A stretch of 62,847 nt of DNA, filler included. It is 12 parts of 12 records of this genome, joined end to end, with 100 filler letters (N's around TTAATTAATTAA, not from the genome) between each part and the next. Parts side by side here need not be neighbours in the genome. Positions count along the whole stretch, not along the records: positions 8,187 to 11,475 come from SRR7504441_27692; 11 more parts are not named here. One strand, written 5' to 3'. A model generated the notes under the pieces. That model was not told the origin of the DNA. It made no database searches and saw only the letters and a list, made by a program, of their open reading frames with translations. The position numbers and the translations under genes were made by a program. Below are positions 1 to 62,847 of the stretch, piece by piece. Each line of letters opens with the position of its first letter. Position 1 is the stretch's first letter.

Positions 1-2483
1 CTAAGGAGGCGCGTGAAAGGGCAGAGAAGATGCAGGGGGGCGGGGGAGGTCTGTTCAGGAACCGAGAAGATAGCCATGAAGGCAAAAGAATGCATGGAGA
101 CAAAGCAGATGCCTATCGGAGGGAGCTAGAAGCTCAAATGCAGGAGAAGCAAGACAAAGATCAAGGTAGACAGAGGTCGCGTGGTAATGACTATGGGTTC
201 ACCAACCAATTTGGTCAAGCCGACAGAGATCGAGCATCGAAGGATGTTGATGCTGCCGAGGCCTACAGGTTGTCCAACGTCTTACTTGTTAGCTTTTTAC
301 TGGTGTGAATTTGACGAGTGACTGCAGAAGAGATCTAGAGGAGCAGATCCAAATCAAAGACCAACGAAAAGCAAATAGGAAACACTTTGACGAGCAAGGC
401 GAGACAGGATTTCGAGTCATTCCAGGTTCAGCAGAGCTCATGAGTTACGAGCTCAGCTATCTGTTGCCCTTTCAGGCAGTTCGACACCAGTTGCGGTACA
501 ACCGGACGAATATGATCGGAATCTAAGCGCAATTGTCAAAGCACAAAGTTTGTCTCCAGCTATCTTATATCTCTGAATCTTGTCGTGTGAAGGTGGTAGA
601 GTGGACTCTCGCGAGGGCTATAGCGTCCAGGTCAAGAGGAAGGATGATTACGTCCAAGCTCTAAACGACCAGGTTGATTCTTCTGTGTTGCACATTTCAA
701 TATAATGTACCTTCAGGTAGAGGCAGTGAAGGCAAGGAAGGAGAAGGAGCAACGCGAACAACTGGAGTATGAACTCAAGCTCGAGCGCCAGGTGGCTCTA
801 GACTGTAAACTCTTGCAAACCGATGCAGGTGCAACGAGAGAGGGACCAGATGCAAGCGGAATATGAGCGCGAAAAGGCAGAAGCCAAGGAAACAAAACAT
901 CAAAAGGAGCTTGAGGACCAAATAGCCGAAAAGAAACGGCTGAAGCAAGCTGCCGCCGCCAAGGAAAGAGAGGACGATAGGATCGAAGAGGAGCGATTGG
1001 CAAGGCAGCGACGCGAGCTCGAGCAAGAGTACTCAAAGGACAAGGATCCAACAGAGTCGCGGTCTCCCAAGGCAATCCCTGACGAGCTGGTCGCTCAATC
1101 ACCCGTCCAAGAGGTCATTCCATCCTCATCGCACTACTCATGTTTCCTTGCAGGCTACCCCGCAGGAGAAGCCGCAGCATTCCCCAGCAATCCAAGCAGC
1201 TCAAGCTGTGAAACATGCCAGTGCTGGCCAAACGCACAATGCAAAAGAGATTGCTGCGCTGAGGGAGCAGCTCGAGGAACAGCGCCGAGAGGTTGCTGCT
1301 CAGGTGACCTTGCAGTAAGGTCGAGCTGTGAGGACGCCTTGGTCTGTCTGCAGGCTCAAAGGGCCGCTGACGCAGAGGCCCGCCTGCAAGAGGAGAAGAA
1401 CACATCGGAGACTGAGCTGCAGCGGCTTCGGCGTGAGCTCAAGGATCACGATCAGGAGCAGGAGGTCAAATCCAAGCAGGAAGAGTCCGAACTTAAGAAG
1501 CTTCGGCATAAGCTCAGATGCAACACGGAGGCCCTTGAGGCAGAGGCTGCACCTGGAACCCCAAATTGGCTACGTGAATGCCGCCAGGCTGGGACAGGCA
1601 GCTTGAACAACACTGCACGCCATCCACCATCGGACATGGGCGAGGAGGAGAAGGACCTGGTGCGGCTCCTTAAAAAGTATGGCCAACCTGAGACACCTGA
1701 ACATCCCGAGCTTGGGAACACTGCCGGATGGCACGTGCGACCAGACTCGGGCGGCCCCAGCCCAGTGCCACTTTCGGGCCGCCGGAGTGCTGGGAGGGTG
1801 GTCACCCCCAGGCGGCCAGTGCCCCTCGTGCAGCAGTCACTAGCTTCAGAGACCAGATTCGTATATCCTGAGACCTCACAAGTTGACGTTTTGCCACGTC
1901 CTGGTGTTTCATCAGCTCCCTCTGGCGCACAAGTAGAGGTATGGCCATCAGTCGGTGTGGAGGAAGAGGTCGGCCTTGGCCACCTCAGAAGGAACAGCAG
2001 TGCTGGAAGAGATCGGTCGCGTGCATTGGATCCGCCGACACCAACTCGCACCAATCGGCCAGCTCCTGATTAGCTGGACACCATCGAACGTATCTCTGAG
2101 CGAAATGCCAGGTGGAAGCCCACCCTCACTCTGCTAATGTGCTCTGGGGTTGCAGAAGACTGCGGGATCTGCATGGAGTTCAGACTTATGAGGATCAGCC
2201 AGATCAAATGTCGATGCTAGTCGAGCAATTTCTTGAGCAGCGCGATCCTGATGTAATTGCGCAGCAGCACATGGTGGCTAGGTGAGAATTTTGGCTTGGC
2301 CAGTCAATGACCTTGTGAGCCATTCTAATCGAAGGTTGACTGCTCTGCAGGTCGCTGCCGCATACACCCAGTGTAAGCGAGCATGGCTACGAGTACCCGC
2401 TTCCTCAGGGGCAAGAATCACGTCCGACCACACAGTCAACAAGCGCCACTTTGGCTGGCGAGTCCAGTTGGGTCCAGTGCTAA
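1..2483 (+). CDS. CSPP1/CCDC66-like centrosomal/ciliary coiled-coil protein, 5'-partial, about 9 short introns, one in-frame TAG at 2071-2073
   Basis: Exons join through GT-AG introns. Repeated YRRELEAQMQEK / YRRDLEEQIQIK motifs, EEERLARQRRELEQEY, SLASETRFVYP and the C-terminal IERISERNARRLRDL...ESSW resemble CSPP1. Ends at TAA 2481-2483. Confidence 0.5.
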
Positions 2484-2904
2484 AAGCCCTTAATTAATGT
2501 TAAGTACCTACACTGGTCAACCTCAAGTGTCGTTGACCCATACAACTAGACTAAACCTAAAGCGATGATAATTATTAGGTTCGAGTACCTAAAGTACTGT
2601 ATCGAATTAAATGGCATTTTGTTTTAAGGATTGGGAGGACTTTGATGCTGATCTGGGTGGGAATTAGGGCCCGCTGGGGATCTTCCTTTCTGGGTAAGGA
2701 GTAGATCAAGTAAGTAATTAAATCAGGGTAAATTAATCGTAATAGTTAATTTGTTTATTTCAGTACATGTGATCCATTGCCATATTGATATTGAGTAAAT
2801 CATTACCTAGTGATCCATATTGAGTACACGTACTCATACGTAAACTACCGTATCGTCTTATCGACGTACGTAAACAGCACAAAGTCTTGCAACCCTTTAG
2901 GCGC

Positions 2905-5900
2905 TCATTTGACATTGAGCGCTGAAGGATCACATCCTACTATCTTAGCCATCTCCACAATTAGGCGTCGTTTCTCCCCATCATTCAAACTCGATGGATC
3001 GACGCTGAGTTGAAGTTCAACACCTGCAAAGACCACAATCAGCGCTTGCCTGCAAGGCAGTCTAGCGTTCACCTGTCTCGAAGTGTGTGGGAACAGGCTC
3101 TGCATCTGGCTTGGCGTCCGTACTTGAAATAGCTTGAAAGATAGCATCTGCTGCTCCGCCTGCTCCTGCTGCATCTTGCTCCACATCGTCGTAGTTGGCC
3201 TCTGCCTCTGGATCTGCTTGATCTTGGTGCCTATCAAATGTACCTGTAAATTGCTCGTCGAGCTCATCCGGTCTCCTCCTCCTGGGGACATCTGGATGCT
3301 TCTCCCGGTAAACCTTGTTCGTGCTATAGATGTACCTGAGAGGTGCAACTCAAATGATATTGAGCAAACTGTCATCAGTACCTTCGAATGGTTCCCAAAT
3401 CGTTGCAGTTCTCAGGGAAAGGTTCCAATGGAGGAGCAGTTAACTGATAATCGCCAGTCTCAGGGCCACGGACAAGATGGCAAGTCCCATGCACTTTGAG
3501 ATTTTCTGGCAAAAAGCTCTGCAGCAGCTCTTGCACCTGCCATTAGTCCTCTCATGGTCTGGGCTATAGGATGAGTTTGTCAGCAGATGTTATGGGTTTG
3601 TGAAGATAGCACAAATCTATCTATCTGCCAATCACACACCTTCAGATGCGAGCCCAGTTCGATTTCTTGCTCATTTGCTTTGATCTGCTCCTCCAAGCCA
3701 GTTCCTTCACCCTCTAGAGTGCGGAAGTGCAAGATTGTATCCTGAAAACAAGCATTGGAAAGTGAGATGATTGAAGAAATGTGCGCTTACCTGCGCACGC
3801 CGCAGAGCGTCTGATGCGTTCATCCACAGCGACTCCTTCTGCTTTCCGAGAGACTCCAAAAAGAAAGCGTCCGCAAGTTGACGAGCGTAATTCTCTTCCT
3901 TTTGCATCAGATTTTCCTGACAAACGCTGGGTCACGACCGACTCGCGCCTCACAGACTCACCTCCTCAAGCTGTCTTCTACGCTCAACCTCAAGTTCCAT
4001 CATGTACTCTTGAGAAGACTGCTCGTAAATAGCCATACGCTCTCGTTCGCCACTCTGCCAGACAAACCAGGATCAGGCTACATGTAACCCAAACAAAAGT
4101 GCTAGTGCTTACAATCAGTTGGCCTTCTGCCCATTGCATCTTCTGCTCGTAATACTTCTGTCGAACAACTGTTGCAGTCATCCATCCAGCAATCAATTGG
4201 CGATTCAAACTCTCGAATTTGGCATTTCTTGCTTTCAGGTAGGCATTCCGTGCTATCTGTGCCCGAATAAGCAGCACGAGCGGAGTCCTAGCCTTCATTT
4301 CAAGCCATCTCCATTTTTGCTTGTAGTACTTGAGTCGATCCAGTGTGCCACGAATCACACAGTTGAGGCCCTCAGGCCAGACAGGCATGTGAACCACATC
4401 GTATGGGCCTTCTCCGCTCTTGGCATCATCACGATATTTACCACCTCCTCTGATTGCAAGGTACTTCTCTTTGAATGCGTTACCATGGATCCATGCTTTA
4501 ATGGTAGCCACAGCGACAGCTCGGTGTGCATACAGAAATTCATCGCGCTTAGCCTCTAGGAGCTGATAACTGGTGTCACGAATCAACACCATTGTTTTAC
4601 CAATGCGAATGTCCTCACCTTGACCAATTTTGGCATACGGAGATTTGCCCTCATCATACCACTTTTGCTTCATGATCCAATCAGCTAGCTCCTTGTGCTG
4701 TTCCTTAGTGAACTGGGAATTCAAGACCCTGTACTTGAATGCAAAGTCCTCGTGCATCTGACGCTCAGGATAGCCAATCTTCCGGATGGTAAGTGAATCA
4801 AGCATACCTGTGTACCTGAGCTGGTCCAACACCTTGTGCCCCTCATAGAGCTTTAAGCAATCATATGGTTCATACAATTCACACTTCTGTTTGTTGCATG
4901 GCTTGATACAACGGGTGAACCAGCAGTTGCATTTAGCAAGGGTGGAAGTCAACTCCGCCATGTTGCTTTTGAACGCCTGGGAGATAAGAGATGCCCCCTT
5001 GTCAGCGCCCTCCTTGAGCATGGCACTGTAGAATGAAGTCGTCCATGGACCACTCTGAGCTTCGAACAAGCACTGAATCATATCTGTGGTCACTTTATTG
5101 GCATCCTTCTGGATCCAATCATACAGTGAGTAAGTGACAGTTCCCGCATAGTGCTTCAGGGCAAAGATATGGTCCATATCCACTTGATCCTTCTTCTCGC
5201 GGGTTTTAAGGAACTTCAGAATAGAAGTCGCTCCTTCGGAAGTGTTCAACTTGGTTGGGAACGTCACAATTGCTCTGCCTATCCCATCGTGGTTCTTATC
5301 AGACTTTTCCACCTTCTTCAAGTGTTGCAGTAACTTCATTTCCCGTGTACTGTTGCGGTCTGCAGCAAAAGATGTTTTGTTAGTGCCAGCATCCTTCATC
5401 CGAGAGCAGATGGTGTCGCTTTTGCCCTGGATCATTTCGAGGGTCTCTTTGTTGTCCAGTGCAGTGATGTCAATATCAATCTTTTGTCCAAGCTGCTCGA
5501 CATAAAAGATGTTCTCAGCTTTGATTGTACACTCAATGAATAAGGCCTGCAAAGCTTCGTTGCACCAATTAATACAAAACTGCTCCAGCGAGTTTCGCAT
5601 CAGCGGCATACCCTCACCTTTTTGACTGCTGACCAGCTTCTTGTCAGGTGTGAACTCGAATCCGAAAATATCAAGAATGCAAATCTTGGGGTCCCCGTGC
5701 TCGTGTGACTCGTCCACAAAGCCCGGCGGACCGATCAGGTTCTCCTTGATCTTGGTCACAATGTGATTCTCAAACATATCATTGTACAAGTTGCGCGCGA
5801 GCGAGGCTCGAGCCTGCTCTGCCTTCTCCTTGTTGTACCGGGCAGGTGCAAACTTGGCACTTCGGGTGAACTGCATCAGCCCAGCTTCGAGCTTGGCCGG

Positions 5901-7389
5901 TTCCACGCGGAGCACCTGGGCAGGTAGTTAAGGTGAGGGCTCGGGCTGAGGGATCGAGGCACCTGTGCGCAGTGCTCCAGGCTGGTCCGGGAGGCAGGGT
6001 CGATGATTGCGTACTCTGAGTCTGAAGGGTCGTCGATCATGTCGATGTTATTAACTTCCAGGCAGAAGGCAACCACCCGCATGATTTCCTGGATGTTTTC
6101 AGCCGAGAACCCAGCATCGCAGAAGGTGCCGAGCAGCTCCCCGAACGCCTCGATCTCGTCGTCGTCACATGTACGATTGCCACTCCGGTACATTTCCTCC
6201 GTCTCGCTTGTCTGATTGCCGTCCTGCCGGCTGGAGGGGAGCCTGTCGTAGGTCTGGTTGAGGCTGCGGTACTGCCACTTTTTGAGCAGGCCGAGCTCTC
6301 TCTGGGCGTCAGGGAAGGGTGGTGGGTATTCCTTTTTCTGCTTGCTGACTACTGGCTGCTCTAGCAGCTGTACTCCAGCCAGCAGCATGTAGAAGATGTG
6401 GTAGTTGCGCTCCTTGGTGCCCTGGGCGGTGATCCGTGACTTTTCGAGCAGGTAGGTGTTGATGTTGCACCCCTTGACTGACTTCTTGCGAGGGTCAAAG
6501 TAGATCTGGAACAGCTTCCCGAACCGCGACGAGTCCGGATTCCGCGGCATCGAGGCGTTCCCAAACGCCTCCAGGATGTCGTTACAGTCCACCATCCGCT
6601 TCGTCACCTCCACTTCCCCGTCCGCCGGCGGGGTGTCAGGCGCCCCCTTGTAAGCGAGGTAGGCCAGCGCCTTCTTGGTGTTGTAAGACTTGCCCGCGCC
6701 AGACTCGCCTGTGATCACCATCGCCTGTGGACCGCCGCGGGTGTCCGGTTTATACGGCTCAAAGCACCAGTAGAAGCACGAGTCTGCTATGGCGAACACA
6801 TGCGGGTCCACGTCCTTCGACTCTGTGTTCTTGTCGGTGTACATCTCCATGCACTCCTGAGTGTACAGGTGCGACGTGTCGACAATCGGCTTTTTGTCCT
6901 TCTGGGTGCGCAGATTCAGCGCCACCAGCGTGTTCCCGCAGTAGCAGTACGGCTTGTCCTGCTCGTGGTACAGGGCCAGGTTTCGGTCGAGCTCGGCCTG
7001 GTTGAGCTTGCGCAGGCTGGTCATGTTCTTGTAACCGCCCTCGTCGAAGTGCGGGTCGTACTCGGCCGCGAACGGCAAGTCGCTCCCTCGGCCGTTCGGC
7101 GCTTTGTGGTAGTCCTTGGCCTCTGTGCCGTCCTTGGGGAAGGCCCACACCTCGCCGTCTGCCTCCCGCTTCAGCGTAACAGTCTTCTCGTCCACAGCCA
7201 CGATCTCCGCCCTGTTGGAGCCCAGCCGGGGCGGGTACCGGGCCGGCATCTCCGACTCTGGATCGTCGCCATTGTACGGGTCCACCCACCAGGCGTGGGT
7301 GCCCTGCGCACCAGACGGCGGACTCAGTCGGCGCGCCCCCCGGCGGAACTCACCACCACCCAGTTGATCGGGATCTTAATGGGCGGCAT
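2905..7389 (-). CDS. Divergent unconventional myosin heavy chain: motor domain, degenerate IQ-like neck, acidic tail; multi-exon
   Basis: P-loop GESGAGKS, switch I NPDSSRFGK, YLLEKSR, ERNYHIFY, switch II LDIFGFE, EQFCINWCNEALQ, HYAGTVTY, FTRCIKP, QLRYTG. Start MPPIKIP at 7389 is followed by a GTGAGT intron; spliced tail ends at TGA 2905-2907. Confidence 0.92.
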
Positions 7390-8086
7390 CTGCTCGGCAG
7401 CTACTGCGACTCAGCCCCCAGCTGGACCTGCCCACCGGGGCGCGGCGCGAGTTGGCTGCTTGAGCGGCGCCTCAGGCCAGACGGCCTCAGTCCGCTCAAC
7501 GGCGTCCTCAACGGGCAACAAAGATCCGAGTGCTGATTCTCATGCATTGAACTCATGAATCTCATCAATTGCAGCTGTTACTCAAGCCTTTATTAGAAGA
7601 GTTTCTTTATAAATACTAGATCTACCCCGATTCGAGGAATCGACGCATTATAACATTGGGCAACGATGCACTGAACTCGTACTGAACTCCTTGATATAAA
7701 AGCCATGTCAACACCGACTGATTTTAAGCGTACCATAAGCTTACATGCTACCATGAGCTCGCACCAGTACATTGTGGTTCAAGGTAGCTTGTGCGCGCGT
7801 TAATTGCATACGAGCATCGCCAGACATGCATGAGGGCAGCTTCCTGGATTTTAAATCGATGAGAGGAGGTAGCAGTGACAGAACCTTTAGAGACTGTAGA
7901 GCAGCAGCTCTCATCACTTGCAGAGAAAGAACTAGTAGCTGTGGGCTTTGAAGTAAAGGAAAGAAACCTGAGCACCACTGAGGCTGTCGTGGCGGAGCGA
8001 GGCACTACTACTGAGGCAGCTGCGATACCACCGGCATTCAGTGTATCCCTGCGCCCGGTGGCCACTACCTCTGGAGCACCGCTCTC

Positions 8087-8186
8087 NNNNNNNNNNNNNN
8101 NNNNNNNNNNNNNNNNNNNNNNNNNNNNNNTTAATTAATTAANNNNNNNNNNNNNNNNNNNNNNNNNNNNNNNNNNNNNNNNNNNN
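8087..8186. other. Artificial contig spacer
   Basis: N44-TTAATTAATTAA-N44; stops in all six frames; identical at every gap. Confidence 0.97.
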
Positions 8187-8314
8187 CAGCCCATCGGCCC
8201 AACGCTTAGCCCACCCCGGCTCGGTGGCGACTCTAGGTCCGGTCTGTTACTTCAGACAGACGGGTGAAATGCCAACTGAACGGCAATCCCGAGTGAGCAC
8301 AGTCCCCGCTGTTC

Positions 8315-9705
8315 ATGAAGAGAAAGGCCGCCGACGGTGCCGAGCAGGAGGTCGGGAGTGATGGCCGAGTAGTGCTGGTCTCCGGTTTCTGGGACCTGCT
8401 GCATTCTGGGCATGTCAGCTTCCTCAACGCTGCGGCCGAGCTCGGGGCGGTGCACGTTGTGGTCGGATCGGACGCCAATTTCTCTGCGCTCCGGGGCGTG
8501 TCGCCGGTCTTCTCCGAGCAGGAGCGGCGGTTCATGGTTTCGCAGCTCAAGGCGGTGTGCAAGGCGTGGGTGACTGACGGGATGGGCGAGCTGGACATGG
8601 AAGCCGACCTGGACCGGATCAAGCCGGCCGTGTTCGTCACCTCGTGCGGCGACGGCGCGGACGGCGACAAGACTCTGGCGGCCAAGCGGTCCATGTGCGA
8701 GCGTCGGGGGATCGAGTTTGTGGCGCAGCAGCGGCGGGAGGACACGGCCATCCAGCAGCTCGGCACCGGACCCCGATCGGCCACGGGGATCAAGGTGCGC
8801 CGGCGGCAGCCGGCCGGTGACGCTGGGCGGGCAGGCGCTCATCACCGCGGCGCAGACCAGCGCCAAGCGGCCGGAGGACCAGGTGGCCACTCGGACCGTG
8901 GAGAAAGAGGACCTCACCGCATTCCCGTGGCGCGTCTGCCTGGCCTGAGGCTGGCTCGACCAGCCGTGGGTTTCGTCTATATTTCCTGGTTTGCACAGTC
9001 TATATCAGGCCGGCTGACCGCTGGACAGGCTCGACGATCGTAGTCAACGTAAACCCGCACCCGCAGTTCAAGACACGGTCCGGGCTGGCCACTTCAACCC
9101 GCCAAGTCGGGCAGCGGCTGTGGGGCACCCGCCAAGGCTCCGCGCCACCTAGTTCCACAAGCAACGAACAGCTCGCCCGCTTCCTGTTCAATGCCGAGAA
9201 TTCAATCGACTGCGAGTATGTGAGCGGATCTCAGGATGCACTCGGGCTGATGCTACCAGGGATCTCGCGGCTCGATTTCCGAGGCTCGTATTGGCCCGAG
9301 AACATCGAGACTCAATCGAGTGCCGAGCTGTGCACCTGGCTAGAGTCGGTGCTGTGGCTGGTCCCACTCCCGAGTCGGCCTGAAGGCTACGATCCGCTCA
9401 AGACCAAGAATTTGACCAAGGCGGTCGTGGCGCGGCTGGCGAGTGCATCCAGGCAGGCTTGGGAGAGCCTGATGAGCAAGAATGCGCCTGGGCTGGGCAA
9501 AGCGCTGACCGAAACAATGGTCTGCTGGAGGGAAATGCTGCCCGAAACAGTGCCCGACGGGTCAGAAGAGTGGGTACAGCCTTACAAGGACAGCCACGGG
9601 TACTTATTTTCCGGAGCAGGGGGTGGCTTTCTGATGGTCGTGTCGGAGAAGGAGGTGCTCAATGGGTTCCATATTGAGATTAGGACTAAGCCGATCTGGA
9701 ACTAA
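8315..9705 (+). CDS. Cytidylyltransferase-like (HxGH) plus GHMP-kinase-like fusion protein; 2 introns; in-frame TGA at 8946-8948 (possibly a disrupted allele)
   Basis: N-domain VSGFWDLLHSGH...ERRFMV. Introns 8795-8834 and 8989-9028 (40 nt each, GT-AG). C-domain PWRVCLA*GWLDQPW, RSGLATST, SGSQDALG, SGAGGG match GHMP-type motifs. Confidence 0.75.
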
Positions 9706-9863
9706 CCAATCACCTATATAGAACTAACCCACCACTCTGACACCCTTAAACAAAAAGATTTAGAAATCGGGTCGTAGGGTCAAGATAATTGTAATAAAGA
9801 TATTACGTATACAACAACATTTCATTTTTACGAACTCGTAGGTGAACATAGATTACATTTAGA

Positions 9864-11361
9864 TTACATTAAACCATCGCCACCCATGACCAACACGTGA
9901 CCCAGTCCCTCGATCACCTGCCCAGACTGCAGCCCCTGCAGGCACTGCTCCACCACGAACTGCACGAACTGATCCGGGCCCACCACTTGCCCGCCCATCT
10001 GCCGCATCATCCCCTCGTGATCTCGACTGAACGCCCTGCTGATGGGCTCGAGCTCATGCGCCTCGAGGTGGCCATCACCATTCGCGTCAAGTTTGCAGTA
10101 GCACTGCCGCAGAGACTCGGTGATGAAGGTCTCGAAATCAGCGACGCTGATCTGATGGCTTGAACGATCCTTGGCACCGATCATGTCCAGCAGCTTCTGG
10201 TTGTTGGCTGGCGTCCAATTTTTACTGAGTGCCTGGCCACTTGAGGTTGGCTTGTCGTCGAGTGAGGTGCAGCGAGTGACAGTGGGTCACTTTGGAGAGT
10301 TGTGGGGTTTGGCGATGCACCCATCAGCTAGCGAGTGCGTCACGGTGGGTGATGATTGCATGCTACGATGCTGGGATCTGGAGCGGAAGGAGCCGTTGCC
10401 AGACAAGGCTGTTGAAGTGGCTTATACCATGTCCTCACTCGACGACAAGCCAACCTCAAGTATCTCGTTGTTTCGCGTTCCCACCACCACCCGATCGCCC
10501 ACACAATCCAACGCCTTCACTAGATGCTTCCTACCCAGATCCAACTTCCGCTCCGGCTGTTGCTGATTCCAGCCCCACACCTTGACCTTGCCACCAATTC
10601 CAGCACTCAAAAATCCTCCGTCGATCAAACAAATTGCCGAGACCGCTGCATTATGGATCCGCAGCTTGCTATGCAGTTGACCCTCCATGTCAAACATGAA
10701 AAGGAACCCATTGTCGCCCCCGGCCGCCACCCTCTGCCCAGGAGCCTCCAGTGCACACAACACGTTTCTAGGTGCATCCGCCAGACCAAAGCTCCCGGCC
10801 TTCTCCCGTAGCCCACTCACACCCTGGCTCCAGAACTTGATATGCGATGCCCGGCTGGAGCTGGAGCATGTAGGCGCGCTCCCGGCCGTTTTGCACTGCA
10901 GTCGGCCACGGGGCTCCAACCCACCTAAAGCCAGGCTCAGAACAGGCAGTCAAGGCCTCTCACGGAGTGATGCCGCCTGATCCGGTGCAGCCTTTGTGGT
11001 GTCGGTCTCTCGCTGCCTCGTTACTGAAGCTTCGTAGACAAATCCAGCACCGAGGCAACAAAGCCTCCGCGTTGGCGGCTGCCGCTCGGTTCCAAACCGC
11101 CCGCTCGCTGGCTGTGTGCCTTTCAACTGATCCTGCGGGCGGTAGCGCAGGCTCTGCCGGTCTGGTGAGCCAGTGCCCCGGTGAGACTCCCTGCTCAGAC
11201 GCCCGCTCCAGCTCCACCCTCACCCGCCGGTCGGCTGCCCGGAAGCACCGGCCCACGTGCTCGGCCAGTCGGGCCACGGTCTGCGGTTGGGCGCACACCG
11301 GGCAGAGAGGAAGCGGGATCTCTCCGATTGTGGCTGAGCCCGGTTGAGGCAGGTCCTCCAT
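9864..11361 (-). CDS. C2HC zinc-finger / EML(EMAP)-type WD40 / EF-hand gene, interrupted as assembled by an internal inversion at 10268-10432
   Basis: CPVC..HVGRC and CWIC..HHKGC fingers. EML motifs HIKFW, GDNG, VVGTRNNEILE lie on the minus strand, but their continuation GHFGELWGLAMHP...GDDCMLRCWD lies on the plus strand. EF-hand DANGDGHLEAHE. The junction between the zinc-finger and WD40 parts (about 10925-10975) is unresolved. Confidence 0.6.
10239..10461. repeat. Perfect 29-bp inverted repeat pair (10239-10267 and 10433-10461) flanking a 165-bp segment
   Basis: ACTTGAGGTTGGCTTGTCGTCGAGTGAGG at 10239 and its exact reverse complement CCTCACTCGACGACAAGCCAACCTCAAGT at 10433. Confidence 0.95.
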
Positions 11362-11475
11362 CCTAAGCGGCCCGTCGCACCCGCGCATATGCGTGTCCCG
11401 AGCCGCGCCAGTCGACCAGGCCCACGCTGCCCTGCATCACTACTTGTCCATTTCTTGCATTTGATTTTACTGTCG

Positions 11476-11575
11476 NNNNNNNNNNNNNNNNNNNNNNNNN
11501 NNNNNNNNNNNNNNNNNNNTTAATTAATTAANNNNNNNNNNNNNNNNNNNNNNNNNNNNNNNNNNNNNNNNNNNN
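11476..11575. other. Artificial contig spacer
   Basis: N44-TTAATTAATTAA-N44. Confidence 0.97.
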
Positions 11576-14500
11576 GACCCATCGGACAGCTTAGGGCGGG
11601 CGTGTGGTCCACACACGCAGTTATGGCAGACTCACATCCATAACCGTGTTCTCTCCCTGGTGCTGCCACGTGATGCTCTCCCTGGCAGCCTCGAGCAGAT
11701 CTTCCTCGACTGTACTAGCGATTCCATCATCGCTCATACGATCACCCTGCAGCAGACATAACGTAAGCAGGATCAGTCACAGCAACATGCCATACCGGTC
11801 TGGATAGGTCAAGCCCGGTCGCTTTCAGCCTCGGAATGATGACAGTCAAGTCACCTTGTAAAGGCAGCAAGCTCAGCACGCCTTAAGCTCAGGTGAGAGC
11901 ACCGTGTAGCACAATGTCGTTGAAAATGCTGAGCTCGTTGCCTGGAACATAGTCTTCATAACTCTCTAGCAGCGCCTCGCTGAGGTCCGTCAATAGAACT
12001 GTCTTTGGACCTAATGTCTCTATATCCTCATCTATGTTGACGAACTCAGAGAAGAGTCGCAGTTGCGCGCAGAGGAATGAGCACAGCTCGAATACTTGCA
12101 TGCCACTGCCCAATCGCGTGTGTGTCAGCTTGGTGAACATGGTGAAGCGATTATGTAAGACTTTGACCAAAAAGTGCTGCTCAAACCAAGAATCGGCTTC
12201 AACCGCCTCCTCGTCCACATGTACAAATGCAGCGTTCATTGGCGTCTGTAACACAGCAGCATCAGCTAAAGACCGCCCACACAGTGGCGCATAGGTTCAA
12301 GCAGGCACTGCAGGCATTGGATACCCTCGACATGTACTTGGTGATCTCTTTGTCGTGTGGGAACTTCCCCAGGAGCAAAGAACACAGTGGGTGCACTTCC
12401 TGCAACATTCAGGTAAGACAGTCACCCCCCAACTCATGACAGGCGCAGCTGTCACCTGTTGCACTGTTGTGTATAGCTTCCAATTCTGTCGCAGTCGCCA
12501 CTCGCACTGGATCCTGTGGATCTGATGAAGGCAGTGCTCGTAGCTTTCGTTGTCATAGTTCTCCAGCGAGACACCAGCGGACATGATCCCGAAGACCAGC
12601 TTCCTAAGATCGTCGTGTGGCTTATCAGGGCAAAAGTTCCTTAGAATTACATACAGCTCGCCCATGCTTTCAGCCCTGCTCTCCTCGTTCCTCTCGAACA
12701 GCTCTATGAAGATACCAAGGAAGAGCTGAGTGAACAGTATCGTGGCAATCATGACATAAAGCATGAAGTACCCCATGACGATCTTATATGTGTAAGTAAC
12801 AGTCCAGTCCATCACCCCATTCCAACCTTCACCCACAAGCAGCTGCATTATGGTAGCCAATGCGTTGAATGGAGTGCTCCAATAGTTCTGCTCGTCATGG
12901 GAGGGCACTTCCAAATCCCTGAACAAAACATATCCTAGGGTTGCAAACAAATACATGAAGAACAGCAACAAGGTGAAGTAAACCGTCACGGGTTCGATCC
13001 CCGTTGAGACGGAATACAGCAATGCGGAAAACTGAGGCACCGTCACAAGGCACCGGAAGGTGGATAGAGCCATAATCATCTGAAGTGCTTGAGTCTCCTT
13101 TCTGTCGGCGAAGCTAGAGTCCATCCTGTCAATCAAATAGAAGACGAGGCCAAAGAATGAGATACAGACAAAGCAGAACTGCCACTGCCGCTGCAGCTTA
13201 GTCTCGGGTTCAGTATTCCTCCCCCAGCGCAGGTATGTGAAAACACCCTTGAGCTGGATAACTCTCAGTACCATGTCTACAGCGTGCGCACTGGTAAACG
13301 CAACTGCGAGAAAGTTTAGGAACTCCTCGTTAATCTTAGTGCCGTAGGATGCCAAGAAAAGGAGCTGCACAGCTGTCACGGCAGTAACAATCTTGTTCCC
13401 GTCCGCTTCGGTGGCACCATAGAACTGGTCCTGTGCCACCCGCTGTGCCTTCTTCAATTCGTAATCAAGAAGAATCCGTCGCTGCAATAGCATCTTGAGC
13501 CGGTCCTGCCTTTCGTTCCTTTCGTCCAGACTGAGAGTCACTTCGGGAGTCTCGAGACCATCTTCCAGTTGCTTTTTTGTCATATCTAAGCGGACAATCG
13601 ACATCATCTTGTGGAACACCTCGTTGAAATGCAGCTCAGGCATTAGCTTCAGATATGTGCAAATCTCAGCAAACTCTGTGAAGTCAATACTGTTACTTTC
13701 ATTGATGTCCAATAAGTCGAACACCCGCCCCGAGTAGTCTAGCATCACGCCTTTCATCTTCTCAAGATCGTGCTGGGAGACAGGCTCAGGATCCATTCGG
13801 TTGACCTCGCGCTCAAGTTTGACCCGCTCTAGCTTGACACGCTGAGCTTTACGTTCGGCAATCTTTGCATTGAGCACCCTCTTCTTCTGCTGATGCTCAC
13901 AAAGCTTGAGAAGAACTGCCTTCTGGTTCTCACTCTCCCAGAACATTGCCATCATCATAGTGAACGATTTGCGCTGTATCGTCAGTTTGTTCTCCAACGT
14001 GTCCTCCAGCTGCTCTTTGTATTCTTCTTTGCTGACAGCTCTCCGATCTGGCAGTTTATCTAGCCTCGCTCCTGGAAGATTGTATGTCCACAGGCAGAAA
14101 GTTGGAGCCACGCCATTAAACAAACGCTCTTTCTCGATCATGGTCATCTCCACAACTTGTGCATTGTATTGACTTTGGAAGGTAGCAATAAGGAGGGAGC
14201 CCAATAAGAAAAGTCCTATGAGGGTCCAGACAACAAAGAAGAAAAAGTACCAATCAGAGAGTTCCAAAGCAGCAGGGACAATGTCAGCATAGTTCTCCCC
14301 AGTCGCGACAAGGACAAACATCTCTTTGAAAGAGTCCATAAAGTCATCAAGACTTGGCTGGTCAGAACATGTTTCGCAATTTGTCATCTCGGTGCGGAAC
14401 AACAGCAAGGCGAGCACTGCTGATACAATTATGGTCATGAAAAACACTAGGAAGACGGAGAACGACTGGTATATTGTGAGAAAGAAGAGAATCAGAGCCT

Positions 14501-17500
14501 TGAATACCTTCCTTTCTCTCCACAAAAGCATCCAGGGACGTGTGAATCGTAAGGGATCGGCATATCCGCACGCCTTGACTATGAGGAAGATGACATTCAG
14601 GATCACAGAACCCAGATTGAGGGCCTTAAGCCAAGAATATGGCATGTTGAGTTCTTTACGCTGCACAAGTGTGAAATAGAAGTCCATGCCCGCATCAAGC
14701 AACAGCACCTGCCAACAAATCAGCCATGTTGGCCGCAGCCAGCTATGCTGTCTTGCTTACCATAATGACTGTGAACTCTAGACCAAGGACTACCCCATCA
14801 TCACTAGCACTGGCATACTCGAAGGCGATAAAGAGATAGATGAGCACTACCATCAGGCATTGCCAATTTGGATTCTCTGTCATGGTTGCATTCATGAAGG
14901 CGAGGACTGATCTCCTTTTGGCCTTCTGAAGGTCCCAGACCTCGGCTTCATCATCGACCTGGTCATCCTTGTTGGCTACAGTCGACGAGGTGCCTTGGCC
15001 AAACAAGGTTCCAGAGCTAGCGCCATTTGAAGCTGAGGCAGATGACTCGTCACCACCGGTGTAGTCGTCATAACTGTCTTGAAGGTGCTCCAAATGCTTA
15101 CTCGAAAATCCCCTGACACTAGCAGCATGCTGCAGCATGATCAACCGGTCAACCCCTCCATCGCCTCTCTGTGCTTCGGAGAGGAATTCGATGGCACTGT
15201 TAGAGCGGTGCTGCGACCTAGCATAGTTTTGTACCATCTTTTCCTTGAGGAATCGCATGGTAGAGCAAACAAGTTCAGCTGCTTTTAGCCTGACATTTTG
15301 TTCGTAGTTTTCATAGCTCCATTTGTAGGTCCTAAGGTCTTTCAGTCTTTCGAGTTCTTCGTAATTGTCTTTTCTTCGTTTCTCCTCCTTGGCCCGGTCA
15401 TGTTCGTCACATTCCTCACCAAAGTCCTCGAACACCCTTCTCTCAACAACATCGAGACGGTCATCCTTCAAGTAAGTGACGACAGCAACAAGAATGAACG
15501 CCATAAGAATGAACCCAACCAACAAGAGTACAAACGAGAGGTATTGCTGACTATCTGATGTCGAGTAGAAGTAATCGTAGCTGGCAGTCACTACCTGCGT
15601 CCAGTCGAGATCAACAGGCATGCCCACGCGCAGTATCTTCATGACAGGGTCGCCTTTAGCTTGGAAGTAGCCCTGGGATGAGCTCCAATCGTACGAGAAC
15701 CAACCAGCAATAGTCTGGCTCTGTGATGAAATGGAGCTGTCGCCATACGCATAGGCAGAAACAGTTGCTTGGTCCCGTGAGCTTGAAACCACGCTTTCAT
15801 CTATTGTGGAGGCCCCAATCATTGAAGCTGAGTGAGTCTGAACAATCCAGGAGCGCCCATCGCCGTCTGGGTCGAGCGCTCCGTTGCTCAAGCTAGTGGA
15901 GATGTCTGCTAGCGCCAGGTCTGCACCAAAGATACCAGCCAAACCTGATGCGTAGGTGATTGGCCTCACATTGCTTATCCCAGCTTTGGCATCAGCTCCA
16001 GCATATGAGTAGACGTCAGACCAATATGCTCCAGTAGGGTAGGTAGACGATGAGAGCCCCTGATATACTGCTAATCCAGTGATGTACCAGGGCCGTGCAG
16101 TCGCAGCGTACTTGTAGGTAGAAGTGTACAGCGTGTTTGCAGTGCGCTGTTTGGTGGAGGTGTCATATTCATATTCAGTGTACAGATAGTTTGTGCTGGC
16201 ATCAGCCACAGCAATGACTTTTCCCGTCCAAGTTGAAGTGGTGTCGCTCGATGTTCTGCCACAGCCAATAAAGTATCCGTTCGGGAATCCAATGTAGGCA
16301 TATGAAAGGTCTGGATAGCTGTCCAAGTAATCGCAGAACATCTGGTCCAGGTTGGAAGTCGCGAGCGTTGCAGCACACTGGTCCCTGGTGAATGCAGCAA
16401 CTGCGAGGTAGAGAGGGTCACTGACCGCTAAATCATTAAACCGTTGCAGCTGGAGCTCCCAATCGTTTGACTGCAGTGCGTTCACTTCATGTGCCATCAT
16501 CACTGTAAACTCAGTGGACTCGAGAGAGTACTGTGCAGAGCTCAAAAGACACGTCCTGACCGCTTTGTAGACAGCATCGGTGGAAACAATGCTCCACCCT
16601 AGCCAGATGACCACCAGAACGAGCATGGTAATGCTCATAAAAATTACCGCTTTCCGGGTCTGACTCTCTACAAATTTGTCCCTGCTCTCATCACCCTTCT
16701 TGTCCTCATCTGAGCTGAAGAATTTCTCCCGAATAGGAAAGTATGCCCAGACACAGAGCCCTATGACACCAAGCACACAGATGATGATTCCGGCGAGTGC
16801 ATAAGCTGATTCATCGCCATATACCTCATAGTGAGTCAACACACTGAAGATGAGCAAGCGCAGCCCATAGGTGTCCGTGAAAGAAAATGCTGCCACAGTG
16901 TCTGTGTTGTACTCAGCAACGTAGCCAACTTGACTGTAAGTGGTCAGGCTGTCCCAGTTGCTGCCAATGCTGCTGTATACACCGCTCGAAGTGGTGCTCA
17001 CACTCTTGTCAGCATAAGCTGTCACGTCTGTCAGGCTAGTTATCGTACTTCCCTCAAGGTCACTGAAACCCACCAGTGTTCCGGTCTGGTCGGCGACATA
17101 AGAAATGCCGTAACTGGGGTGGTAGAATGACATCAGATAGTTCATATGCTTGCTTTCGATGTAGCTGACCGCAACCCCTTTGGTCGTCCCTGTGCTGTCG
17201 TCTATCCTAAGCACATGGTACTGCTGAAGCGCCTGACCACAACCGACTTAGCTCGCTGACCGGGGGCAGCCAGATTACCCCAGTGAACTCGGAGAGGCTC
17301 GCAGAGGTCTCCCATTGCCGGCCGCTCTGTGCAATGCCCGCGGTGTACCAGCTCTGGGAAGTGACGCTATACCCAGCCACCTGCCCAGCAGCTCGAGCTG
17401 TCGACAGCCGGGCCCGCACCTCGGCAACATACGTGTTGAAGTCCATCGAGTATGTGTAGACACACGTGCTCCCGGGACAGTTGGAGCCAGTCTGGGTGAT

Positions 17501-18055
17501 TGGCAGAATCCTCGCATTGCCACTGGTCAAAGTCGCGTCCTGCACTACTCCGCACGGGAGCGCGCCACAGGCAGAAGAGTATCGGATAGCCCCGACGAGC
17601 CCGCCGGCCGTCGTGCCGACCCACACCCCATCGATGTCTGGGTAGTCGTTCAGGGTGAGCACGGCGTAGTACGTCGCGAATTTGACCCCGTCGCTCGTGG
17701 TGCCTGCGCACCCGTGTCAGCTCAGGCACTCAGGCAGGCGCACTGAAGAAATCAGCCTGCCCGCGCTGATAGTAGCTGTCCATCAGCCCCTGCCAGCCCA
17801 CCCGCCGTGAGCTAGCTCGGTCGGCGGCTGGCAGCGCCACTGACCACTATCGCGCTGACATTGGTCACATAGTCTTTCACAGACAGGCTCAAACCGTCGC
17901 TTACATAACCCAGCGAGCTGCGGGCCAGCGGGCGGGCCGCGTCGTCTGCATTGAGCAGCCAGATGGTCCTGCCCCCAGCCCGTGAGCCTCGACAAGCCGC
18001 GTCCAGTCAGCGCACCACATCATCGCAGTCACTGCGACCAGCACCACCACCACCG
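11576..18055 (-). CDS. Large membrane protein: TM-dCache-TM, TM-dCache-TM, then a two-pore (2x6TM) cation channel with EF-hand and IQ-like tail; 5'-partial, probably also 3'-partial
   Basis: ORFs 17207-17662, 14743-17214 and 12297-14708 join in frame through phase-0 GT-AG introns (EFTG|ALQQYHVLRIDD; 14709-14760 EFTVIM|VLLLDAG). dCache motif YAATARPWY...WSDVY...FGAD. Pore loops FVLVATGENY and QLLVGEGW. EF-hand DINESNSIDFTEF between the two channel repeats. Confidence 0.8.
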
Positions 18056-18155
18056 NNNNNNNNNNNNNNNNNNNNNNNNNNNNNNNNNNNNNNNNNNNNT
18101 TAATTAATTAANNNNNNNNNNNNNNNNNNNNNNNNNNNNNNNNNNNNNNNNNNNN
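18056..18155. other. Artificial contig spacer
   Basis: N44-TTAATTAATTAA-N44. Confidence 0.97.
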
Positions 18156-18306
18156 CATGATACATTGTCTTAGTACATGTATTGTCTTAGGCAATACTAT
18201 AGTATATCAAAAATTAAAGGCGTCTGCAGCCAGCCTGCAGCTGATCCACTACTAAGCTACCATCTATGGGGGTGTAACTATATAGCGTATATAGCGCCTT
18301 GATTGT

Positions 18307-19377
18307 TTAAGGAAGCGTTATGCGTTCTTGATATTCCAATTGCACGATTGAGCCGTCGTCCTTGAAGCTCAATGGTGCGAAATACAATAGGTCTCGGTTA
18401 CGAGGTCCGGTACCCGGCGGCTCACCCGAGGTTTGCCACTGGTTACCTAGTAGTAAAGTAGTGTTGCCCACGGTGAAACTAGCGGTAGCCTGCGCTCGCC
18501 AGGCGTACACACACCCGGGCAGCCCAGGCCTGCCCCTCTGCTGACTGCAGGTCGTAGCGTTGCCACTGGTTCCGGGAATGGTGCCAATATCTGCTTGGAA
18601 ACTGAACGGGCCGAGCGGCGACGGTGCACGAAAGACCAACACTGTCGACCCGCCCTTGCAGGCGCAGCAGCCCGAGCCGAGCGTGATATAGTAGCTACCG
18701 GCGTGCTTGAAGAAGACAGGCCCCTCGGTGCCGTACCGAATGCTCGGAGGCGGGCTGAAGCTGCTAGCGTTGCCCTGCACGTGGAGGTAATCGTCGGAGA
18801 GCTGTTGTATGATATTGCCAGTGCGCACCTGGTACGCCCTGCCGTCTTCATCCACCATGATTGAATGGTCGCCTATCTTCCCACCGGTCTGGCCGGTGCC
18901 GTTGACCACAGTCCGAAACGGGCCAGCTGGGTTGTCCGCAACGGCCACGGCGTAGCCGACCTGCCCTGGGTGCCTGTTCTCGTACCACATGACGTACTGC
19001 CGGGTCCGTTGATTGTACACCACCGCCGGTCGGAATATTGTTCCCGGCTGGCGGGCTTGAGTGCTCAGGGCCACGCCACGGTAGTCCCAGGCCCGCAGGT
19101 CAGTGCGGTAGACCAGCACTGAGTGGTTGCCGCCGTATACACAGGTCCTGCTGGCGCAGCAGCCCTCGAGCCAGGGGTACTGGGCGCCACAGAAGCATTC
19201 GCCCCAGTTGTTGAAGTAGAAATAGTAGTAGCCGTCCGGCGCCAGAAGCACCGACGCCTCGCCAGTGGTGATCGGGCGGCCGGACAGGTCCACTGGCAGC
19301 GCGGTGTTGGATAGCCGGATCCTGTCCGGCACTGCCCGCGCCAGCACCGCCAGCTGAAGCCACACCCGCAGCCGCAT
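18307..19377 (-). CDS. Secreted glycoside hydrolase, family 43-like (five-bladed beta-propeller), intronless
   Basis: Signal peptide; FRPAVVYN..T..YVMWY, AVADNPAGPF, GDHSIMVDEDGRAY, EGPVFFK..GSYY, APSPLGPF. Confidence 0.8.
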   Translation of the reverse strand: MRLRVWLQLAVLARAVPDRIRLSNTALPVDLSGRPITTGEASVLLAPDGYYYFYFNNWGECFCGAQYPWLEGCCASRTCVYGGNHSVLVYRTDLRAWDYRGVALSTQARQPGTIFRPAVVYNQRTRQYVMWYENRHPGQVGYAVAVADNPAGPFRTVVNGTGQTGGKIGDHSIMVDEDGRAYQVRTGNIIQQLSDDYLHVQGNASSFSPPPSIRYGTEGPVFFKHAGSYYITLGSGCCACKGGSTVLVFRAPSPLGPFSFQADIGTIPGTSGNATTCSQQRGRPGLPGCVYAWRAQATASFTVGNTTLLLGNQWQTSGEPPGTGPRNRDLLYFAPLSFKDDGSIVQLEYQERITLP

Positions 19378-19442
19378 CACCCCGATCTCACAGCGCTGTG
19401 CTCAAGCAGAGCCGGCACTCTCCAAAAATAACGGAATCCGCA

Positions 19443-21500
19443 ATGCATCACTGCTGTCTACCGCTGTTGGTGCTGCTGGTGCACGGAACCCAGGCTACCG
19501 ACTTTGAGAGGCTGATCGCACAGGCTCACTCGGACGCTCAGCGGAACAAGGACGCTAGGGTGGCCTCCTACTCGTGGGACCCGTCGATCAACCGCCCGAG
19601 CTGGCCAAACACCGTGGCCAATCCGTGGCCGACCTCGTACGTATACGGCGGGCTCACCCCGACGTTGGCCGTGCTGTTCCGGAAGGGGAATGCCACCGAA
19701 GTCAGTGCGGCCGACCAGTTTTATCTGGAGGCGCTCCCAACCTGGATCAACTCAACCTTCAGCCAGCCGATCAGCAGCAAGGTCAACTGCAAGCAGCTCG
19801 GCCCAGACGGCTACCCTCCACTCGGCTGTTACGGTTCAGGCTGCCCGCTAGAGCATACTTTGCTCTCACGGGCCTTTGCCATGCACAGCTCGGCCTCTCC
19901 TTTTGTCAAATCTGGAGCCGTGACGGGCTTCAGTAACGCCACGGAGCAGGCCATGCAGCTGTTCTACTTCCGGTACCTGCAGAACTGGCGGCTGTTCTAC
20001 CCACACGAGCTCGACGAGGTGCACCAAATGTACGACTCGGGTAACATCGACACTGTCAGGAAAACGGCGGCCTTCTTGGCTGCCGAGACTCTGGCACAGG
20101 ATCCAAAGTACGCGGCCCTCAAGCTGAGCCCCGATGGACCGACAGTGGCACAGGCTGCCCAGCGATGGGGCGGCTTCATGGCAGAGTGGCTTGCGTGGAG
20201 AGCAACCAGCGGGCTGTTTGTGGAGCTGGGGGCAGCATACTGGCCTCGCACGTGGCCGGGATTCTTCAACCTGCATGACCTTGCGAGGGACCCGCGAGTG
20301 CGTGCACGGGCCAAAGCGTTCCTTGATATTGCCATGGTGGAAGAGGAACAGACCTCTGCTCGTGGGGTCAGAGCCGGGCAGAGATCACGAGCCAAGAGGG
20401 ACCCTGCAGGGAGCAACCGCTCAATGGTGGGAGACCAGGACGGACTCAGCTTCTGCATGCTGTATCAGATCGGCACGCCTCTTTATGGGGACTATCCGGA
20501 GCGGGCTGGATGCCCTAATCCCGGTGGCACTCTACACCCTGGAATGCACCGCCCTTACTGTAGTTTCAACCGTGTAATCCAGGCGGAGGCCGGCTTCTAT
20601 CAGGCCTCGAATGTGTCGGTGCTGATGCATAAGCTAGGAGTCCCAGGGAGTTTCATATCGAGGAACAGGCTGATTGGGTCGATGACTGCCAGTGATGCGC
20701 CCGATGGTGTGTCGCCTGGCAGCCGTCTCGACTACCCTTCAAAGCAGATCCACTGGCAGAGTCATAGCGAGGCGTACAATATTGCGGGCGTGGTCTTCGA
20801 CCCAAACATCAATGTGATTGCCAACTCGCAGCAGCGATGGACTGGCATGGTGTTCACTAACCAGTTTCACACGACTTTTGGGCTGGACCATCTGACTGGA
20901 GAAAAATGGAGCGCAGTGTCTGATGGGGTGATGATTGCTCAAAAGTGCGCCCCGCACTGCTCTCGGTATGATGGCTGGCCTTTGGTCGAGCTCTACAACA
21001 CCACATCCATCACACTGCTCGGAGAGTGGGCTGTGGCTGTTGCGTCAGACGATGCAGGGAAAGAGTGGGGGTATGGTGCCGTGCGGGCAGTCTGGGGCGG
21101 CTCTCGCTTCATCAACCTCACAACCAGTGCAGATGTCCACGTACAGGGGCAGCTGAAGCTCAATGATCAGTGGAGCCCTCTCATGATGGTTGGCGGCTCA
21201 GCGTCCGCATTTGGCTCGCTGGCAAACTTTTCGACCTTTCTTCATCAAGCGGATTCCCAACTGCAAGTGTCCTCAGACCGCAAGACGCTGCAAGCCGTCT
21301 GGGGAGATGCCCACATCGAGTTCTTCCCCAACGATCAGGCTGGAAAGTATGTTCTGCCCAAAGTGAATGGAGAAACTGTTGATGTGGACCCAAAGGATTT
21401 CTCTTACGATGGACCTCACCTCAAGACAAACAGCTCCATGCCCACGTCAGTCGAGACTCGCTACCAAAACTACGTCATTGCGTATGATTTTACCGACTGA
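19443..21500 (+). CDS. Secreted uncharacterised protein (about 685 aa), intronless; possibly a carbohydrate-active enzyme
   Basis: Long uninterrupted ORF; signal peptide MHHCCLPLLVLLVHGTQA; helical N-half (GLFVELGAAYW...NLHDLA.D..VR.RA..FLD) and beta-rich C-half; N-glycosylation sequons. Confidence 0.7.
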   Translation: MHHCCLPLLVLLVHGTQATDFERLIAQAHSDAQRNKDARVASYSWDPSINRPSWPNTVANPWPTSYVYGGLTPTLAVLFRKGNATEVSAADQFYLEALPTWINSTFSQPISSKVNCKQLGPDGYPPLGCYGSGCPLEHTLLSRAFAMHSSASPFVKSGAVTGFSNATEQAMQLFYFRYLQNWRLFYPHELDEVHQMYDSGNIDTVRKTAAFLAAETLAQDPKYAALKLSPDGPTVAQAAQRWGGFMAEWLAWRATSGLFVELGAAYWPRTWPGFFNLHDLARDPRVRARAKAFLDIAMVEEEQTSARGVRAGQRSRAKRDPAGSNRSMVGDQDGLSFCMLYQIGTPLYGDYPERAGCPNPGGTLHPGMHRPYCSFNRVIQAEAGFYQASNVSVLMHKLGVPGSFISRNRLIGSMTASDAPDGVSPGSRLDYPSKQIHWQSHSEAYNIAGVVFDPNINVIANSQQRWTGMVFTNQFHTTFGLDHLTGEKWSAVSDGVMIAQKCAPHCSRYDGWPLVELYNTTSITLLGEWAVAVASDDAGKEWGYGAVRAVWGGSRFINLTTSADVHVQGQLKLNDQWSPLMMVGGSASAFGSLANFSTFLHQADSQLQVSSDRKTLQAVWGDAHIEFFPNDQAGKYVLPKVNGETVDVDPKDFSYDGPHLKTNSSMPTSVETRYQNYVIAYDFTD

Positions 21501-21627
21501 ATGTATCTCCTCTAGTGGTTTGCCATACCAAGGAGTCTTACATGTAAGCTTAATTAAGCATTTTCATCCGGGCGATGTGTAACACTACCGCGTTTACTGC
21601 GTACATGAACTGAAGACGATAAACCCG

Positions 21628-21727
21628 NNNNNNNNNNNNNNNNNNNNNNNNNNNNNNNNNNNNNNNNNNNNTTAATTAATTAANNNNNNNNNNNNNNNNN
21701 NNNNNNNNNNNNNNNNNNNNNNNNNNN
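21628..21727. other. Artificial contig spacer
   Basis: N44-TTAATTAATTAA-N44. Confidence 0.97.
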
Positions 21728-21728
21728 G

Positions 21729-24609
21729 ATGGGAGCACCTCCGCCGCAGCAGATGGGTGGAGCTGGCGGAGGGCAGGCACCACCTCAGATGATGCAGCCA
21801 GGAAATACGACTTTCCAGCCACCACCAATGATGCAGACGCCTGGTGCTCAACAGAAGGTGTACGGGCCACCAGGTGGAGCGCAAGCTGCAGCGCCTCCTG
21901 CGCCGGCTCAAGTCGCCATGTTTGACCCGAGAGCCCAGGCTGCCCAGGCAGCTGTGCAACAAGCTGAAGTCCAGCAGAGAGGCGTTGCCGACATCTTTGG
22001 CGGAGGGGCGCCTGTCCAGCCTACTTCTGGTGCCCCAGCAGCCATGTTCCCACAGCCTCAGGGGGGGCACCAACCACAGACCTCCCAACAATCCTTCCAG
22101 GCACTGATCGACAAATTCGACTCGCTTAGTATTGCAGGCTTTAATCCAGCATCAATCAATCCCGACGAGCTGCCTAGACCTCGGGTCCCAGCTCCAACCA
22201 CCAACCTCGCTCAAATCGAGCCTCAAACGCGGCTTGAGCCCTCAAATTCGCACCCGCGGTTTGTGAGGCTCACCACCAACATGCTGCCCTCACAGGGATC
22301 TCTCAAGAATCTTTGGAAGCTTCCCCTGGGTGCAATCATTCAGCCCATGGCAGAAGTCTCAACCGGTGAGGAACCTATCCCAGTGGTCAATTTCGGGCGA
22401 GTAGGCGTGGTTCGATGCCGACACTGCCGCACCTACATCAACCCTTTTGTATCCTTCACTGATGGCGGACGGCGCTGGAAATGCAACGTGTGTGGTGTTC
22501 AGAACGATGTGTCCTCGGATTACTTCTCCGCTCTGGATGAGAACGGCCTACGGAAGGATCTGACCGAGAGGCCTGAGCTCACTCGTGGCAACATCGAGTT
22601 TGTTGCCCCACAGGAGTACATGGTTCGCCCGCCACAGCCTCCGGTGTATGTCTTTGTCATTGATGTCTCTATCAATGCGGTTTCGACTGGCATGCTCCAA
22701 AAGGCAGTTGAAGCTATCCTGGTTTCGTTGGATCGGCTCCCAGGAGGAGCAAGGACCCGCGTTGGGTTCATTACATTCGATAACACTGTGCACTTTTATA
22801 ACATCAAGGCCGCCCTCAACCAACCCCAGGTGATGGTTGTCTCCGACGTGGAAGATGTTTTCTTGCCTCTTCCAGATGACATGCTCGTGACACTACACGA
22901 GTCTAAAGCTGTAGTGACACAGTTGCTCCAAGACCTACCCGAGATGTACAAGCAGACGCAGATTGTTGAGTCGTGCATGGGATCAGCTCTGGAGGCGGCG
23001 TACCAACTCATGCAGCACATCGGTGGCAAGATGCTCATCTTCCAAAGCACACTTCCAACATATGGGCTGGGCAAGCTCAAACCCAGGGAGAATCCTCAAG
23101 TTATTGGGACGGAAGGCGAGAGCAAGCTGCTCACCTGTCAGGACGAGTGGTACCGAAAGATTGGCGCGTTATGCTCAAGGCACCAAATCTGCGTGGATAT
23201 GTTTCTCACACCTGCACAGTACGTCGATGTGGCCACTCTCGGCTTTTTGCCAAAAATCACTGGAGGCTCTCTTCACTACTATCCCAACTTCCAGCAAGGT
23301 AAGGATGGTGTCAAGTTCTGCCACGAACTGCTTCGTGTTCTCTCGCGTGAGACCGGTTTTGAAGCAGTTATGAGAATCCGCATGTCCAAGGGTTTCAAAA
23401 TTGCAGCGTACTATGGGAATTTCCTGAACAGGAGCTCAGACCTGCTTGCTTTGCCCAACTGTGATTCAGACAAGGCTTTTGGTATCCAGGTGACGATGGA
23501 CGAAACAGTCAATCCTGGTCCTGAGGCGTTCATGCAGACTGCGCTGCTGTACACCACATCTGGAGGGGAGCGCCGGATTAGGGTGCACACAGTCCGAATC
23601 CCTACCACTAATCAGATAGCCGAGTTGTTCAGTTCAGTGGACGAGGATGCGATGGTGTGTCTGATGACCAAAATTGCTGCTGATCGGGTGCCCTAGTCAT
23701 ACCGAGCTGTAAAATAACCATTGCTCATTTGCAGGTGGTCCAGAACAGCTCCCGGGGCCTTAAGGAGGCGCGCGACCTCTTTGAGCAACGTACTGTTGAG
23801 ACCTATCGCATGTGAGCAAGCTGTGAGGCTTGCGACTCATCTCTCTGCTTGTGTAGGTATCGCTCGCTGTTCCCGCAGCAGGAGAAGTCTCCTGATAAGC
23901 TGCTTTATCCCAAGACTCTCAGCAACCTTGCCGTGGAGTCCATGGCACTGATGAAATCCGCAGCGTTCAGGCCTGGCACCACAACTCCACTGGATGCAAA
24001 GACCAACTTGCTCATCCAATTAGGCTCCATGCCTGTGAAGCGCTCAGCATCTTTCGTGTACCCGCGGCTGTATGCGCTGCACACACTTGGCTCTGGGGCG
24101 GGAGACATGGACGAAGCCTCCGGAATGGTGGTGATGCCAGCGCCACTGCGGCTCTCAGGAGATCAAGTTACTCCGGAGGGGCTCTTTTTGATCGAGGACG
24201 GTACACAGATCTTGATGCTCGTGGGCAAGCTCTGCCCTCCTGCTCTGCTACAGGTGCCCGTTAGTACTGAGGAGCCTTGTAACGCAGCACTAACGACCTC
24301 TTCTGCTGCTAACCAATGTGTGTCCTCCAGGCTGTCTTTGGTCTGGGCTCACTCGAGGGCATGGACAGCAGTGGCCTGATGTTGCCAATGCTGCAAGATT
24401 CTCCTATGTCCCACAAAGTGAACAACATCGTGCAGTCCATTCGGGGTCACGACAATATGTACGCTAATGTTTCCATCGCTAGGGAAGGCGATAAGAGCAG
24501 CAGCGACTTCTTGGCTTTGCTGATCGAGGATCGCGCTCAGGCCGCTTCCTTGTCGTATGCTGACTACCTCTGTCACATCCATAGGAACAGTCAAGCTGCT
24601 GGTCATTGA
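21729..24609 (+). CDS. SEC24: COPII coat subunit Sec24 (A/B-like), probably 5'-partial, 3 introns
   Basis: P/Q-rich N-terminus, zinc finger RCRHCRTYINPF..WKCNVC, RPEL, EYMVRPPQPP.YVFVIDVS, ETGFEAVMRIR, QTALLYT..GERRIRVHT, C-terminal LIEDR...SY.DYL. Confidence 0.95.
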
Positions 24610-24762
24610 TCAGAACTTAGCTTAGCAATTGGTCTCTTACCTTGTCGATTCAATGTCCTGAATGTCCTAAATGTACATTGTGATGTGTACAAGCGTGCTT
24701 GCTAACTCATAAAATCAATAACCAAACCTTATCAAGGGCCCTAATTTAATATGGCCATAGAA

Positions 24763-25659
24763 TCAGCTCTTCATTTGCTGTAGATTATACAGCATTGCGC
24801 CACCGATGGCGATCGAAATGCCTAGAACTTGTTGACTCGTCGGAATGGTTTGAGATATCAAGTTTGCGCATACGATGACAAATAAGTTACATAGGCCTTG
24901 GTTGATCCCATGATACACAGTGGAGACCTTCGTTAAGAAGAGGAAGCAACCAAAGTCCATCCACCAAAGGCATGCCCCTGCTCCGAGGATAACAACCAGG
25001 TCGTGCAGTGCAACATCCGGAAGAATCTGCAGAATTGCCTTCCCTTCGAGCACAATGCACACAGGCATTGTGAACACCAATGCCCAGATCATAGTATTGC
25101 GGTACAGAACATTGCGCTCAGCTGGCTGCAGCATCGAGTTGCCGAGCAGCCTTTTGGTTAGGACAGTCTTCAGAGACACACAGAACGCAGAGCTGAATGC
25201 AGCCGCCACGCAGGGCAAGGGGAACGGCGCCTCGGCTGCCGCGGCCAGCATGATCCCAGCCACGACCATGACAACCGACACCTTCTTGGGTCCCGTCAAC
25301 GCGGCGCCGCTGAGCACCGCCAACAGCGCGGTGATGGCCACGTTGACCGACTTGATGGTGGTGGTCAGCGCCACTGATCCCGAGGAGAGCGCCAGCCGGT
25401 GGAAGATTAGCTGAGCCGCGGTGCACGCGCAGCACGGCACGAGGGCCCGCAGCTCGTGCAGCCGGCTGGTGGCCGCCCGGGGTCTGGCGGGTTGGAGGGC
25501 GCTCACCAGCTGGGTGAGCACGATCTCCATCCCGATGCTCAGCGTGCAGACCGTGAACGGGAGCGGCACCCGGGCCAGCGCGTACTTGGTCGACATATTG
25601 TTGGCCACAGCCCCGCAGAACCACAGGAGGGCCAAACCCAGCACCCCTGCCTCGGCCAT
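24763..25659 (-). CDS. Triose-phosphate/nucleotide-sugar transporter family (DMT fold), intronless
   Basis: About 10 hydrophobic segments; NNMSTK...PLPFTV, SVALTTTIKS, LKTVLTK motifs. Confidence 0.85.
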   Translation of the reverse strand: MAEAGVLGLALLWFCGAVANNMSTKYALARVPLPFTVCTLSIGMEIVLTQLVSALQPARPRAATSRLHELRALVPCCACTAAQLIFHRLALSSGSVALTTTIKSVNVAITALLAVLSGAALTGPKKVSVVMVVAGIMLAAAAEAPFPLPCVAAAFSSAFCVSLKTVLTKRLLGNSMLQPAERNVLYRNTMIWALVFTMPVCIVLEGKAILQILPDVALHDLVVILGAGACLWWMDFGCFLFLTKVSTVYHGINQGLCNLFVIVCANLISQTIPTSQQVLGISIAIGGAMLYNLQQMKS

Positions 25660-25965
25660 GCCGGCTACCGGCCCGTGCTCGGCTGCTTCCGGCTGCTCCT
25701 TGGAACCGAACGAACTGAACTCGAGGAGTCATCAGGCTTCCTTTTTTGCATGCAGTGTGCCACTCTTCGGACAGTGTGGCCCACGAGGCAGCGGGCAGCG
25801 GAGAGGTGCCTGAACGCAGCCCCCCCCCCCCCCTGCACCCTGCAAAAGCAGCCCCTAGCCTCTCACACTGCTGGCTGCCGTCGCCGCAGCGCTGACGGGC
25901 GGGGTTGCAGGCGGTGATGGCGGTGTGCTGACGGGGAGGTCGGCGTCGGTGGCTGAGTCCGCGCG

Positions 25966-26502
25966 ATGGCGGACTCGAGCAGCCCAGTCCCTGTCGGGGA
26001 GCCCGTAGCGGGTGTGCTGCCACGGCCGGCTGCCCTGAATGGGCGGTCAGATGCGACGGTCGCTCCCTCTGACGTGGCACGGGCCACCGTCACCGTCTCA
26101 ATACTGCGAGCAAGTCATCGCTTTTCATACAGCTCACGAGGTGAGAGTGGACTCAGCCGGGATGGCTGGGTGGGTCGGATGGAGCTGTTCGACACCTTGC
26201 CTCCGTCAGAATGGGAACAGCCGGAGTCGACCGCTCAAAATCCGAATGCTCCCGAATTATCGGGAAAGGCGGCGACTGAGATGGAAAACAACGAAAACAA
26301 TCAGTTGGCCGAGACCTTGCAAAGCAGCAGGTCGTGGCTTGCGAGCAACGGTCAGAATCTGCAAGGATCTACGCGCAAGCCTAACTCTAGTCGTAGACGG
26401 CAATCCAAACGAACCAAACGGGCAAAAAACACAATTAGGAGACTAGAAAGCGCATTAGATGGCATGGAGGATTTGCTACAATCGATACAAAAATCAAAAT
26501 AA
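25966..26502 (+). CDS. Hypothetical protein (start and exon structure uncertain)
   Basis: Open frame ending in a basic/coiled-coil segment before an AT-rich 3' region. Confidence 0.3.
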   Translation: MADSSSPVPVGEPVAGVLPRPAALNGRSDATVAPSDVARATVTVSILRASHRFSYSSRGESGLSRDGWVGRMELFDTLPPSEWEQPESTAQNPNAPELSGKAATEMENNENNQLAETLQSSRSWLASNGQNLQGSTRKPNSSRRRQSKRTKRAKNTIRRLESALDGMEDLLQSIQKSK

Positions 26503-26669
26503 GCAAAGAAATCATAGAATGATAAAATTCTATGGACGATCTAGTAAGAGATGCATGCGTTTATTATTTGATTAATTAATAGTTAACAAGTTGATAGGGT
26601 ACTTGATCAAGTTGAGACGAGTACGGTACATGTAATTGTTAGGTACATGTAACATTACAATAATATTCC

Positions 26670-27627
26670 TCATGCCACATTGTTGGCCAAGTGTGCTCGG
26701 ATGCGATTTATCTTTGCGTCAAGGTCCCTGTGACTGACATGTTTCCTTCTCGCGCGATAGCATTCGGTCGGTGGCGGGTCCGCTCGTATCTCATCATGCT
26801 GGGCTGCGCTAGGCTGGGACTCTTCAGGCTGGCTTTCCTCTACGTTGGCGCCTTCCTGTGGTGCGGGATCGCCTGAAACCCCGGACTAAGCAGAGTTCGG
26901 GCTCACGGTTGCGACCAGGCGGCAATTCCTTGAAGCAGGCGCGGCAAACCCGTTCGGGAGCAGTGTACGCCAGGCGAGGGAGCGGTCGCATCCAGCATGC
27001 TGGAGCGCACTTCTCGCAGACCACCTTGCCACAATTTCGGCAATGATCCTGCGACGCGCCCGGCAGTTTGAGTATCGTGCAAACTGCGCTGGCGCCCACC
27101 TTGGGCGTGAAGAAGCCGAACTCGGTCACACGGCAGCGGCTGCAGGTCAGGGCGGTGTCTGCTCTCTGCCACTCCGGCCGGCGAGCTGACCCGCCAGGAT
27201 GGCCAGGTGGTTGCCACTAGATGGCGCACCTATCTTGAGTGCTTGGAGCCACCTCTCTTTGTCACGCAGGCACGGCGCTGCGACGGTCCACCGCTGGCGC
27301 TGCACGTCCTCCACCACAAACCTGTGCCGCGTGGGCGCGCCTGGTCGGCGGTCAGCGAGACCCCCCGGGCGAGCCACCGGACTGGCTCTCCTCGTAGAGC
27401 TCAACATCCGCAGTGATGCGCACGACTTGCCCGATGGGCTGCGCGCCCGCCGCTGGCGCCTGTTCCTGGAACTCGAGCCGGGATCCTCTCAGCGTGAAGG
27501 CGCAGAGCACCCAATAGTCGCTCAACCAGTGCGCTACCTTGAGGTGCAGCTCGCCAACCACCGGCGGCGGCGAGAAGAGCGACGGGGGCGGGGTGTCATC
27601 ACCGCAGGCTTCGCAAATGTTCCCCAT
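26670..27627 (-). CDS. PH plus FYVE domain protein with N-terminal MGNICEAC acylation-like motif, 4 introns
   Basis: PH strands and EKERWLQAL-type helix; spliced FYVE W..AD...CSRC..EFGFFTPKDHCRNCGKVVCEKC...RVCRAC; ends TGA 26670-26672. Confidence 0.8.
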
Positions 27628-27698
27628 GCTAGCTGCTACAGCGTGTTCGGCGTGCGCTCGGGACCACACTGCAAACTGAATCAAACTGAACAATTTCA

Positions 27699-28630
27699 AT
27701 GGAAGAAGGGAAGGCCGCCGAGCTTTCCCCAGCGTCCAAGGCCAAGGAACTAGCCGAGCGGCTGATCGCAGACGAGATGGAGCGGCGGCGACTTGCCCGG
27801 CCTGAGGTGCGCACCCCCTGCTGGGCTGTGCTCCAAGCACTTTGCGCAGGTGCAGGCGGTGCAGCAGCAAGAGGAGCTCCGGGCTGAAATGGCTGCCAAG
27901 GAGGCCGCCGACAAGGCCGCAGCCCAGATAGGTCCGCTGGTGGCGGTGGCGCCTGCTGAGCGGCCGCCAGGTGAAAAGCTGCTGGAGATGCAGCGGCACA
28001 CACTCAGCAGCGTCGGGGCAGCAGACAGCCAAGGTGCTCGGGGGCCCCCGGCTCGGCCGCAGCTTGGGCCTCAGGGCTGACCGCCCGCGAGAGGATTGGG
28101 CGGCTACGCAGCGAGTTCAGCCGGCTGCAGCCCCGGGCAGCCCAGGCGACCGTTCTTGCGCCGACTGGACCGCCAGCCTACTGTGCAGGTAGATGCAATG
28201 TACAACAGAATGTCCCGGCAGCCAACCGGCTTCAGGCTACCAGGGACAGAACAGCAGCTAGATCCCAAGCAGAGGAGGGCGGATAAGATCCAGGAGCTGA
28301 CCGAGCGCGTCTACTCGGCAAATACAGCCAAGCAGGACTCCGAGGCGCGGCTGCAGCAGCTGCAGGCATCGTTGGATGGGAATGGTCTCACTTTGTGCAC
28401 AGGAGCAGACTCTAGGAAGCATCGGAGCGGGAAGTGCGTCCGGCGCAGAATCGAGGTCGGCACGGTGCTGCTCGCCCTAATTATTGATGGCGATTGATCC
28501 ATTGATCGACACGCGGATCTAACGTGGATCAACATTCATTTGTGCATTTGCAGGGTTATCCGATCGCTACCATTTGATCAGCTCCAGCAAGTTTTTAAAT
28601 GAGGCGACGTCACTACTAAGGGTGCTTTAA
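27699..28630 (+). CDS. Hypothetical coiled-coil protein, multi-exon; 3' end approximate
   Basis: Charged helical exons (MEEGKAAELS..., QEELRAEMAAKE, KIQELTERVY) separated by short intron-like sequences. Confidence 0.4.
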
Positions 28631-28959
28631 TCCAAAAAAATAAACTGATTTCCGGATGTGTTTAATTTGAGTACAGTACTCGTATTAATTTGTAGGCGTG
28701 TCTCCAGCTCTTGCCCAGCACACCCAACCTAGCCAGCGCAAGACCCGTCATATCTGTGCTATTCGATCTCAGCCCTTCCTCCATTTCTCGTATCCAATTC
28801 TCACCCGCCTCCCCTCTCGCCACCCGCATAACTGAGCCATCCGCCTTCATTTGCCATAGTACCATTACTCTCTCATACCTCTCATCGCTGTATCCCTCCC
28901 AGCATGATCATCCCATACAGCAGTTTCTTCCACACCGGGTTGACGGAGTTCTCGAGTTT

Positions 28960-29059
28960 NNNNNNNNNNNNNNNNNNNNNNNNNNNNNNNNNNNNNNNNN
29001 NNNTTAATTAATTAANNNNNNNNNNNNNNNNNNNNNNNNNNNNNNNNNNNNNNNNNNNN
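28960..29059. other. Artificial contig spacer
   Basis: N44-TTAATTAATTAA-N44. Confidence 0.97.
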
Positions 29060-29998
29060 TCGTGAGCTGGCCCGGTGGCAGGACGAGGCGGAGTAGCGGA
29101 GTAGCTATAGCGCGCCGTGGGCCTGCTCAGGCAGACCCAATCCCCAGGACGCAGGAAGCCTTGAAAGAATATGTTGACTTGTGTCGAGGAGAACCGACTT
29201 TGCTTGCACACTCATTGTGCATGAATGGTGTCCATGCTGTAACCACCCATGACATCAAATTCCTCCCATTGATGGTGAGCACGAGAGAACGACAAAATGG
29301 CCAAGCTCACGGGATTGAGCATTGACTTTGTGCGGAAGACATTGACAAGCTTCAGGATGACAATGCTGAAAATGGGTTTGTTGCCCTATTTTGATTGCAC
29401 CTGATTACTGATCGGTTACCGAATGCTATTGATTCATCCGGCATGTAATCAGTTGCGTGCACTTGCAGGAGATTCGAGTCGACGTCGCGATCGCGACAAC
29501 AACAACAACAACCGGCTCGCAGTGTTGAGAGTGTTGGGGATGGGCCGGTAGCGCATGTGGCACCACCGGCCGGACGACGCGCCCAAGATGTGGCCGCCCA
29601 GCCCGACCGCGCTCTCGCGCAGGTGATTTGGATGACCACGCCGGCCTGCAGCTACCGCCAGCATCGCCCGTCACGACGTATCCGACCCGACCAGCCCTCG
29701 GTGCTGATTGTTCAGCTGGAATATCTGGTCACGTTGTGTGGCAGGTGCAGCTGCTAATTGTAAGAGACCGATCACAGCTACAACTAGTGTTCTTGCTGAG
29801 GTCGAGGAATACTTGCAAGCGACCAACAGCACCCAGAACTCTGCCGAGTATCTGGCCATGGATCAGCTGCTGATGGAGGCGACCAAACTCGCAAATATGG
29901 ATCTAGATACTCGTGCAGCTGTGACACCAACGCACAAGAGTAGTCCGCACTTTGGTGGTAATGGTGGTGTGAGTACTAGTAAACCCTACAAGTACTGA
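29060..29998 (+). CDS. Hypothetical protein, 5'-partial, exon structure unresolved
   Basis: Plus-strand coding-like segments; last exon VLAEVEEYLQ...MDQLLMEATKL ends at TGA 29996-29998. Confidence 0.35.
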
Positions 29999-30187
29999 TT
30001 GAAGCACTCACTATAAATTGCGCAAGCGCCGATATTACAATGTCATGCAGATATTAGTACCGGTACATGTCTAAACGAACAAATGTAATGTATAAGTTTA
30101 CATTCAACCATTGTGACTAGATTGCAATTGGTTGAGTGTAGCAGCAGCAGACTCACGTGCACCATGGGCCACGCAGGAAACCGCGGT

Positions 30188-32012
30188 CTAGTACCTGTCG
30201 GGGACGAGCTCTTGCTGGAAGTTGAGCGGGTGGGTATCCATGGTCGCGTCCTCGTCCTCCTTCCAGATCTTGATTGTCTTGTCCGCCTCGCCCGTGATCA
30301 ACCGGCTCCCAGTCTAACCCCGCCAGCTCAGCCTCGGCCAACGCCAGGCTCGACCTTGTCGAATTCGGCAGCAAATATTCCCGCCTCAGATTCGAGCGAG
30401 CCCGACTGGACTTGCGTAGTCATTTCCTGGAAGCAGTGGCCTGTGCGGTAATCCCACATCGACATCGTCCCGTTGTCGGCCCCCGCCATCATCACGCCTG
30501 CCCGGGCACCTCAGCCCCTGACGCGGCTGCGGCTGCGACTCACCGTCCTCGTTGACACACATTGCGTTGATAATGGCCTTGTGCCCACTAAAGTTCCTCA
30601 CGAATTTGCCATCGGGGAAAGCCCATTTTTTGATATTGTCGGCGGCGCCGGAGGCAAACGAGAAGTCGCGCGGATGCAGGGCCAATGCCCTGACCGACTT
30701 CTTGTGGTTGGTGAGCACTGTCCGCACTTTGCCCGCGACCTGCCAATCGATCATGCAACCGAGCGGCCCGGCTCGAGTCACAATGTCCCACAGCCGCACT
30801 GTCGAGTCCATACTACCCGAGATGATCTGCGGGTCGTTAGCCTGGGTCTCGATCGAGGCGACGGTGTTATCGTGCCCAGTGAGGCAGTGGATCTGCCCTC
30901 GCTCAGACGGCACAGCACGAGCACCGCACCTCGCGCTCCGTCCGGACGTCCCACACACGCACCGCGCAGTCGCGCCCGCCGGTGCACAGGATGTCCAGCT
31001 CTGGGTGCAGAGAGCACGCGAACACGCCACTCAGGTGCCCGTGGTAGTGCCGAATCACTTTGTTATACTCTAGATCCCAGCACTTGACAGTTTTGTCCTC
31101 AGACACCGAGAACATGTATGGGCGCGTGGCGCTGACCGCCAGCCCGCGGATCGAGCTGATATGCCCGGTCAGGGTCAGCTTGAGTGTGCCAGACGCCAGG
31201 TCGAAACACTGCGACAGAGCGTGAGCCACCACAGCCCAAAGCTTTACCTTGATAGTGCAGTCCGATGCGCCCGTGACGAACCATTCGTTGCTCGGGTCCA
31301 CCGCCAAGGCCCGCACCCAGCCCTGGTGCGAACTGATCACCTGCCCGGCGATCACCCTGCGCACTGTCGCCGGCTGCACCCGCATCAACTTCCAAGGAGC
31401 GTGCCACTCCGGTTCAATCTTCTTAGATTCCTTGAGCGCCAGCGCATTGACCCCCGACTTCCCCATCGGGATAACCTGCAGCTTGGCCGCCGGCTCGGCG
31501 TGTGCCTCCCTGCCGCCCCCGCTCAGCCGCCCGCCGCCGGGCCTCCCACTCGGACTCCGGGTCCGCGAAAGCCTTTGCCACCCGGGCCCGCGCCTCCTGT
31601 TTGGCCTCGTCGACAGCGTTCTCCTCAAGCACTGAGGCCGCCCCCGGCGCTGCCGCCGCTGCTCAGCCGCTTGGACCAGCCAACCCGACCCACCGGCCAG
31701 AGCGAGCTGCGGGGCCCCGCCCTCGAGCATCATCGCCGGCTCTTCCCCGGGCTTGGCCGGGGTCTCGAGGGAGGCTGGCGCGTGTATCACCGCGCCGTAG
31801 TCCGTCAGCCGCTTAACCTCGGTCTTTAGCGCTTTGCTGCCCAGCCAGTGAGCGGCCGGCTGGGCCCGCTGGTGCCTGCGCTCGTCCTCCGGGAGCTTGA
31901 GCGCGTGGTTGCCCGCGAACATGCTGCGGGTGCGCTTGAGCATCGTCACATACGCCTCCCGCAGCCCCTCGTCCACCCCCGCGTCCGCCCCCTCCGTTGC
32001 CACTGCCGGCAT
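30188..32012 (-). CDS. PLRG1: Pleiotropic regulator 1 (PLRG1/PRL1/Prp46), spliceosomal NTC WD40 protein, about 9 introns
   Basis: [94 protein letters not shown]. Confidence 0.95.
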
Positions 32013-32102
32013 CTCTTCTCCCCCGGGCAGCACCCTTGTCGCCCGCACCGCAGCCAAGATGTCCGTTGAAAATTTGTGAGCTTGCGCGTCAAGGTCAACA
32101 CG

Positions 32103-32374
32103 ATGCGTCGGCTCGTGTGCCGAGCGGCGAGGGCGGCGGCGGTCTTCGCGCAGTGGCTGGTGGTGTGTGCCGCGATGGGCTACATCCTCTGGGTCCTGTT
32201 CGGCGTGGTGGCCTGGGTCCAGCACCTGGGGGCAGACGCCAGAGCTCTCGGGTGGCCGCACCTCGCCCTCTGGCTCCCCGCGGCCGGAGGGCTGGACTCG
32301 GCCCCGGCAGCCAGCGGCGTGGCGCCGTTCCTGTGCGCCAACGTGCCGCTCGCCCTCGTGTTCATCGCCCAGCA
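32103..32374 (+). CDS. Membrane protein, 3'-partial
   Basis: ATG at 32103; hydrophobic ORF runs into the gap. Confidence 0.4.
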
Positions 32375-32474
32375 NNNNNNNNNNNNNNNNNNNNNNNNNN
32401 NNNNNNNNNNNNNNNNNNTTAATTAATTAANNNNNNNNNNNNNNNNNNNNNNNNNNNNNNNNNNNNNNNNNNNN
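32375..32474. other. Artificial contig spacer
   Basis: N44-TTAATTAATTAA-N44. Confidence 0.97.
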
Positions 32475-32495
32475 GGGGGGGGGGGGGGGGGGGCA

Positions 32496-33538
32496 GTTTG
32501 CAGAAAACCAGGCGCTGCGCGGGCAGGTAGAGAGCGAGCGGCGGGAGGCGGGGACCATGACGGAGCTGGGCGACATCGAGGAGGACGAGGAGCCCGGCCA
32601 GCAGCTGGGTAGCTCGGGCGGCGGCGTGCGGTTCAGGCGGGGCAGCGCGCGCGCTGCATGTGGCGCTGGAGGAGGGCGACATCGAGTCGATTAGGGAGCA
32701 CTCGGCCGGGCGCGACAGCCTCTTGCTCGAGGCGCCCGTGCGGCCCGGGCTGGTCCGTGACCTGGGACAGAGTGAGAGGCGATGCGAGGGCCTCGAGCGC
32801 GAGGTGGCTGGGTTGTCCCGACGGAACGCCCAGCTGGCGCTACAGTGGCAAGAGCGGCAGAGCGAGCTGCTCGACGCCCGGACTAGCTGCGAGGCGATGA
32901 AGCTGCAGATGTGCGACGCGCAGGCAACAAAGCAGAAGCAGCTTGAGGATTTGTCTGGCAAACTGGAAGCCGTCCACAAGTGCGGCGGGGGCCGGGCCGG
33001 GCGATCCAACGGACAGGATCAAGCATGAGCAGCAGCGGCAGATAGACGCGCTGCAGTATGCGCTTGACGCCGCCTCAAGCAATGAGACTCGGTGCTAGCC
33101 ACTCATATGGCTGGCTGAATGGGAGATAGGCTTCATGAGATTTGGAGCCAAGCAATCAAAGAGGCTGAGGCGGCCACCATGCGGGCCGGGGCGGCCGAGG
33201 CCAAGGCAGCGGCCGGCGGGTGAGGCGGGCGAGGGGAGGGGGCAGGTGGGTGAGTTGGAGGATTCAATGGTGATGATGCGGGCGGCTATGACGGTCTGGT
33301 GTATAGGGCGGGGCGGGGCGGACGGGGGGCAGATGAAAGAGGGCCAGCTGGAGGAGCTAACTAACACCAAGCAGGAGCTTAGTAACGCCTTGGCGTTAGA
33401 GGCGAGCCTGCCGATGCTGGCGCCGGTGAGCCATTGAGGAACTTGTAGGTGTCTAAGCGAGTGGCAATGGTGCAATCGATTGAGAAGCGAAAAGCAGATC
33501 TCGAGGCCAGCTCGTGGAATCTGTGGTCGTCGCCCTGA
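32496..33538 (+). CDS. Coiled-coil protein, 5'-partial, multi-exon
   Basis: Heptad-rich exons (LEREVAGLSRRNAQL, QLEELTNTKQELSNAL) separated by GC-rich GT-AG introns. Confidence 0.45.
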
Positions 33539-33657
33539 CCATCGACTATGTCCGGATTCACTAAACTACTATATAGTAAGTACTATGGTACTGATTATGG
33601 TACTCCGTACGAGTGCGTACGACCGTATCTAAGCTGCAGCCCCAAGCCGCGCCTGAA

Positions 33658-34102
33658 TCACTTTGGGTTGTCAAACGCCTCGCCCAGCTTGGCGTCCTCC
33701 GTCCACTGGTCCTCGCCGGCCGGGACCGTATGGTCGAACAGCCTGTCCGCCGGGAACTGCTGCTGCGGGTGCCCCGCCGGGTAGGGCCCGTGTAGCTCCA
33801 GCTGGTGCTCCTCGTGCCGCATGTACTGCCCGTCCGCGTGCTGGTGCCAGCCGGCCAACGGATGCTCAGACGGATACGGCCCGTGCACCGACACGTCGTG
33901 ATCGCCGTGGGCCATCCGGCCGCCTGACGGCATCTGGTGACTACCCTCCGGCGGCCAGTTCGATTGCTTGAAGTGGGTGCCGCGCGGCCACTGCGACTGC
34001 CCGCTCGCCGCCCCTGGCCCGCCCGCTCGCCCCATCCCCCGCCCGCCGTGACTCACCCAGCAGCCCAAGCACGAGCCACCAGCTCAACCAGCTTGGCGCC
34101 AT
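33658..34102 (-). CDS. Small secreted His/Pro/Gln-rich protein, 1 intron
   Basis: Signal-like MAPSWLSWWLVLGLLG, GTGAGT intron, then a low-complexity body with two HGPYPxxHP repeats. Confidence 0.55.
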
Positions 34103-34179
34103 CACCTGTTGGAAACTGTCGTTGAGATCCACCAGCTGCAGCGGAGCGGAGGCGGCGGCCCCGAAGCGCGGGGGGGCGG

Positions 34180-35617
34180 ATGGCCGATGAGCTGTGGCTG
34201 CTGGGGGTCGGGCTTTGCGTGGGTCGCCGGGCGGGCCCTGCTGAGCTGCCGGTGCCAGGCGCTCTCCACGCTGCTGTGCACCTTTGGGCTGAACGTCCAA
34301 AAGTTTTCACACAACCTGGAGCTCAAGCAGACTGACGAGGGCAAGCAGCTCCGGCCGTACTACTTCCGGCCGATATGGTGCCCCCTCCCTCGCACTACCC
34401 TCTGGCTGAGCCAGCGCAGGTGGGCTGGGTTCATCACGCTGATCGTGGGCACTGTGCTGGATGTAGTCGCGCTGGCGTTCGCCGCCCAGAGCTTGCTCGC
34501 CCCACTGGCTGGGCTCGGGCTGGTGGGCTGGGCGGTGGGCGGGCTGAGGCAGGGCAGGTGTTCAACGTCATGATTGCGCCGTGCTTCCTGGATGAGCAAA
34601 TAACCCGTCTAGACCTGGTGGCCACCGTAGTGATCATCGTGGGCTGCACGCTTGCGGTGGCATTCGCCGACCATCAGCACACGGTGAGCCGCGCTGGCCG
34701 GCCGGCTGAGCTCTCGGGGCAGAATTACGACTTCGACGCGATTGTCGCCAAAGCTAACAACCCGTTCTGCTGGGGATACTTTCTGCTGGCCTTGATCGCC
34801 ATAGCAGGCTTCGTGCTGTTGGCCCACAAGCTGGACGCCGAGAAACTCGAGGACAGCAGCTGGTCCAGCCCCCGGCCCCGGGCGCTCAGTCCTGCCCAGG
34901 TACCAGGACTGGAAAGAATGGCACGCGCCGTCTTATGCCATCATCGCCGCAGCAGGTCCCACGCTCCGCCGGCCGGGCTAAACCCCACGGGCGCAGCCGG
35001 TTCCGTCTCCGTGACCTGCGCCAAGGCGGCCGCCGAGCTGGTCGGCCCGGCGCCCGGGCCCGGGGGTCACGGAGAGGCAGATCAAAGCCGAGATCGACCG
35101 GCCGTCTGAGCAGAAATCAGGTTTCGAGGTGGGCGTCTGCCGCGTGGCGGGCCGAGCCCGGGGCAGGAGCACTGGTTCGCGGCGCCGGCGGCGCTGCTGG
35201 TGCTGCTCGGGTCGATTTGTGTCCAGATCCATTACCTGAACGCGGGGTTGGAGAGGTTTAACATGCTGCTCATGTTCCCGATGTATCAGGTGCGGGGCAG
35301 TGCGGGCCGGCACGAGCCCGGGGCAGGGGTTTTGGATCATTCTGACCGCGGTGGCTGGGATGGTAACGTACAGGGAGTATGAAAGCTTCGGGCTGAGGCA
35401 GGCGGTGTTGTTCCCGATAGGCGTGCTGATCACGCTCGTGGGCGTTTACATGATGTCGTTGCGGCCCCAAAAGTATAGCCCCGTCGAGTCGAGCCCGGAC
35501 ACGATCTCACAGGATGAGGCCGTCAAGGAGACCACACAGCCCGGCGCGGTTAGTGAGAGGGTTGATCCTTTGGATAGTGCTGAGAAGGTCGACAGAGCAC
35601 ATGCCGAGGTCGAGTGA
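34180..35617 (+). CDS. NIPA/DUF803-family magnesium transporter, about 9 introns
   Basis: FGLNVQK, PYYFRPIWWAG, ALAFAAQSLLAPL, QIHYLNAGL..F, PMYQ..W......GMV.Y.E. Confidence 0.88.
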
Positions 35618-35996
35618 GCCTTGCGGGGGATGCTATCTCGGGGCAATATTAATTATACATAGGGCACGGCTGCGAGTGTCGAACGGGCATTGGTTAAATT
35701 AATTAATTAATGAAACGCCTACAATTGTACGGTATTGTACATACGAGTACTCGACGCATTTTGTGGTGAGTTTGATGGTACGAGTAGTGGTGCCCTGCCA
35801 GCGGGTAGCCCGAGATCCGCATGGTTGATGAACAAACTATGTTTATATAATCAGAGCACTTGCCGGCGGTGCCTACCGCAGCTTCTACACCCAAGAACCA
35901 AGCCTCAGGGGACGTCCATAGGGGACTGACTCCGTCCTGCCTCCGCTTGCTTTGTCCTCCTCAAGCTCATATCCCTAACCGCTCTCAGCCAGTGGC

Positions 35997-36186
35997 TCAG
36001 CACACGGTCTTGAGGTACGCTATCAGGTCCTTGCGCTCCCCCGCCTTCTTGATTCCAGCGAACGCCATCTTGGTGCCCTGCCAGCGGGGCTCAGCCGCCC
36101 GCAGAGACTGGCTGGTCACCTTGATATATTTCTTGGGGTTCTCGAGGTACTCGAACAGAATGTCCTCGCTCCAGGTGATCCCAGAC
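35997..36186 (-). CDS. CYCS: Cytochrome c, C-terminal exons (5' part lost in the gap; absent from the ORF track)
   Basis: Spliced translation [46 protein letters not shown]. Confidence 0.92.
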
Positions 36187-36267
36187 CTGCCAGCTCGCTC
36201 GCCCCCTCCCCTCGGCCCCGCCCTCGGCCCTCGGCGGCGCTACCCCCCCCCCCCCCCCCCCCCCCCC

Positions 36268-36367
36268 NNNNNNNNNNNNNNNNNNNNNNNNNNNNNNNNN
36301 NNNNNNNNNNNTTAATTAATTAANNNNNNNNNNNNNNNNNNNNNNNNNNNNNNNNNNNNNNNNNNNN
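36268..36367. other. Artificial contig spacer
   Basis: N44-TTAATTAATTAA-N44, preceded by a poly-C tract. Confidence 0.97.
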
Positions 36368-36649
36368 CCCACCGACTCACCAACTGATGCTCCTGCTTCG
36401 ACTGACGGCTGTGTTGCTGACCCCGCAGCCACACAGGCTGTCACTGATGCAGACTGTGCGCCGGCTGAGCTCAAAGCCTTCACCGACGCTGGCAACATGG
36501 CCGACACCAGCTTCATTGACAAGTGCAGCGGGATCGTGAACCGTGGCTGCCCATCAATGACGTGCGCAGCAGGACACGTTCATGAGGCCGGCAAGAGGTC
36601 GGCCAACTTCAAGACGGTTCTCACAGCATTTGGATTTCCATTCAACTAA
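36368..36649 (+). CDS. C-terminus of an unknown, probably extracellular protein (PTxxPT linker plus Cys-rich segment)
   Basis: Open frame PTDSPTDAPASTDGC...TAFGFPFN ending at TAA 36647-36649. Confidence 0.5.
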   Translation, partial: PTDSPTDAPASTDGCVADPAATQAVTDADCAPAELKAFTDAGNMADTSFIDKCSGIVNRGCPSMTCAAGHVHEAGKRSANFKTVLTAFGFPFN

Positions 36650-37058
36650 GAGCCTCACGGTTTGCCATTGAAGGACTACATAAACACAAACACAATACAC
36701 CCACACAAGGCTGGACTTGATTTGGATGGTCTAGACACATAAAGCTTCACGATCTGAAACTAAACCTTCACATTGTGTGGACGTCGTAGTGTAGATTGCT
36801 ACAGTAATTTACGAATAAATGACATAATCATGCAGTATACAATCATAATAGATGACATTATGTTGTAAACGACGGCATGATTGTGATAAAAAACAAATAT
36901 TAATATTACATGTATACATGTACGAAGTTGTAATCTTGTAAAGTACATGCAGATGAATTGTAATGACGAGCATATTCAGAGCATATTACAAGCAATCGAT
37001 AATGAAGATAAGCGGAAGAATTCGGACTCGAGCCTAACTCGAGCCGACTACGAGGCTA

Positions 37059-39728
37059 CTACTTATCAAAGAATATCGCAGAGAAGCCCGCGTCCGAGTC
37101 AATTGGCATCACTCGCAGGCGCACACCACGGTCGTATGCCAGCGTCCAATAAACACCGGATGTGGCGTGCTCAATCAATGGATCCATGGCAATGGGGTCG
37201 AGCGTGGCTAAATCCATGACACGAATGGCCTGGCGAGTAAATGACCACGTCGGATTGCTTTCCGGCTTCACAGATCCAACCATGTAAAGCGTGAGCTTGT
37301 ACTTGATCCCCGTCGTGGTATTGATATCAAGAACTGTGCCTTGCGAGCCATCCGCCCCTTTGGTGACGAAACCAAGAGCCCGGTTTTGCCTTCTTCGTGG
37401 ATCGATAAGAAATGACATATTTGCACTATCACCTCCGACAAAAGCTGCGCCCTGCACACTTTCACCGTTCTTGCCTCCAATGTGGCTGACCCAGCTCGGC
37501 AGCCGAGTGACATCTGAGTTGTTGGAATCAAATGCAAAAAGGCGGTATCCCTCTGTGCCATACTTACCGATCCAGTCCCCGCCAGTGTGATTGCCCATCG
37601 TCCAGCTAGCTGGGTAGATGGGCTCTTCATAAGGAGGGACCACCGGAAAGCCTTTAGGAAAGCCTTTAGGTGGTCTCTCATCTCTTGCAGCCACCGAATT
37701 GCTGGCAGTCTGGGATAGCATCACTGCACATTCGGCCGCAAACGCCGCTGCTACAGAGTGACGGCCAGCGGGTACTGACACATACACATGCTGGCTGACC
37801 AGGAGTGGGTGAAGTCTTACTATTGGCACGCTGTCTGATGGCCGAACTTGCACTTGAAGGCCATCCACCCTGACAGTCCTCAGATCAAGTGCACAGCCCG
37901 ACTCTTCATCCTTCAGCCTGAGGCCAACCAGCCCCTCCACCGGCGCATCTACAGTCACAGTCACTGTGCCCTGGACACTATCTCTCGCAGCACTGACCTC
38001 GATAGGCCCTGCTGGAGTGCCAACAGAGGCCGAGACCTCTGGGGTCCGGCCAGAAACAGATGGGAGCGCAGCATAGCGCTTAAATCCAGGCTCGAGCGGC
38101 TGGATGCCGGCCGACACTTGGCTCAGCCACGCTGTGACACCGTCGGACCAGGGGTGGCAGTAGGAGGGCCTTGTTGGCGCCTTGTCGCCAAGATTCATGA
38201 AGCGCGACCATTCAGGTGAGTGGAGCTCCCAGAAGCATCCCTTCCCAAGCTCAAGCATTGGTCCCCAGCAAAGCTTGATCGATGCATGCGCATACTCCAT
38301 CATGCCCACATTCCCGAGCGCTTGCAAGATCCAATACTGATTAAAAGGCGACCACGAGCAGATTGTCCGCGAGTTGGTGAGCATTCGCTTGGCCAGCGCC
38401 GCCTGCTCCTCCGCAGTCCCCACAATTCTCGCGTTGATCAGATAGGCACTAGCATGGACGCCATAGTCCGCGGTCCAGTCGCCACCTGGCACGGTTGAGC
38501 TCGGTCGCGCCCGGAGCTGCCCGGCCAGTCTGGCAGCAGTCGCGCTGTATTTGGTGGCATTCATCAGGTCACCCGCCTTGCTGAGGCTTGTGGCCAGGTC
38601 CTTGGCCGCCCTGATAGTGAATGCAGCAAACGCCAGCTGCACCTCGAGATTGCACGAGCCGCAGAATCCGTTGCCGATCCGGTCGTCCCAACCCACGAAT
38701 TGCACAGCCAGGCCAGGCTGCAAGAATCTTTCCACAGCATGGTCCACAATTCGACCGATATCAGGCGACAACTCAAGGAATCGGGCTGTATCGCCTGAAG
38801 CCCAGTACCAGTCGTGCACCGACGAGGCCCAGCACAGCGGGTAGGTCATCAGGCCGTCGTCGACCACCTTGCACTGGCTGTGATTTGCGCACCCGGAGTC
38901 CGTTTTGATCAGCATCTTGTGGACAAGATCGTACGTACCCGCAGACCCGAAGGCGGCCAGAGCGGCTGCCATTGTTGGGTGACCGTCGCCTTGAATAGAG
39001 ACCCGATCTCCCCGGTCCATCAAAATCGAGTTAAACCCATAAGGCATCATGTTTAGACGGCTCCCGTAGGCACCTGTATACCAGGCCTGGCTGAGTACCG
39101 TGTCACTACTGCTGTAGCTGCCCGTATAGTTGACAGGCTTGGACTGCGCTACCAGCCTCAGCCCGGTTATGTGCCACGGGGCAGCCGATTGCTGCGGCTC
39201 GAACAAGATCCACGCGAAACGGACACCTTCATACAGCTGCGCGTTGGTCTGCAGCCTGTACTGCCCGCCCGCATAGCCGGTGGGCGCCAGTGTCTTGCCG
39301 GGCCAGGGCTGATTATACTCGGATATTGCCGCCGTCACGCCCCCGGCCTGGCTCCCGAGATCTGAGCTCTCAAACTCAAACCATCCGGCGTGCTCCCGCC
39401 CGAAGTCCAGCCGCAGCCAGCCCCGCCCGAGCACTGTCACGTTCGGTCGGCCCGAGAGCGTGTCCAGTCCCTCGAACGCGGCCGACGGCTCGGCAGTCCA
39501 GCTGACCGGGGCGGCGAAGTAGATCTGCAGCCCGGAGGTATTGGCCGTTTCGGCCCAGGTGGTGCGCACGAGCGGGTCTGGCGAGTCCGGTCGGGCCGGG
39601 CCGCTGTTGGGCAGGTCGGAGTGTAGCTGGGGGTACGGCTCGACCAGCGGGGGCAGGGCTGCTGCGGCCAAGCTGATGCTCAGCAGCACCCATAGCCCGT
39701 GGCCGGCTGCGCAGCGCATACTCCGCAT
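37059..39728 (-). CDS. Secreted alpha-L-rhamnosidase-like glycoside hydrolase (GH78), intronless
   Basis: Signal peptide; LRLDFGREHAG, ILMDRGDR...GDGH, GCFWE, SYCHPWSDG, GIQPLEPGF, TPAGPI; extra C-terminal domain (GDWIGKYGTEGY). Confidence 0.85.
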   Translation of the reverse strand: MRSMRCAAGHGLWVLLSISLAAAALPPLVEPYPQLHSDLPNSGPARPDSPDPLVRTTWAETANTSGLQIYFAAPVSWTAEPSAAFEGLDTLSGRPNVTVLGRGWLRLDFGREHAGWFEFESSDLGSQAGGVTAAISEYNQPWPGKTLAPTGYAGGQYRLQTNAQLYEGVRFAWILFEPQQSAAPWHITGLRLVAQSKPVNYTGSYSSSDTVLSQAWYTGAYGSRLNMMPYGFNSILMDRGDRVSIQGDGHPTMAAALAAFGSAGTYDLVHKMLIKTDSGCANHSQCKVVDDGLMTYPLCWASSVHDWYWASGDTARFLELSPDIGRIVDHAVERFLQPGLAVQFVGWDDRIGNGFCGSCNLEVQLAFAAFTIRAAKDLATSLSKAGDLMNATKYSATAARLAGQLRARPSSTVPGGDWTADYGVHASAYLINARIVGTAEEQAALAKRMLTNSRTICSWSPFNQYWILQALGNVGMMEYAHASIKLCWGPMLELGKGCFWELHSPEWSRFMNLGDKAPTRPSYCHPWSDGVTAWLSQVSAGIQPLEPGFKRYAALPSVSGRTPEVSASVGTPAGPIEVSAARDSVQGTVTVTVDAPVEGLVGLRLKDEESGCALDLRTVRVDGLQVQVRPSDSVPIVRLHPLLVSQHVYVSVPAGRHSVAAAFAAECAVMLSQTASNSVAARDERPPKGFPKGFPVVPPYEEPIYPASWTMGNHTGGDWIGKYGTEGYRLFAFDSNNSDVTRLPSWVSHIGGKNGESVQGAAFVGGDSANMSFLIDPRRRQNRALGFVTKGADGSQGTVLDINTTTGIKYKLTLYMVGSVKPESNPTWSFTRQAIRVMDLATLDPIAMDPLIEHATSGVYWTLAYDRGVRLRVMPIDSDAGFSAIFFDK

Positions 39729-39927
39729 AGTGCTTCAGTAACGGACGATCGGACCGAGAGAGCTGAACAAGTACTGAAGCGCATATTAAATAGTACCGTA
39801 CCATAACCGTACCAGGTAGTACACTTGAACACCTCGATTGACCACCACTTTATCTTAGAGTTATTTGTTCAAATTCTTCTTGACGAGCCGCAGATAATCC
39901 TCAGGGGTGACCACCGTGAATCCCGCT

Positions 39928-40027
39928 NNNNNNNNNNNNNNNNNNNNNNNNNNNNNNNNNNNNNNNNNNNNTTAATTAATTAANNNNNNNNNNNNNNNNN
40001 NNNNNNNNNNNNNNNNNNNNNNNNNNN
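39928..40027. other. Artificial contig spacer
   Basis: N44-TTAATTAATTAA-N44. Confidence 0.97.
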
Positions 40028-40183
40028 GTGCAAGATTGGTGCAAGATATAATTATTTAGATATTCTGCCCTCGTCTAGCGAGAACATGAGCGAGAATCAA
40101 AGCCAAATCGACGGGGATGCTTGAGTACTTCTAGCACGTCAATACACTGCGATGCGTGTTGCATCACTAGCCGCTTTAATATA

Positions 40184-41224
40184 CTAGCTCATGTCCTTAT
40201 TCATAATGTGGCTGAATAGCAACACCCGGCAACCTCGCTCATAACTGCTTCGCTCCCAAGAGGCCGTTACTACTGCATCCCGCAGCGCCGCCGGCAGCAC
40301 GCCATGCGTCGCGCAGACCCACGCACAGACCAACTCTTGGAATCCTGTCGGGAGCCCAGCTAGGTTGTCCCCAACAACGAACCTCGTATGGTACACCCTG
40401 CACGTAACCGCAATGAACTGGTGATCCACCCACCAGTCTGTACTCGAATGCGCAGCAGCTTCAACCCCCCCACATACGCTCAGCGCCGCCGCCGGGCCCA
40501 TGCCAAGCCGCTCCGCCGCCTGGCAGACCGCCATGGCGGCAGCTTCCGGAGTAGCTCTCAGCAGGAGTGACAGCGCCTGGATGACCTCTGGGCCATCGAT
40601 TCGCCCCTCGATCAACCCCCCGCTGCCTGAGCGATCGGCCCCGCGACCCCATCTGAGCGCCACACCCGACTCGCCCCGACCGGCCAGGCTCAGCTCGGCC
40701 GCTCTCTGGGCGTCGTCTGCCAGCTCCTCTGACGTCCCCAGCGCTTGTAACGACATCTCCCGGCGGTACCCGTCGTGCCCGCCCGCCCAGAGCACAGGCA
40801 GCGGCTCCCCGAGACCGGCCATCGCTTTCTGCTGCCTCTCGGCCCTTTCCTCCTGATGCTTCGTCCGTAGCGCCTCCAGGGCCTGTTCCTCTGCCCGTGC
40901 CTTGGCCTCGAACGCTACCTCGCTCTCCCAAGGCTGCGCCTTGGCGTAGCAGTACGGCTCGCCGCCGTACTCGCCCTGGTGCACCGACACGCGAAACCTG
41001 CCGCGCGGCGGAGCGGTTTGCTCGACGATCCAGACGTCGCCGGGCTTCGCTTCTAGCACCGCGTAGTGGGCCGAGCCAGCCGCCGCGATGCGCTCGAACC
41101 AAACCTCGCCTCGGCCCAGCCGGCGTGGCTCGTAGCTCAGACCCAGCAGCCGGTCCAGCTCGATCGATGGGAACCGGTAGAGCGCCGCCAGCCCTTTGTG
41201 CTCGGCAGCCTGCAGCTGAGCCAT
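40184..41224 (-). CDS. Hypothetical protein, 346 aa, intronless
   Basis: ATG-initiated ORF with globular-looking composition, head-to-head with the mannosidase gene. Confidence 0.6.
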   Translation of the reverse strand: MAQLQAAEHKGLAALYRFPSIELDRLLGLSYEPRRLGRGEVWFERIAAAGSAHYAVLEAKPGDVWIVEQTAPPRGRFRVSVHQGEYGGEPYCYAKAQPWESEVAFEAKARAEEQALEALRTKHQEERAERQQKAMAGLGEPLPVLWAGGHDGYRREMSLQALGTSEELADDAQRAAELSLAGRGESGVALRWGRGADRSGSGGLIEGRIDGPEVIQALSLLLRATPEAAAMAVCQAAERLGMGPAAALSVCGGVEAAAHSSTDWWVDHQFIAVTCRVYHTRFVVGDNLAGLPTGFQELVCAWVCATHGVLPAALRDAVVTASWERSSYERGCRVLLFSHIMNKDMS

Positions 41225-41272
41225 CTTGGCTGGCGTTTTTTTGGCCGGGCTCGTCGCCTTTCGTACACCCCG

Positions 41273-44200
41273 ATGCGTCGGCGTGCGGCGGGAGAGGACG
41301 CCTCGGCCGACGGCGAGAGCGGGCAGGTGGCCACGGTGGGCAGAGGCCGGCCGTACGTTCGGATCGCGCTAGGGATCGCGATGGGTGTAGGGCTGCTCAT
41401 CTTAGCTGGAATGGCCCGCTGGCCTGGGGGGGCGCACCCTCCTTCGGATCAGTGGGTGGAGCACCAGGACGAGGCTTCGCACCGGCCGTATTGGTTCAAC
41501 CACGCCACTGGCGAGTCGGCCTGGACTGCGCCCCCATCGGCCGCACCCCCATCGGCCGCACCCCCAGCCCCGCCGCCGGCTGCCGACCCCCCGCCTGAAT
41601 CGACTCAGCCCAAGGGATGGCACAAGTATACAGATAAGGAGTCTGGCAAGCCGTATTGGTTCAATCACGACACTGGCGAGTCCTCCTGGACTCAGCCCGG
41701 CGCGCCCCCGCCGCCACCGCTGACTCAGAGGAGGGATGCGAAGGCCGAGAGTCAGAAACCCGAGCCCGAGCCTACGGGCTGGCAAAAGCACCACGACAAG
41801 GCAACCGGGCAGGACTACTGGTTCAATCACGACACCGGCAAAGCCTCGTGGACCGACCCCAGGGCCGCCAAGGGCCTAGCCACGCCGCCGCCGCCACCCG
41901 GCTCGCCGCCACCTCAGAAGAATGACAACTGGCAACAACACCACGACGAGGCGACCGGGCGCAAGTACTGGTTCAACCACGTCACCGGCCAGTCCTCGTG
42001 GTCTAAGCCGGGCAAGGCGACGTCCAACAAGAAAGTGCCTGGAACAGGAAAGCTTGAGGACGTCAGCGTGCGCGTGAGGTCACCCCGCGAGCAATCGCTG
42101 CCGCAGGCTAAGAGCAGTCTTCCCGTGGCGCACGAACGGCCCGTAGCCGCGAGCAGCCAGGGCGGCGGCACGGCCAACGGGCCGTTCGTGCGGCACGAGA
42201 AGACTGATATTCGGGTGCACGACTACGGTTGCGAGGGCTCTGACGCTCCTGATGTATGCCACTGGCTGGTACGGATATGGTCGGCTGTAGTGTTCTCAGT
42301 GGCGGCAGGTCGCGGACGCGGCGGCGGGGATGGCCCGGTGCCAGGGGGACCACCGGTGCGGCGCGTTTGTGCTCACTAGAGACAAGACGGACGGCAACCA
42401 ATATTCGGCGTGAGCTGATCCGATTCGCGCTCGAGCTGATCAATCGACGGCTGCAGGTGGCTGAAAATGAGGGACTCGCGGTACGCAGCGTCGTACGCCA
42501 TCATGGTGAAGAGTCACTTGCTGCCTGCTGACAACGTGGATACCTATGTGCTAGACTTTGATGGATCAGAGCCAGCTGAGCCAGCTGCTGCTAGCACAGT
42601 TCATGCGCCGCCTTTGAAGCCCTACAAGGCTGACGAGGGTCGCGAGGCTGCAGCGCCAGTAAGACACTCGGAGGCCAGCTCCAGTGTTAAGGGCGTGCCG
42701 TTGGACACGGCTATTCCGGAAGAATTCGAGGCGACTTTTAAGCAGTTTGAAGGTCAAGATTTCGCCGGGCATGACTTCGACTGCACGGGCAGTAGAGTGG
42801 CAGGCGGCTGCCTGCATACAGTCGACGGCGTGGCGGCAGCGATGACCCTGTGCAAGAACGAACCGGAGTGTGGCGGTTTTGTGATCTTTCACACAGCGAA
42901 TAAGAATGATCCCGAGAAGTACACCACGTGGCTCAAGCTGCGAGAATGGAACAGCGTGGCAAAGAACCTGCGGTCTAACAGTGATCTCTCAGCATATATT
43001 CTGAAGGATATGGGCCCCAAGCCTAAGTTCTCGTCCTCTTTCACGCCCCGGCTTTACCCTGATTTCAAGCCAGTGTTTGGAGCGGACAGTGGTGTGTGGG
43101 ACATGGAAACTGAGTGGAAGGGTCCGCCGGAGGAGGCGGCAATCCGAGCAGACACTGAACGACTTGAAGTTGTGCGGAGTGCGATGAAACACGCGTGGGA
43201 CGGGTATGTCCAGTACGCGTGGGGCCAAGACGAGCTCAAACCTGTCTCTAACAGAGGATCGAACTGGCTCGGGATGGGTGCAACAATCATCGACTCTCTC
43301 GACACGCTCTGGATTATGGGTTTACACCAGGAGTTTGATCGCGCCCGAACTTGGGTGGCCACGGGTTTTAACACAAACGTGAACAGCTTTGTGTCGTTCT
43401 TTGAGACAACAATTCGCTGTCTGGGTGGACTGATTGCTGCGTTTGAGATGTCCGGCGATCAAGTATTTCTGGATAAAGCCAAAGTGCTCGGCGACAAATT
43501 GATCAGGTCGGTATTTTTATTATTATCATTATAATTATCATTGATGCGTCAATGGCACAACCACAGCATCCACTCAGGGTTGGCTGGCAGGGCGTTCAAG
43601 ACCAAGTCCGGCTTTCCTATGGCCCAGATCAATCTTGCCTCGGGGGCCGCCGAGCCGCCCACCTGGACATCTGGCTCGGTCTCCCACCAGCCTCGAAACC
43701 CTCTGACCGCCCGATCCGGCAGATTATTCTTGCGGAAATTGGAACCGTCCAACTCGAGTTTAAGGCAACTGCTGGCTCGAACTCTTGCTGAGTTTGTTGG
43801 CCGCACAGGCGCTGTCCCGACACACGCGCGACCCAAAGTATCACCGGACAGCGCACTCCGTGTATGATAAGCTTGAGCGGATCACGAGGGACGATGGGCT
43901 GTGTCCGCTGTTCCTCAACCACAACACTGGTCAGTTTTCAGGCGGGCAGATCTCGCTAGGGGCAATGGGCGACTCGTATTACGAGTACTTGATCAAGCTA
44001 TACCTGTATACTAAGCGGACTGAGCCGCAGTACAAACGGATGTGAGCTGAGCGCTCTGAGTTGCACACGCTGACCGAGCCGGTAGGTACCTAAAGTCTTT
44101 GGACGGGATACTCAAGAAGCTAGTATTCCAGACCTCGCCATCCGGACTCACCTACGTGGCCGAGATGAACGGGAATAAGCCGGTGCACAAGATGGACCAC

Positions 44201-44808
44201 CTGGCCTGCTTCGTGCCTGGGGTGACGCCGGGTCGCCTGCAAGCGCTCATTGTTGCGCAGATGCTCGCGATTGGGGCTAAAGACTCGCCAGATCCTTCGG
44301 GCGTGATGGCTCAGGCACACGGCATCACCGAGCTCTGCTACCACATGTGACTCCTTTACAAGCGATTTCGGCCCCGCTCTGACCTGCCGGCAGGTACGCG
44401 CGACAGCGGAGCGGCGTGGCGCCGGAATATATTAACCTCCGAGGGAACGACTTCACTAACGGTGCAAGCCACAACCTGCTCCGTCCTGAGGCACTCGAGG
44501 CAATGTTTGTGATGTTCCGGTACACTGGCAACCCGATATACAGGGAGTGGGGATGGAATATGTTCCTCGGTTTCGAGCAGTCGTGCAAGACCAGCTCCGG
44601 GTATTCGGGATTACGCGACGTTACTAACCCGAACCCCGCCAAAGACGACACTCAGCAGAGTTTCTTCCTGGCTGAGACGTTAAAGTATGCGTATCTGCTG
44701 TTTGCGGCGGGCGACACGATTCCGTTGGATAAGTATGTTCTGAACACTGAGGCGCACCCGCTGAAGATGTGGGACGTGGATATGCCGGAGATCACCCCCA
44801 ACAATTAG
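41273..44808 (+). CDS. Type II membrane class I alpha-1,2-mannosidase (GH47) with four WW domains and two Cys-rich PAN/apple-like modules in the stem
   Basis: TM IALGIAMGVGLLILAGM; four W..H/Y.D...YWFNH.TG...W..P repeats; GH47 motifs HAWDGY..YAWGQDELKP, IIDSLDTL, FETTIRCLGGL, GAMGDSYYEY, MDHLACF, LRPEALE, QSFFLAETLKY, NTEAHP. Introns join all parts in frame. Confidence 0.9.
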
Positions 44809-45142
44809 TTAATTAAGAGCTCCACGTTGCTGGCATGTTGCTGGCGATGGCAGCGATCTCTTCGTAAATTGTTTAAAGCTACCGTATTCAATCTATGTAC
44901 ATAACTAAGTCATGCTACGTACTCGTAAAGTTCGGTGATGCATACAGCTAGTACGTCGTACCGGAGCTGTCTGTGCTTTAGACTCTAATAGTCAGTCTGT
45001 CTGTACTCGCGATCTGCCACAGCTTGCTGCAAAGCTTCATTCACGGCCTCCCAACACTGAACACTCAACAGCTGCCAGCTGCCCAAGGAGCAGACCGAGC
45101 AGTGCCGGCACGGCCCCGGGGGGCCAGGCACCGCGGTCGGCG

Positions 45143-48100
45143 ATGAATCCGCTGGTGGAGCACTCGAGCCTGGGGGATGAGCTGGGCGAGGAGGTCGAGA
45201 TCGAGATGCAGCCGTCCCAGCCCGTCGACAGCATGGACGACGAGTCGGCCCAGCTCTCCGACTCGGAGCAGCAGTCGCTTCTCACTGAAAGCCGGCCGAA
45301 GTCCTTCCTCTGCGGGGATCAGGTGCGGCCCAGCCGGCTGCCCGCACTCACTCAGTGCAGAGCGAGTTCCAGTCGCGGGCAGTGCACATCGGGAGGGAAG
45401 CCCCGCGGAACGGGAGTTTCGCGGGCAACGTTATCCGGAACCAAAAGTACTCGCTGCTCAGCTTTGTGCCGGTGGTGCTGTACGAGCAGTTCCGGTTCTT
45501 CTTCAACATGTACTTTCTGGTGGTGGCCCTCTCCCAGTTCATCCCGGCCTTCCAAGTCGGGTATCTGTTCACCTACGTCGCGCCACTGGTGTTCGTGCTG
45601 GGCGTCACGATGCTCAAAGAAGCGTACGACGATTTCCAGCGGTACAAGCGCGACCGGCAGGCCAACTCCACGCGCTACGACCGGCTGCGCGAGGACGGGA
45701 CGGTCGAGTCGAAGAAGTCGTCAGCGCTCAAGGTGAACTGCCCAGGCGTGTCGCGAACTGGTTCAGGTGGGAGACTTGATTGTGCTGCACTCCAACGAGC
45801 GAGTGCCTGCCGACTGCCTGCTGCTCCGCACCGCCGACGACAGCGGCTCGGTGTTTGTGAGGACAGATCAGGTACAGAGCGGCGCTGACGGTGCTGAACG
45901 CTGGGTGCAGTTGGATGGTGAGACCGATTGGAAGCTGCGGCGTGCGGTACCCGGCTGGCTGGCTGAACTAGGGAGGGCTGGCCCGGGGGGCACTGCGAGG
46001 GTGCCTCACGGCCGTGCTGGTGCAGGTGCCTCTAACCCAGCGCCTAGGGAGCGACAGTGCGGTCGTGGAGTGCGTTTCAGAGGTTTTCGCGGAGGTCCGA
46101 GCCGCGGCTGGCCGGGTTGTTAGCGGCTGGACAGGCGCCTAAGAAGGACATTTACGACTTTGCTGGGACGTTTACGGGCGTGGAAGGGTGGGGGAATGGA
46201 GCGAGGGCGAGTTGCGATATGGACAATACCCTGTGGTCCAACTGTGTTCTGGCCACCTCACAGGTCGGGCCCAATCGAGAGGTCGGACCCAACGGTCGGG
46301 CAGGTGCTGGCGGTTGTGATTTATACGGGAGTGGAGACGCGCGCCACGATGAATACATCCGTGCCGGAGTCGAAGATAGGGCTGCTGGATTTGGAGATCA
46401 ACCGCTGCTCAAAGATGCTGTGTGTCTTTCTGCTTCTGATCACGCTCTTGCTTATTCTTGGGAAGGGCTTCGATCACAACTGGTGCGCCCGCCCGACACA
46501 GCGTGCACCTGATACATGTATTATTCTCTGATGTCGTTACGATACGCTGCCCCGCTGACCTCTTACTGGCAGGTGGCTATACATGGTGCGGTTCATGTTG
46601 CTGTTCTCCTCGATCATCCCCATCTCTCTCAGGATAAATCTAGACATGGCCAAGACCTATTATTCCTGGCTCATTAGCCGCGACGAGGAGATCGAGGGCA
46701 CGATCGTGCGGAATTCCACCATCCCTGAGGAGCTCGGGCGGGTGAGCTACTTGTTCTCTGACAAGACTGGCACTCTCACCCGGAACGAAATGATATTCCG
46801 GAAGCTTCACCTGGGTGTCACGCTCTTCTCGGCCGATTCGCTGCACGAGGTGAGACCGAGCCCAGAGGTAGCTGCTAGCAGTCGGGGCAGGTGGCGGAGC
46901 GTCTTAAAGTTGTGTATACTGCGGGGGCGGACGGGCAACCCATGGGGGTGGGGGTGGCCGGGTCCACGTTCGAGGACCACGCCGTGTATGAAATGGCCCG
47001 AGCGATCGCGCTCTGTCACAATGTGACTCCTTCAGTGGATGAGGAGGGGAATGTTGAGTTCCAGGCTGCGTCGCCTGATGAAGTAGCTCTTGTCAAGTTC
47101 GCAGAGTCGATCGGGCTGGGGCTAAGTGCCAGGAGCTTGACCACGGTAGTAGCCGGTGTGTCGGCAAGCTGACTGAGTGGGCCGCAGATGGAGTTGACAA
47201 ACCCTCTTGGTGAGCGGGAGGCTTTTGAAATATTGTACACGTTTCCGTTTACTTCGGAGAGTAAACGGATGGGGATAATCCTGCAGCTGCTATCGTCAAA
47301 GGAGTACATGTTTTATCTGAAAGGGGCGGACACTGTCATGGCAGACTGCATAGTGCCCAGTGAGTGGTTGGAGGAAGAGGTACGCTCCTCTGGGCTCAGC
47401 ACCGTCTCACGAAGCACAGGTTCTAAATCTCGCAAGAGAAGGTCTCAGGACCCTGGTGGTTGCCCAGAAGCCGCTCTCAACCGAGGAGTACGACCAATGG
47501 AAGCGGCATTACGAGGAGGCCCGGTGCTCGGTGGGCGACAGGGCGGGTGCTGTGGCGGTGGCTATGAAGCGGTTGGAATCGGATATGTGTTTGCTGGGTG
47601 TCACCGGTGTGGAAGACGCCCTGCAGGACCAGGTCACACCCCGGCCGTGCTAAGAGCCCTGCTAGCAATGAGTTTATGCCGCTCTAATGATGGGTGTGCA
47701 CAGGTCAAATCCGGACTGGAGACGCTTAGGAATGGCGGGATCAAGGTGCAGCAACTGAATCTAACTGGGCTTTAACGGCAGTTCTAACGGGAGCGGATAG
47801 GTGTGGATGCTAACTGGAGACAAGATGGAGACTGCATCCACCATCGCGCGCTCGTCCAAGCTGGTATCTCGAACGCATTCCCTCCAGACAATCAAGGCCT
47901 CGTCGGTGGCCCAAGTGACTGAGTCCATGTCAGAACTGCGCAAACGACTGCTGTCTACTTGCCCCGTGATAGACGGGAGTTCGCTGGCTGTAGTGCTCAA
48001 CTCTGAGAGTTGCCGCGAGGAATTTGTGCGTCTGGCCATGCAGTGCCCTGCAGTGGTGTGCTGCCGCTGCTCGCCCACGCAGAAGGCGCAAGTTGTCGAA

Positions 48101-48979
48101 CTGGTGAGGCAAGCCTCTGGCATGAGGTGTTGTGCGATTGGAGATGGAGGGAACGACGTGTCGATGATTCAAGCGGCAGACGTCGGGATTGGTATCGTGG
48201 GCAAGGAAGGGATGCAAGCCTCTCTAGCGTCCGATTTCTCGATACTGCAGTTTAAATGCATAGTCAGGCTGCTCCAGTGGCACGGTCGGAACTCATACCG
48301 ACGGTCAGCATCCCTGGCCCAGTTCATTTTCCACCGTGGGCTGGTGATTTCGGTCATCCAGGCAGTGTTTTCTGCGCTCTACTACTTTTCGGCGATTCCT
48401 ATATATAATGGCTGGTTGATGGTCGGTTATTCCACGTGGTACACGATGCTGCCTGTTTTCTCTCTGGTGCTGGATCAAGATGTGAGAGATGACATAGCAC
48501 TGCAGTACCCGGAGCTTTACTTGGAATTGCAGAAGGGCCGTGCACTCAACATGCGCACGTTCCTGCTGTGGTGCTTTCAGAGTGTGTACCAAGGAGGTGT
48601 GATTATGCTGATGTCGGTTGTGTTGTTCGAGGAGTCTTTCTTAAACATAGTTTCCATCACTTTCACAGCGCTGGTGCTCACTGAGCTGATGATGGTGAGC
48701 TGGCTGGGCCTAGCTGCCGCTGATGTGTGTTGGTCCGCATAGGTGGCTATTGAGATCCACACGTGGCACTGGATGATGTTTCTAGCTGAAGGCCTGTCGA
48801 TTGCCTTGTATGTGGTTTCGGTGTTTGTGCTCACAACATATTTCGACATCACCTACATCTTCACTTGGAACTTTTTAGCAAGGGTTTGCTTGATCACACT
48901 AGTATCGTGCTTTCCTGTGGCGCTAGCCAAATTCTTGCAGCGAAAGCTCAATCCCCCGGTCTACGAGAAGTTGCATTGA
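45143..48979 (+). CDS. ATP9: P4-ATPase phospholipid flippase, class II (ATP9/Neo1-like), about 13 introns
   Basis: [84 protein letters not shown]. Confidence 0.93.
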
Positions 48980-49330
48980 AAGACTATAGGATGAATAAAC
49001 GTGTCAGTTTGGCCATGGTCATGAATACGTGTAAGTACATTATTTTATTATAAAAAAGTCGGAGCCTTAATACACTCCACTCCCCAGGCTGCAATCACAT
49101 AGTCATACCTCTACCAACTCCTTTGCCGCTTGCTTGTAGCTTGCTTGTGGTATGTATACGTCAGGCCACGAGGCCATTTTTTTTCATCAGCGCCAGCTAC
49201 ATGTAACTACCAGCTAACTGCTTCTGTTTAGGTTAGCTTCCTGCCATTGGCCAAAGCGCGCAACTCAATTTAAGTTACTCAAACGCAGCTACTTTACATG
49301 TATACGTATTTATAACGTATTTACATACGC

Positions 49331-49547
49331 TTACTGCGCCTCACGGGAAATGACGATCTTGCCAATGGTCTTTCCGGTCTCCTGCATCAGGTGCGCTTGC
49401 TGCATGGAATCCACCGACCAGGGCAGCACTGTGATGTTTGAAGGCGTCAAAGTTCCTCTGTCAATCAGGGCAGCTGCCTCTGTCAGAATGTCGTGCTGCT
49501 TCTCCATGTCAACGCCGTGCAGCGAGCGGGCAAACATAAACTCCCAT
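49331..49547 (-). CDS. C-terminus of a zinc-type alcohol dehydrogenase / quinone reductase-like MDR protein, 5'-partial
   Basis: WEFMFARS...QHDIL...A.LID.G.L...AH...E.G.TIGKIV. Confidence 0.8.
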
Positions 49548-49647
49548 NNNNNNNNNNNNNNNNNNNNNNNNNNNNNNNNNNNNNNNNNNNNTTAATTAAT
49601 TAANNNNNNNNNNNNNNNNNNNNNNNNNNNNNNNNNNNNNNNNNNNN
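49548..49647. other. Artificial contig spacer
   Basis: N44-TTAATTAATTAA-N44. Confidence 0.97.
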
Positions 49648-49729
49648 AACGCCAAGTTCACCACGAATGGCTTTATGCATATATATCCTTTACCATGATT
49701 GTGTACCCCCAAAGATTGACACCTGTAAT

Positions 49730-50611
49730 TTACTCTTCGCCATCATCATCCCCAGTGTTCCGGGTGTAGATCTGTTGGCGAGCGTGTGTCTCCACTGGCC
49801 GGATCAGGCCAGCCTCGAGCAGCTTGGTGATCGCACGGCGTGCTAGGGAGCCGTTGACCTACAGAGCCCTGCTCAGCCGCCAGCCCAGCCATGCAGGACA
49901 CACCTTAAGCCGCTCGGAGATTGCCGAAGGAGTCACAAGTTTGAAGTTCTTGACCTCGGCGAGCATGCGATCGTAGGTCTGCTGATCGAACACCACCAAG
50001 TTGTTAAGCTTCTCACGGACCTTCCCCTTGGACCACTTCTGCAAGCCCACACACACCGGTCAGCAAACAATCCTCGTTCCATGCCACACAGCCCTCGCAC
50101 GGCCATCTAGCCTCTACCCACGACAGCCGGGCGGTCTGTCGACAACTGCGGCGCGCGGAATCGATCACCCTTGCCCACACCGAGGACACTACCAGCCCCG
50201 GCCCGCCCCCCGGGCCCGCCCGTATGAGCCCTGGCTGTCCTGCGGCCCTGTAGAACCCCCCCTGTGCGCTCCCCAGCGCACCCCCCACCCTGCGGATCTA
50301 GGGGTGGTCGTCCGTCGCACACCCCTGCGGCGGCCTTCGAAGCCCGGGCTGTCGCGCCCGCTGCTGGGCAGGGGCGGTGGGCCCTGGCCCGGGGCCGACG
50401 GCACGAGAAGGCGCTGCGATCGGCTGGGCGGCAGGGGATAAGCCGGGGTCGGGGTGCACCTTCTTCTTGGCTCCCGCGCCCTTCTTGGCGCCAGCCTTGG
50501 CTGGGTTCTTGCCCATATCGGCCTTCTTGGAATCCTTCTTGGGTGCCTGCGGAAGCGGGCGGGCTCAGCGACGGCTGGCGGGCACAGCGAGCCGGTGGCC
50601 GCCGCGGCCAT
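49730..50611 (-). CDS. RPS25: 40S ribosomal protein S25 (eS25), 3 introns; start codon not certain
   Basis: APKKDSKK...[25 protein letters not shown]...[21 protein letters not shown]...IYTR; TAA at 49730-49732. Confidence 0.93.
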
Positions 50612-50742
50612 CTAGGCACGGCGCAGGCAAGCAGGCGCGCTCGCATCAGCAATTGGGCCAGCGGGGCGCACCATGGTTAGGACGAGCGACTAGTATTGTC
50701 CGTTGCTCCAACGGCACAGCATCGAGCGCCGGCGCTGTGTGA

Positions 50743-52393
50743 ATGCCTGCCAAGAAGAGGCTGCGGCCCGAGAGCCGCCGGTCGCGGGGCCCGCCAAAGG
50801 TCCGGCCGGGCCACCCAAGCAGCTGGCTGACCGCTGTGCAGCGCAAGCCGGCGGCGCCCGTGATCGAGGACGAGGCTTTGCTCTCTGAGGACACCTCCGA
50901 TGACGAGCCCGAGTCCGAGCCGGAGCCCGAGCCGGAAGCGCGCGAGACGGCCGACGAGAAGCGGATTCGGCTGGCCCGGGAGTACCTCAAGCAGGTGGAG
51001 GACGACGCCGACGAGAGCGACGAGGAGCAAGTAGACGCGCTGCTCCGAGCCGACTCGGTACCCCCCACCCCCTCCGCCCGGGCCAGACCGGGCTGGGCAG
51101 CGGCGGATGGCCGGGAAGACCTACGCCCAGATCGCGCTCAAACTAGCCGCCCCGGTCGAACAGCGCGCGATGCGCGGGCACAGGTGGCCAGGCGGCCGGT
51201 TGGGAGCGATTGGCCGGCAGGTTTCCTGTTACCTGTGTCGCGGTCAGCGCCGACGAGAGGGAGGCGTTCAGCGGATCCAAGGACGCCTCTGTGATCCGAT
51301 GTGCGCTGGCTCGCCGGCGACGGGCCTGAGCCGTTGTCAGGGGATCTAGAGACAGGCAAGGCGTCGTGTAAGTTCTTAGGGGACAAAAAGGGCGTTACAG
51401 GGCATAAAGTAAGTGCAGCCGAGCTGTGCGGGGCCGAGCGGCGGGCGCAGGGGCACGTGCTGGCGCTGGCGGTGAGCTCGGACGACCGGCTGCTGGCCAG
51501 TGGTGGGCATGATAAGACGATCAGGCTGTGGGATCTCCGGAGCAACACCCAGCTCCAGAACGGCCTCAAGGGCCACAGGGATACAATCCAGGCACCTTAA
51601 AACCAGCCCAGCTCCAGCCGAGCTCGCGGGCAGGCGCTTCAGTTCCAGCTCGGGACGCACACGCTCTACTCCGGCTCGAGCGACCGCACAGTCAAGGCTT
51701 GGAACTGTGATGAAATGGGTTATAAGGAAACAGTCTACGGCCATGCGAGCCCCGTGCTCGGGCTGGACTGCCTGCGGCGTGAGCGGCCGGTTAGCGTGGG
51801 GGCGGACTGCACGCTGCGGGTCTGGAAGGTGGGCTGTTGGGGATTGTTGATGGCTGAGCGGATCGTTCTCAGATTGCGGAGGCGAGTCAGCTGATCCTTC
51901 GTGGGCACGCGGCCTCGATCGACTGCTGCTGCCAACTTGACGACCAGCAGTTTGTGAGCGGCTCCCAGGACGGGTTTCTGGCCGGCTTGTGCGCTGCTCA
52001 CTGAGGCTTCCAGAGCAATCTGCCTGTGGACAGCTCTCAAGAAGAAGCCTTCCGCAACGGCCAGCCAGGCCCACAACGGAGGCTGGGTGTCTGCAGTGGC
52101 CGCTGCCAGGTGCCGCGGCCGGCTGGGGCCGAGGTTGAGATCAGAGCAGATACACGGACCTGGTCGCGTCCGGATCCAGTGATGGCGAGATCAGACTCTG
52201 GCAAGTCGGCCAAGGCAAGATCAACCCAGTCCAGTCCGTCAGCGTGCCGGGGGTGGTCAACGGACTGGCTTTCGGGGCGAGCAACAAGCTGCTGGTGGCG
52301 GGAGTTGGGCAGGAGCACCGGTTGGGTCGGTGGGATAGACATTCTGAGGCAAGGAATGGACTGCGTGTGTTCAAGCTCGATTACGACGAGTGA
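50743..52393 (+). CDS. RRP9: U3 snoRNP-associated WD40 protein RRP9 (U3-55K), about 8 introns
   Basis: ETADEKRIRLAREYL, SGSKD.SV..WD..TG, VLALAVSSD, GHRD, ETVYGH, SQLILRG, KKKP, VAGVGQEHRLGRW. Confidence 0.92.
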
Positions 52394-53222
52394 TGCAGCC
52401 TGCGTGAAGTGCCACGGCGCAGCGCTTTATCGCTGACGCAGTGAGTACAGTAGCAAAGGAGTGAAAATGAGAGCTTTAAGCTTTGCGCGGCCCGGCTAGC
52501 TGTTCATGCTCTTCCTGAATGTTCGGTTTTTGTTAATGTGATGGATTAAAACTTCTAAGCGCTGCGAAGCATTGCACAGAATGATTGGTAATTTGGTATA
52601 AGGCAATCCGTGCGTGATGGCTGTATCTTAATTAAGAATTCACACATTCATTGACACTTTTATGTCATCAAGGTCATTCATTAATTAATAGTAGTATCGT
52701 TAGTATCAGTCATTAGGTACTCGTACTTGTTGTGCGTACATGTACAAGTTCACGGGCTGCCATGCCGGCTACGTAGACTAGTTTGTGTGATGTGATTGCT
52801 ACAGTAAATCACGTCGAGCCACATCATCCGAGCGTTGAACTCTGTACATCATTATACATCTTGACATGACATTGTAGCCCTGTCACACAATGCAGATTCA
52901 GTGCTCACAGCCAAGTCTCAAAGCGACACGACATAGACTCGGATCGTGATGCAGAGGGCGGTCAGAATGCAGAATATGGAGATATCAACAGGCCCAGCCA
53001 CATGCTCTTATGCAGAACAGTGACACATGGTTCAGTAAACTCGCCAAGTAACAAATCATCATTCGCCCTATTGGCCATGCACATGGACAAGCAGCTGGCA
53101 CCTCGTCACGCAGCTCGCAGGGCCGCGCCTTGGTCGCTTCAAGCGAGCGTTCTGTTGTGAGCGGGGCCAGCTGATCTTGCTCGAGGTCCATTCCTCGGCC
53201 TCTCAACTAACAAAGTGTGATA

Positions 53223-53857
53223 TCACACTCCCGTCATTGCAGTTCTAAGGCCAGTTGAATCCTCAAGATGCCGCGAAAGCACAAAACTGGAACTGTTGAG
53301 GCCCGTCTTCAGGTCGCCGAGGAACTTCGTCCGTTTGGCGTCCAAGCGGCGCGGATGCAGCCCCGGCAACAGCCGGACCAACGACGGAACGTCGTGGGAG
53401 AACTTGGCACCCGTCCCGTACTTGCCGCGGCTGACAAAGTGCGAGCAGGCTGGCCCCGCAGGTTGGTCGACACTGGTATCCGCGGAGGCCCGAGAAGCCT
53501 GGGCCCACACAGTTCAATCTACAGAGCAGGTACTCCGCCCACGCCGGTGAGGCGCCCCCTGCGCGGGGACAGCCGGGGCTAGCCGAGTGTGCGCTGGCCG
53601 ATCTAGCGCATTCTCATGTCCAAGGCGGCGCAGTTGGCCCGGCCTCGGATGATTTGGAGCGCCGGGTTCAAGAGGCGGCCTTAAGGCGGGAGCTGGCTCA
53701 CCGTGCTGCCATCCCAGATGCGCAAGGTGCACTAGCTCGAGCACAGGCCTGATCGCGTTCTGCCCTGAACGAATCTCGCTTGGCTCGCCTCTCGTGCCGC
53801 CCGAGCCGAGTAACGGCACTCAGCCGCAGAGACTCTCCTTTTCAAACATGGGGAGAG
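53223..53857 (-). pseudogene. Possible degenerate gene with a decayed CCCH-like finger
   Basis: CSHFVSRGKYGTGAKFSHD resembles C-x8-C-x5-C-x3-H but lacks two Cys; no clean reading frame found. Confidence 0.2.
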
Positions 53858-53957
53858 NNNNNNNNNNNNNNNNNNNNNNNNNNNNNNNNNNNNNNNNNNN
53901 NTTAATTAATTAANNNNNNNNNNNNNNNNNNNNNNNNNNNNNNNNNNNNNNNNNNNN
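53858..53957. other. Artificial contig spacer
   Basis: N44-TTAATTAATTAA-N44. Confidence 0.97.
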
Positions 53958-56900
53958 TGAAAAACCAGATCCACAACACCAAAGCTGTTCAAACGCTATT
54001 GCATGTAATTGGGCGTGTAGGGATGCGGCAGCCTGAAGCTTCGCTGCAGCTGATTGAGCTTGCCAGCAGCACTGCACTCTCGCGTCACAACAGGCAAAAG
54101 GCACTTCTTGGTCTGGTCCAAGCTAAGTGCTATAAGCATGGGCCTGTGATTCGAGCACTTAGCAAAATGGCGCAGAACCCTAAATCACGTGTAGAGGCCA
54201 TGGCACTTCATGTGCAGCATGGTTTGATTTCACACTCAGAGCATTGCATGCATGGAAGATATGCAGAAGCGAAACAATACCGAGACCTGCTGCAAAACTC
54301 TGCTCGCAGGCTTGTGAATGCTCACGCTGCCAAGGATGAGCCTCAGATGCTCTTATGGCTGGGTGCAATCAGGAATTCGTATTCTCAGCATCCAGAGGAT
54401 ACACCACCAGTTGCTGCTGTGGCTCGCGATAGTCTACTTTCAACGTCTCTACGGAAGCATGCCATTGAAGCACTGGGAACACTGTACACTACCAAGGCTC
54501 GGGCGCAGCTCGAAGCTCTTGCCCAAGATACCAAGAATTCCCATATCAGTCGGGCTGCAGCTCAGGCATATTTTGGCAAGCACCTAGTTCATGCTGACAA
54601 GCGCAAACCAACTGTTGCACAAGAACAACCGCCGGCTACTGCTTTTACGCAGAGCTGGATTGGGGAAGAGGGCCTGTTGGCGCACTGCTGGCAGTTCAGT
54701 GGTGGGGTAACCACTGCTGGCAATTGCAGTTTGACTAACCTGGCCGACAGCCTCGGGGAAGATCGGCTAACAGCGGCGGGATTCCCACCTGAAGTGACAG
54801 GCACGCACAGGTACACTGGTGTACTGGCCAATAATATACTTGGTGTATTGGCCAATATCCAGGGTGCAGCTACCTTGTTGTTAAATGCAGTCAGAGGATT
54901 GCCGAGCACCCAAGCGGCCTATACGGCTGCTTTGGCAGCCAGATCTGCAGCGTCCCAAACGGTCGACAATTGGATTGCCAGCCAGCAAGCAGCTACCACC
55001 CTGCAAGACGCAGAGAACACAGAGCAATCAGCAGCACGCGCACTAGCAGAAGCAGAAGCAGCGCTGAACACATTTCACGTACGTGCACAGGAGTTCCAGG
55101 CAGAATGCTCCACGGCATTGACGAGTGCCGAGGCCGCAGAGGGTGCTGAAGATGCAGGCCTGCATGAGGCGCAGGAGGCGGCGTCTGCTGCGCAGCAGGC
55201 ATTAGATAAAGCCATCCAGGACAACGAAGGAAGGGTCACGGACATTACGGAAGCCACGGACATTAGTCCTCTAATCGCGACAGTTCGGGAAAAAAACTCT
55301 GCACTGAGACAGGCACAGGACAACAAAAGGATGTCACAAATAGGTGCAGAAGGTATCAGACAAGTTCGGCAGGAGACAAGCATAAAAGATCTTGATACAG
55401 AGATTGAACGAAGACAACAGGAGGTTAACGAGCTTAATCACCGAATACAACAACTGGAGCACGGAAGGGACATGAATGGAGCGCTAAGCGAGTGGAGCAC
55501 GGAAAGGCTCAGCAGTGCCACACACGCGAGAGATGAAGCCGCAACCAGGCTAGAGCAAGACCAGGAACATCGCGACCTTTCCCGTGAATTGCGCGAATCT
55601 GAAACAAACAGAGCAACGCTAGCACGAAACCTGTACAACGCCCAACGTTACGCCAGAATGTCAGAAAACAACGTACTGGACGCACAACAAAACCTGAACA
55701 ACATGGAAACCTCACCGAGTTCGCTGACTGCAGACCATGAGAACGCAAGAAACCAGCTTCAGGCTGCTCAGAATGTACAGAGCAACAATCAAGCAGCGGT
55801 GGACGTAGCCAGAGGGTCGCTGCTTGATATGGATCTTGAGGTGGCTGAGCGTACTCTTGCTCAGGCACAGAGAAACGTTGAACGAGCAACAGCAATTGGT
55901 GACAGAGCAGTCGAGGCTGCCAACGCTGCATTGGAGCAGGCCAATTTAAATGGCGGCAACGTGGCAGAAGCAGAGGCTGCTGTGAAACAAGCAACTGATG
56001 CAAGGCAAGGCTTGATAAGTGAAGCCAACAATTTCGTGGAACAGTCTCAGGAGCGACGAAACACGGCAGAACAACAAAGGATGAGTCACGGGTCAGCGAG
56101 TTGGATGAGTCACGGGGGAGCGAGTTCGCAAACTGGCGTCGTAATGAACACCCATCCCCTGGACAGCTCCTCACATCAAGCCTCAGCCGCGGGTAGCTTT
56201 ACTATCGAGAAGACGTGGCCGCTGCCAAAATCTGGCCGGTTCCAGGCAGAGCCCAAGATTTTCCTTGAGGCGGGGAGCGAGATGGGGTCGGATATAGTCA
56301 CCATGAAAGCGGGTGGTTCTCTTGATGTGAAGCTATGGAGGTTCACTCTCGCTCCTGTTACTGAACTAGCTGTCGAAAGAGGAGAAGCCCCTGGCGGGGG
56401 TCCTATGATGGATTATTATCTCAAGGTCCTTGGCCTGAAGATATGGCCAGAGTACGGACTTGGGTGGGAGCAACTAGCAGATGCTGCATGGCAACTAGCA
56501 GAACAGAACTATGAAAATCAAGTCGACAATTGGAATACTAATCATAGTGCGACCCCAACCACTGGGTTCTGTCAGACCGACACAGATACTGCTGGAAGTG
56601 GGGACCTGTCACACGGCCCACTGGAAATGGGGTCAGAGTACCCATGTATCAAGCAGGAGAAATCAAGTGTGAGGCGCCCACATCAGAGGATGGGGTCACT
56701 CTTACGGGTGACATTGGCGAGGGCGCACAGGGGTTTGAGGCCTCAGGCATATACAAGATAAGGGCTGTGACAGCTGATGGGATCGACCGTTGGTTGGCAG
56801 CATGGGGCGGAGACGGAGCTTCTAGGGACGCACATTCGTCCTTTCTGACACTGACCTCAGATCCAAACAAAGCCACTGTTTGGAATGTTCAGCCCGGAGA

Positions 56901-57687
56901 CGGAGAACAAACTCACCGCATCACCACCACCAAGCTCGGATCAGAGAGAACTGCCCCTGCAGGCTGGAGCATGGCAGTTTGGAGGAAGCCACAACATTCC
57001 CACCAGTATGTTTTCCAGGAACCAGACCTTGACCGGTGCGAATTAGGCTGTAAACAGCAAAATGCTGATACTTACAATTGCCATGAATGGAATAACCATC
57101 ACAGCAATTGGTATCGAAGGAACTTGCACGTGGCAGATACACCTGAAGAGTATTTTACAAGTGAATGTAGCTGCTGTGGTGGCACAGAGGAGCAACAACA
57201 AACCTGCAAACATGTGTGTCCAATGCTGCAAACAGAAAAGGGGATGAGGGCTGCAGCACACAGTGACCCCTACTGGGGCATGGAATGGAAAATCCAGGAA
57301 GTGCCGTCTGGCAATAGGACGTTTTCTATCAAGACTCATAATGGGCCATCTGGCGACGACATGCCTGCTGGGATGGCTCTAGCTCACTCCGTGTACGGTG
57401 GAGGGGCCATTATGGAGATGGAAACCAATTCTGATGCGTGGTGGGTATTTGCAGCAGAGGGCCCAGAAAAGTATCTCGAAGCAACCTGGTCTATCGGCTG
57501 GCAGTTTGACGAGGAGGATATTGCTGATTGGGGTGAGCGCTTCAACTACGAATTTGATGGCTGCTGCGGCGGGGATGTTGTCGTGGGGGATCGATCGTGG
57601 CAAGAAGCCAGGATGATGATGGGCGACAGAAGTGTCATCGACTGTGCTCTCCAATGCACCGCCGACACCTCATGCATCGCGTTTGAG
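53958..57687 (+). CDS. Very large mosaic, probably extracellular protein (helical-repeat region, long coiled coil, beta-rich and Cys-rich/PAN-like modules); partial at both ends, frame change near 56570-56640
   Basis: Overlapping 920-aa and 363-aa ORFs; LGAIRNS...LRKHAIEALG helical repeats; A/E/Q-rich heptads; DCALQCTADTSCIAFE PAN-like start at the 3' end. Confidence 0.6.
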
Positions 57688-57787
57688 NNNNNNNNNNNNN
57701 NNNNNNNNNNNNNNNNNNNNNNNNNNNNNNNTTAATTAATTAANNNNNNNNNNNNNNNNNNNNNNNNNNNNNNNNNNNNNNNNNNNN
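57688..57787. other. Artificial contig spacer
   Basis: N44-TTAATTAATTAA-N44. Confidence 0.97.
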
Positions 57788-58016
57788 AGGCGCCCAACGC
57801 ACAAGGTTCGGGGCTGCAGCATGGTTAGCCAACGCAGGGCGTGCAGCATGGTTCGAGCGCACGGTTACAGGTCCGATTTATTGTTTATTAGTAGACTACC
57901 AGGTAGGCACTCAGCATCGACACAGTATCGACACAGTGTGTTTAGCGCTGCGTCCGTCACGTTCCGAACGCGTAACATGAAGTGCGTGTACTGTAGCGGC
58001 CATTGCTTTGTAATAT

Positions 58017-59753
58017 TTATTCGACGTCTACACTTACGCGTGATTGATTCACCGGAACGAGAATGTCAAAGTCAGACACAATGAACTCAGTGTCGTGTGA
58101 CCCGGTGCCTAGCCCAGTCTCGGGCCCAATGTTGACAGTCACGATCTCGATCGGCTCCGAAGTCATGCACGGGAACCATATCTGCGTGAACAGCCGGCCT
58201 ACATTCAGCGTGTGCAGCTTTGGATTCCCGACGAATCCGTCAGTTGCGTTTGCCGGAAAACCCCAGTGAGCCCACTCTGGATGAGGCGCTATCTTGTAAA
58301 TGCTCTGTCCGTTGCTATTGGAGTAGGGGTCGCAGCACGGCTCGTGCTGCTCCATCTCCGGGCACGACTCGCACGGCCCGCAGTACATTTTGTACGCGTC
58401 GTAGGGAAAATCTGGCTCCGACCGGTGCACCTTGGAGCCGTTCCGCCAGATATGGTATCGCGGGCAGCCGTTGGTATTCTTAGCGGTGCAGCCATCGGAG
58501 CCGCCATAGTCGAGCAGCACCTGCTGGTGCACCATCGTGTTGGTGTCGCCATACGGTCGACACGGCAGCCTCGTCTTCTGGTCCCAGCAGGCCTCCATAT
58601 TCGGAGCGTACCAAGAACCGACCCCGCCGCCCGCGATCTGGTCCTTGGTTATGTTTAAAAAGAAAGTGACCAGGAAGTCCGGGGTGGTCGGGATCCCGGT
58701 CATCATCCCCCGGCCCTCGTACGCCTGGTTGGCTTTGATCCCAACCCCCGCGTCGGCCCCAAAGTATGTACATAGCCAGCTGTACTCCTCGGAGACTCGC
58801 TGATAGATCCTCGTAAACCCCTTCCCCTGCCGTTGGTCGTACCACCACTCCCACACCCCGAGGTCCACTGACAACGGAAACTCCGCCTCGGGCACAGCCA
58901 GCTGTGCGTCGAGTGTGAAAGTCCAGTTGAAGCGACCGCCGAGCCGAGGGTCGGCTGGGTCAGTATAACCTACGAGTACTTGGGCCTGGTTCATTGGCTG
59001 ATTGTTGAACTTGAGCGGCCGGCGCGCCGGGCTGGCAGGGCACTCGACGCTGCTGGAGGCATTCACGGCGGGCGGCCATCCCGCGGCTCTCTCACTGTCA
59101 GCTTGGTGGAAACATTCAGGCAGGCAAGCCTGATCCGAGCCGAGTGCTGCCGGCGCGTTCCCGTTCTGACTCATCACCGTCCAAAAGTAACTGGGCCCGC
59201 CGCCAGGCGACTGCTCCAGACATCGCTCCCCCAGCGCGTGCTCCTTAGCCACGGCGAACCACTCAGCGTCGACCCGGCTCGGAGCGACGGCGGCGTTGTC
59301 CGCAGGTAGCACCGTCTGCTGGCCGCCCACGATGCAGTTTGCGTACCTGGGCGACGGCAGCAGCTGGCTCGGGGCGTAGGTGCGCACCCCGCCCTTTGCC
59401 CCGCCCCGGGAAGGCAGAGTGTTGTCCTTGAGCGAACAGAGTTGGCTGGTTGGGTTGGGACGGGACCATGCCCGACACCAGGCGTGGGCCAGGCACGCCG
59501 CACAGCAGTCGGCAGCCATCACGTCCTTTACCTCGCCGATGCCGACCCCTGTGGCCGGAGTGCAGCGGTCAGTGCCTGCCGGCAGGACCGAATAGTTGGC
59601 TTGGCCGGCCTTGGAGCAGAGGTTGTAGAAGAAGAGCTGCATCCGCGGGCGGCTGGTCCCGCCCCAGCGCATCCCCGGATCCCCGAGGATGGAGCGGTAC
59701 TCACCCGCCGCAGCCAACCCGACTGCCCACAGCACCGCCACTGTGTGCAGCAT
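58017..59753 (-). CDS. Secreted Cys-rich protein resembling an uncharacterised land-plant family (GDPGM motif), with an inserted PAN/apple module; intronless
   Basis: Signal MLHTVAVLWAVGLAAA; SILGDPGMR, CPRYH...NG..VHR...FPYDAY..YC, CDPYSN, PHPEW..WGFP, LNVGRL, FIVSDFDILV. Confidence 0.65.
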   Translation of the reverse strand: MLHTVAVLWAVGLAAAGEYRSILGDPGMRWGGTSRPRMQLFFYNLCSKAGQANYSVLPAGTDRCTPATGVGIGEVKDVMAADCCAACLAHAWCRAWSRPNPTSQLCSLKDNTLPSRGGAKGGVRTYAPSQLLPSPRYANCIVGGQQTVLPADNAAVAPSRVDAEWFAVAKEHALGERCLEQSPGGGPSYFWTVMSQNGNAPAALGSDQACLPECFHQADSERAAGWPPAVNASSSVECPASPARRPLKFNNQPMNQAQVLVGYTDPADPRLGGRFNWTFTLDAQLAVPEAEFPLSVDLGVWEWWYDQRQGKGFTRIYQRVSEEYSWLCTYFGADAGVGIKANQAYEGRGMMTGIPTTPDFLVTFFLNITKDQIAGGGVGSWYAPNMEACWDQKTRLPCRPYGDTNTMVHQQVLLDYGGSDGCTAKNTNGCPRYHIWRNGSKVHRSEPDFPYDAYKMYCGPCESCPEMEQHEPCCDPYSNSNGQSIYKIAPHPEWAHWGFPANATDGFVGNPKLHTLNVGRLFTQIWFPCMTSEPIEIVTVNIGPETGLGTGSHDTEFIVSDFDILVPVNQSRVSVDVE

Positions 59754-59849
59754 CGCTCTTGACCAACGAAGAAAGGTGGGCGTTGAGCTTGGCATAGCAC
59801 GCTGGTGGGACGGGAGGTGCAGCCTGGTGGTAGGCCTGACCTGGCGGGC

Positions 59850-60428
59850 ATGGCCGAGACCGCCCCGGGGGCCGATCAGACCGCGCCGGGGGTCCGGCAG
59901 CCGCCGGGCCGCCCGCCCAAGGGAATGGTCTGGGACGGGGCCGGCGCATGGCTGCCGGGCGGAATCGACCAGCCCGACCGGCTCCAGCGGGCCAAGTGCG
60001 CAGCCCCGACCAACGGCATGCCCCGGGCCAAGCGGCCCCGTGCGCGGCGCGGCACCCCCAATGAGCAAGGGGGGGCACCAGACGAGCAGGGGGGCGCCCT
60101 GAAGACCTGCCTCTGGCCCAAGTGCTATGTCCAATGCGAGAAGCTGCTCGGACCCATGCACCCGCCAGGTCCCAACGCGCCGGTCGGCCGGTCGGTGCCG
60201 CCTGCACCGGGGCGGGTGACGGCGGTGCTGGCACGGCTTGCCCAGTCGTCGAGCGATACCATGGCCACACTAACCAGATGGGCGAGCGCAAAGGGCGAGG
60301 ATCCTGAGACCGGAGAGGGCGGGTTGCATGGCGCCGTGCGGCGGCTTTTGAGCGACAGCGCTCGTGTTCTAGAGGCCGAGCTGCTGCTGGGCTTGCCTGC
60401 GAACAATCCAATGGCATGCTACTACTAA
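59850..60428 (+). CDS. Hypothetical protein with a GRPPKGMVWD motif
   Basis: ATG at 59850, open to TAA at 60428, followed by an AT-rich 3' region. Confidence 0.45.
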   Translation: MAETAPGADQTAPGVRQPPGRPPKGMVWDGAGAWLPGGIDQPDRLQRAKCAAPTNGMPRAKRPRARRGTPNEQGGAPDEQGGALKTCLWPKCYVQCEKLLGPMHPPGPNAPVGRSVPPAPGRVTAVLARLAQSSSDTMATLTRWASAKGEDPETGEGGLHGAVRRLLSDSARVLEAELLLGLPANNPMACYY

Positions 60429-60897
60429 GCAATGATGCAATCCGTACTTACAAGTACCCACTAGTGTAGTTACTGATATTCATCTAATAAAGCGTATGAT
60501 AGGTCTTTGCAAGTTCAACTCGCCTTGAGTTGGCTAGACAGTACACGCGCACGTATGCCTATATATCTGGTATGGTTTTATTGGTAGATAGTCAGTTGCG
60601 TCTGTGCACATCGCTATCTTATCGCTATGGCGCTCGGGTAATCAGGGGTAGGCTCGTGGCCGTGCGCTCTTATGGCCGCCGGCAGCAGCACCGGCCCTTC
60701 TGCGGCCAGGAGCTCCTCTGCTCCGGTGGCATGATGGGGCGACAGCGTTCTCGCTGCTTTGTGCCATTGAGGCTGCACTCGGTTGCTATCCCCTGCCTAT
60801 GATCATCGGAGATCATCCGCGAGGCACGTCCCGCGACGCAGCGTCCCTCTCGGCGGTGGCCGTCACAGACGTCGCAAGCGTCGTCATTGTAGCATCG

Positions 60898-61884
60898 TTA
60901 AGCATTAAAGTGTCGGATGACAGCCTCGATCTCTTGATTGCATATCGGGCACTTCCCAGTCGATTGCTTGACTTGGAGCGCACACCCATGGCAGCACGCC
61001 TGGTGCCCGGATTCGCCGTGCACAAACGTTGCGTCAGCCTCCGCCGCCATACACACAGCGCACAGTTTCGACTCAGAAAGTTGCTGACACTCCTGCTGCA
61101 GCCGTAAGCATTCTGCCTGCCGCGCCGCTTCCTTGGCTGCCCGGATCTCCGCCAGGATGCTCGCATGCCTCTGCTCCATCTCATCCAATTGGGCGATGCT
61201 CAGCTCGGCCAGCTTCTCTCTGGGGGGCTTAGCAAGCCCGTCCGCTAGCTCGCCCTCACACTGTCGCAGCCTCTCCGCCATCGCGCGTGAGTTCCGTCGG
61301 ACCGCAACGTGATCTGAGGCGGCCTTTGAGAGCGCCTGCTGGGCGGCCAGGTAGTCCTCCTCGATCTGCTGCGCCCGCTCTGTAGCGTCCTGATTGGCCT
61401 CGTGCGCGGCCATCAGCTCCCCCTGCAACTGCTCCACCTCCCGCGAGAACTCCCGCCGGGCCCGCCGCTCGGTGGCCAGCGCCCGCGCCAGGTCGCGCAC
61501 CTGCCGTCGCTCGTGCTCCAATTGGGTGCGCGGGCTGGCCAGCGGGCTGTCAGACTCGAGGTCCGCAGGCGGCTCTTCGGGGGTCCGGCAGCGTTCCTCT
61601 TGCGGGGGCTCGAGCGGGGGGACAGGAGTGTGGCCGAGCTTGTCTTGCAGCCGCTCCAGCTGGTCCAGCTGCCGCTCCAAGTCCTCGGTCATCCGGATCT
61701 GCCGGGGGATCCGGTTGGTCACCGCGGGGCTCAGCCCGTCCTCGTCCGGGTCTTCGGAGTCCGAGAAGACCAGCGGGACAGGCGCGGAGCCCGGGGGCAG
61801 GAAACGCGGGGCCCATTTGGCCGCCACCCCGCGGTTCAGCTCCTCGGTGCTCAGCTCTTCGCCGGTGCTCCCGTTCCCTTGCAT
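60898..61884 (-). CDS. Coiled-coil protein with a C-terminal MDM2/MDM4-type (C2H2C4) RING finger; putative E3 ligase
   Basis: CAVC...ATFVHGESGHQACCHGCA...CPICNQEIEAVIRHF at the extreme C-terminus. Confidence 0.8.
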   Translation of the reverse strand: MQGNGSTGEELSTEELNRGVAAKWAPRFLPPGSAPVPLVFSDSEDPDEDGLSPAVTNRIPRQIRMTEDLERQLDQLERLQDKLGHTPVPPLEPPQEERCRTPEEPPADLESDSPLASPRTQLEHERRQVRDLARALATERRARREFSREVEQLQGELMAAHEANQDATERAQQIEEDYLAAQQALSKAASDHVAVRRNSRAMAERLRQCEGELADGLAKPPREKLAELSIAQLDEMEQRHASILAEIRAAKEAARQAECLRLQQECQQLSESKLCAVCMAAEADATFVHGESGHQACCHGCALQVKQSTGKCPICNQEIEAVIRHFNA

Positions 61885-61965
61885 CCTTCCAAGCCCCAAG
61901 GGAGCCCGAGGCAGTCGAACAAGTCGCGCTAAAAAAAAAAAAACAGCAAAGGTAGGCCTGCACGC

Positions 61966-62844
61966 ATGCCGAAGCGCCGGCCGTCGGAGAGGCTGCCCTC
62001 GATGGTGGTCAAGGCCAGGTATCTGCGGATGCCCGGCCAGCCCTCTTACGAGCGCCCGCGGGTCCCCACTGCCGAGCCGATACGAGTCTGGCCCACCGGG
62101 TTTGACGCCGGCGGCAAGGAAGACTGGAGCAAGACTCGGGTGGCCAGCGGCAAGCTGCGCAGCGTGGATGTATTGGACCGGGCCCTGCTGATGCAGTCCG
62201 ACTCCCAGATCCAGCAGCTGCTCGCGGCTGCTGCCACCTTGCCGCTGCGCGAGCCGCTCCCGGGCCGCATCGGCCCAGGCAACTTTGCCGAGAACGTCTT
62301 TGTCAGCGGCGACGCCAATGCACAGACGCTCTGCATAGGGGACGTTCTGGCGCTGGTGCCCGGCAGCAAACGGCGTCGGGGCTCAGCCGGCTCGTCAGCT
62401 ACCACCGACGGACTGCGACTGCAGGTCAGCTCTCCGCGGCGGCCGTGCGGAAAGATAGACGCGAATTTCGGAAAGACATGGGATGGCAACGGAATCCGCG
62501 CACTGGCAGCCCGCGGCGGCTCCTCGGGCTGGTTTGTCCGCGTGCTCCAGCCGGGAGAGTTAAGGGATGGCGATGAGCTGGCTGTGGTGGCTCGGCCGCA
62601 TCCTCAGTGGAGCCTGCAGCGCGTCTCAGCACTGCTCTACGGCATGCAGGGCGTGTGCGACCGGCCAGGCGGCTACTCGCTACCAGCGGAGCGTGACCAG
62701 TTACTGGCGCTGTGGCCGGGTACCGTCGAGGAGCTTCGCGAGCTTGCCGCTCTGCCTGAACTGGCGCGATACGAATACCGGGACGAACTGGTCAAGCTCG
62801 CGGCGGTTTGCGACCTCACGGCATCGAGGTGCATTCTCATGTAG
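61966..62844 (+). CDS. MOSC-domain protein (YiiM-like), intronless, ending in CILM
   Basis: PGNFAENV, LCIGDV, LQVSSPRRPCGKI, GWFVRVLQPG..R.GD, RPHPQWSL.RV. Confidence 0.88.
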   Translation: MPKRRPSERLPSMVVKARYLRMPGQPSYERPRVPTAEPIRVWPTGFDAGGKEDWSKTRVASGKLRSVDVLDRALLMQSDSQIQQLLAAAATLPLREPLPGRIGPGNFAENVFVSGDANAQTLCIGDVLALVPGSKRRRGSAGSSATTDGLRLQVSSPRRPCGKIDANFGKTWDGNGIRALAARGGSSGWFVRVLQPGELRDGDELAVVARPHPQWSLQRVSALLYGMQGVCDRPGGYSLPAERDQLLALWPGTVEELRELAALPELARYEYRDELVKLAAVCDLTASRCILM

Positions 62845-62847
62845 GGT

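Follow-up and report, generated by a model that had tools for sequence, protein, structure and literature searches.

A 165-nt segment of this DNA, bounded by perfect 29-nt inverted repeats, lies back to front within a mosaic of two incomplete genes, and the homology to both genes is lost at the borders of the repeat arms. Our preferred reading, in which we place about as much belief as doubt, is that the locus is a static template-switch scar in a pseudogene-like mosaic, in which a fragment of an EML gene adjoins a truncated EF-hand gene. We infer that the structure arose in one step, and that it did so in a cell and not in a tube.

Genomic Context of the Inverted Repeat

The window, i.e., the whole stretch of DNA that was analyzed, is 62,847 bases long and consists of 12 unlinked contigs of 3.3-9.5 kb, joined by 11 N44-TTAATTAATTAA-N44 linkers. 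The true contig bearing the inverted repeat is the 3,289-bp stretch at positions 8187-11475, with an N44-TTAATTAATTAA-N44 linker at each side; any statement about what this contig does or does not carry has to be read against those linkers. The gene types on this contig are eukaryote-like, and an Rfam search over its 3,289 bp returned no family. Upstream of the EML piece, the minus strand carries a 158-codon open frame in another reading frame (10960-11436), which has no match in Pfam and is either a separate gene or non-coding. The assembly has flaws of quality elsewhere in the window: the contig at 32475-36267 opens with a run of 19 G and closes with one of 25 C, a sign of untrimmed homopolymer read tails.

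The Repeat Arms and the Spacer

The left arm occupies 10239-10267 on the plus strand and the right arm 10433-10461 on the minus strand; each is 29 nt long, the two are 100% complementary, and 165 nt lie between them, exactly as the original prediction of perfect 29-bp inverted repeats flanking 165 bp had it. The ends of the arms are sharp, in that complementarity grows by 0 bases either outward or inward. When up to three mismatches were permitted, the 29-mer was found at exactly two sites in the 62,847-base window, and two matches were obtained in none of 100 shuffles. It is also the sole perfect inverted repeat of at least 20 nt with arms no more than 2 kb apart in the whole window. Folding of the repeat region as single-stranded DNA predicted a 29-bp stem of -62.4 kcal/mol (z = -7.7).

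The coding content of the arms depends on the strand and the neighbor with which they are read. On the plus strand, the left arm together with the spacer gives native EML sequence (LEVGLSSSE), and on the minus strand it gives SSLDDKPTSS, which is without a homologue. The right arm, read on the minus strand, is the native EML continuation (…NNEI-LEVGLSSSE). The 165-nt spacer itself (10268-10432, plus strand) contains the start of the second EML propeller and is inverted with respect to the remaining EML piece.

A Fragment of an EML Gene

The first-propeller fragment of the EML gene (HIKFW…NNEI) lies at 10462-10845 on the minus strand, with homology beginning at 10844/10845. The region upstream of it (10846-10959, minus strand) has no EML homology, and sequences from two public runs, X2 and X3 (see below), both diverge from the window at 10845/10846. 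Residues 35-165 of the minus frame match positions 131-266 of the 267-position Pfam profile Beta-prop_EML (E 2.8e-15), and the plus frame over the spacer matches positions 1-40 of the 266-position profile Beta-prop_EML_2 (E 2.7e-10). Neither score reaches its Pfam threshold (57 bits against 88.2 for the first propeller, 40.5 against 90 for the second), because the thresholds apply to full domains and both matches are fragments. On the solved EML1 domain 4ci8_A (655 residues), residues 34-169 of the minus frame align to 232-372 of the chain and residues 32-91 of the plus frame to 369-428. The nearest relative found, a 275-amino acid protein designated P0118, aligns over its residues 39-207 with minus-frame residues 36-170 and over its residues 202-244 with plus-frame residues 30-72, the latter at 51% identity.

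By these alignments, the arm read as LEVGLSSSE, followed by the spacer, is native EML sequence, with the spacer lying back to front relative to the rest. Note that the spacer is collinear with the Pfam EML models, 4ci8_A, and P0118 only after it is flipped, and that this is a statement of protein homology, not of ancestral DNA; the earlier claim that flipping yields the order found in native EML proteins was borne out by all three comparisons. Overall, the EML-like part is equivalent to residues 232-428 of the 655 in EML1, with ~230 residues absent at the front and ~227 at the back. Two complete EML beta-propellers were not found, only a partial first (131-266 of 267) and a partial second (1-40 of 266), and EML homology runs out near position 40 of the 266 in the second profile, beside the arm that lies away from the EF-hand gene.

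When longer proteins were word-searched with the EML piece, none of 6,054 candidates matched, and a similar search with the arm and spacer among proteins of about equal length turned up no candidate. A full HMMER search with the EML piece over 1.84 billion representatives yielded 4,162 matches at E <= 0.001; it found no close relative of the piece, the top identity being 47% over only part of the query. JGI metagenome contigs scanned with the EML piece and with the EF-hand part gave 197 and 184 pattern matches, respectively, and 0 were confirmed. None of these protein and metagenome searches uncovered an orthologous locus.

A Truncated EF-Hand Gene

The 3' part of the EF-hand gene occupies 9864-10238 on the minus strand; it starts abruptly at GQALSKNW, ends at the stop codon at 9864-9866, and is without the first EF-hand of its unit. 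Its frame has a weak match to the Pfam family EF-hand_7. When longer proteins were searched among 5.8 billion, one relative was obtained from 189 candidates: P0001, of 339 amino acids and 61% identity. This protein is composed of two units, each of which has at its start an EF-hand, occupying residues 9-32 in the case of the first unit, and then the motif GQVLSRNW. By tblastn, P0001 residues 34-152 align to 10238-9870 at 61% identity (E 3e-41), and the alignments of both P0001 units begin at 10238, the base adjoining the arm. For P0001 residues 1-33, which include the EF-hand at 9-32, tblastn found nothing anywhere in the window, and the paired first and second EF-hands that stand at the start of a P0001-type unit were not found. 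By this comparison, the EF-hand unit is cut through its first EF-hand pair, exactly where the arm adjoins it. SSLDDKPTS, whose retention in orthologs had been named as a check, is absent from the relatives found: SSLDDKPTSS is without a counterpart in P0001, which reads ...ESRELAEL there, and in the EML relatives; it also comes after the point at which homology to EML stops.

Reading Frames and In Silico Inversion of the Spacer

The minus frame running from 10949 to 10422 terminates in ...LEVGLSSSE-DMV-stop, the plus frame over 10268-10432 reads VQRVTVGHFGELWGLAMHP...AYTM, and the EF-hand frame ends at its stop codon as given above; the three frames had been quoted correctly before. A scripted reverse complement of 10268-10432 produced one stop-free frame on the minus strand, from 10949 to 9867, with 362 codons, of which the earliest Met is codon 85. 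That the flip would give a stop-free frame joined to the EF-hand ORF was therefore correctly foreseen. It had further been claimed that flipping restores a full-length protein, and this is not so: the EML part covers 232-428 of 655, and the EF-hand unit is without its first EF-hand. The flipped product would consist of approximately four propeller blades and, joined to them, a crippled EF-hand domain. Agreement of the EML and EF-hand frames would arise by chance in 1 of 3 cases, and the open frame is weak evidence. Only where the product restored by flipping has intact domains does a regained open frame speak for a switch.

Other readings of the mosaic were tried and rejected. An intron from 10427 to 10233 (GT-AG, in frame) would remove the spacer and the second arm, but 105 GT/GC-AG combinations do as much, so that it counts for nothing as evidence. 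The upstream breakpoint at 10845/10846 does not serve as a splice acceptor, the minus strand being without an AG there. A ciliate-style scrambled gene was also considered and set aside because both arms are kept at this locus and its composition is G+C-rich.

Comparison with Public Sequencing Runs

Small portions of the contig (shares 0.05-0.08) are represented in seven public runs, and four of these, X1, X2, X3, and X7, were compared with the window. The stretch 10231-10571 is without cover by any read or contig of the four. In the two poly-A RNA runs, cover is confined to 8485-8755 and 9428-9655, both on the neighboring plus-strand gene.

In X3, a 151-nt contig agrees with the window over 10746-10845 and parts from it thereafter. 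In minus-strand translation, the loose end reads …EQQAVTYGPG before HIKFW, where P0118 has …ITYGEKHVKFY and the window has …TCSSSSRAS. The X3 end is the native EML continuation, such that an intact EML gene, ~99% identical to the window fragment, exists elsewhere in nature, and the EML piece in the window would therefore be a fragment copy. A third breakpoint in the window lies at about 10845-10854.

In X2, which comes from another study, one 151-nt contig of depth 2 fuses 10157-10230 to 10806-10845 on the same strand, and the 16 letters between the fused parts are an exact same-strand copy of 10186-10201. This arrangement, seemingly a second haplotype, is a deletion of 575 nt that carries a templated insert; its likeness to the polymerase-theta scars described in the available part of van Schendel et al. 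2016 (PMC5068794) lies in the 16-nt insert copied from the flank 29 nt away, although the sequence itself points to no particular enzyme. The X2 break on the EF-hand side is 8 nt from the arm border of the window, and the end on the EML side is a few nt from the upstream break. The 18 X2 letters past 10845 resemble the window weakly, 4.5% of random placements scoring as well, which lends little support to reading them as a diverged allele of the upstream window sequence. The loose-end letters of both X2 and X3 are absent elsewhere in the window. Because X2 independently has the EML and EF-hand parts adjacent, the mosaic of EML fragment and truncated EF-hand gene is as such probably natural, to judge from a second haplotype represented by one 151-nt X2 contig of depth 2.

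A Proposed Template-Switch Origin

In gene sense, the assembled order is the EML fragment up to the arm end, the spacer as its reverse complement, the arm as its reverse complement, and then the EF-hand gene from GQALSKNW. In the origin that we propose, a ~607-nt piece of an EML-type WD40 gene (10239-10845) would have come to occupy the place of the 5' part of the EF-hand gene. A polymerase would have copied the EML sense strand to the arm end and would then have switched to the opposite strand, copying back the spacer and the arm (194 nt, as the reverse complement) before a second switch let it enter the EF-hand gene at GQALSKNW. The second arm would be a fresh 29-nt copy and not old coding sequence; there would have been no repeat before the event, and there would be no toggling. 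The attraction of this origin is that one event would explain the perfect, sharp-ended arms, the inverted spacer, and the second arm without a homologue, and that a single template switch would need neither a pre-existing repeat nor a recombinase. The ending of both homologies at the arm borders is itself what a newly made arm copy predicts.

The assembled locus is exactly L->1, 2->3 as the reverse complement, and 4->, which is the four-point type 3-1-2-4, with its mirror 1-3-4-2. In the available part of Loytynoja & Goldman 2017 (PMC5453318), events of the 3-1-2-4 type make up 23% of high-confidence template switches, and one such event creates a new perfect repeat together with a reverse-complement spacer, as we propose here. 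One template-switch event, which the original prediction had listed among three options, therefore fits a mutation class described in that source exactly. The four-point events in the same available text (PMC5453318) are, however, short and local, whereas 194 nt were copied back here and the return point is in another gene. The length of the copied-back fragment exceeds most published events in the available parts of the papers cited, and the return jump into another gene calls for the further assumption of a deletion or of a fusion that came before.

Perfect or near-perfect inverted repeats also flank microinversions that distinguish human from chimpanzee, for which the available part of Potapova, Kondrashov & Mirkin 2022 (PMC8755829) gives template switching or microhomology-mediated break-induced replication as proposed causes. 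The likeness is that of a small, precise inversion bounded by perfect inverted repeats; the microinversions in that part of the paper are 17-33 nt, whereas the segment here is 165 nt with 29-nt arms, one of which is seemingly new.

Alternative Explanations

Possible, and in our view doubtful, is an origin outside the organism, in which a chimera from whole-genome amplification, PCR, or library preparation folded back on the EML gene and was built into a low-coverage contig, the repeat being absent from the organism itself. In the available part of Lasken & Stockwell 2007 (PMC1855051), 406 of 475 (85%) chimeras from multiple displacement amplification were inverted, mostly with less than 10 kb between the joined sequences, and our locus resembles them in that neighboring stretches of one gene are joined in inverted orientation. 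The assembly is fragmentary, with its 12 contigs of 3.3-9.5 kb and the homopolymer G and C ends of one of them; the 100% identity of the arms suits a very recent making; three breakpoints fall within ~620 nt, and X1, X2, X3, and X7 leave 10231-10571 uncovered; and the 29-bp stem, at -62.4 kcal/mol and z = -7.7, could favor fold-back priming. However, a chimera would require two junctions 194 nt apart in one molecule, whereas those in the available text (PMC1855051) join two sequences; there, too, inverted joins of less than 10 kb have at least 2 bp of complementarity in 93.5% of cases, and here it is 0 at the one side of 10432/10433 that can be checked. It also counts against a chimera that the EF-hand part and the EML piece are independently joined in X2, where the breaks lie 8 nt and a few nt from those of the window. 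The suggestion of an artifact on the ground that 29 is a common k-mer size carries little force: de Bruijn assemblers would make no junction words, and a popular k of 29 would explain nothing alone, the junctions between arm and flank needing reads or chimeric molecules. The repeat could instead be real and only the spacer misplaced by the assembler, so that the true locus would be the flipped form, a contiguous EML fragment followed by a 29-nt snap-back insert at its junction with the EF-hand gene, which we regard as unlikely. Both orientations would have equal words up to 30 nt, and only words of at least 31 nt across an arm would differ; the flipped form is without stops and needs only a short inverted insert at the deletion junction, and the insert of the X2 variant, likewise templated, is comparably short at 16 nt. 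The available text of van Schendel et al. (PMC5068794) counts snap-back inserts in reverse complement as a minor but known kind of polymerase-theta scar, and the 29-nt arm could be such an insert. In that text, however, ~85% of inserts are primed no more than 10 bp from the breakpoint and most are under 25 bp long, whereas the template here is 165 nt off; this distance and the 29-nt size are at or beyond the usual polymerase-theta range given there. The open frame, weak for its 1 in 3 chance, encodes two truncated domains without a start before codon 85. Furthermore, present assemblers should resolve a 29-nt repeat from reads, as current assemblers finish with k well above 30.

An invertible switch, programmed or recurrent, in which recombination at the 29-nt arms flips the spacer and exchanges a truncated product for a WD40-EF-hand read-through, is very improbable. 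Perfect inverted repeats do bound a segment whose flip alters the outcome of the frame, and 29 nt of identity could in principle allow rare homologous recombination. The likeness to bacterial invertons, in which repeats flank a segment whose orientation alters coding, extends to the inverted repeats around the segment (29-nt arms, 165 nt apart); a meaningful product in each orientation was not found. In contrast to the bacterial systems, the locus is eukaryote-like, neither state has a functional product, and no recombinase was seen in seven ORFs. Whichever way the spacer lies, no domain is intact, as the EML part spans 232-428 of 655 and the EF-hand pair is without its first hand; the reading of the second arm is without a homologue, the earliest start codon is codon 85, and X2 shows the locus decaying by deletion. 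The seven open frames scanned on the 3,289-bp contig contained no recombinase-like Pfam match, and the earlier statement that no recombinase is present holds for these frames, but it carries little weight on a contig of only 3.3 kb. The inverton-like switch, another of the original options, found no support beyond its geometry. We would also give hardly any credence to the idea that recombination still acts on the arms in a marine protist, with the orientation of the 165 nt varying among cells or strains and the WD40-EF-hand read-through frame accordingly open in some and closed in others; if it were true, this would be a eukaryotic intragenic inversion polymorphism, born by template switching and toggled by homologous recombination.

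Biological Meaning

The locus adds one more case to a kind of mutation or artifact that is already known, and its biological weight is small. If natural, the static scar that we favor would be a clean and unusually large (194 nt) case of a template switch that makes a repeat and inverts the spacer. Beside the haplotype with a templated-insert deletion, it would then offer a small view of error-prone repair in a poorly sampled marine eukaryote.

Breakpoint and deletion haplotype

Short contigs from two public sequencing runs, X2 and X3, match parts of the contig carrying the inverted repeat (8187-11475), and both diverge from the window at 10845/10846. Past this position, X3 continues in native EML sequence, with …VTYGPG preceding HIKFW, whereas the window has 4 extra nt, then 5 nt common to X3, and then unrelated sequence. 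10845/10846 is a third breakpoint, and an untidy one. X2, which is an independent marine run, joins 10157-10230 to 10806-10845 in one 151-nt contig at a depth of 2; this haplotype has lost 575 nt spanning the entire inverted repeat, and the deletion carries a 16-nt insert that is a copy of 10186-10201.

Genes flanking the repeat

In a word-indexed collection of 5.8 billion proteins, at the lengths searched, the EF-hand part (9864-10238, minus strand) has P0001 (ENA, 339 aa) as its sole relative, and no other family member was found there. P0001 comprises a unit of ~165 residues duplicated in tandem, with several EF-hands. On the plus strand of the same contig, an open frame at 8297-9043 encodes a cytidylyltransferase-like domain, and a second at 8821-9705 has no Pfam match; because the two overlap in different phases, 8297-9705 is suggested to be a single gene, either interrupted by an intron or carrying a frameshift. 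Contigs of poly-A RNA from two studies cover 8485-8755 and 9428-9655. Two copies of a 22-nt unit (77% identity) form a tandem repeat at 9691-9734, in an A+T-richer stretch between two convergent genes.

Composition of the window and its suggested source

Twelve unlinked contigs, each of 3.3-9.5 kb and 51-64% G+C, make up the window. They are joined by N44-TTAATTAATTAA-N44 linkers with stops in all six frames (at 8087-8186, 11476-11575, and nine more places), and any claim of synteny across these points is void. One contig starts with 19 G (32475-32493) and finishes with 25 C (36243-36267); these runs are probably homopolymer tails of reads that escaped trimming and were carried into the ends of the contig, pointing to limited cleaning of the reads in this assembly. 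An imperfect inverted repeat, with 42-nt arms that are 83% complementary and 32 nt apart, lies at 42103-42218. The contig next to that of the perfect repeat in the window has two very long uninterrupted minus-strand frames, one of 819 codons at 12297-14756 with an Ion_trans domain (E 2.9e-29), and the other of 834 codons at 14743-17247. That both genes are long and intron-free suggests that the source is an intron-poor marine eukaryote.
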